Shown in pieces: positions 1 to 38,804 of a stretch of 38,804 bases of DNA; the stretch's first letter is position 1, and each line of letters opens with the position of its first letter. The stretch covers positions 1 through 38,804 of the forward strand of contig JBKHVI010000024.1 of assembly GCA_046570105.1 (NCBI GenBank), given 5' to 3'. Made by a program: the position numbers and the translations under genes. Below the pieces are notes generated by a model, which had not been told where the DNA came from, made no database searches, and was given only the letters and a program-made list of their open reading frames with translations. The stretch comes from Bacteriovoracia bacterium (GTDB taxonomy: Bacteria; Bdellovibrionota; Bacteriovoracia; Bacteriovoracales; Bacteriovoracaceae).

Positions 1-597
1 ATTATGCTCACTCATCACCATCCTGATCATCACGAAAATGCACCAGCGCTGGCACGACACTATCAAGTGCCGATGTGGATGAGCGAAGACACTCATACGC
101 GTTTAAAACACATCGATCGCGACTATTTTAAAGATATCAGCATTAAGCTGCTCAAAGAGGGAGATAGAGTCTCTAGTTGGCTTGGTTCTCCTTTAAAGGT
201 AGTCGCTGTGCCTGGTCATGACGAAGGACAGCTGGCGCTTATGCCGGAGAATAAAGGCTGGTTTCTAGCAGGGGATCTCTTTCAAGGCATTGGTACCGTT
301 GTGATTGGCGATGATGAAGGAGATATGGCGAAATATTTCAATACACTTGAGAAAGTTATCAAGCTCTCTCCCAGGGTCATCTTTCCATCTCATGGCATCG
401 GATTAGGAACGACTTTCATATTAGAGAAAACGCTCGAGCATCGTAAAATGCGTGAGGAACAGGTCAAGCGACTCAACTCTGAGGGAAAGTCAGAGGACGA
501 GATACTACACTTACTCTATAGCGACATTGACGAAGGATTATTAAAATACGCCCGAAAAAATATTCGTTCTCATTTGAAGAAAATTATTTCCAACTAA
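1..597 (+). CDS. Metallo-beta-lactamase-fold hydrolase (LACTB2-like), 5'-truncated by the window edge
   Basis: THHHPDH (HxHxDH) motif, PGH, GD and PSHG metal-ligand motifs, short C-terminal helical domain. The frame is open from position 1. Confidence 0.88.
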   Translation: MMLTHHHPDHHENAPALARHYQVPMWMSEDTHTRLKHIDRDYFKDISIKLLKEGDRVSSWLGSPLKVVAVPGHDEGQLALMPENKGWFLAGDLFQGIGTVVIGDDEGDMAKYFNTLEKVIKLSPRVIFPSHGIGLGTTFILEKTLEHRKMREEQVKRLNSEGKSEDEILHLLYSDIDEGLLKYARKNIRSHLKKIISN

Positions 598-599
598 TT

Positions 600-3197
600 T
601 TATTCGTCTTCAAAGGCTTCTGGATCAAACCCCTTATCTCCAAATAATTTTTCCATACCTGTTGTTTGGTATCGGTTTGATAAGATATCGAAGATATTTG
701 ACGATTTATCATCATTGATATCATTCATATTGTACTCAAAATTAGCTTCTGCCATGTTAGCTTCTTCCTTCACTTCGACAGGAGAAGTGTTGCCAGTCGC
801 ATTGAAATCATCCAACGAGAAGTTGTCGGCTGCAGATTGATTGGTTACCCCATTGAGTGGAGAAGCAGGATTGTACAAAGAATCGTTTAAGGATTTTAAA
901 ACATCTTTTGGATCAGCTTTACCTAATCCATCTAATGCTGGAGCACTGGCGCCAAAACCAGCAAAACCTGTCGTGGGATATGTGTTACCATTTAAACGAC
1001 CCTTTGAAATACTGGCCAGCTGTCGATCTAAATGATTTTTTAGCTTACCAACATTATTTCGGGCCTTTTCTATATTCGTTTTTGCTTTTGGATTTTTAGC
1101 CAGAATCACGTCTTTGATATTGGCAATCCTCGATGCAAAAAGCCCTGTATTGAAATTACTAACCTCAGCAGCATCAAGCGCACCACTCATTAATCCATTT
1201 GCCATATCCTGTGCTGGCATAATCGAGTTGATAAGACTCGGAGGCATTTTGGAAGATGTTAGACCTACTGACATACATGTCTTGGTCGCCACGCAGCTAC
1301 AACCCATATCAAGGGAGGATTTTGACATACAAATTTTCGATTTATTCGTGGTGCTATTCGCTAGGTTTTTGGAGTTAAGATTCGGTTTGCCTCCAAAAAG
1401 ATTTTTACAGACATCAGATTTTGATCGAGCAGGGTTGAGTTCTCCCGATTCGCCATAGCAGTAACAACTTGGATTGGTGTGGTCATCGCGATTACTGCAA
1501 CCAAATTCTGTTCCCGCGGCGGTCACCTGTGTCTTTAATTTTTCAATAGCTGATTGTCGACTTTTTGCCACATCGGCTTGCTTATCGTAATGATCTAAAG
1601 TGGCCTTACTATAGGCGGCCATGAGACCTCCCATAACAAGTCTAGTGTAGGGTGAAGCGAAAAACTTTACGATACCTCCGTAAACAGGAGCGGTGGCGAC
1701 TTTAGTCGCTTCTTCAATCTTTAATTTAAACTCTTTGAGAGGTGGAATTTCCGGCAAAAGCTTAAGAGATTTAAGAGATTCAAGGGCTATCGGAGTAATG
1801 GGAATCATCGAGGCGACTGCCACCTCGGCCACTCTTTTAGGAACTTCCAGAACCATAATCTTAGCAGTACATTTCTTTTCTAGATACTTCGCACATTTGC
1901 TTCTACTGTCTTCCGCCCTGGTAGCAGATTTTGCGCCAAACTTTCCATTCATGGCATCCACCGAACTGATTTTTCCACCAATTGCTCCAGCCTTGGCCCC
2001 CACGCATGATTTCAAGTCTTCAATACCGAAGTCACAATTTTTATAATTAAAAGTCATTTGTGAACCAGTCTGACCTGGCTTCTCGCAGTCACATTTGACT
2101 CCGGTCGCACCTTTTATTCTTGTTTCGTATGCTGCACTCGCTTGAGCAAATGCTTTAGGGAAAAGCATTTGATCCATCAGACCATTGAAAGCTTTTAAGC
2201 TCGAACCTAATGGCGATTTATCTGCTATAACATTCAGGTATCTATCATATTCATCAAAATTAATTGCATAGATATCGCTATTGCGCATTTTCATTGTGAA
2301 ACTGATCTGAAAAAGAAGCTCTTCAGCGCTGGTGGGATTGAAATGATAGGCCGATTTTTTATCTAGCTCCACTAGCCATGTCTCATAGGTCACTTTGTTC
2401 ATGTTTTCAAAATAATCAACTAAATATTGATCACGTGCCTCTAGACTAGGAAGAGCGTTCTGTGGATGAGTCGCATAGAGGTTTTTGCATTCAGTAAATA
2501 AAGAGCCTCCCCATGCCGTAGATGCAATTTCAAAAGCTGATAGTGCCGTTGAGGCGGTATAGGCCACAAATGCGGCCGTGTACCATCCTTTTTTAGCCTT
2601 TGCTATTTCTGCAATAAGACTTTGCTGATCGGCCATAACTTGAAAGGCCTGCGCCTGAATATCTGTCGCACTGGCCTGTTCGTTAGATTTTTTTGCATCC
2701 TCTTCAATCGTCTGGAAACGTTTTTTCATGTCATCAAGCTTGCCGCTGTACTGAATAGAGGTCCAGATTTCACCTAGGGCCGCGACGATGGCGCCACCAC
2801 CAAGAGCGTAAAGCGAGTAGGCTTGATTACAGTCTGCACTTTCCTGTGAGCTAAGAAGGACAACAGCTGCTCCACCAAGTGCAAACCCATTTAAAGCCAG
2901 TGACCAAATCTTATTTCCAGCAAAATTTCCTTTACCAACATTTTTACTGATTTCTCCAGAAGCTTCTTTTTCCGCCACCGCATTTTGAGCGGCCTGCTCA
3001 AAACATTGATTACGGGCCGTGCCTTCTTGTTGCATACAGGCCGCTTCGCTTTGTTTTACACGAGAGGCTGCTTCAGTTGTTAAACAACGGTTCAACTGAG
3101 GACTAAAACTTAGTCCAGTTGGACATCCCGTTTCAGCGTTTAATGTCAGTGGTATCAATAACAAGAGGACTAATTTTTTCATCACTTTAGAATCCAT
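600..3197 (-). CDS. Large secreted Cys-rich hypothetical protein with several hydrophobic helices (865 aa)
   Basis: Long ORF with signal peptide MKKLVLLLLIPLTLNA, many Cys pairs, 4 hydrophobic segments and C-terminal DINxDxxxNIFDILSNRY motif. Confidence 0.85.
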   Translation of the reverse strand: MDSKVMKKLVLLLLIPLTLNAETGCPTGLSFSPQLNRCLTTEAASRVKQSEAACMQQEGTARNQCFEQAAQNAVAEKEASGEISKNVGKGNFAGNKIWSLALNGFALGGAAVVLLSSQESADCNQAYSLYALGGGAIVAALGEIWTSIQYSGKLDDMKKRFQTIEEDAKKSNEQASATDIQAQAFQVMADQQSLIAEIAKAKKGWYTAAFVAYTASTALSAFEIASTAWGGSLFTECKNLYATHPQNALPSLEARDQYLVDYFENMNKVTYETWLVELDKKSAYHFNPTSAEELLFQISFTMKMRNSDIYAINFDEYDRYLNVIADKSPLGSSLKAFNGLMDQMLFPKAFAQASAAYETRIKGATGVKCDCEKPGQTGSQMTFNYKNCDFGIEDLKSCVGAKAGAIGGKISSVDAMNGKFGAKSATRAEDSRSKCAKYLEKKCTAKIMVLEVPKRVAEVAVASMIPITPIALESLKSLKLLPEIPPLKEFKLKIEEATKVATAPVYGGIVKFFASPYTRLVMGGLMAAYSKATLDHYDKQADVAKSRQSAIEKLKTQVTAAGTEFGCSNRDDHTNPSCYCYGESGELNPARSKSDVCKNLFGGKPNLNSKNLANSTTNKSKICMSKSSLDMGCSCVATKTCMSVGLTSSKMPPSLINSIMPAQDMANGLMSGALDAAEVSNFNTGLFASRIANIKDVILAKNPKAKTNIEKARNNVGKLKNHLDRQLASISKGRLNGNTYPTTGFAGFGASAPALDGLGKADPKDVLKSLNDSLYNPASPLNGVTNQSAADNFSLDDFNATGNTSPVEVKEEANMAEANFEYNMNDINDDKSSNIFDILSNRYQTTGMEKLFGDKGFDPEAFEDE

Positions 3198-3378
3198 TAA
3201 ATTAAAGCCCGGTGATTAACGTATTGTTATTTTATGTGACAAAGACATCACATATTAAATCATGTTTAGTTGTCTTATTATCGTCTATCTTTATCGATCC
3301 AGATAGTTGAAATGACGAAGATGTTTCCTAAATAGAAAAGCCAAATGAGAGAGGCTTACTGACCTGAATAATAGGCAT

Positions 3379-3409
3379 AAAAAAGCCCCTCAAAAGAGGG
3401 GCTTTTTTT
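3379..3409. terminator. Intrinsic terminator, bidirectional form (serves the minus-strand gene ending at 3411)
   Basis: AAAAAAGCCCCTC-AAAA-GAGGGGCTTTTTTT. Confidence 0.9.
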
Positions 3410-3410
3410 A

Positions 3411-3629
3411 TTAGTTCAAATGTGTCTGATGAATATAGAGGCGATAGATCTTGTCTTTCGTGCGACGGATGGCGAAGTTTCCTGATTCTTTTTGAGAAAC
3501 AAGAAATTCATAATATTCAGGTTTGGTATCAGCGATTTCCAAAACTGATTTTCCTTCGAATTCTCCAAAATCAATAACGACTTTGTCTTCTTCGATAATT
3601 CCTGTGAGCGGGCTTTGCCACTGCGCCAT
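3411..3629 (-). CDS. Small hypothetical protein (72 aa) with a DUF3820/ExoX-C-like FGxxxG motif
   Basis: Start moved to ATG at 3629, which has a GGAGGG SD. IDFGEFEGKSVLEI..PEYYEFL resembles the MPFGKYKGxxIxxIPxxYLxW pattern. Confidence 0.7.
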   Translation of the reverse strand: MAQWQSPLTGIIEEDKVVIDFGEFEGKSVLEIADTKPEYYEFLVSQKESGNFAIRRTKDKIYRLYIHQTHLN

Positions 3630-3736
3630 ATCTATCCCTCCTTGGATATTAAACTGCACCTAAAAACAGGATGTGATGGATGAGGAGACTTTGAAAAGTC
3701 TTTTAAGACTGACTATGTCTCTCAATGAAGTGAGGC

Positions 3737-4759
3737 TTAGCGAGGATCGCGGAAAAACTGCTTAAGATACACGACAAGGGCCCTGAATTCCTGAGGGTAC
3801 TCGTCGGCAATCATTTTTCTTACTAACTCTAACGACTGATAGACGGTGAGACCCTGGCGATAGGGACGATTCGAGGTCATAGCGACAATCACATCAGAGA
3901 TGGCAACGAGAGTACTCTCAATTCCAAAGGCCATGGCTTCTTCACCATAACGAGGCTTCTCTTTCATCAAAATACGCTTTAAGCGATCGTTTAAGAAGTG
4001 ATGGTGCTTAATGATGGAGAGCTGATTTTTGGTTAAGGGAACGCGGCCATCCAAAATGTCGTGGGAGAATTCAGCGTGGTGAGCAAAAAGTTTTTGATCA
4101 TCAAGGGTAAGGCCCTTCATGTCGTATTTATCTTCCGGAATAATCCCGATCCCGATGTCTTTCATATAGCTAGTCAGAAAAAGAGTTTCAATTTCACGCT
4201 CATGAAACATATGGGTTGATTGTAGGAAACCCAAGAGTAGCACTGAACTCATCATGGGTTGAAGAATAGTGAAATGAAAATTCTCCTTGGCCAGATCTGC
4301 AAAGAAGGTGGATTGGAGTTTTTTATTCTCCATCAAAAACTTACTCATGTTCTGGGTACTTTGAAACTGCTTCATTAACAGCTCATCGTCATGAGGATTT
4401 TGGTAGAGCCCACCAAGATTCAAGGCCATAAGTTTCAGTGCTCGTGCTCCGTTTTCACGCGGATCACCCACAGAGAGAGCACGAGTGACTCGAACGAGTG
4501 CCAACTCTAATTGCTCACGTACTCCCATCAGATCTACGGCATAGAGAAAAACTTCGCGCACTTGTGTACGAATAAGGTTTTGTACTTTTTCTTTACTGGG
4601 GGCGTCCCCGGCTGCGATCACTTCTTGGAACAGACCATCTTGCCAAATATAAACAGGGTGCTTGAGTTTGGTGGCAAGATACAGCTCGCCCGTGAGAATG
4701 GGTTTCAATCTCATGGCCAGTCGATGTTGTTCTAGGGGGGCCGTTATAGCGCCGATCAT
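3737..4759 (-). CDS. Degenerate HD-GYP domain protein
   Basis: MKDIG (for HDIGK), HHH (for HHE), no GYP, and DVIVAMTSNRPYR (HD-GYP C-terminal signature). Confidence 0.8.
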   Translation of the reverse strand: MIGAITAPLEQHRLAMRLKPILTGELYLATKLKHPVYIWQDGLFQEVIAAGDAPSKEKVQNLIRTQVREVFLYAVDLMGVREQLELALVRVTRALSVGDPRENGARALKLMALNLGGLYQNPHDDELLMKQFQSTQNMSKFLMENKKLQSTFFADLAKENFHFTILQPMMSSVLLLGFLQSTHMFHEREIETLFLTSYMKDIGIGIIPEDKYDMKGLTLDDQKLFAHHAEFSHDILDGRVPLTKNQLSIIKHHHFLNDRLKRILMKEKPRYGEEAMAFGIESTLVAISDVIVAMTSNRPYRQGLTVYQSLELVRKMIADEYPQEFRALVVYLKQFFRDPR

Positions 4760-4816
4760 CCCTCTATTTTACTAGAGTCTTAGAGCGGCGCCTAAGAGGG
4801 CCATAATTTCCACTTC

Positions 4817-6565
4817 TTAGCGGAATTTAGCTGGCAACTTTTCGTCCTCAAGCTGCCCAAAAAGCGCCAAAACTTCGCTATGAGGGAGTACATCAGACTT
4901 CATTTCCCCGTAACGGCGGACTGAAACGGTTTGAGCGGCAACTTCGTTATCACCTAAAACGAGCATAAAGGGTGTTTTCCCCATTTGAGCCTCACGGGTC
5001 TTTTTCCCCATACTTTCATTACGGTCATCAACACGAACGCGGAAACCACGCTGCTTGAGCGTCTTTTCAAGTTCACGGGCAGCAGGGAAGTGCGCTTCAG
5101 CAATAGGAATAATAACGGCCTGCTCAGGTGAGAGCCAGAATGGGAATGCTCCGCCGACGTGCTCGAGGTAAACACCTACGAAGCGCTCGAGCGATCCCAA
5201 GAGGGCACGGTGAATAACTACCGGACGCTCCATTTCTCCCAGGGCGTTAGTGAATTTCAAATCGAAGCGCTCAGGCAACTGGAAGTCGAGTTGGATAGTA
5301 CCAAGCTGATGGTAGCGGCCAATGGCATCGGCAATTTGAATATCAATTTTGGGACCATAGAAAGCACCGTCACCAACGTTTTCAAAATACTCTTGGCCTG
5401 AAGCCTCGAGTGCTGCCTTAAGAGCACCTTCGGCTTGATCCCAAGTTTCGTCACTGCCCACACGCATTTCTGGACGAGTGGAAAAACCAATTTTGATTTT
5501 CTCGAAACCGAAATGTTTGTAGCAGGTAAAGAACATGTCCATGAGCGAGAGAACTTCGGCTTGGATATCTGCCGAAGCCAAGAAAATGTGAGCATCGTCC
5601 TGACAGAAAGTACGAACGCGCGTAAGGCCTGCGACCACGCCTGATTTTTCATAACGGTGCAAACGACCGAAGTCCGCAAAGCGCAAAGGAAGATCGCGGT
5701 ATGAATAACGATGATGTGAGAACATCAGCATATGGCATGGACAGTTCATCGGCTTCAAAGCAAACTCACGCTCATCAATATGAGTGAAGTACATGTTCTC
5801 TTTGTATTTTTCGTAATGGCCTGAAGTATGCCAAAGATCAACGTCGAGGACTTGCGGAGTAATGACTTCTTGGTAGCCATACTTTGAATACAAGCGGCGG
5901 ATGAATTCAACCAAACCGTTATAAACGATGGTTCCTTTCGGCATAAAGAAAGGTGAGGCCGGAGCGACTGGATCAAAAATGAAAAGACCTAAATCTTTTC
6001 CGAGTTTACGGTGATCGCGCTTCTTGGCTTCCTCGAGGAAAGTGAGATGCGCTTTAAGATCTTCTTTCGAGTTAAAGCAAACAGCATAGATACGTTGAAG
6101 CATCGGTCGTGAGACATCGCCGCGCCAGTAAGCGCCAGCGGTGTGCTGCAATTTAAAATAGTGCGTAAGATGTGAGGTGCTTTCCACGTGTGGACCAGTA
6201 CAGAGATCGAGGAAATGATCGCCTTGAGTGTAGTAGCTAATCACTTCACCTTCGGGAAAATCTCTGATGAGTTCAAGTTTTAAAGTCTGTCCGCGAGCGG
6301 CAAAAATCTTGAGGGCTTCATCACGAGACACTTCATAGCGAACAATCGGAAGGGCGGCCTTAATGAGCGCCTTCATTTTTTCTTCAATTTGTTTCAGATG
6401 CTCGTCAGTGAGTTTCGTCACCATATCGATGTCGTAATAGAAACCGTGCTCAATGACAGGACCAATTCCAAGCTTCACTGTTTCAGTGGGAAATAACTCA
6501 GTTACGGCCTGGGCCATAAGGTGAGCAGTAGAGTGTCGGATGGTGTCGAGTTCGTACTTGGCCAT
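4817..6565 (-). CDS. thrS: Threonine--tRNA ligase (short form, no N-terminal TGS domain)
   Basis: RHSTAH, DLCTGPH, RDHRKLG, KPMNCP, GAFYGPKID, IHRA motifs. Start MAKYELD at 6565. Confidence 0.98.
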   Translation of the reverse strand: MAKYELDTIRHSTAHLMAQAVTELFPTETVKLGIGPVIEHGFYYDIDMVTKLTDEHLKQIEEKMKALIKAALPIVRYEVSRDEALKIFAARGQTLKLELIRDFPEGEVISYYTQGDHFLDLCTGPHVESTSHLTHYFKLQHTAGAYWRGDVSRPMLQRIYAVCFNSKEDLKAHLTFLEEAKKRDHRKLGKDLGLFIFDPVAPASPFFMPKGTIVYNGLVEFIRRLYSKYGYQEVITPQVLDVDLWHTSGHYEKYKENMYFTHIDEREFALKPMNCPCHMLMFSHHRYSYRDLPLRFADFGRLHRYEKSGVVAGLTRVRTFCQDDAHIFLASADIQAEVLSLMDMFFTCYKHFGFEKIKIGFSTRPEMRVGSDETWDQAEGALKAALEASGQEYFENVGDGAFYGPKIDIQIADAIGRYHQLGTIQLDFQLPERFDLKFTNALGEMERPVVIHRALLGSLERFVGVYLEHVGGAFPFWLSPEQAVIIPIAEAHFPAARELEKTLKQRGFRVRVDDRNESMGKKTREAQMGKTPFMLVLGDNEVAAQTVSVRRYGEMKSDVLPHSEVLALFGQLEDEKLPAKFR

Positions 6566-6661
6566 AAAATCCCCGTCGGTAAGATGCGAAGGCCTTGAGA
6601 CTAGCAAAGGCAGCTCGTTCTTTCAAAGGGATAGCTTGGGAGAAGATAAGAGCCGAAATTA

Positions 6662-6865
6662 TTCTTACAACTGTAAGAACTGCCCCTATAAGAGGAGGGC
6701 CAAAATGCACCCCATGGGCATACCGAGTCAAACTTACAGAGGTATAACTCTCTTAATTCATAGGTAAAACAACCCTCTGAAGGCCCTCCAAAAGGGGTTT
6801 CTTGCTTTTTCGTTTGGAGTGAGGTTTAAGTGTAAGCACTTTTTGTAAGATACCGCTTATCTTAC
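6662..6865. promoter_or_regulatory. Divergent promoter region with repeated TGTAAG/CTTACA motifs and two inverted repeats (candidate operators)
   Basis: TTCTTACA-AC-TGTAAGAA (6662-6679), CTTACA (6733), TGTAAG (6831, 6844), GTAAGATA-CCGCT-TATCTTAC (6845-6865). Confidence 0.5.
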
Positions 6866-6881
6866 TTTCTGGAGGTCCCCG

Positions 6882-8144
6882 ATGACGATGAATCAAGAGA
6901 ACGTACAGATTGAAACGGCCATGGCCAAATCTCTACTCGATCTTAACAAAGATGATCGCTTCCTTGCCCATCTTCCCTCAGACTCCTCTCGCCTAGAGGG
7001 CCAAGGCTACTACCGCCTCGCTAAAGTTTATTACGATAAAGCTGATTTCGAGAAAGCTGAACAGTACTTCCTGAGCTCACTTGAGCGCACGGAACTTCCG
7101 CAAGATGCTTTTGCCGTCTTTAAAATTTATGGATTCTTGATTCGAATTTATTCAGAGGGTCTGAATGAAGCCGATGCGAATAAGTACATCGCCAAATCAA
7201 GCGAAGTCCTCGATCAAGCTGTGGCGACTCTTCCAAGTCTCACCGCCGAATATTTCTACAACTTAGGTGTCGTCGCTACCTATAAAGGCGATTTCCCAGA
7301 AGCTCATAAAAACTTCCAACAGTCTTATCGTAAAGCGCAGATGGAAAATGAGCCGGAGTTGATGGCCAAGTCACTCTACGCACTTTCAACAAATAGCTAT
7401 AACATGTCTCAGTTCGCTGATGCTCTTAATAGCATTGTGCAGTTGAACGAATTGCTGAATATCCTTAAGAAAGGTTACCTCAAGGGCAGCATGCACTTGT
7501 TGTGGGGTAACACTCTTCGCGAACTCGGACAGCATACAGAATCAATGGGTCATTATGAAACGGCTCTCAAGCTCCTTCATGCGAAACGCTGCTGGAACAT
7601 GCATAACTACGTTCTACTGAATAAGGGCGTAGCGATGAAGAAGATGGGAGAGTTTTCAAAAGCTCTCTTGTTGTTCAACCTTGCTCTCCAATCAACTGAT
7701 GATGATAACTTCCGCCGCTTGAAGCAGTTGATCTTGTCGGAAGTAGAAGATGTGAATGATTCAAGTGTTGATCTTTATCTTGATCGTCACAACCGTGTGA
7801 TTCATGAAAAGAGCCTCGGTGTCATCGATTTCAAGCACCGCTTTGTCCTTCTCGAAATCCTCTTCCTCTTAGCGCAAACTCCAGGCATCTATTATAACAA
7901 AGAAGACTTGGCCAAGATGATTTGGAAGGATGAGTACAATCCTTTGATTCACGACAAGTTGATCTACACGAGCATTTCTCGTTTGCGTAAATTGATTGAG
8001 CCAAAGAACGGTAAACGCCAATATATCCTTCGCGGAAAAGACGGCTATACCTTCAACCCACGTATCAATGCTCGCTTCCATCGCGAGAACGATTACATTA
8101 AAGAAAAGAAAATCGGTAACATTGAAATCAGCTCTCCGGTTTAA
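6882..8144 (+). CDS. TPR-repeat protein with C-terminal OmpR/PhoB-type winged-helix DNA-binding domain (putative transcription regulator)
   Basis: Multiple TPR-like helix pairs (YYRLAKVYYDKADFEKAEQYF; YFYNLGVVATYKGDFPEA). C-terminus KEDLAKMIW...TSISRLRKLIE...GYTF. GGAGG SD. Confidence 0.88.
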   Translation: MTMNQENVQIETAMAKSLLDLNKDDRFLAHLPSDSSRLEGQGYYRLAKVYYDKADFEKAEQYFLSSLERTELPQDAFAVFKIYGFLIRIYSEGLNEADANKYIAKSSEVLDQAVATLPSLTAEYFYNLGVVATYKGDFPEAHKNFQQSYRKAQMENEPELMAKSLYALSTNSYNMSQFADALNSIVQLNELLNILKKGYLKGSMHLLWGNTLRELGQHTESMGHYETALKLLHAKRCWNMHNYVLLNKGVAMKKMGEFSKALLLFNLALQSTDDDNFRRLKQLILSEVEDVNDSSVDLYLDRHNRVIHEKSLGVIDFKHRFVLLEILFLLAQTPGIYYNKEDLAKMIWKDEYNPLIHDKLIYTSISRLRKLIEPKNGKRQYILRGKDGYTFNPRINARFHRENDYIKEKKIGNIEISSPV

Positions 8145-8709
8145 TCTCACTCTCATTCTACTTTCTTCACTGTTGCTCATGGGAGCGACAGTGAAGGATC
8201 GTTACTTATTTCGTGTCACTGAAACAGTGGTCGGAGTGCATGACCTTGAAGTGGCGGTAGATGATTTAAAAGCACTCGAGTGTCGTTTTCCTGATTCTCT
8301 TTTGATGTCTTGGTTAGGTGATGGCTTTTCGCCTAAACTCAAAAAAGTCACAGCAGAGTTATTGCAGTCGCAAGAATCAGTTTCTAAAGATCATTCGAAA
8401 GTGATTTTCCTCTCTATGGTCAGGCAAATGTGGAAGGTTTTGGTGTTCACCGATACGCAAGATGTTGTCTTGAAACCAGAGCTTGAGAAACAAGTCATCA
8501 ATGTTGCCGGATGTCCCACCGTACTTTTTACCAAAAAAGAAATGCGCGATTCATTTAAACGCTGGCTAAAAGTCGAAATCTATTTGCGCTCACGTTACGC
8601 ACCGGGTGGCATTACTGAAAATAAAGAGTGGCGTGCCAAGCGCCTCAATTCAATTGCTCAGTTTGTTGATTCTATCGACAAACAAATGTCTCACGAGAAT
8701 TTTTGGTGA
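8122..8709 (+). CDS. Exported hypothetical protein, possibly SurA N-terminal-like
   Basis: TTG start at 8122 gives the signal peptide MKSALRFNLTLILLSSLLLMGA. The following KDRYLFRVTETVVGVHDL resembles the SurA_N start (DRxxAxVNxxxIxxxDL). Start uncertain. Confidence 0.6.
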   Translation: MKSALRFNLTLILLSSLLLMGATVKDRYLFRVTETVVGVHDLEVAVDDLKALECRFPDSLLMSWLGDGFSPKLKKVTAELLQSQESVSKDHSKVIFLSMVRQMWKVLVFTDTQDVVLKPELEKQVINVAGCPTVLFTKKEMRDSFKRWLKVEIYLRSRYAPGGITENKEWRAKRLNSIAQFVDSIDKQMSHENFW

Positions 8710-9149
8710 AGCTCACATCTCCAGCTGCTTGGAGTAAAGATTCTGCCGCTTTTAAGTCAGTGGTGGATTTAGATGCTGAATTCATGAATTACCCTTGGAA
8801 TGAAGCGGAGTGGGAACTCCTTGATAGCTCCAAAAAACTTTTCTTATGGGAAGATGAAGCGGTGTTTGGCTTTGCCCTCTATCAGCTCTCACCTCTAGAA
8901 GAGCTGGCCCATCTTTTAAAAATTGTGGTGCACCCAAGCATTCGCGGCTCTATCGAGAGCTCTGAGTTTTGGCAGGCCCAAGTCAGTGCGTTAAAAAGCC
9001 TAGGCCTAAAGACCATTTACCTCGAAGTGGCGGTGGAAAATGAGCGGGCCCAACGCTTTTACCGTAAGATGGGAGCGCAATTGCTGCGAAGAGTAAAAGG
9101 ATTCTATCGTGATGGCAGTGATGCGCTGACGATGAGTGTAGCAATCTAG
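8706..9149 (+). CDS. rimI: GNAT acetyltransferase, RimI-like
   Basis: YPW, LEVAVENERAQRFYRKMG, GFYRDGSDALTM motifs. GTGA overlap with the upstream stop. Confidence 0.8.
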   Translation: MKLTSPAAWSKDSAAFKSVVDLDAEFMNYPWNEAEWELLDSSKKLFLWEDEAVFGFALYQLSPLEELAHLLKIVVHPSIRGSIESSEFWQAQVSALKSLGLKTIYLEVAVENERAQRFYRKMGAQLLRRVKGFYRDGSDALTMSVAI

Positions 9150-9217
9150 CTCATCTATTTGATTTCTCGACTTCGCTGTGTTATTTATTGGCCCTACCAT
9201 TAAACGCTAAAGCTCTT

Positions 9218-9255
9218 AAGGGTGGATCTCTCCTGGGAATCCGCCCTTTTTTTTT
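9218..9255 (+). promoter_or_regulatory. rimP leader terminator/attenuator hairpin
   Basis: AAGGGTGGAT...ATCCGCCC followed by T9 directly abutting the rimP ATG. No SD. Confidence 0.75.
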
Positions 9256-9816
9256 ATGGATATAGTGAAAAACAGACTCGGTGTAGAAAAAAAGTTCTGG
9301 GAACTTTGCTTAAGCGTGGTGCAAGAGCAAGGTTTAGCACTTTATGATTTGGAATTTTTGCCAGGTCAAAAATTGTTGCGTCTCTACATCATGAATCCTA
9401 CGACGAAGAGTGCTGTCATTGAAGACTGTATAAAAGTAGACCACGCCCTGACTCCTTTTTTTGAAACCGAAGAATGGATGCCAGCGGAAGTCACGCTTGA
9501 AGTCGGTTCTCCTGGTGTTTACCGTCATGTTTCATCTCTTGCTCATTTTCAAATGGGTGTAGGGGAAACACACGCAGTCACTATTATGGGTAATTTGGAT
9601 GCTGAATTGAATCCAGGTGCTCCTAAGAAGATTCTTGCCGCGAAAAAATTTCGTGGAAAGCTGACTGAAGTTCGCCCAGAAGCAGTTAAGCTTTCGACCT
9701 CAGACGGTGAAGTCGTGATCGCCCTGGCTTCGATTAAAAATGCACAAATTGATCCAGATTTTAATGAATTAATGAATAAAGCAGAAACTCAAATGACCTC
9801 TCAAGAGGTTGAATAA
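9256..9816 (+). CDS. rimP: Ribosome maturation factor RimP
   Basis: LRLYI, IEDC, TLEVGSPG motifs; immediately upstream of nusA. Confidence 0.93.
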   Translation: MDIVKNRLGVEKKFWELCLSVVQEQGLALYDLEFLPGQKLLRLYIMNPTTKSAVIEDCIKVDHALTPFFETEEWMPAEVTLEVGSPGVYRHVSSLAHFQMGVGETHAVTIMGNLDAELNPGAPKKILAAKKFRGKLTEVRPEAVKLSTSDGEVVIALASIKNAQIDPDFNELMNKAETQMTSQEVE

Positions 9817-9832
9817 ATAAAGGAGCACGCAA

Positions 9833-11248
9833 GTGAACTTCTCTGATCTCGGACGCGTAATTGAACAGCTCGGCAAAGACCGTGGCATCAAAAAAGACAT
9901 CATCATTGGCGCTATTGAACAGGCGTTTTTGGTTACTGCTCGTAAGAAATTCGGCATTCAAGGTGAATACGAAGCTCGCTACAACGAAGGTGATGGCGAA
10001 GTCGAAATTTATCAATACAAAAACGTCGTTGAGAAAGTTCGCGATGGCATCGTAGAAATCGATCAAACTGAAGCTAAGAAACTCGATGAAGAGTGTGAAC
10101 TCGGTGACCAGTTGGGTATCAAAATTGATAATCCAGGTTTCAGCCGTGTTGATATTCAAACCGCCAAACAAATTATTTTCCAAAAAGTTCGTGACGCTGA
10201 ACGCGACATCCTTTTTGCTGAATTCAAACACCGTGAAGGTGAACTCGTAACTGGTATTGCTCGTCGCTTTGAAAAAGGTAACGTCGTCGTTGACCTTGGT
10301 AAAGCTGACGCGATTCTTCCGAAAAAAGAAATCATCTTTGGTGAAGCTTTCAAACCAGGTGACCGTATCCAGGCCTACCTCTCAGAAGTGGTGATGACTT
10401 CTCGTGGACCAGAAATCCGCTTGAGCCGTACTTCTCCGATGTTCCTCGTAAAAGTATTTGAAAACGAAGTACCAGAGATTCTTGATGGTACGATCGAAAT
10501 TAAAGCGGCTGCTCGTGAGCCAGGTTACCGCGCGAAGGTTGCCGTTTGGACAGCTGATCGTGATATCGATCCAGTCGGTGCCTGTGTGGGTATGAAAGGT
10601 TCACGCGTTCAAAACGTGGTGAATGAGCTTCAAGGTGAGAAAATTGATATCGTGCGCTTCAATGAAGACACGGAAACATTTGCTCGTGAGTCTTTGCGCC
10701 CAGCTGAAATTCAATCCATCATGATGAATCACGCGGATCATACTCTCGATGTTATCGTTGAAGACGATCAATTGAGCCTTGCGATTGGTCGCCGTGGTCA
10801 AAACGTTCGTTTGGCCGCCATGTTGACTGGTTGGAAAATTAACATCATCTCGAAAACGAAACTCCAAGAGCGCGTTAAGCTTGCGGTTGAAAACCTTATG
10901 CAGCTTGCGGGTCTCAATGAACCAACTGCTCAAGTGTTGGTACAAAACGGCATCATGAGCATCGTTGATCTTTCAGCGGCAGAGCCAGACTTGGTCGCTC
11001 GTATCTCAGGCAAGCCAGTGGCCGATGCCAAAGTACTTGTGAAACAAGCGGTTGATGCTCTCGAGAATCCAGATATTAAAAATGATATTGAAATGGAAGG
11101 CGAGATTATCTCGGCTTCAGCTGTTCCTCAGCAGAACTCTCTTGTTAAACGTGACCGTGCCAATACTCCGGCCGGTGCATCTGGTGACAAGTTCAGTGAA
11201 GCAGAGAGACGTCTACGTGAGGAGCTCGCGGCATTTAAGTTGAAATAA
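9833..11248 (+). CDS. nusA: Transcription termination/antitermination factor NusA
   Basis: S1 and KH domains; AREPGYRAKVAV, DPVGACVGMKGSRV, LSLAIGRRGQNVRLA. GTG start with AAGGAG SD. Confidence 0.98.
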   Translation: MNFSDLGRVIEQLGKDRGIKKDIIIGAIEQAFLVTARKKFGIQGEYEARYNEGDGEVEIYQYKNVVEKVRDGIVEIDQTEAKKLDEECELGDQLGIKIDNPGFSRVDIQTAKQIIFQKVRDAERDILFAEFKHREGELVTGIARRFEKGNVVVDLGKADAILPKKEIIFGEAFKPGDRIQAYLSEVVMTSRGPEIRLSRTSPMFLVKVFENEVPEILDGTIEIKAAAREPGYRAKVAVWTADRDIDPVGACVGMKGSRVQNVVNELQGEKIDIVRFNEDTETFARESLRPAEIQSIMMNHADHTLDVIVEDDQLSLAIGRRGQNVRLAAMLTGWKINIISKTKLQERVKLAVENLMQLAGLNEPTAQVLVQNGIMSIVDLSAAEPDLVARISGKPVADAKVLVKQAVDALENPDIKNDIEMEGEIISASAVPQQNSLVKRDRANTPAGASGDKFSEAERRLREELAAFKLK

Positions 11249-11301
11249 TCGGCAAGTGGGTTAGTTAAGAAGAATGATCGATTAGTTGGAGACAGAACAG
11301 C

Positions 11302-13974
11302 ATGGCGAAAAAGGTATATGAACTAGCGAGCGAACTCGGCATCGGGGCGATCGACCTAGTCGAAAAACTTAAGACTTTGGGAATGAACGTGCGTAACCAC
11401 ATGGTGGCACTCTCAGACGACGAAGTCGCGAAAGCAGTTGCTGCTTTTGATACTTCGAAACAATCCGCTGCACCGGTTAAGAAAACGGTCGTTAAGAAAG
11501 TTGTTAAGAAGAGTGCCGCGGCAGCCGCCGCCGCCGAGCCTGCACCTGAGCCAGTGGAAGCGGCTCCCGTTGCACCGGTAGCTACTCCAGAGCCAGTTGA
11601 AGCAGCTCCAGTTGCTCAGACCCCAGTGGTCGAAGCAGCTCCAGTTGACGCTACTGAGGCTGATGAAGATGGCAAACCACGTGGCTTAACGGTTAAGCGT
11701 AAAACGAAACAGCAAAAAGAAGACGAGAAGAAAGCTGAAGCAGAAGCCAAAGAAGCCGCCGCTCACGCAGCAGCGATTGCAGCAGCTGAAGCTGAAATCC
11801 GTCGTGAAGAGGCTGCCACTGGTGTGGTTAAGCCGAATCAGAAAAAAGAGTATCTTGAAGAAAAGATGCACTCTTTCACACCGATCTTTGTGCCTGAGAA
11901 AAAAGAAGCTGGATCAACAGCTGCCACTCGTCAGCAAAGCTTGGCACCTGCTGCCATAGGCACTGAAGAGGAAGAGGACGAAAAGTCGAAGAAACGCATG
12001 GGCGATCTTGCCGCCATGGTTTCTAAGAAAGGTGCTGCTAAGACCAAAGACCTTACCATGATGCGTGCCGATGAAGAGTTGAAGTTCGCTTCAGCTTTGG
12101 TTGGTCGAACCATCTATACTCCAGCCAAACGGAAAAAAGTGTTTTCAGGTCCAACGCAAAATACTCTTATAACTCAAGTGAAAGACTCTAAGCGCTTTAT
12201 TACCATGCACGGAGTTTGTACCGCCGAAGATTTGGCGCAAAAACTCTCAATTCGTTTCGAAGCCTTGGCCAACAAAGTTCTTGAGATCAATTTGCTCGTA
12301 AAGCCTGATGATTATATCGGCGTGAAACTGGCAGAAGAAATTGCGGCTCTTTGGCACTACCGTGTTGAAGATGTTGCCTTCAATGAAGACAAAGTCATTG
12401 GTAAGGTCGCGGTTGAGGACAAATCTCATCTGCCACTTCGCAGTCCAGTGATTACGATCATGGGTCACGTTGACCACGGTAAAACGTCACTATTGGATTA
12501 TATCCGTAAAGCAAAAGTCGCTTCAGGTGAAGCCGGCGGTATCACTCAGCATATCGGCGCTTACCAAGTGAAAGTCAAAGAAGGTGTTTTGACCTTCCTC
12601 GATACTCCAGGTCACGCGGCTTTCGCAAATATGCGTCAGCGTGGTGCTGATGTAACTGATATTGTCGTTCTTGTGGTTGCTGCTGATGACGGTGTTATGC
12701 CTCAGACAGTGGAATCAATTAAGTTCTGCCAAAACGCTAAGAAACCAATGATCGTTGCGATTAACAAAATGGATAAGCCAGGCGCGAATCCAGACAAAGT
12801 GAAGCAAGGATTAATGGAATTCGGTCTCACTCCTGAAGAGTGGGGTGGTGAGACAATCTATGTTCCAGTTTCAGCACTTAAAGGTGACGGCATCGACACA
12901 TTACTCGAAAACATCCAACTTCAAGCTGAAGTGATGGAGCTCAGAGAAGATAGCAAAGGCCCAGCCGAAGGAATTGTGATCGAATCAAAAATTGAAACAG
13001 GTCGCGGACCGGTTGCAACTGTCTTGATTCAAAAAGGAACGCTCAACAAGGGTGATTCAATTGTAGTTGGTGAGACCTCTGGTCGCGCCCGCTCTTTGAT
13101 GGATTTCCAAGGTAAGATGCTTGATGCTGCTGGCCCTTCAACGCCGATCCAGGTTTTGGGTCTCGATGAAGTTCCTATTCCGGGCGATATCGTTAACGTC
13201 GTGAAGAACGAACGTGAAGCGAAGAAGATCTCTGAAAACCGTATCAACGAGCGCAAGCTCTTGGCGGGTACGAAAGAAGTTAAGAAAGCTTCCTTGGAAG
13301 ACTTCTTTGCGGAAGCCTCAAATAACTCTGAAGCTGAGAAGAAAGTTCTTAACCTTATCGTTCGTACCGATGTTCAAGGTAGCTACGAAGCCATCAAAAA
13401 CGCTGTTGAGCGCCTAGGTAATACTGAAGTCTCAGTTCAAGTGATTGGCGGTGGTGTCGGTGCAATTACAGATAATGATGTATTAATGGCATCGTCGATT
13501 AAGGGCTACATCGTTGGCTTTAATATGCGCCCAGTAACAACAGCACGTCGTATTGCTGAAGAGAAAGGTGTTGATATCAAGACCTACTCAATCATTTACG
13601 AAGTGATTAACGACATTACTTTGGCGCTTGAAGGGATGCTCACGCCTGAGAAGATCGAAGTTTACATCGGACGTGCTCAAGTCCGTGATACTTTCAATAT
13701 TCCTAAAATCGGCGTAGTCGCTGGTGCGGGTGTGATTGACGGTAAGATCGAACGTGGTTGCAGCATTCGTTTGTTGCGTGACGGGAAGATCGTTTACGAC
13801 GGCAAGCTTTCAACACTGAAGCGCTTCAAAGACGAAGTGAAAGAAGTGAAGAACGGTTTCGAATGTGGTTTGGGACTTGAGAACTTCAATGACGTGCGCG
13901 TGGATGATGTGGTGGAAGCTTACATCATGGAAACTCGTCGCCGTACTCTTGAAGCTACCCAAGCGACACTTTAA
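11302..13974 (+). CDS. infB: Translation initiation factor IF-2
   Basis: MGHVDHGKTSLLD, GGITQHIGAY, DTPGH, NKMD, GFECG motifs. Confidence 0.99.
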   Translation: MAKKVYELASELGIGAIDLVEKLKTLGMNVRNHMVALSDDEVAKAVAAFDTSKQSAAPVKKTVVKKVVKKSAAAAAAAEPAPEPVEAAPVAPVATPEPVEAAPVAQTPVVEAAPVDATEADEDGKPRGLTVKRKTKQQKEDEKKAEAEAKEAAAHAAAIAAAEAEIRREEAATGVVKPNQKKEYLEEKMHSFTPIFVPEKKEAGSTAATRQQSLAPAAIGTEEEEDEKSKKRMGDLAAMVSKKGAAKTKDLTMMRADEELKFASALVGRTIYTPAKRKKVFSGPTQNTLITQVKDSKRFITMHGVCTAEDLAQKLSIRFEALANKVLEINLLVKPDDYIGVKLAEEIAALWHYRVEDVAFNEDKVIGKVAVEDKSHLPLRSPVITIMGHVDHGKTSLLDYIRKAKVASGEAGGITQHIGAYQVKVKEGVLTFLDTPGHAAFANMRQRGADVTDIVVLVVAADDGVMPQTVESIKFCQNAKKPMIVAINKMDKPGANPDKVKQGLMEFGLTPEEWGGETIYVPVSALKGDGIDTLLENIQLQAEVMELREDSKGPAEGIVIESKIETGRGPVATVLIQKGTLNKGDSIVVGETSGRARSLMDFQGKMLDAAGPSTPIQVLGLDEVPIPGDIVNVVKNEREAKKISENRINERKLLAGTKEVKKASLEDFFAEASNNSEAEKKVLNLIVRTDVQGSYEAIKNAVERLGNTEVSVQVIGGGVGAITDNDVLMASSIKGYIVGFNMRPVTTARRIAEEKGVDIKTYSIIYEVINDITLALEGMLTPEKIEVYIGRAQVRDTFNIPKIGVVAGAGVIDGKIERGCSIRLLRDGKIVYDGKLSTLKRFKDEVKEVKNGFECGLGLENFNDVRVDDVVEAYIMETRRRTLEATQATL
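11545..11649 (+). repeat. Imperfect coding tandem repeat (PEPVEAAPVA-like x3) in the IF-2 N-terminal linker
   Basis: Three similar copies of ccagt(g/t)-gaagc(a/g)gctcc(a/c)gttg. Confidence 0.7.
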
Positions 13975-13982
13975 GGAAATTT

Positions 13983-14348
13983 ATGGCAGGACGTGGTAAT
14001 CCCCATTCAAAGTTGAAGTACGAGGAGTTGGTCAAGAACGCGATCAACTCTTCGCTTCGCCGTGATATGGCGGATCCACGCCTGACTTTTGTAACGATTA
14101 CTAAAGTCGAACTTTCAGAAGACTACGCCAATGCCAAAGTTTGGTGGGATACATTTGATTCAGGTAAGCGTGGTGAAATCTCTGAAGCCATTACTGCAGT
14201 GAAGGGACGACTCCGGACTGTGCTCGCTTCTCGTCTTGATGTTCGTCATGTTCCAGAATTACATTTTGTGTATGACTCGCAGTACGAAGACGAGCAACGC
14301 ATCGATAAGATTCTGAAAGGCGCCCGTGATGGCGGCGACTCGGAATAA
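13983..14348 (+). CDS. rbfA: Ribosome-binding factor A
   Basis: DPRL..VTITKVELS.D, RHVPELHFVYD motifs; follows infB. Confidence 0.96.
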   Translation: MAGRGNPHSKLKYEELVKNAINSSLRRDMADPRLTFVTITKVELSEDYANAKVWWDTFDSGKRGEISEAITAVKGRLRTVLASRLDVRHVPELHFVYDSQYEDEQRIDKILKGARDGGDSE

Positions 14349-15285
14349 TTCCTATCCTCCTCTGATTTTTAATGTTTTTAAACCTGCTCGCATGGGCTCG
14401 CTCGATGTCGTCCGGCATTTCAAGCGTGAACTTCCTGGTGACTACGGAAAAATTGGTCACTTCGGCACGCTCGATCCCTTTGCTTGCGGCATGCTTCTGA
14501 TTGGTGTCTCCGGTGCGGCCCGCTTGAATGAATTTATTCATGCCGAACTTCCGAAAACTTATTTGGCGATCGGAAAACTAGGAATCGAAACGGATACCGG
14601 AGATTGGGAAGGGACGATCAAGCAGCGCGATGACTCACATTATAATCGTGATGTGATCGGCAGCTTTTCCAAAGAATTTATACAAGAGCGCATCGAGCGC
14701 TTTCATGGCGACTACTGGCAAACACCGCCTATTTATTCAGCAACGAAATTTCAAGGTAAAGCTCTTCATGTGTGGGCACGCGAAGGTGTAGAGATCAAAA
14801 AAGAACCGGTGAAGCGACATATCCATCATCTGGAAGTGGTGCATTTTAAATTTCCTTATCTCTCCATTAGAACTCGTGTGAGTTCTGGTACGTACGTGCG
14901 CACTTTGTTTCAAGATATAGCAAAAGAGCTGGGCACTATAGGTAGTCTGATTGGACTCAAGCGTGAATCCTTAGGCCATCTCACGACAGAGTATTCAATT
15001 AAAAAAAATCGATGGCCCAAAAAAAGTGATGATGTGAGCGATGTTTGGTCTAAGGGCATGAAGCCTGAAGATGTTTTGTTATTTCCCCGCATTGAGCTTC
15101 CGCCTGAGCGCGAGAAGGCTTTTATGAATGGTCTTTCAACCAGACTAAGCGCTCCCACTGAATCGACTCATGCTTGGATGATGGGGCCAGATCAGACGAA
15201 TTGGGGATTAGTTGAACAACGTAACGGTGAGTGGAAAACGCTGATTAACTTCCGTGGACGGCTTGCAACTCAGCATGACCTTTAA
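14329..15285 (+). CDS. truB: tRNA pseudouridine(55) synthase TruB
   Basis: GHFGTLDPFACG, KTY, TDTGD, PPIYSA, SSGTYVRTL motifs; follows rbfA. Confidence 0.95.
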   Translation: MAATRNNSYPPLIFNVFKPARMGSLDVVRHFKRELPGDYGKIGHFGTLDPFACGMLLIGVSGAARLNEFIHAELPKTYLAIGKLGIETDTGDWEGTIKQRDDSHYNRDVIGSFSKEFIQERIERFHGDYWQTPPIYSATKFQGKALHVWAREGVEIKKEPVKRHIHHLEVVHFKFPYLSIRTRVSSGTYVRTLFQDIAKELGTIGSLIGLKRESLGHLTTEYSIKKNRWPKKSDDVSDVWSKGMKPEDVLLFPRIELPPEREKAFMNGLSTRLSAPTESTHAWMMGPDQTNWGLVEQRNGEWKTLINFRGRLATQHDL

Positions 15286-16012
15286 TCACTTCACCCCAAC
15301 AGGCACGGGCAAAAGTATTGGCATCAGGGTAATCTTTAGGAAAGAGCGCAGGTCTGGTGAGAATTGCAATTTTTTTTCCAGGATTAATCATGCCTGATTT
15401 TTCTAACACTCCTCGCGTTCCATAAATACTTACAGGCACAACTGGAACGCCTCCCTCAAAAGCCAAATGCATCAGAGTCACTTTAAGTTCTGAGAAAGGT
15501 TTTGGCTCATCAAGCAGTCTGTTGCGAGTACCTTCGGGGTAATACTGAAGAGCAAATTTCTCATTCACCAAACGATGCTTGGCCTGCACGAAAACTTTTT
15601 TTCGTGAGTCTCTCTTACGTCGACTAACTACCAAGGCTCCTGCGGCCCAACCCATCAGACCTAAGAGAGGAAGATAGAGCACTTCTTTTTTCATGATCGG
15701 TGGTATTTGAAATTGAGTCAGCGCTAGGGGGATATCCATAAAGCTTTGATGATTGGCGATGTAGAGCCCCGTTGGGGGGTAGGCGCGCAATTCAGTCTGG
15801 CGACGGTCCTCATAGTAGACCTTGGCCCAGCAGCCAAAATGGACCGTGTATAAACCAAAAAGCTTCCAGAATGGCCCCACGATTCGTAAGCGATTGGTGA
15901 TGCCAAAGGGGATGGCGAGCAAGGTCGCTGGGGTAACTAAAACAATAAATACAATTGGGATGGTGATAACCGCCCAAACTTGGTTCAAAATCTGTAAAAA
16001 ACGCTTCAACAT
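15245..16012 (-). CDS. plsC: 1-acyl-sn-glycerol-3-phosphate acyltransferase
   Basis: ANHQSFMD (HX4D) and YPEGTR motifs, VPVVPV, N-terminal TM segment. Overlaps the truB 3' end convergently. Confidence 0.9.
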   Translation of the reverse strand: MLKRFLQILNQVWAVITIPIVFIVLVTPATLLAIPFGITNRLRIVGPFWKLFGLYTVHFGCWAKVYYEDRRQTELRAYPPTGLYIANHQSFMDIPLALTQFQIPPIMKKEVLYLPLLGLMGWAAGALVVSRRKRDSRKKVFVQAKHRLVNEKFALQYYPEGTRNRLLDEPKPFSELKVTLMHLAFEGGVPVVPVSIYGTRGVLEKSGMINPGKKIAILTRPALFPKDYPDANTFARACWGEVIKGHAELQAVHGS

Positions 16013-16069
16013 GACGCCATATCCTACTTAGATTCGCGTTAATCGGCCAACAAAAGTCCGAGCAAAGCT

Positions 16070-16098
16070 TTCAATTTTCCGCAGACTTAGGCTATAAT
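16070..16098 (+). promoter_or_regulatory. Candidate sigma70 promoter
   Basis: TTCAAT-17 nt-TATAAT upstream of AGGAG and the GTG at 16126. Confidence 0.5.
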
Positions 16099-16125
16099 TA
16101 GGCTGTTCATCATCAGGAGTGAAAT

Positions 16126-16989
16126 GTGACATCAAGCCTTATCGCGATGGGTGTGGCGATCTTCGCCGTTGTTAATTTGGTTTTGGGCCATGCGGCCTTA
16201 AGTCTCTTGTTCGGCACCTTCGAAACTCTTTTTGGAAAACCAAAGCTCACAATTCTTCGCCCGTCTCGTGGTGGAAATATTTTTGCTTTTGGTTTTAAGT
16301 GGAATAGCGCCAAAGAGCCAGCTGCGATTGATACCATTCGCATTCGCTTGTTCAATCCGTTCGGCAGCCCAACGCAGGCCGAAGTTATGCAAAAAATTGA
16401 AGACAAGAAAACCAGCTTTGCGATTGAAGCTGATATGGGCCCAGGGCTGATTGCTCTTTTAGGTGCTCAAGGTCTTGAAAAAGCCATGGTGCAGATCGAG
16501 CTAAGTTCAACTCGTGATGGAGTGGCTTTTCAATTCGATATGCGCGGTCCGAAATTCAAAAAGCTCGTCATGGAATCTTCTGATTCAATGGATGGCTTTA
16601 TTAAGAAAAATAAGCTCGGTGCAGTTAAGGCCTCTAAGCCACCTATCGATGTGCCGATTAGAAGTTTTATCGCTGATACAGTTCCAGGTCGCGGCCCTCA
16701 ATTGAAGCTTGCCACGAATCCAGCGTTTGCTGGTGAATTCGCTGGTGCTGGCGGCGGTGCTGCTGCTCCTGCTGGTGAAGTGGTCGCAAACTTTGCTGTC
16801 TTAAAAGTTTGGATCGAGCCAGGTTGTATCGTGTGTAACGCTTGCGAAGATATTTACCCAGAAGTTTTCGATGTAACGGCCGATACCTGTTTGATTCGCC
16901 CCGGTGCTCCGCTCGACAATGGTCTCAAGATTCTCGAATCCGCCGAAGCGTGTCCGGTGGAAGTTATTAAATTTACCAGAGCCTCTTAA
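16126..16989 (+). CDS. Membrane-anchored protein with C-terminal single-cluster ferredoxin domain
   Basis: N-terminal hydrophobic helix, beta-rich middle, Gly/Ala linker, then CIVCNAC...ACP (Fer4_13/15-type). Confidence 0.85.
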   Translation: MTSSLIAMGVAIFAVVNLVLGHAALSLLFGTFETLFGKPKLTILRPSRGGNIFAFGFKWNSAKEPAAIDTIRIRLFNPFGSPTQAEVMQKIEDKKTSFAIEADMGPGLIALLGAQGLEKAMVQIELSSTRDGVAFQFDMRGPKFKKLVMESSDSMDGFIKKNKLGAVKASKPPIDVPIRSFIADTVPGRGPQLKLATNPAFAGEFAGAGGGAAAPAGEVVANFAVLKVWIEPGCIVCNACEDIYPEVFDVTADTCLIRPGAPLDNGLKILESAEACPVEVIKFTRAS

Positions 16990-16990
16990 T

Positions 16991-17020
16991 AAAAAAGCCA
17001 CCCTTTGGGTGGCTTTTTTT
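16991..17020. terminator. Bidirectional intrinsic terminator
   Basis: AAAAAAGCCACCC-TTT-GGGTGGCTTTTTTT between convergent genes. Confidence 0.92.
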
Positions 17021-17035
17021 ATGTCTTTTTTAAGC

Positions 17036-17193
17036 TTCTAATCTCACAAGTAAAGTCCGAAAAGAAATCTACTTTTAATAACGAGAGTTGTAGAGGACGC
17101 CTGAAATTAACTAGTGTTGATCTCATTCATCCTGGCACTTAATGTGATGTTTCTAAAAAACTATGCGCCAGGATGAGACTTGTGAGATTAGAA
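17036..17193. mobile_element. Putative MITE (or structured ncRNA) bounded by a perfect 16-bp inverted repeat
   Basis: TTCTAATCTCACAAGT (17036-17051) / ACTTGTGAGATTAGAA (17178-17193). Internal stems TCATCCTGGC/GCCAGGATGA and GTCC..TCTAC/GTAGA.GGAC. TA flanks reconstruct a CTAG empty site. Confidence 0.5.
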
Positions 17194-17198
17194 AAAAA

Positions 17199-17882
17199 CT
17201 AAATTTTCTTCGCGAGCAGCTCACTCTGCATAAAGTCTTTCAGGCCCTTCTCATTTTCCAGCCAAATTTCTTTGAAACCCTTGTCGTCTGATAATGGCGG
17301 ACATTCAAACGTTAAGACGCCTGCTTTGTATTTTTCAGGCACGAATGAGCCGAAAGAGCCGGGTGTCGGATAACCGATGTCCCCTGCGATAGGATACTGG
17401 TTATAAGTTGAGAGGAACTCCGCCACATCTTGGCAGTCACCATTATAATTTAAGATCGGCTTCCAAGTATGGAATGAAAGAATAAAGCCCGGTGGGTATT
17501 TATCTAACAGCTTCACTAGGAATTGATTTTCAGGTTCAGATAGCGCCTTAGGGCCTGGATTGTATTTTGGTTGGTCAGCGGTTGGAGACCAGTCTTTAGT
17601 TGGATAGTTGCGATTGAGATCAACCATGTGAGCATTCACGCGACTAGAGGCGCGGTAACCATCAACGTTGAGAATTGGCACAACCACGATGGGAAGATCT
17701 TTGAGGGAGTGCTCTTTTTTGAGCCAGTTGAATAATTCTTTTAAAACATGAATACCTTCCACTTCATCACCGTGAGTTCCTGCGATGAGATAGAGATATT
17801 TCTTCGCTTTGACGTCTGTCATATAAGCGGGAATAGGGTGGCCTTCAACAGAGCGGCCGGGTTCTAGTTCGGTAAAAATCAT
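17199..17882 (-). CDS. mpaA: Murein peptide amidase A (M14 zinc carboxypeptidase)
   Basis: GTHGDE, NVDG, DLNRNYP, SEPE, SFH, IGYPTPGSFG, TFE motifs; no signal peptide. Confidence 0.85.
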   Translation of the reverse strand: MIFTELEPGRSVEGHPIPAYMTDVKAKKYLYLIAGTHGDEVEGIHVLKELFNWLKKEHSLKDLPIVVVPILNVDGYRASSRVNAHMVDLNRNYPTKDWSPTADQPKYNPGPKALSEPENQFLVKLLDKYPPGFILSFHTWKPILNYNGDCQDVAEFLSTYNQYPIAGDIGYPTPGSFGSFVPEKYKAGVLTFECPPLSDDKGFKEIWLENEKGLKDFMQSELLAKKI

Positions 17883-18376
17883 AACTCTTCCTTGTGGACG
17901 AAAACCGCAGACTGACCTGGGGTTTCTTCCACCTCAACTTCAAGTGTCGCAAAGTAAAAACCGTGGCGCTCATGCACGATACGGCGAATTTCAGAACAAA
18001 GATAAACGGCAATCAATTCGGCACTGGTGTTAAGGATTGGTAGCAGTAACACGTCAGTACTAGGGATACTAAACATCGACTCATCAGGTGTGGTGATGAC
18101 GGTATTTTTTCCGGCGACATCGAGACGAATCTGAGGATGGTCTTTCGGAATGATGAGTTTATGGTCAAGAGAGTCACAAACTTCACGCACCACTGGTTTG
18201 ATATCCAGGAAATCAAAAACCATGTCACCTTTGAGTTCAGGTGTTTCACCCTTCACCATGACGCGATAATTGTGACCATGGAGCGGCTCACGTGAGCCAT
18301 TCTCAAAAATCATGAAGTGAGAGGCTGCAAAGTTAAAATATTGCTTATAAACTTTAATAGAAAATCTTGGCCCCAA
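17879..18376 (-). CDS. 6-pyruvoyl-tetrahydropterin synthase/QueD family protein with PTPS-III-type ExxHGH motif
   Basis: FAASHF, REPLHGHNY, DF, LDHK, TSAE, VEET motifs. TTG start; 4-bp overlap with mpaA. Confidence 0.88.
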   Translation of the reverse strand: MGPRFSIKVYKQYFNFAASHFMIFENGSREPLHGHNYRVMVKGETPELKGDMVFDFLDIKPVVREVCDSLDHKLIIPKDHPQIRLDVAGKNTVITTPDESMFSIPSTDVLLLPILNTSAELIAVYLCSEIRRIVHERHGFYFATLEVEVEETPGQSAVFVHKEEL

Positions 18377-18471
18377 AACACGCCCCTTGAATGGTTCTCA
18401 AGATACCTTAGGGAGTGGCCGTTGCCTAGAGGTGGCGTTGCGTTAATTAGGGGTTAAGTCAAAGGTTGCCC

Positions 18472-19122
18472 GTGAAAAAACATCGAGACGCGCTAGAAAG
18501 AATCCGCCGAGACCTCGAGGCCCACGATTTAGTGGACTCTGACGTCCAGCGGGCCTTTGACCTTTTAAAGGCCCAGATTGCAGAAATTCCCGAAACTAAG
18601 ACGATGGCTGACGGCAATCTTCCTGCGCCTTTGGAATTGAAAGATTTTAATGAAGGATTGGCGCTCTTTACCGATGGTGCTTGCCGCGGAAATCCCGGAC
18701 CTGGCTCATGGGCCTGTGTCGCCCAAACAGCTGACGGAACGATCCAATTTGAAAGTGCCGGCCATGAGGCCTTGACCACCAATAACAAAATGGAAATTCA
18801 GGCCGTCATCGGTGCATTTCATCAATTAGAGCAGCATCTGCTGTCTCATCCCTTTGTGCACCCTAAACCCGTACTGCTTTTTACTGACTCAAAGTATGTG
18901 GTGGATGGGCTTAATCAATGGGTGCCAGGATGGAAGGCCCGCGGTTGGAAGAAGGCCGATGGCAAGGCCCCAGAGAATTTGGAATTATGGCAGGAACTCG
19001 AGCAGCTTAAATTGAAATTCCCTGAGCTCAAAGTGGGATGGGTCAAAGGCCATAACGGTCATCCGCAAAATGAGTACTGTGATCGCTTGGCCAATCGCCT
19101 GCTTGATGATGAAGGTTTTTAG
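18472..19122 (+). CDS. rnhA: Ribonuclease HI with ~60-aa N-terminal extension
   Basis: TDGACRGNPGPG, TTNNKME, TDSKYV, WVKGHNGHPQNEYCDRLA. Start uncertain (GTG 18472 or TTG 18466). Confidence 0.93.
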   Translation: MKKHRDALERIRRDLEAHDLVDSDVQRAFDLLKAQIAEIPETKTMADGNLPAPLELKDFNEGLALFTDGACRGNPGPGSWACVAQTADGTIQFESAGHEALTTNNKMEIQAVIGAFHQLEQHLLSHPFVHPKPVLLFTDSKYVVDGLNQWVPGWKARGWKKADGKAPENLELWQELEQLKLKFPELKVGWVKGHNGHPQNEYCDRLANRLLDDEGF

Positions 19123-19903
19123 TTTTCTTTTTTTTATTTGGGCCTCTACGACCTTTGCTTGTGAACTCAAAAGCGAAACGGTTTCCTTGTCGGCCCCTAT
19201 CACCGGAGTTCTAGAAGATCTCAAGCTTCTAAGCGATAAAAACCTTATTGCGATTTCCATGTTTCATCCCCTTAAAGATGAAACCAAAATTGAGCGATTA
19301 GGCGGAGGATTATTTCTCTCGCAAAAAAGTCTTAAACGTTTTCAAAAGATGACTATATTCTTTGATGAGTCGGGAGAAATGAAAAGACGTTTGACTGAGG
19401 CACAAATCGCAGGGGTGATTGAAGTCCAGACGAGAAGTCTTGATCCTTTTGAAGTCGTTGAGCGTGCTATTGTAAAGCTCACACCTTTTCTCAAGAACTG
19501 TGATGTACAATTGAGTGCTCTTAAAACTCATTATCTCAGCGAAAAAGACTGGCTACTTCAGCAGACTGCTTTTAAAAATCCCATGTATTTTTTCTTAGGT
19601 GAGATGAAAGAAAATAATTGGCCCGATTTATTGATGGTTCAAGATGGACCGGTTTTATTTTGGATAAAGCATAAAAAAATTCAAACGATTGAGAGTCCCT
19701 TGGCCTACGTTCGATGGGGAGAGAGATGGAAGAAGTCACTGACTGAAAACAGTCAGCTGATTGGATTGATTCATACTTCTGACGCTAAGAAATTTACTGT
19801 TGAAAAAAAGACTTACTGGAATGTCACGAGTGCCGGGGCCTTAACTCCTGGCCCCTGGCAGATTCGTTTTATGCGAAAGTTTGTTGAGTCTCAGAAATTC
19901 TAA
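19106..19903 (+). CDS. Exported protein, BtuF/class III (cobalamin/iron-chelate) substrate-binding-like
   Basis: Signal peptide MMKVFSFLFFIWASTTFA, VSLSAPIT (cf. VSLSPxxTE), C-terminal TPGP. Matching ATPase and permease at 22439-23916. Confidence 0.6.
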   Translation: MMKVFSFLFFIWASTTFACELKSETVSLSAPITGVLEDLKLLSDKNLIAISMFHPLKDETKIERLGGGLFLSQKSLKRFQKMTIFFDESGEMKRRLTEAQIAGVIEVQTRSLDPFEVVERAIVKLTPFLKNCDVQLSALKTHYLSEKDWLLQQTAFKNPMYFFLGEMKENNWPDLLMVQDGPVLFWIKHKKIQTIESPLAYVRWGERWKKSLTENSQLIGLIHTSDAKKFTVEKKTYWNVTSAGALTPGPWQIRFMRKFVESQKF

Positions 19904-20556
19904 TAATGCAGAATCGATTTCTCGGTATAAAACCAACATTCAGGTCTATCAAGTCCTTTGAAGCCAGCCACTAAAGTATCAAGTCGACACTGAGGAGAAG
20001 GATAGCCAAAAAAGGTTCTCTCCACCTTGGTTGAATCCGGTGTTGCGAGATCAGGTGATGGTTGCATCAAATTTTGGGCATACATTTGCGTCAAACGAAG
20101 AGCAGTTTGATAAGGGCTGTGTAAAAGATGACCGCAGTTTTTGGCCGACCAATAATCCGCCTGACCCTCACAAGATGACCAACCATTGCGTGATGCTTTG
20201 GGAGTGCCACCTAAGTGATGGCCGAGTTCATGGCAAAGAACCAGGAGAACTTCATCATCGGTTAAGTCCGGATGTTGAAGAAGACCGCCATAGATATGAA
20301 TTTGCCAATGATTTCCCTCGCGAGACGCCATCGCATTCACTCGTGGATCTTCCCATTTTGAAATAACACTGAACTCAGGAGCAGGTTTCGGGAGATGAGT
20401 TTGGGCATTTTCTTGAAAGCGATCCAATGTTTGGTTGATTTCAAGAAAACGCGGGCCTGCCATCTTTTGATGAGACTGAATTATGGGAGCAGGATTTGGG
20501 AAAAAAGAGGCGAGGGCCGTGTTAAGGCCCCCGACAATTAGCAGACTTAAGATCAT
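19900..20556 (-). CDS. Secreted zinc metallopeptidase (M48-like), paralog of 34324-35217
   Basis: Signal peptide; VNAMAS, CHELGHHLGG, EGQADY, QCRLDT, RPECW. Confidence 0.82.
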   Translation of the reverse strand: MILSLLIVGGLNTALASFFPNPAPIIQSHQKMAGPRFLEINQTLDRFQENAQTHLPKPAPEFSVISKWEDPRVNAMASREGNHWQIHIYGGLLQHPDLTDDEVLLVLCHELGHHLGGTPKASRNGWSSCEGQADYWSAKNCGHLLHSPYQTALRLTQMYAQNLMQPSPDLATPDSTKVERTFFGYPSPQCRLDTLVAGFKGLDRPECWFYTEKSILHY

Positions 20557-21272
20557 TCTAAATTCACTAGGCTATTCACCGAGCGTCCATCAATAGTGCG
20601 ACTCATAAGAAGAACTTTTGAATGACTGAACTCACTTGGGTCAAAGCGCACTGGAATTTCCAACGGAGTGAGTTTCATGGGACAGAATTCACGCACCTTT
20701 TTCATTATCGGCATGATCGAAACAGTGTCTTTTCCATTTGAGCGGTATTCAACACGGTCAAGCTCAAGGCAATCACTTGGATTCCAGCCGACAAGGCGAG
20801 CATCACCAAAACCACCACCAGTAAAGCCTAGCTCAATATAATTAACCATCGCATAGATATGATCATCTTGGTTTTGAGAAGTCGCTTCTACAATTGTGAT
20901 TTTATCTTTTAATTCGAAGGCGGTGCCTTCGTTAACCACGATCTTGTAATCGCCACCTTGGAGGTTGCCCACCACGATATCTTCCTTGAAAGGAACAATC
21001 ATCGCAGCACACAAGTTTGCTTTATCTTCTTTCACAGAAGCAGTGATGGTTACTTTAATGGTGTCATCAATCACTTTCACTTTAACACCGCTACGATTGT
21101 AGCAAGGGTTAGGAAAGTGGCCTGTGACAACGATTTCAACGTTATCGTTATTATCAAAGCCAGCAGGAACGAAGACGTGATCAACCGGCGCATCTATCAC
21201 GGCCGGAGCTTGGGCCAGAGCCGTTGTAGCAGGTCCAAGAATGAGCGCGAGTAGTAGAGATGCAGTTTTCAT
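20553..21272 (-). CDS. Secreted hypothetical protein, two beta-rich domains each with a Cys pair
   Basis: Signal peptide MKTASLLLALILGPATTALA; PAGFDNNDNVEIVVTGHFPNPC; repeated C...C..M pattern. Coupled to the peptidase by a 4-bp overlap. Confidence 0.8.
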   Translation of the reverse strand: MKTASLLLALILGPATTALAQAPAVIDAPVDHVFVPAGFDNNDNVEIVVTGHFPNPCYNRSGVKVKVIDDTIKVTITASVKEDKANLCAAMIVPFKEDIVVGNLQGGDYKIVVNEGTAFELKDKITIVEATSQNQDDHIYAMVNYIELGFTGGGFGDARLVGWNPSDCLELDRVEYRSNGKDTVSIMPIMKKVREFCPMKLTPLEIPVRFDPSEFSHSKVLLMSRTIDGRSVNSLVNLE

Positions 21273-21274
21273 AA

Positions 21275-21309
21275 ATTCTCCTCATGAATGTTGTAGTCAC
21301 GAAGAGAAT
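21275..21309 (-). promoter_or_regulatory. SD-sequestering hairpin upstream of the gene starting at 21272
   Basis: mRNA AUUCUCUUCGUGA pairs with UCAUGAGGAGAAU (13 bp including 2 G-U). Confidence 0.55.
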
Positions 21310-21332
21310 CTATCGCTGTCTTAAAAGAGTTG

Positions 21333-21374
21333 AACCTGACGACAAGCAGCTTGGGGCATGATTGTCGTCAGGTT
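21333..21374. repeat. Perfect 13-bp inverted repeat with 16-nt spacer (terminator, stabiliser or operator)
   Basis: AACCTGACGACAA / TTGTCGTCAGGTT, 2 nt after the M48 stop codon. Confidence 0.7.
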
Positions 21375-21376
21375 AT

Positions 21377-22393
21377 TTATGCTTTTTTACCGTATTGAGC
21401 GGCGAGCTTTTTCATTTTTTCAAATTGTGTCGTGCTGATGATGGCACCAGTTTTAAGTGGCTCAACTGCGGCCATTTGTTTCATTTGCTTCACGCGACCT
21501 TCTGAAGGTGGATGAGTGCTCATAGCATCAGTCAAAGAGGCGAGGATTTTGTTTCCATCACCTTTGGCTTTCTTCTCCATCTCGAGAAGTTTTGAATAGA
21601 AAGTTCCAACGTGATCACGATGATAACCGGCCGCGACTGAAGTTCTAAAGCCAATACGATCGGCTTCCATCTCGTCTTCACGTGAGTTCGCCATAAATGC
21701 GTATTTCTGAATCAAAAGACCACCACCGGCCCCGGCAGCGGCACCGTAGAGCGCAGCTTTCTGTAAACACTCATTGTCTTTAGGCTTACACAGCATACGG
21801 CCTAAACCAAAACCAGCGGCTCCACCTAGAAGTCCACCTACCGCACCGTAGAGAAGTGTTTTCTTCTCAGCCGCTTTCGCTGCTTCCATACGTTCCGCAG
21901 TATGACGGGCCTTGATATGGCCAATCTCATGGCCAATGACACCGACGAGTTCGGCTTCTGTCTCTGCCATCGTGATGAGAGGAGCTGTTACCATCACTGT
22001 GCCAGCTGGAAGAGCAAAGGCATTGACGTAATTTACATCAACCGCTGTGAAGCTATAGGTGTAGGGATTGTTGTTGAGATTATTCGCGCGAACGACTTTC
22101 TGACCTAAAGAGTTGATGTAACTTTGTAATTCGCTATTTTGAATCGCTGGATAGTCTTTACGCATTTTCGGAAGAACTTCGGCGGTCATTTTCTTTTCAT
22201 CGGCTGGAGTCATCGCCGTTTTCTGGCCACGGTTATCACCTTCACGCAGACGTTCTTTGTTAGACTTCGTAGCACAAGCACCGGCCAAGAGTAGGGGGAC
22301 GGCCTGCAGAAAAACCCGTCGACCCATTGAAGTTGAGGTTAACTCTTGTAGGGCCTTCTCGAGTTCGATCTCATTATGATTAACAACTGACAT
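21377..22393 (-). CDS. M48 family (BepA/LoiP-like) zinc metalloprotease, probable Tat lipoprotein
   Basis: VNAFALPAG, GHEIGH, SREDEMEAD, STHP; GRRVFL twin-arginine motif and LAGAC lipobox. Start 22393 with GGAGG SD. Confidence 0.9.
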   Translation of the reverse strand: MSVVNHNEIELEKALQELTSTSMGRRVFLQAVPLLLAGACATKSNKERLREGDNRGQKTAMTPADEKKMTAEVLPKMRKDYPAIQNSELQSYINSLGQKVVRANNLNNNPYTYSFTAVDVNYVNAFALPAGTVMVTAPLITMAETEAELVGVIGHEIGHIKARHTAERMEAAKAAEKKTLLYGAVGGLLGGAAGFGLGRMLCKPKDNECLQKAALYGAAAGAGGGLLIQKYAFMANSREDEMEADRIGFRTSVAAGYHRDHVGTFYSKLLEMEKKAKGDGNKILASLTDAMSTHPPSEGRVKQMKQMAAVEPLKTGAIISTTQFEKMKKLAAQYGKKA

Positions 22394-22438
22394 AGATTCT
22401 TCCTCCGCTAGTTCACACATTGTACGAGGGACTCTAGA

Positions 22439-23056
22439 ATGTTGGAAGAACTTATGCTGCACGTAAAAATAACAGATTCGATTCTCCATGACCGACTGCG
22501 CTGGCAAGTCGACGCCCAACTCGCATTTGGTGTGTGTCATCATGTTATGGGCCCTAATGGCGCCGGGAAAACGACGTTTTTAGAAGAACTTAAACTTCAT
22601 TGGAAAACGCTTTTTCCGACAGCTCTTCTTGGGTTTTGTGACCAAGCACCGCTGGCGCCCTTTCAAGACTTAACCGTGGAAGCAGTGATGAATCTGGTGT
22701 GGGATATCACCGATGGCCGTCATGAAACTAAGCACTGGCGCGATCTCAGTGGTTGGCAGGATGTTGAGGCGTTGAAACTTTTGCCACGTCTCGTCTCTCA
22801 GCTTTCGGGCGGAGAAAATCAATGGGTTAAAATTCTCATGATGCGCTCACTTCAAAGTGATGTGTGGATGATGGATGAACCTTTTCAATCGCTCGATCAA
22901 AATCGCCAAGAGAATTTGTTGAATCTATTACAAGCTTGGATTGCCAGTGGAAAAACACTTATCTTAGTTCATCATGGTGAAGTGAAAATCAATCCCAAAA
23001 AATCCTGGCAACTTGATTGTGCGGCTTTGGGTGTTCAACTCAGGGAGCTACCATGA
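22439..23056 (+). CDS. ABC transporter ATP-binding protein (iron-chelate/cobalamin type)
   Basis: Walker A GPNGAGKTT, signature LSGGE, Walker B MMDEP, H-loop LVHH. Confidence 0.88.
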   Translation: MLEELMLHVKITDSILHDRLRWQVDAQLAFGVCHHVMGPNGAGKTTFLEELKLHWKTLFPTALLGFCDQAPLAPFQDLTVEAVMNLVWDITDGRHETKHWRDLSGWQDVEALKLLPRLVSQLSGGENQWVKILMMRSLQSDVWMMDEPFQSLDQNRQENLLNLLQAWIASGKTLILVHHGEVKINPKKSWQLDCAALGVQLRELP

Positions 23057-23916
23057 GTTGGGAGTGGGATGTATTTCGTTTTATCTCAGCGCTCTTGGCC
23101 GGTGGTTTACTTTGTTTTGCTGGTTCACTGGTGCAACTGACTTCTCGTAATGAGTTAGCCTCTCCCAGTACACTTGGAATGGATGGCGCAGCCGTTTTAA
23201 TGGTGATGTTCGCTTATGGTTTAGAGACTTTTAATTTTGTGTCTCTTCCGCTGAGTGCGCTGGCTTTTATATTGGGCTGTCTCTTTATGGCCGTAATTCA
23301 TTTTAGTTCTCAAAAGAAAGATCATCTCGCCTCTGGTGATTTTCGATATGTGCTGCTTCTAGGCTTAGGCCTAAATCTTTTAGTCGGGTCGATCTTTGCC
23401 GTCATGCAATTTATGGCGATGGCTTTTAATCGAGAATTTCCCGAACAACTTTGGTTTGGTCGCATGAGCACGCTCAACTCATGGGGAGTTGGATTTCTCA
23501 TTCTCGTTATGGTCTTGCTGTTACGATTTGTTATCTATTACCGACGTCACTGGAAAGCTTTGCTTTTAGGCCGTGGCTGGTGCCGTGGTTTGGGAGTTCC
23601 AGTAGAGAAGATGGCCCATGAAGCTTTGATACTCGCTTTCCTTTGTACACTTTGGGTGGTCACTCATTTTGGCGTCTTCTCTTTTTTGGGATTATTATTT
23701 CCTTTGGTTTTGCGTCAGATTCCTCGTTATAAAGGGGAGCCATGGCGCGAGATGACAGACGGAGCCGTAGGGGCAGGACTCGTTTTTGCACTGCTTGATC
23801 ATGCTTGCTTCAATCTTACCTTTCACGGCTCCGAGATTCCCGTTGGATTGCCGGCCGGAGTTCTTGGTGCAGCTGCGTTAGTAGGATTATTGTGGAGACG
23901 TGCTCAGAAAGCTTGA
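23053..23916 (+). CDS. FecCD/BtuC-family ABC transporter permease
   Basis: Q..SRNELASPSTLG..GA, GV motif, FLGLLFP, EIPVG; many TM helices; ATGA overlap with the ATPase. Confidence 0.88.
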   Translation: MSWEWDVFRFISALLAGGLLCFAGSLVQLTSRNELASPSTLGMDGAAVLMVMFAYGLETFNFVSLPLSALAFILGCLFMAVIHFSSQKKDHLASGDFRYVLLLGLGLNLLVGSIFAVMQFMAMAFNREFPEQLWFGRMSTLNSWGVGFLILVMVLLLRFVIYYRRHWKALLLGRGWCRGLGVPVEKMAHEALILAFLCTLWVVTHFGVFSFLGLLFPLVLRQIPRYKGEPWREMTDGAVGAGLVFALLDHACFNLTFHGSEIPVGLPAGVLGAAALVGLLWRRAQKA

Positions 23917-23940
23917 ACGTCGTTGGCAACTTCCTACAAT
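23913..23940 (+). promoter_or_regulatory. Candidate sigma70 promoter for fkpA
   Basis: TTGAAC-16 nt-TACAAT. Confidence 0.55.
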
Positions 23941-23991
23941 GGGTTTAACCTAAACCTCATAACTTTTAACCTTTCCAAAGGATTGATCAGG

Positions 23992-24726
23992 ATGAAACTC
24001 AAAGCCATCAGCTGGCTCGCGATTGGAGCAGCATCTTTGGTGCTTGTCGCTTGTAACAGCAATGACCCAAGCAGTATTAAAATCGAAAGCGAAGACGACA
24101 AAACGTTCTACGCTATGGGACACATGCTCGGCTCAAACCTTCAACGTTTGAACCTCTCTGATAAAGAGTTGGGTTCACTCTACAAAGGTCTTGCCGCTTC
24201 AGCTAAAAACCAAAAAGCCGAAGTTGATATGGCGACTTATCAGCAAAAAATCCAAGGCCTCTTTAAAGAGCGTATGGATAAAGCTGCTGTTAAAGAAAAA
24301 GAAAGCGGAAAGTCTTTCTTGGAAAAATTCAGCAAAGAAGACGGTGTTAAGACGACAGCTTCTGGCCTTGCATACAAAGCCATCAAAGAAGGTACTGGCG
24401 CTACTCCAGGACCTGAAGACACAGTTGAAGTTCACTACCACGGCACACTTGCTGACGGCACAGTGTTCGACTCATCTGTTGAGCGCGGTCAAACCATCTC
24501 TTTCCCACTTAACCGTGTAATCAAGGGTTGGACTGAGGGTCTTCAATTGATGAAAGTTGGCGGCAAAACTAAGTTTGTTATTCCTGCTGATCTTGCTTAC
24601 GGCGACACAGGTGCTCCTCCAAAGATTCCAGGCGGCGCAACGCTTGTTTTCGAAGTTGAGCTCTTCAAGGTTTCTAAAGGCGAAGCTCAAGCACCAGCTG
24701 CGAAGCCAGCTCCTAAGAAGAAGTAA
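23992..24726 (+). CDS. fkpA: FKBP-type peptidyl-prolyl isomerase (FkpA/Mip), lipoprotein
   Basis: LVAC lipobox; [45 protein letters not shown]. Confidence 0.95.
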
Positions 24727-24739
24727 TTTTTCGATCTCT

Positions 24740-24771
24740 AAGGGCCGGCTTTATGCCGGCCCTTTTTTTTT
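24740..24771 (+). terminator. Intrinsic terminator after fkpA
   Basis: AAGGGCCGGC-TTTAT-GCCGGCCC followed by T9. Confidence 0.9.
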
Positions 24772-24785
24772 GTGCTGAAGGATCT

Positions 24786-25253
24786 ATGCTGCTACTAAAA
24801 AAAATGAGTGAAGAAGCTTACGAGCGTTTCACTGCTCTCTCGATGAAAGATTTTGCTGAGGCCAAAGCACGTGCTGAGCGATTAAGTCTCGAAGAGGGAC
24901 AAAAAATCGCTGAGTCGGCCTGGAAATCGCTCTTGCCGCAAGGACAAGTTACAGAATTACATCATTTCTTTAGCGCATTCAGAGACAACATCGAAGTCGG
25001 CATGCTCTGGTTTAAAGAAGAGCGTAACTGGGAAACACCTTACGGCTATCTCTATCAAGTCTGGATTTGGGATGAGTTTCAAGGGCAGGGACTTGGTAGA
25101 GAGTTGATGAAAGCTCTCGAAACTGAGCTACTGTCTCGCGGGCTAAAGCGTTTACGTCTACACGTTTTTTCTTTCAACGAGCGCGCCGTGAAACTCTATG
25201 AGTCGATGGGGTTTGAAACGACGAATTTAGTGATGGTGAAAGAGCTCAAATGA
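24786..25253 (+). CDS. GNAT family N-acetyltransferase
   Basis: FQGQGLG acetyl-CoA motif and LHVFSFNERAVKLYESMGF. Confidence 0.9.
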   Translation: MLLLKKMSEEAYERFTALSMKDFAEAKARAERLSLEEGQKIAESAWKSLLPQGQVTELHHFFSAFRDNIEVGMLWFKEERNWETPYGYLYQVWIWDEFQGQGLGRELMKALETELLSRGLKRLRLHVFSFNERAVKLYESMGFETTNLVMVKELK

Positions 25254-25976
25254 TTAGTGAAGATCCAATAGATAATTAAAGATAGTATTGCCTGGTGAAA
25301 GTTGTGCCAAGTGAGAAACAAACTGACGCAGTATTTGATCCTCTTTTATTTTAATTCTTAGACCTTCTAATTCACTGACTCCGCCAATCCCAATTCCTTG
25401 TAATAGAACTCGTGTTAACAGCGGATTGATTGAATCCGTTTTATTCAACAAGACAAGGATCGGTTCTGCGACTGCTCTCCCGTTTTGATCAATAAGCACC
25501 TGTAGACCTGAAAGATAGCTTGTTTCAAAAGACTGCAGGCTTTGAAAATGAAATGGAATAAGTTCAAAAAGATCTGCTCTTCCATGCCGAGCGATTTCTA
25601 TAAAAAGATTTGCGATTAATGTAGAGGGCTCATTTTCAATATAGAGTATTAATTCTTGAATCGAGAGTTGATCGAATGATATTTGTTCAAAGCGAGGATC
25701 ACGATAAAGAAGGCGAAGTTTAATTCCCTCATTATGAAGTGTGAGAGTGATTAGTTTTTGAGGCAGCTGAGGGGAGTGTGCCTGAAGACGCCACAAAGGA
25801 GTTGCAGGTTTAATGGGGAGGAACACTTCGAAATTATTGTCTTTAGAAAAGTGTACAGTCTTTTGATAGGTTAGCTCGTTTATCTGGATTTCAAAATCGT
25901 ATGGGCGCTGAGCCACGGCTAACGAACAATAAAGACCCAAAAGTGTGATTAATAGAAGACGCATAGATCTAACCAT
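25254..25976 (-). CDS. Secreted hypothetical protein, divergent from the putative toxin operon
   Basis: Signal peptide MRLLLITLLGLYCSLAVA (alternative start 25964); beta-rich N-terminal half and helical C-terminal half. Confidence 0.7.
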   Translation of the reverse strand: MVRSMRLLLITLLGLYCSLAVAQRPYDFEIQINELTYQKTVHFSKDNNFEVFLPIKPATPLWRLQAHSPQLPQKLITLTLHNEGIKLRLLYRDPRFEQISFDQLSIQELILYIENEPSTLIANLFIEIARHGRADLFELIPFHFQSLQSFETSYLSGLQVLIDQNGRAVAEPILVLLNKTDSINPLLTRVLLQGIGIGGVSELEGLRIKIKEDQILRQFVSHLAQLSPGNTIFNYLLDLH

Positions 25977-26060
25977 ACTCCATCTCTATTAGGAGACTTA
26001 GGAGTATGGAAATATTACAGAATTGGCCCTCTTCATTTCTGCCCCCCCTATACTTCCTTC

Positions 26061-28517
26061 ATGACAAAGATTCTTGCTATTTTAAGCCTATGGTTGGTGG
26101 TCACTCATTCCTATGCAATGAGTTCGAATGATGCGCTTTTTATAGCGCTTGCTAATTGCGATCTAGCTCAAGCTGAGCATCATTTAAAAAATGGTGCAGA
26201 TTCCAATGCTCTTTGGAGAAATGAACTTGTTGGCGAAACAAGGATGTATTTGACTGAAGGTTCACCCGTATTGGTATTTGCCGTTTATAAACAATGCTTT
26301 GAGCTACCAACAACTTTCGAAAACATTGAAAGAAATGTTATTTCAGCACGAGAACATGGGAAAAAAGCCATTTCGTTACTCATGAAATATGGAGCTAAAG
26401 CGGAACAGCTCTTTACTGATTATGATGGTCAAAAGATACCTGTTTTGCATGCCATTTTTAAGTCAGACATTGCAAGCATGTACGGTAGTGACTACTTCTT
26501 TCATATGGTGAGAGAGGGGGCAGAACCAAAAACAAGAAATGAGTTTGGAAATACTGTGCTGAAGTATGACTCGTTTTATCGTGATGAAGAAGAGCTAAAA
26601 AAGTATCTCTTACTTGGGCTTAGTTTTTTTGACACCGATTACCAGGGCCACTCACATATTGATCGATTGTTTACATTTGGGTTTTCTGATAGTTTTCTTG
26701 ATTGGTTATTCGGCCAATTAATACAAGAGTCTAAGAAACTGACGGACTTTACCTATATTCATAGCGAGTATGCTCACCCACTAAAATCCCATTTTGCGAT
26801 GCTTCTAAATCGGACGTATGAGCCAGAGGCTAAGCCGACTTATGATCAAAGTACTAAGCGTTTTAAGGATCGCGTATTACCATTTTTTAAATCAATTAGA
26901 AATTTTCCTTCTGGCCCACAAAGCCGTCCAATTCTGGCCGAGTGGATAATGCTGGCTTGCCCCACGGTGGAAATGAATGGTTTGATAAGCTTTAATTATA
27001 AACCGGGTGGATATCCATATCATTCTCCAACTCAGGCGAAGTATTTAGAAAAGAATTATCACCTTCTATTAGAATTGATTTCGACTCAGGATTTTGATTT
27101 AACCCAAGCTGATTCCGAAGGAAGAGATATCCTAACATATGCTCTCAATCTCTGCCCTTTTGAGGTAGTCCAAGCGTTAGTTAAAAAAGATGCAGGATTG
27201 ATCAAAAGAGAACATACCAGTGAGCTGCTAAAAAACTATGCGGGACTTAGTAAAAGCATAGGAACCATCGCGTTTTTAAACAATGATCATCGCACACTTG
27301 AATATCTAAAGAGTCTTGGCTTGCAGATAGATCAGATTAATTTTGCATCCTTAGGAGTAACAAATAATCTAATTCTCAAACAATCTGCGGTCAAACCTTG
27401 GCGAGAATTAAATTCTGTTGGTCTTAATATTAAAACTGGGGCTGCGTTTAATCTTAAAACAGTACATGCTGTAAAAAAGTTCACCGACATCAAGCGTACT
27501 GTAATAAATCTAAGTAGCACAACACCTCGAGCGATTCATCGCTTTAACGGAGTGTCCTTGGGTGTCTATGCGGCTGCGACTCCTATTTCTACAATGAGTA
27601 GAGGTCTAAGAGTCTTTCCTAATCACACGGCCATTGAGTATGAAGTAAAAAATGGACTTCTAACTGTTAAATTCAAAGGGGGATTCGAGCATCAATCCCA
27701 AGTTTCCTTAACTGAAGTCTCTTCCTCTGGGAGTGGCGTCCTCATAATTGAGGAAACACGAACTCAGGCGGCAGATCAGTTAGAGTATACGTTCTATGAT
27801 CAGCTCAGCCTTCTTAAGGGAGTTGAGCAAGATATTTCAAAAAACAATGCGCCTCAACTTTATTTGGATACCAAGCTAAGATATCAATCGTTTGGCTCTG
27901 TTCAGGATTGTTCACTCAGCATATGTGAAGCTTTGGTGATTAGAAAACAAGGAGACAGGACTTTCGTTAAAATTGATAGCGAGAAACTCAAGCGCACAGA
28001 TGTAACCATCGCAATGCTTTGGGATTATATCAACTCTTCACCGCGTGAAAAAAGGGATTTTCTCAAAGATTTATTGCAGAGGCCGGTCCCTCAATTTCTC
28101 GCATTTGTACCGGCATTGATGGAAGCCCCGATGAACTCTGATAAAACGGAAGAACTCAAGTTACTTTATGAAGTACTTTTTCAGCAGCAGATAGTAGGTC
28201 GCCTTAATTATGACATCAACTCAATCTCCGAAGTGATGAAGCAATTTGAGCTGTTGAATCCTAAGATCGAATTATTTGTAAGCATCCGTCATGACATTTT
28301 GTCTGGACGTCTTCAGTCGAAGACATATGACTTGCTGAAGCAGGATATTTTTGAACTTAGAGATTTCATTCTTTGGACAAAAACCGTGCGGGCCACGGGC
28401 AAATACGAACAAATTATTAATACGATCAAAAATCAAATTAAAAATGATCTAAATCAAATCGGTTCCACTTTAGGCCTGAGCAACGAAGAGATCGACGAAC
28501 TAAGAAGGCTATTATGA
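26061..28517 (+). CDS. Secreted ankyrin-repeat protein (818 aa), gene 1 of the putative toxin operon
   Basis: Signal peptide ..SYA; ankyrin-like units (LFIAL..CD...AEHHLKNGADSN; LLMKYGA; GAEPKTRNEFGNTVL; ADSEGRDILTYA). Confidence 0.8.
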   Translation: MTKILAILSLWLVVTHSYAMSSNDALFIALANCDLAQAEHHLKNGADSNALWRNELVGETRMYLTEGSPVLVFAVYKQCFELPTTFENIERNVISAREHGKKAISLLMKYGAKAEQLFTDYDGQKIPVLHAIFKSDIASMYGSDYFFHMVREGAEPKTRNEFGNTVLKYDSFYRDEEELKKYLLLGLSFFDTDYQGHSHIDRLFTFGFSDSFLDWLFGQLIQESKKLTDFTYIHSEYAHPLKSHFAMLLNRTYEPEAKPTYDQSTKRFKDRVLPFFKSIRNFPSGPQSRPILAEWIMLACPTVEMNGLISFNYKPGGYPYHSPTQAKYLEKNYHLLLELISTQDFDLTQADSEGRDILTYALNLCPFEVVQALVKKDAGLIKREHTSELLKNYAGLSKSIGTIAFLNNDHRTLEYLKSLGLQIDQINFASLGVTNNLILKQSAVKPWRELNSVGLNIKTGAAFNLKTVHAVKKFTDIKRTVINLSSTTPRAIHRFNGVSLGVYAAATPISTMSRGLRVFPNHTAIEYEVKNGLLTVKFKGGFEHQSQVSLTEVSSSGSGVLIIEETRTQAADQLEYTFYDQLSLLKGVEQDISKNNAPQLYLDTKLRYQSFGSVQDCSLSICEALVIRKQGDRTFVKIDSEKLKRTDVTIAMLWDYINSSPREKRDFLKDLLQRPVPQFLAFVPALMEAPMNSDKTEELKLLYEVLFQQQIVGRLNYDINSISEVMKQFELLNPKIELFVSIRHDILSGRLQSKTYDLLKQDIFELRDFILWTKTVRATGKYEQIINTIKNQIKNDLNQIGSTLGLSNEEIDELRRLL

Positions 28518-29359
28518 AAATCCTATTCTTGCTGGTTTTACTTTCTTCATGTGGAAAGAAAGCGAGTGATTCTACTTCAGGTCTAGTTTCGATTGACTCA
28601 GTGTCTGAAGCCGATGTGGGCCTCATAAATATCAAACTCAGTGAGGAGAGAAAAATCTGCGACCTCAGCAGTCCCAATGCAAGCTTGTTGACCGTTTTGG
28701 AAAAAAACTTATTTTCCTTAAGTGAGAAAGTAGAAAGCTATCGTCTTAATAATGAGCTAGATCGGCTAAGGATAGAAGAAAAACGTGACCACTTAGCTTA
28801 TTTAATGAAGGAGAGATTAATTGACCCCAATGTGTTGGATATAAAAAAGCTCGAAGCTTGGGAAAAGAATGTGCAAGTAATCCTCGAGCGCGACTTCTTT
28901 CAAAGAGATGAAGCAAAATGTTTCGAAAAAATTCGTTCAGAGATGCGTTCGTCTAGATTTCTCGAAGTGCTTCGGCACAGTGTTGGTTTCAGTGTTTTTC
29001 TTAGCAAAGAAATGGGTACGCTAAAAACGGAATTATATGAAGCTTATAGATTTCTTGTCGTTGGCCAGTTGCTTGATCTTAAAAACTTGTTGATTGATAT
29101 TCAAGAAAATCGCCCAGGAAGCAATCACGATCAAAAGATAGCAAGTTTGCTGAGAGAGTTATTGATGCACTCTAAGAAACATGGAGTGATAGTATCACCA
29201 GGACTCGCAACTGCAATAGTCGACATAAATACGACATATCTCAAGGACGCTGCTGATTTTGTCAGCAATATCCAGCCTCGAGGGAGCGTCTATGCTCGCT
29301 TTTCTTTCGTAGAGTCACTAAGAAAAATTAATAAGCTACTAACAGCGGACAGCTTATGA
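28514..29359 (+). CDS. Lipoprotein, alpha-helical, gene 2
   Basis: MKILFLLVLLSSC lipobox; ATGA overlap. Confidence 0.82.
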   Translation: MKILFLLVLLSSCGKKASDSTSGLVSIDSVSEADVGLINIKLSEERKICDLSSPNASLLTVLEKNLFSLSEKVESYRLNNELDRLRIEEKRDHLAYLMKERLIDPNVLDIKKLEAWEKNVQVILERDFFQRDEAKCFEKIRSEMRSSRFLEVLRHSVGFSVFLSKEMGTLKTELYEAYRFLVVGQLLDLKNLLIDIQENRPGSNHDQKIASLLRELLMHSKKHGVIVSPGLATAIVDINTTYLKDAADFVSNIQPRGSVYARFSFVESLRKINKLLTADSL

Positions 29360-31092
29360 TTTTTACTCGAATTATTGCTGCACTCATTTTAACAATAGAT
29401 ATAAGTTTCGCTGTAGAGATCGAATATCAAGGTCGCATTAATATTGCGGAATATCAGGCGAAAACGGTTCGACATTCTTGGTGTATTTTTTCGGACGGAA
29501 ACTCAAGCGTCGATACGTCTGTTTTGTCCCGGCATGCCAGCGGGTCGAATAATTCTCATTACGAAAACTATTCTCACCGTGGGACGTCCTATCTAAAAAG
29601 AAAAGTTGAATGGACGAATACGAAAGATGAAAACTCAATCAACTTACACTTTACAGCAGACAGTGCTCAATTCTCGGCTCATCAAGAATATGACAAGAAA
29701 ACCTGTAGCTATAAAACATGGAAAGGACAAAGTACGTCAGCCGAAACGATTCTCAAGGCAAAGGCAGCCTTTGTTATTCCGAAAAATGTTTGGGCAATTA
29801 AAATTAGCTCTAACCAAGAACATCTACAAGGCCAGCTTGCGATAAACCTAAGCAATAATGAGTATATCATCGATGAAAGTGGCGAAGAAAAACTCTTGGC
29901 AAGGTCATTTCATCAATTCTCCAGTTCTCAAAATGAGAGATACTTTCAGGTAAACCCGTCTTTTGATGGTGGCGAAAATTTTGTTTATTTGGACATGATT
30001 TATAAGTCGCGTACACTCGTGGCACAGGAATTTTTACTAGATTTCAAAGTCGAATTTATCGCAAACGAACAATGCCTAACTGAATTAAAAGGAAGGCATT
30101 TCGCGGATCTACTTACTCAGCAAATTAAGTCCAACGAGCTTGAAAGTACTTTGATTAATTTTGCTTGCATGATGAATACGGACTATGTTCAACACGTATT
30201 GGGTCAATTACACCTTCATGGAACAAACGATTTATTTAGCAAGATTGCTCAAGTTGAGAACTCGGCTATCAAATCGATTCGTGAGTCGAGCAATGCAAAT
30301 GATCGTGAGAAATTAGCCTTGATTCTCAAACTTTCTGAACGTATGCGTTTTTACTACGCTTATGAGATTCTTAAGGAAACGATGGGGATGCTTGTTGAAC
30401 AAGTCGATCATAATGGACAAAGTGTTGATGCATGGATGTACCTTGAATTACTGCGCAGAAGGGGAGTGCTCTATCTTGCCGAGGTGTTGGAGCATCTGTC
30501 CTTGGCAGGAAAGCAGCAACTGGCACAAAATTCTGGCCCAGTTATTACCTTTAGCCATTCAGATCGTCTGAAGCATGAAGTCTTTTTTCAAAGTATTTTG
30601 CCCATGGAGTTTAATAGCTTTAAAAAGGCAAACGAATTAATTTTTAAACCCCTATTTCTGTCGGCAGACTATTTTTATCACTTACAGAGATCTATTGAAC
30701 GTATTAGCACATTGAGTACTTACTTCATTACGACATATGGGACACAGCTCACTCAGAGCATAACGAGAGCAACCTTAGAGAAGATGAATGACGACATCAT
30801 GTCGATAGCTAAAGAATTGAGACTTTATTCTCAAGAAGTGGAAGTTTTTAAAATTACACAATTAACAGATGCACCTCAGGATTGGGTGCAGGCAAGACGA
30901 TTACTCTTGCAGCAAATGGAGCTAGTATTCCAAATGAATCTAGCTAGCCTTTCGACAGAAGTAGGGACGTATTTTAAGCGGCATTTCGAAGATCCCATCT
31001 TCAAAGAAATAAGGATAAAAGGTAAGCGGTATGAAAATGCTGAGCATTTCTTGAAAGATTTTGAGCAACTTATACGGGAGGTTCGTTTATGA
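29356..31092 (+). CDS. Secreted hypothetical protein (578 aa; beta-rich N-terminus, helical C-terminus), gene 3
   Basis: Signal peptide ..ISFA; ATGA overlap. Confidence 0.8.
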   Translation: MIFTRIIAALILTIDISFAVEIEYQGRINIAEYQAKTVRHSWCIFSDGNSSVDTSVLSRHASGSNNSHYENYSHRGTSYLKRKVEWTNTKDENSINLHFTADSAQFSAHQEYDKKTCSYKTWKGQSTSAETILKAKAAFVIPKNVWAIKISSNQEHLQGQLAINLSNNEYIIDESGEEKLLARSFHQFSSSQNERYFQVNPSFDGGENFVYLDMIYKSRTLVAQEFLLDFKVEFIANEQCLTELKGRHFADLLTQQIKSNELESTLINFACMMNTDYVQHVLGQLHLHGTNDLFSKIAQVENSAIKSIRESSNANDREKLALILKLSERMRFYYAYEILKETMGMLVEQVDHNGQSVDAWMYLELLRRRGVLYLAEVLEHLSLAGKQQLAQNSGPVITFSHSDRLKHEVFFQSILPMEFNSFKKANELIFKPLFLSADYFYHLQRSIERISTLSTYFITTYGTQLTQSITRATLEKMNDDIMSIAKELRLYSQEVEVFKITQLTDAPQDWVQARRLLLQQMELVFQMNLASLSTEVGTYFKRHFEDPIFKEIRIKGKRYENAEHFLKDFEQLIREVRL

Positions 31093-32501
31093 AGCCTATC
31101 CTTTTATTTGCTATCATCTTCATTAAACTTACTACGACTTCTTTGGCAAATCCTGCGAATGAGATCAAGAAGTATGCTAAAGAAATTGAAACGACTCAAA
31201 AAGATATAGCCGCCGTGTTGGTGCTTCAGAACTTTTCACGATTTATGATTGATGCTAGTTCTGCTAATAACATCGATCAATCATTGAATTATATTCTTTC
31301 TGCAGATAACACGCAGGGATTGAGCCAGTTATCTGAGTCATTCTTTGATACGATCTATGCAGATTCAACAAACGCAGAAAAAATCAATGATATCTCTAAA
31401 ATTCTCATTCAAGTTCGAGCCGCCCGGCATAGTTGGTTTGCCTTAGGGGCAAAAACGAAAAGGATATATGAGGATTTTTATTCAAATGTCGCCAATATTT
31501 CTGATGTATGTAGTGATGAGAGCTTTTTAAAGTCCATGGCAGTAGTTGAAAGTTTCACGCCGGCCGGTGTTAATACAGGGAGTTTAAGGTTGGCATGGGA
31601 TCTTCAGGTGGGTGGCAGTACGAGTTTCAGCGAAGGGGGAGGCATTAGTTTTGGTGGTTATGCAAACTTAGACAGAAACGATGATCGTTCTAATTCTGTA
31701 AACGCTCGTCGAGCTGCGGCAACGACCGCTGGCGCACTCGCTTTGCAGTTTACACCACCTCCTTACAATATCGCTGCAGCCATTTTGCTTCCTATCGCCA
31801 TTGAAGTCGTCTGGGGTGTCGTCGACATGAAGAAGAATATGAATGAAATGAAGCAAATTGCTGAGGCCAATGGCGAGCTATATGCGACAATGAGATTCGA
31901 GGTAAATGTTAAGAAGCATTATAAACAGCTTTGTTCTCAGTTTCAGCAGGCCTACTCAGAAATTCAGCCAGTAATCAAACAGGCCTTTGATTCAAAAAAT
32001 TATCAGTTAATCTATGATTTAAAAAAAGATCTTCCGGTCTTTAAAGAAGAAGACAGTGCTAGAATCGTAGAGGAATTCTATGAGTTTAGTCGTTCGAAAT
32101 TAGTTCAGGATGCCGCAGTGATCGCTGAAGCGGATCAGGCATATGCCGCTAATTGGACTATCGTAAATAAGAGGATCGACGATTTTATCCTAAATATAGA
32201 TTTAGCGCTGACTCAAATTATTGCTGCCCAATATACTGATTTGGATTCAAGTCGAGGGCAACATTTTGCTGAGATTCTTGCTCGGGTTGATTCATTGTCT
32301 TCTTTCAAGAAGGGTTTTACAGACGGACTATTGAAGTACTTTGATTTCGTCGAAGTCGATGAAAGAGAGGATCAATTGCAAGAATTGAAATGGATGATAG
32401 AGCATTATGAATTAGCCCATCCGGCTTTGAATCAAGAAGAGATTCAAGTATTAATCACATACATTGATGTTATTGCCAAGCTTGGTGCACATCATGAATA
32501 A
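31089..32501 (+). CDS. Secreted coiled-coil protein with central hydrophobic hairpin (alpha-pore-forming-toxin-like), gene 4
   Basis: Signal peptide ..SLA; AAATTAGALALQFTPPPYNIAAAILLPIAIEVVWGVV flanked by amphipathic helices; ATGA overlap. Confidence 0.75.
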   Translation: MKPILLFAIIFIKLTTTSLANPANEIKKYAKEIETTQKDIAAVLVLQNFSRFMIDASSANNIDQSLNYILSADNTQGLSQLSESFFDTIYADSTNAEKINDISKILIQVRAARHSWFALGAKTKRIYEDFYSNVANISDVCSDESFLKSMAVVESFTPAGVNTGSLRLAWDLQVGGSTSFSEGGGISFGGYANLDRNDDRSNSVNARRAAATTAGALALQFTPPPYNIAAAILLPIAIEVVWGVVDMKKNMNEMKQIAEANGELYATMRFEVNVKKHYKQLCSQFQQAYSEIQPVIKQAFDSKNYQLIYDLKKDLPVFKEEDSARIVEEFYEFSRSKLVQDAAVIAEADQAYAANWTIVNKRIDDFILNIDLALTQIIAAQYTDLDSSRGQHFAEILARVDSLSSFKKGFTDGLLKYFDFVEVDEREDQLQELKWMIEHYELAHPALNQEEIQVLITYIDVIAKLGAHHE

Positions 32502-34014
32502 ACTGTGGATTCTTCTACTATCCCTGTCATGGAGTTTCTTGGCCCATTCTCAGATTTCGTTGAGCTTTCAATTAAATATTGGGGAACAAAGAGGAACAAT
32601 AAGTCTAGCTGAAGATGGCAGTGTAAGACTTGATGGGCATAATTTTGATCACACGTTAATGCAATCGATCCATAATTCAGTTCAAGGGCTGAGGGTTCAT
32701 CAGAGTTCTGTCTACCAAGCTCAGCGAATAATAACTGAAAGAATTTTATCCCAAGTGAATTCTCGTGTTGAAGTAAAATTTGACTATCGGGCCTCACAGG
32801 CTAATCCCTTTATCCGCAAACAAAGTGAAGAAAATAGAGTCTTTCAGCGCAACCTCTCTACTAACATTTTTCGGCCTTCTTTTGAATCTGAGCTTCTCAA
32901 ATCTCAAGTATCGTTTGATGTATCAGTACCTAAAGAGCGGGAGGCCCTCCAGCTTTATCGCAAGGCGAATCAGGCCGCTTATGCTCAGCTAGGAGCCAAC
33001 GATGAGTATCGACAAGCTGTGTTTGCCAAACAGTCGATTGAGATTGGACAAGCGTATAGAGCAAAACTCGATGAGCAAGATACTGATGCCTTAGTAAGCC
33101 TTGCCTCAGGTGTATTAGAAAATAATATGACAACCGTGATTGAATCCATGAAATGGCTCAATCGCAGTCTTGATTTTCAAAAAGGCTTTGCTGTTTCAAT
33201 TGCTAATAATTTTAATCCCGCAAGTTTTTTATATCCTCTTGATGCTCACTGCTCCACGAGCTGGTGTGAGGCCGGCGAACTAGTAGGGAACGCGACTTCA
33301 GTTCTAATTGGCGCATTCGAATTTATGAAGGGTGTTGCTCTTTCTTCCGGAGGAGGAGCTTTAACATTGGCAGCTGTTAGCGCAACGGGCGTTAGCGGAG
33401 GCTTTAGCACGCTTGCTTTACCTGCGACTGCCGGAGCCACTTTGGCAGGTATTGCAATGGCAGGGCACGGCCTTGGTGTTGCTGGTAATGCTTTTAATAA
33501 TCTATTCCGCGAAGCCGAGACTCCTCACAACATTAAGCAAGCTGACGAATCAGAGGGGTTTATAAAAGAAACTGGCCTCACTAACGATAAGAAGCAAGAG
33601 CTGGCGAAAAATTCAAGTTATGAGGTGGCCAAAGATTTTTATCGAACACTTAAAGATACTGGCATTGAGTCACAAAATAAAAAGGACTTGCTAAGATCTT
33701 TTGATTTAAAAACCATCAAGACGCGCGTGCTTGATGAAGATATAATTGTTCATAGATGGCATAATAATGATGTCGGCTCTCCATCTCACGGAAGATTTGT
33801 TAGCATTGATAAAATTCAAAACAGGGAAGAAGCTCGGCGAATTTTAGCTCTGCCAGAAAGTAACCAAATGATTTATCTGGATAGTTTCATTCTTAAGAAA
33901 GGTACAAAGGTATATGAGGGAGTCGTTTCTCCATTGAATAATCACGCGGGAGGCGGAAGACAAATATTTATTATCGGTGATGTCTTAGAACAGCTAGTAA
34001 GGATATCTCAATGA
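32494..34014 (+). CDS. Secreted polymorphic toxin with Gly-rich TM region and C-terminal TNT/Tse6-like (NADase/ART-fold) domain, gene 5
   Basis: Signal peptide MNKLWILLLSLSWSFLAHS (8-bp overlap start); GGG..ATGV..P..G..HG hydrophobic segment; C-terminus SF..L.ED..VHR...GRFVS...RRILALP..N...KGTKVYEG.VSP....GGGRQIFI. Confidence 0.72.
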   Translation: MNKLWILLLSLSWSFLAHSQISLSFQLNIGEQRGTISLAEDGSVRLDGHNFDHTLMQSIHNSVQGLRVHQSSVYQAQRIITERILSQVNSRVEVKFDYRASQANPFIRKQSEENRVFQRNLSTNIFRPSFESELLKSQVSFDVSVPKEREALQLYRKANQAAYAQLGANDEYRQAVFAKQSIEIGQAYRAKLDEQDTDALVSLASGVLENNMTTVIESMKWLNRSLDFQKGFAVSIANNFNPASFLYPLDAHCSTSWCEAGELVGNATSVLIGAFEFMKGVALSSGGGALTLAAVSATGVSGGFSTLALPATAGATLAGIAMAGHGLGVAGNAFNNLFREAETPHNIKQADESEGFIKETGLTNDKKQELAKNSSYEVAKDFYRTLKDTGIESQNKKDLLRSFDLKTIKTRVLDEDIIVHRWHNNDVGSPSHGRFVSIDKIQNREEARRILALPESNQMIYLDSFILKKGTKVYEGVVSPLNNHAGGGRQIFIIGDVLEQLVRISQ

Positions 34015-34271
34015 CTATAGATGAAGTAATCGCAAAATTGCATGAAATGAATATCTCATCGGCTGATTATGATGGAAAAAGTGCGGATGTAAAGAATCAG
34101 GTTAGAATGTTCGTTGCTGCTTGCGTTAAAGAATTTGAAATGATTAAGACAGGTAATAAATTTTCGAATAACTTAATGAAATCAATGATTGATTCTCTAA
34201 ATTGGAATTCAGAACTTTTTTCTCTAATTGTGAGTTTTAAAAAAGAGCATCCAGAGCATTTTGAGTCGTGA
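34011..34271 (+). CDS. Small cytoplasmic protein, candidate immunity protein (86 aa), gene 6
   Basis: ATGA-coupled directly after the toxin domain; no signal peptide; last gene before the terminator. Confidence 0.62.
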   Translation: MTIDEVIAKLHEMNISSADYDGKSADVKNQVRMFVAACVKEFEMIKTGNKFSNNLMKSMIDSLNWNSELFSLIVSFKKEHPEHFES

Positions 34272-34276
34272 AATAA

Positions 34277-34300
34277 AAAAGGCTCCTTTCGGAGCCTTTT
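34277..34300. terminator. Bidirectional intrinsic terminator
   Basis: AAAAGGCTCC-TTTC-GGAGCCTTTT between convergent genes. Confidence 0.88.
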
Positions 34301-34323
34301 CTTAAATCAAAAAGTATTGATTA

Positions 34324-35217
34324 TTAGTTAGCTACTGGCTTCAACCAGCAAAGTGGGCGGATACCTGAGGTGTGACCTGTTGAAAGGTTACAAGTTCCGG
34401 CCTTCTCGTCTGTGTCACTGACGTTGTCGTTTTCAGAAACTTCACAGAGTGCGCCTTGGAAGTAGGTGTCCAAGCGGCACTGGTAAGCAGGGTGGTTGTG
34501 ATCTGTTGAAGAGACAACACGTGGATCTGGAGTATCGAACTTTGGCTCAACAGTGGCGTTGCGAAGAGCTTGGAAGAGTTTTGATACTGACATTCCTGCC
34601 ATACCGCCACGGATACAGATATTTTGGTCATCTGTGCTGGTGTAAGCAGTAGAACATGAAGTTCTAAGAGTCTCTGGAATATCCATTGAAGCAATGACTG
34701 CAGCGTTGTCTTCAGAGATGAAGACTTTGCGCAAACACTTCAAAGTCGCGAAGTAATCAGATTGGCCTTCATTTGAAGCCCAAGTGATTCCACCCCACCA
34801 GCCGCCGCCTTTCTTAGGAGCGCCGCCAATGTGGTGACCGATTTCGTGACAAACAACAAGAGCGAAACCGTCTTCAGTAATAGTAGCGTGACGTGCAAGA
34901 CCGCCGAACATAGCAACGTTCCAGGTGTTACCAGAGCGTGAAGCATATGCATTCACAGTTCCGTCTTCCCAGTTGCGCTGAACATTCAATGTGGCGCCCA
35001 TGCTTGAGATAATTGGAGCGTAGACAGCAGAAACCTTGTCGATCACTTCATTGAACTTCTCTTCCGAGATACCAGTCTTTAGGCCTTTGATGTTCGCTGG
35101 GATGAACATATCGTTTTCTGGTGCAATTCCTTCTGTACCATCTTCAGTACAGGCGTAGCCATTCGTAGCTACAGAAAGTGCGAGTACCATCGCGAACATT
35201 TTTGCTGTAAGTTTCAT
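34324..35217 (-). CDS. Secreted Cys-rich zinc metallopeptidase (M48-like), paralog of 19900-20556
   Basis: Signal peptide; VNAYAS, CHEIGHHIGG, EGQSDY, QCRLDTY, RPLCW; GGAGGA SD. Confidence 0.88.
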   Translation of the reverse strand: MKLTAKMFAMVLALSVATNGYACTEDGTEGIAPENDMFIPANIKGLKTGISEEKFNEVIDKVSAVYAPIISSMGATLNVQRNWEDGTVNAYASRSGNTWNVAMFGGLARHATITEDGFALVVCHEIGHHIGGAPKKGGGWWGGITWASNEGQSDYFATLKCLRKVFISEDNAAVIASMDIPETLRTSCSTAYTSTDDQNICIRGGMAGMSVSKLFQALRNATVEPKFDTPDPRVVSSTDHNHPAYQCRLDTYFQGALCEVSENDNVSDTDEKAGTCNLSTGHTSGIRPLCWLKPVAN

Positions 35218-35396
35218 TCGTCAATCCTCCATGACCGTAAAAGCCTATTTCCTGTCAGGCTTTTGTTAAGTGAGGATGATTTTTTCGTGAGAGTGAATCC
35301 TCTGCCAATTAAAAAACTAAGTCTCAGTCACCTTGTAAGTTTTTGTTTGTCCCAAATGAAAATTCTCTCACAATGTAATGTTAGGAAATGTTAGCC

Positions 35397-35410
35397 CTGA
35401 CAATTGTCAG
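35397..35410. promoter_or_regulatory. Perfect 14-bp palindrome in a divergent promoter region (candidate operator)
   Basis: CTGACAATTGTCAG. Confidence 0.45.
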
Positions 35411-35428
35411 ATCAGTTAAGTTATCAAC

Positions 35429-35743
35429 ATGTATCAACTGATTTTTTATGTCCCGGTAGAGCATTGTGAGTCTGTAAAAGCCGCTGTTTTCGCTGCTGGT
35501 GCTGGCAGAATTGGAACTTATGATTCATGTTCGTGGCAAGTTTTAGGTAGCGGTCAGTTCCGTCCATTGAAAGGCAGCAAGCCTTTTATCGGCCACGAAA
35601 GCCAGATTGAAATGGTCGGAGAATTTAAAGTAGAAATGCTTTGCTCCGAAGAGAGTCTGCCCGCGGCCCTAAAAGCTCTTAAAGATTCGCACCCTTATGA
35701 AACGCCTGCGTTCAGTTTCTATCCGGTCAATCAGACCTTATAA
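35429..35743 (+). CDS. YqfO/NIF3-family PII-like domain protein
   Basis: AGAGRIGTYDSCSW, GQFRP..G..P.IG, HPYETPA. Confidence 0.9.
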   Translation: MYQLIFYVPVEHCESVKAAVFAAGAGRIGTYDSCSWQVLGSGQFRPLKGSKPFIGHESQIEMVGEFKVEMLCSEESLPAALKALKDSHPYETPAFSFYPVNQTL

Positions 35744-35759
35744 GACAAACTTGAGTCTT

Positions 35760-35786
35760 TCAGGTTTTCCCTAATCCTTCCGATAA
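35760..35786 (+). promoter_or_regulatory. Candidate sigma28 (FliA) promoter
   Basis: TCAGGTTT-N11-TCCGATAA versus consensus TAAAGTTT-N11-GCCGATAA. Confidence 0.6.
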
Positions 35787-35816
35787 GTTCACATGATTTC
35801 CTCCTGGAGGAGGCCT

Positions 35817-36215
35817 ATGAAATTATGGATTGCGAGTTTAATGTTATCGACTCTCTGTTGGGCAGGACCCACAGTTCCCAGCCGCGAGATCAGCGTGATT
35901 GTGACCAAAGAGGGTTATTACCCCAAGTCACTTACGGTGTTTCAAGGTGAGAAGGTGAAGTTCTATGTGACTTCAACAGTTGAAGAACCAGATTGTTTGT
36001 TGGTGCAGGGACACAAAGTTTTCTTGGCGGCCAACAAAGGCAAAATAGCTGAAGCCGAAGCTGTTTTTGAAACAGCCGGAGAGTTCTCGTTTTATTGTCC
36101 ATCAAGTAAGCATGACGGAAAAATCACGGTGATTAAGAAGAGTGAGCCACGCCCGGTGCGCGGACTTGCTGGTCAGAATGACCCGGCGGTTTGGACGCCG
36201 AAAGAATACGAATAA
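35817..36215 (+). CDS. Secreted cupredoxin-domain protein
   Basis: Signal peptide; GYYPKSLTVFQGEKV...GEFSFYCP...H.GKITV; GGAGG SD. Confidence 0.82.
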   Translation: MKLWIASLMLSTLCWAGPTVPSREISVIVTKEGYYPKSLTVFQGEKVKFYVTSTVEEPDCLLVQGHKVFLAANKGKIAEAEAVFETAGEFSFYCPSSKHDGKITVIKKSEPRPVRGLAGQNDPAVWTPKEYE

Positions 36216-36227
36216 GGGAAAGGTGAC

Positions 36228-37370
36228 ATGTCAGAAGTCTTTCGCGACGCGATTGCAAATCTCCTGGCCCCGATTGGAGATTTGCTGAAAGACCCGAGCG
36301 TCTCAGAAATCATGATCAACGGTCCTTTCGATATCTTTATCGAAAGAAAAGGGCAGTGTATTCGTGTGCCCAATAAGTTTCCTGATGATGAAGCGCTGAT
36401 GGCTTCGATGCGTGCCATTGCTCAATCGGTCGGTCGTATCATTGATGCTGATAATCCGCGTCTCGATGCTCGTCTTCCTGATGGAAGTCGTATCGCGGTG
36501 GTAATTCCACCGATGGCCCGTGCCGGTGTGACGGTTGCGATTCGTAAATTCTCTGAAGAGAAGCTTGGCCTAAAAGATCTGATTAATTTTGGTTCTCTCT
36601 CGCAAGAAGGGGCACGTTTTCTTGATTGCTGTATGTATCTAGGAAAAAACACTCTCGTGAGTGGTGGTACCGGCTCGGGTAAGACCACTATGTTGAACGT
36701 CTTGGGTGGTCGCATGCCTAAGCATCAACGTCTCTTGATTATTGAAGATGCCGCAGAACTACAAATCAAAGCTGATCACGTGGTGCGCTTTGAAACACGA
36801 AAGGCGAATCCTGATCGTGGTATTAAAGAAGTGAATATTCGTGATCTGGTTGAATCAGCTCTACGTTTACGTCCCGATCGAATTATCGTCGGTGAGGTGC
36901 GCGGACCTGAGGCCTTGGATCTCTTGAACGCCATGGGAACTGGTCACGATGGTTCGATGGGAACAGTTCACGCCAACACACCAGATGATGCCTGTACTCG
37001 TCTCGAAACTTTATGTTTGATGGGTGAAAACCGCATTCCGCCTGACGCAATTCGCAAGATGGTCGGAAACGCTCTGCATCTGATTGTTCAGTGTGCGCGT
37101 TATCATGACGGTGGTCGACGCACATCGCATATTTCAGAAATTTTAGGTGTCGATGAGCACGGTCGCTATATCGTGAAAGATATTTTCCGTTGGATCCAAA
37201 CCGGTAAAGACGAAAATGGTAAGCTTATTGGACAGATGGCGCCAACAGGCTATGTACCGACTTTCTTTGAAGAGTTTATCGCTAACAAACTCCCGTTCCC
37301 TAAATCCAGTCTTAAGCCACCAGAGTGGGCGATTCCTTTCTTACAAGCAGCTGTTAAAAAAGCAGCTTGA
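36228..37370 (+). CDS. cpaF: CpaF/TadA pilus assembly ATPase
   Basis: [54 protein letters not shown]. Confidence 0.93.
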
Positions 37371-37422
37371 GGTCACAAGTTTTGCTGTCTAAAATGGGGG
37401 CTCCCCAATTCTAGGAGCCCTT
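37367..37422 (+). promoter_or_regulatory. Candidate sigma70 promoter for eno overlapping an SD-occluding hairpin
   Basis: TTGAGG-17 nt-TAAAAT (37367-37395); GGGGGCTCC (37396-37404) pairs with GGAGCCCTT (37414-37422). Confidence 0.55.
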
Positions 37423-37423
37423 C

Positions 37424-38710
37424 ATGCCTCAAATCACCAAAATTCATGCGCGCCAAGTTCTCGATTCACGTGGCAATCCCACAGTTGAAGTCGATGTCGT
37501 AACCAATTCAGGAAAAATTGGCCGTGCCTCGGTACCGTCTGGTGCTTCGACAGGATCACGGGAAGCGCTTGAGCTTCGTGATGGCGATAAGTCGCGCTAC
37601 ATGGGTAAAGGTGTTTTGAAAGCGGTTGAAAATATCAATAAAGTCATTGCTCCAGCGTTGATTGGAAAGTCAGTCACAGAACAGCGTGCTCTTGATCACT
37701 TGATGATTTCGCTAGATGGGACTGAGAATAAAGAAAAGCTGGGGGCCAACGCGATTCTTGGTGTTTCCATGGCGATTTGTCGTGCTGCTGCTTTGGAAAA
37801 AAATAAACCTCTCTATCGTTATCTCGCGGAAGACTTGAAGATTCCCAACGCAGCCGGAAAACTCACGCTACCAACTCCTTTGATGAATATTATCAATGGT
37901 GGTCAGCACGCTTCCAACAATCTTGATATTCAAGAATTTATGATTGTCCCTCATATGCAAAAGAGCTTCTCCGAAAATTTCCGCGCCGGCGTGGAAGTCT
38001 TTCATCATCTAAAAAAAGTTCTTCACGATGCGGGCCATTCAACTAACGTTGGCGATGAAGGTGGCTTTGCTCCAAACTTGAAGAGTCACTCGGAAGCCAT
38101 TAGCTGTATTCTTCAAGCAATTAAAAATGCCGGTTATCGCCCGGGCGTTGATATTTCTCTCTCTCTCGATTGTGCCGCTTCAGAATTCTACAATGAGACG
38201 AAAAAAGTCTATGAGATGGGTGGCAAGGATTACACCAACGATCAAATGATCGAGTATTACAAGCAACTCATGCAGGAAGCTCCGATTTATTCGATTGAAG
38301 ATGGCTTTGACGAGAGTGACCGTGATGGCTTCATTAAGTTTCAGGCCCAGCTTGGAAGCCAGCTCATTAACGTAGGGGATGACTTATTTGTCACCAACGC
38401 CAAGATCTTGAAGCGTGGTATTGATAACAAAGAGGCCAATGCTATTTTGGTGAAAGTGAACCAGATTGGCTCACTAACTGAAACATTTGATACGTTGAAG
38501 CTCGCTTATGAAGCAGGCTTTAGAGCAATCATCTCGCATCGCTCGGGTGAAACGGCTGACTCATTTATTGCTGATTTGGCGGTCGCTTCCGGTGCGGGCC
38601 ATATTAAAACCGGTTCAGCTTCGCGTTCGGATAGAATTGAGAAATATAATCAGCTTCTCCGAATTGAAGAAGAATTGGGCCCTGAGGCCATCTTTAGACC
38701 TGTAAAATGA
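37424..38710 (+). CDS. eno: Enolase
   Basis: [58 protein letters not shown]. Confidence 0.99.
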
Positions 38711-38804
38711 GTTTCACGTTGTAAGCAGCATCGCTCCGGTGGTGTAAGAAATCTTGTGTAAATTCTGATTTGGCCTAAGCATGGCCCTCTCCATAGAATT
38801 GGTT

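Follow-up and report, generated by a model that had tools for sequence, protein, structure and literature searches.

The window analysed here, a 38,804-nucleotide stretch of DNA from a member of the Bacteriovoracia, contains a seven-gene locus that is best explained, with a probability of about 0.8, as a polymorphic toxin system that moves horizontally and has an undescribed, Sec-exported, multi-protein delivery scaffold of its own; we further infer a physical complex, its stoichiometry, the delivery route and the target. Across related loci the scaffold genes and the N-terminus of the toxin are kept while the toxin C-terminus and the gene that follows it are exchanged, the pattern that the first-pass annotation had named as the one to look for. 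Dedicated delivery scaffolds for Sec-exported polymorphic toxins are rarely found; this one is built on two core proteins, occurs in two clades, serves at least seven kinds of tip and has variants that arose by natural deletion. A search of the openly accessible literature returned nothing describing this operon and no polymorphic toxin system described in this phylum, although the tables of large polymorphic-toxin surveys may list the proteins.

The operon and its genomic island

Genes 1 to 6 form a run on the plus strand, already recognised at first pass, in which starts overlap preceding stops as ATGA at 28514, 29356, 31089 and 34011 and as ATGAATAA at 32494 (gene 4/gene 5). Gene 1 (26061..28517) encodes an 818 aa secreted protein, an accessory of clade A only, with N-terminal ankyrin repeats at residues ~28-191; profile comparison with the PDB confirms the repeats at E 1e-15 to designed ankyrin proteins, and Pfam alone gives E 0.014. 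Gene 2 (28514..29359) is a fast-evolving accessory, a 281 aa lipoprotein (LSS-C13). Gene 3 (29356..31092) is a 578 aa secreted core protein with an elongated N-terminal β domain (~20-235) and a C-terminal helical bundle; gene 4 (31089..32501), a 470 aa secreted core protein, is modelled as a long helical bundle with a central β-hairpin and carries a hydrophobic segment (~226-248) and two invariant cysteines, C141 and C282. Gene 5 (32494..34014) encodes the 506 aa polymorphic toxin; its N-terminal trafficking region (32494..33543, residues 1-350) comprises the signal peptide, a conserved helical core (~113-350), a C253/C258 pair and a Gly/Ala-rich stretch, and its C-terminal toxin domain (33544..34014) is TNT/Tne-type, NAD(P)+ glycohydrolase-like, with R421, G433-x-F435-x-S437, R448 and GGGxQ490. 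Gene 6 (34011..34271) encodes an 86 aa cytoplasmic protein predicted to be the cognate immunity protein. Signal peptides are seen by eye and by regular expression in genes 1-5, of which a hydropathy test flagged genes 1, 3 and 4 only; the gene 2 lipobox (LSSC) was found by eye and regular expression, and gene 6 is without a signal peptide, all in agreement with the earlier reading. That reading limited the system to these six genes, however a seventh, gene 0 (25254..25976, minus strand), lies outside the region first described and encodes a 240 aa secreted accessory protein transcribed divergently from genes 1-6. The terminator with which the operon was said to close is a real hairpin (-16.4 kcal/mol in a 42-mer fold; hairpin at 34281-34296 within a bidirectional terminator-like element at 34275..34300), but it is absent from the terminator-scan output and predates the island, since congeners have an equivalent hairpin at the empty site, where it separates GNAT or FKBP from a protease gene; it thus belongs to the ancestral site and not to the island. 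Promoter-like sites in the window occur at chance level (23 vs 20.7).

Genes 0-6 (25254-34271), gene 0 falling within the limits, constitute a low-GC island (GC 39% vs 44.6%) that is missing at the same site in congeners; the toxin system probably moves horizontally, and island insertion is supported by sequence. Of the seven genes, gene 6 (GC 31%) is the only one still present in a near-identical strain, where genes 0-5 are lost; this fits the expectation for an immunity gene. Island genes have no paralogues in their own genome, searches of plasmids and of viral contigs gave zero matches, and no terminal repeats or target-site duplication are evident among the short repeats listed. Genome searches, sampling one phylum, place gene-4 homologues in 4/236 and 7/182 genomes of two families (~2-4%) and in none of ten congeners; hosts with known placement fall almost all in two families of one phylum. 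At one locus (L014) the operon adjoins a FolD of the Pseudomonas/E. coli type, 45% identical to the FolD of this genome, and this flank suggests that the L014 host is non-predatory. The genome, 88% complete, encodes the type II secretin GspD elsewhere (above cut-off) and has no match to VgrG (TIGR03361). The first-pass view that no T6SS, Rhs, CDI, LXG, MuF or eCIS scaffold is recognisable was borne out by Pfam scans of 37 window ORFs and NCBIfam scans of eight, which detected no VgrG, PAAR, YD repeats, TpsA/TpsB, LXG, MuF or sheath; the scaffold genes themselves have zero family matches in Pfam or NCBIfam.

Exchangeable tips on a conserved core

Synteny is seen in 13 other loci falling into two clades (the two-clade gene-4 tree being a quick version). 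At all 11 loci that can be assessed gene 3 immediately precedes gene 4, a secreted toxin follows gene 4 in 11 of 12, and the overlap and gene order are preserved between the clades despite a gene-4 identity of 12-18%. The only gene 3-4 pairs without a following secreted toxin gene are at the broken L032, where a truncated gene 4 stands at the end and the toxin is absent, and at the cut L017; conversely, the gene-5 N-terminus is accompanied by gene 4 or a gene-4 remnant at every locus whose DNA was examined. Locus L029 has one gene 3-4 pair with two toxins around it and an orphan tip-like cassette; L006 has an orphan cassette as well. The core, as read from these loci, is gene 3, gene 4, the toxin and the immunity gene only. 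Genes 1-4 had been expected to stay syntenic together; this holds for genes 3 and 4, but L014 lacks gene 2, and in the second clade an unrelated protein of ~370-400 aa takes the place of gene 1.

The accessory genes diverge fast. Homologues of gene 1 at L005, L014 and L029 share 20-24% identity with it, and gene 1 has no homology to gene 3. Of the ten other loci that can be assessed, nine have a lipobox gene where gene 2 would lie (eight by regular expression, L034 by eye). Gene 0, which matches nothing in Pfam or NCBIfam, has homologues adjoining the operon at L005 (E 8.9e-7), L014 (1.9e-16) and L030 (1.8e-39), the last sitting downstream in convergent orientation.

The gene-5 N-terminal region is 34-49% identical among clade-A toxins with differing C-termini, and in five toxins with other tips identity to gene 5 drops at residue ~350 from 36-60% to 12-24%; the two toxins of L029 have N-termini 78% identical and unrelated tips. 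Searches with this N-terminus gave neither a Pfam family common to the toxins nor a match in the PDB, and homology between the toxin N-termini of clades A and B is undetectable (probability 2.5%). The Gly/Ala-rich stretch is conserved and is hydrophobic in four of the six clade-A toxins tested; that of the window's gene 5 falls below the hydropathy threshold. A scan of genome contigs returned a single result, L018, and this was rejected; the protein is of the Rhs type and matched by way of the Gly/Ala stretch.

Ten clade-A toxins divide into five C-terminal groups with zero mutual BLAST matches. The clade-A tips, at least five of them unrelated, are the TNT-like NADase of the window, Ntox43, a TreTu-like domain and two without family, and clade B adds a RES-type tip and one other, giving at least seven types overall; TNT, Ntox43 and RES score above the Pfam cut-off. 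The window tip itself reaches 17.9 bits against Pfam TNT (cut-off 27), and its homologues P0007 and P0008 (47-59% identical) reach 27.7 and 37.8 bits; against Tne2 it gives E 0.024 by sequence and E 0.16 by tip profile. A conserved aromatic residue and a glutamine are the cleft features given for TNT/Tne in the available part of PMC10539506, and F435 (F, Y or W in the tip alignment) and the invariant Q490 match the Tne2 cleft positions, by sequence alignment only. The tip thus keeps the aromatic and glutamine positions known from TNT/Tne and, in the text available, from TreTu (PMC9825190); unlike in those systems, its carrier is Sec-exported and is not Rhs, PAAR, LXG or CpnT. It is likely that the tip would destroy NAD(P)+ in the target cytoplasm, the alternative being an ADP-ribosyltransferase on the same fold. 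A TNT-like domain 49% identical to the tip is also carried by an unrelated 1191-aa secreted protein at L006.

Gene 6 would very probably bind and block the gene-5 tip. Its homologues occur only after TNT-like tips (38% identity at L030; L006a, L006b and L012 linked directly or via L030), and a small gene lies immediately downstream of the toxin at L005, L012, L013, L015, L029 (twice), L030, L031, L033 and L035; these genes are related only where the tips are related. Gene 6 has no Pfam or NCBIfam immunity family match. The 81 bases between the L014 toxin and the contig end contain no small gene, at L016 the toxin stops at the contig end without a recognisable tip, and L034 is cut.

Genes 3 and 4 and the pore question

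For the AlphaFold2 model of gene 3 (pLDDT 83.5, pTM 0.74) no Foldseek row exceeds a query-normalised TM of 0.15; the weak rows include secretins (TM <= 0.11 by query, rmsd 24-31 Å). In a PDB structure comparison the top matches, at Z 11.4, are designed bundles, and ClyA-type proteins stand among generic bundles (ClyA pore Z 9.8; XaxA 9.7 with 152 residues aligned at 4.5 Å; YaxB 8.9). The β part bears a weak resemblance to the predation protein Bd1399 (Z 8.7), and the β domain has no usable match in the ESM Atlas.

Gene 4 has 18 other 50%-clusters, and all 12 sequences tested, which come from both clades, contain a central hydrophobic segment of membrane length; the protein is considered a candidate membrane-inserting subunit. 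Its model (pLDDT 71, pTM 0.48) is poor at residues 155-250, the β-hairpin at 171-195 included, where pLDDT is under 50. The leading Foldseek rows, AhlB and MakE, are not significant (E 0.027-0.1, TM <= 0.16); superposition on the ClyA pore gives Z 9.4 (196 aligned, 7.7 Å), with unrelated bundles reaching 11, and on AhlB Z 7.3 (150 aligned, 3.8 Å), the ClyA-family values of Z 7-10 lying below those of generic helical bundles. The Atlas lead, Bacillus_HBL at 0.76, has a score attainable by shuffled proteins, and the Bacillus_HBL profile found nothing in this genome. No Pfam family is common to 22 gene-4 members, and ClyA-family α-PFT profiles have no sequence match to gene 4.

As in the ClyA-family α-PFTs (AhlABC, Hbl, Nhe, SmhABC, MakABE, YaxAB/XaxAB; PMC9558359), neighbouring genes here encode secreted proteins that are modelled as long and helical, one of them with a hydrophobic segment and, in a low-confidence part of its model, a central β-hairpin. 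These families recur, non-significantly, among the structure matches of genes 3 and 4, which are without mutual homology. However, the available part of the same source describes lytic pores on eukaryotic cells, with neither enzymatic cargo nor an immunity gene. That genes 3 and 4 act as a ClyA/Hbl/Ahl-like multi-component α-pore is doubtful; equally tentative is the view that they descend from ClyA/Hbl-type α-pores and now translocate exchangeable enzymatic toxins into other bacteria, the toxin N-terminus docking onto or co-assembling with gene 4. If true, gene 4 would be a ClyA-like pore repurposed for translocation, linking lytic α-pores to AB-type delivery, and the system would be an α-helical AB-type injection device for interbacterial warfare. 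Homology of the gene-5 N-terminus to gene 4 was also considered: hhalign gave 52% (E 1.4e-4, 82 columns) with a score of 40.9 against 26 for reversed profiles, but one local shuffle in 40 scored as high, which weakens the case to a hint.

Delivery, targets and related systems

It is somewhat more plausible than not that genes 0-5 cross the inner membrane through Sec, acquire periplasmic disulfides and are then released or displayed with the help of the type II secretion system and the lipoprotein. By a slight preference, genes 3 and 4 would assemble with the gene-5 N-terminus; the target would be chosen by the gene 3 β domain together with the accessories, and the gene 4 hydrophobic segment would enter the target membrane and let the tip across. 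The main targets are probably related or competing bacteria and not ordinary prey: the first-pass annotation had allowed for prey and competing predators alike, and both the scattered occurrence of the system and the survival of gene 6 as an orphan favour competition among relatives over general prey killing. The finding points to toxin-immunity pairs as weapons that predatory bacteria turn on their competitors.

Genes 0-4 might instead only target, as in an umbrella-like particle, the toxin crossing membranes by its own Gly/Ala-rich N-terminal hairpin. Colicin-like toxins and T6SS effectors cross membranes by their own helices. The conserved Gly/Ala stretch, hydrophobic in 4/6 clade-A toxins, and the fast divergence of the accessories, as in specificity modules, are consistent with this, but the membrane-length segment belongs to gene 4 in 12/12 sequences across clades between which the toxin N-termini are unrelated, and the reading is held to be possible at best. 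Its precedent is the umbrella particles, and Streptomyces UmbA-D shares with this locus a secreted polymorphic toxin, dedicated co-encoded secreted partners and a downstream immunity gene (PMC11062931, in the part available). However, Pfam scans of genes 0-5 and homologues match no ALF repeats, trypsin-like or lectin families, the toxin signal here is by eye Sec-type and not Tat, the host is Gram-negative and a conserved hydrophobic helical subunit is present.

It is unlikely that the locus is instead a prey-killing kit released into the prey periplasm, with gene 4 breaching the prey inner membrane, the tip shutting the prey down and gene 6 serving for self-protection only. Nearly all hosts with known placement belong to two families within a single phylum, a toxin is on record from Bdellovibrio bacteriovorus W, every part is Sec-exported, the gene-3 β domain is weakly like Bd1399 (Z 8.7; PMC10792529, as far as its available text goes) and the mode of prey death is left open in the available text of PMC13689555. 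Yet the system occurs in only 2-4% of the families' genomes and in 0/10 congeners; tip swaps, orphan cassettes and gene 6 without toxin fit an arms race among relatives, and the L014 flank suggests a non-predatory host. Just as unlikely is an export or display apparatus, in which genes 2-4 would not work at the target membrane but would bring the toxin through the outer membrane of the producer or keep it at the cell surface, to be delivered on contact: the lipoprotein at 9/10 assessable loci and the long gene 3 β strands, which draw secretins at TM <= 0.11, point this way, but those matches have an rmsd of 24-31 Å, the genome already has a type II secretin gene at another site and L014 lacks the lipoprotein. 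Least probable is an arsenal island in which genes 3-4 make up a lytic pore toxin in its own right and only travel with a MafB-like standalone toxin-immunity pair, since the weak ClyA resemblance and the TNT-like tip on a scaffold-free carrier at L006 are outweighed by order and overlap preserved at 12-18% gene-4 identity, by the rarity of toxin-less gene 3-4 pairs (broken L032 and cut L017 only) and by the presence of one small cytoplasmic gene per toxin and none for a pore.

The preferred reading, a mobile toxin system with a dedicated Sec-exported scaffold, has its nearest parallel in Neisseria MafA-MafB-MafI, which likewise has a toxin that bears a signal peptide and joins a conserved, lineage-restricted N-terminal region to a variable C-terminus, an immunity gene directly downstream, a lipoprotein upstream, a genomic island and orphan cassettes (PMC5349182); however, DUF1020 (PF06255) is unmatched here in Pfam searches of gene 5, its homologues and 8 N-terminus alignment members, and two large conserved secreted core proteins and accessories stand between lipoprotein and toxin. 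The T2SS/Sec-dependent toxins of Zhang et al. 2012 share signal-peptide export, lineage-specific N-termini and the tips Ntox43 and RES, whereas Table 1 of that paper gives no signature neighbourhood genes for this route and here there is a conserved multi-gene scaffold; its available text has 0 mentions of Bdellovibrio or Bacteriovorax (PMC3482391). A clade-B toxin is recorded, mislabelled as a cell-wall-binding protein, from the named and cultured Bdellovibrio strain W, and the system is therefore directly testable.

Toxin tips and their partner genes

The operon (genes 1-6, plus strand, 26061-34271) belongs to the polymorphic toxin class, and its toxin-immunity logic is strongly supported. 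Gene 4 forms two clades, A (which includes the window) and B, with support of 99 and 99 in a quick version of the tree; ten clade-A toxins have residues ~113-350 in common and carry five C-terminal groups, or tips, with no mutual BLAST matches, in line with the test set by the first-pass annotation, tip exchange behind a constant gene-5 N-terminus. In toxins that bear another tip, identity to gene 5 falls at residue ~350. The small downstream gene (gene 6 in the window, the predicted immunity gene) changes with the tip, the other part of that test, with mutual likeness only where tips are alike. The TNT-like tip is found in the window, P0007, P0008, L012, L030 and, distantly, P0009; the other groups are Ntox43 (L029a; 53 bits against a cut-off of 25), TreTu-like (L029b; 19 bits, below the cut-off of 27, with the features compared taken from part of PMC9825190) and two with no assigned family, at loci L005 and L014. 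The two L029 toxins have N-termini 78% identical, unrelated tips and a single gene 3-4 pair between them; the locus also holds a tip-like orphan ORF of 84 aa, paired with a small gene of its own. Clade-B toxins have a different N-terminus by profile comparison, and carry either RES tips (scoring above cut-off in L033 and L035, with L031 and P0046 related) or a second tip with no assigned family (L015, P0042-P0045).

Judged from its residues, the window tip is likely an NADase: it retains R421, G433-F435-S437, R448 and Q490, and includes both the aromatic residue and the glutamine reported as conserved in TNT-type NADases in the part of PMC10539506 consulted; the assignment is graded no higher because the Pfam score is below cut-off and PDB matches are weak. 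The same tip, 49% identical, is found on an unrelated 1191-aa secreted protein at L006:11706-16175 (genome G031), where two small genes related to gene 6 lie after the carrier, one on each side of an orphan tip; this protein is a further carrier of polymorphic toxins in the family, likewise undescribed. No Pfam match is found for four C-terminal or orphan domains (L005:6425-6970, L014:10744-11232, L015:11382-11963 and L029:6601-6855), which are candidate new antibacterial toxin families.

Operon layout and distribution

The six ORFs, their lengths and their 4-nt and 8-nt overlaps are borne out by an ORF and sequence check, and the signal-peptide-like starts of genes 1-5 and the gene 2 lipobox are seen by eye and regex, the means by which they were assigned. 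In profile scans, genes 1-6 all stay below the cut-offs of Pfam and NCBIfam, and paralogues of them are absent from their own genome (3.0 Mb, 88% complete); the ankyrin repeats of gene 1 are genuine by profile comparison. GC content is 39-40% in genes 1-4, 38% in the gene-5 tip and 31% in gene 6, compared with a genome value of 44.6% and with 45-48% in nine genes nearby. Gene 0 (minus strand, 25254-25976) is a seventh gene of the island; it has a signal peptide, and its homologues lie next to the operon in L005, L014 and L030, in the last at the opposite end. Genes 0 and 1 are divergent, with just 84 bases between their starts; this interval (25977-26060) contains a seven-C run and a short ORF from 26006, preceded by AGGAG and not in the frame of gene 1, which is without an obvious Shine-Dalgarno sequence.

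Among 1.84 billion representatives, 18 further 50%-identity clusters belong to gene 4; in whole-genome searches covering one phylum, its profile is found in 4 of 400 genomes sampled across the phylum, 4 of 236 other genomes of its own family, 7 of the 182 genomes from another family and 0 of 10 of its own genus. It is present at thirteen other loci. Gene 3 lies immediately 5' of gene 4 in 11 of 11 loci with upstream DNA (L012 and L030, which begin inside gene 4, are left out), and a large signal-peptide gene lies 3' in 11 of the 12 whose DNA continues on that side (L017, which stops inside gene 4, is left out); the exception is L032, where gene 4 is truncated and a toxin is missing, and in L013 the toxin and small gene stand, by eye, behind an apparently broken gene 4 end. 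The predicted synteny of genes 1-4 thus holds for the gene 3-gene 4-toxin order, but not throughout: ankyrin gene 1 (L005, L014, L029) is confined to clade A, which also has gene 0 and usually gene 2, though L014 lacks the latter. Clade B instead has a lipoprotein and a 365-407 aa secreted protein unrelated to gene 1. Directly 3' of the L029 operon is a PIN-like gene with a small partner (L029:12784-13380), by eye resembling a type II toxin-antitoxin module; 660 bases 5' of a clade-B operon, L015:755-3526 (G190) encodes a lipoprotein of 923 aa that contains a hydrophobic, Gly-rich stretch and has no match in Pfam or NCBIfam, and which could be a further membrane-active component.

Scaffold genes and proposed delivery

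Since the gene linkage holds across two distant clades, the scaffold of genes 3 and 4 probably acts in toxin delivery. The gene 3 model has a confident fold, an elongated beta domain with a helical bundle, for which Foldseek and VIA give no whole-protein structural match; in VIA the bundle reaches Z 9-10 to ClyA, XaxA and YaxB in a list rich in generic bundles; for the beta part, Bd1399 of Bdellovibrio (part of PMC10792529) scores Z 8.7. Gene 4 folds less well and has two invariant cysteines; a hydrophobic segment lies at its centre in all 12 sequences tested, whereas for gene 3 just 1 of 12 shows an internal segment, which is marginal. In the Foldseek ranking of gene 4, AhlB or MakE chains fill nine of the top ten rows (E 0.027-0.1), eight deriving from two AhlB entries; the ClyA pore ranks second on VIA re-alignment (Z 9.4) and seventeenth in the wide search, and the Atlas lead is Bacillus_HBL at 0.76. 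Sequence profiles give no support for a ClyA-family relationship (features from part of PMC9558359), and the modelled likeness is considered a recurring lead rather than membership; that the scaffold is a ClyA-derived translocon for exchangeable enzymes is a tentative and rather improbable proposal.

All secreted parts most likely pass the Sec pathway and exit or are displayed via type II secretion and the lipoprotein; a type II secretin scores above cut-off in the genome (88% complete), in which a profile search found no VgrG. The parts would work jointly at the target cell, with recognition by the accessories and the gene-3 beta domain; gene 4 would insert in the target membrane, the tip would enter the cytoplasm and use up NAD(P)+, and gene 6 would shield the producer and its kin. 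We infer both the pore-like step and the target.

Maf and umbrella particles appear to be the systems that the operon works most like. It shares Sec export and a lipoprotein with Maf (PMC5349182) and, from part of PMC11062931, dedicated partner proteins with umbrella particles, however the defining domains of both are absent. For Sec-exported toxins, a 2012 survey (PMC3482391) lists no signature among neighbouring genes, and the portion of its text searched, most of the whole, names neither Bdellovibrio nor Bacteriovorax; no earlier description of the operon was found in the main texts of the open-access literature.

Island limits, possible transfer and deletion variants

The island spans 25254-34271, because the neighbours on its two sides, FKBP-GNAT to the left and a protease gene in convergent orientation to the right, adjoin without it in congeners G003, G006, G009 and G002 (the closest genome, G007, is left out as its contig breaks at the site). 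The gap from GNAT to protease in G003 is about 80 bases including a hairpin; the terminator noted in the first pass is real as a hairpin, but belongs to the ancestral site and not the island. The GNAT gene (24753-25253) is present, inverted or absent across congeners, which makes the FKBP-protease interval a variable insertion spot.

We infer Bdellovibrionota as host phylum from the source of P0042, a clade-B toxin, which names Bdellovibrio bacteriovorus W, and from the Bacteriovoracaceae label on P0022. Transfer outside the phylum is suggested by L014, with its GC of 35% against a flank of 42% and an adjoining FolD; this FolD is only 45% identical to that of the window genome and closest to PDB entries 4a5o and 1b0a, which we take to be Pseudomonas and E. 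coli FolD.

A single contig of one public run, which may be the source, contains the whole window with zero differences. The strain in run X3 is almost the same in the flanks (depth 39), with 7 differences over 1709 bases, and has a joint from 25250 to 34011, by which genes 0-5 are missing and gene 6 is retained; 36 new letters place AGGA seven bases 5' of the gene 6 start, and the short side of the joint is just 30 letters, with a depth of 39.3 that agrees with the flank. X3 also has a minor contig, at depth 3.9, in which 25402 is joined to 33423; in run X4 25251 is joined to 34324, an empty site. The retention of gene 6 alone, together with rarity and tip exchange, favours a role against relatives or competing bacteria over the routine killing of prey; the manner of prey death remains open in the part of PMC13689555 consulted.

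In run X2, low-depth contigs over 32991-33770 are ~10% different in gene 5 against ~2% in genes 0-1, a hint that the toxin gene changes faster, although mixed strains may account for it. Elsewhere in the window, an 865-aa ORF on the minus strand (600-3197) has no Pfam match and a lower GC (42%), and 34324-35217 (minus strand) encodes a secreted HExxH metalloprotease-like protein with 2-4 paralogues per congener in 10 of 10 searched.
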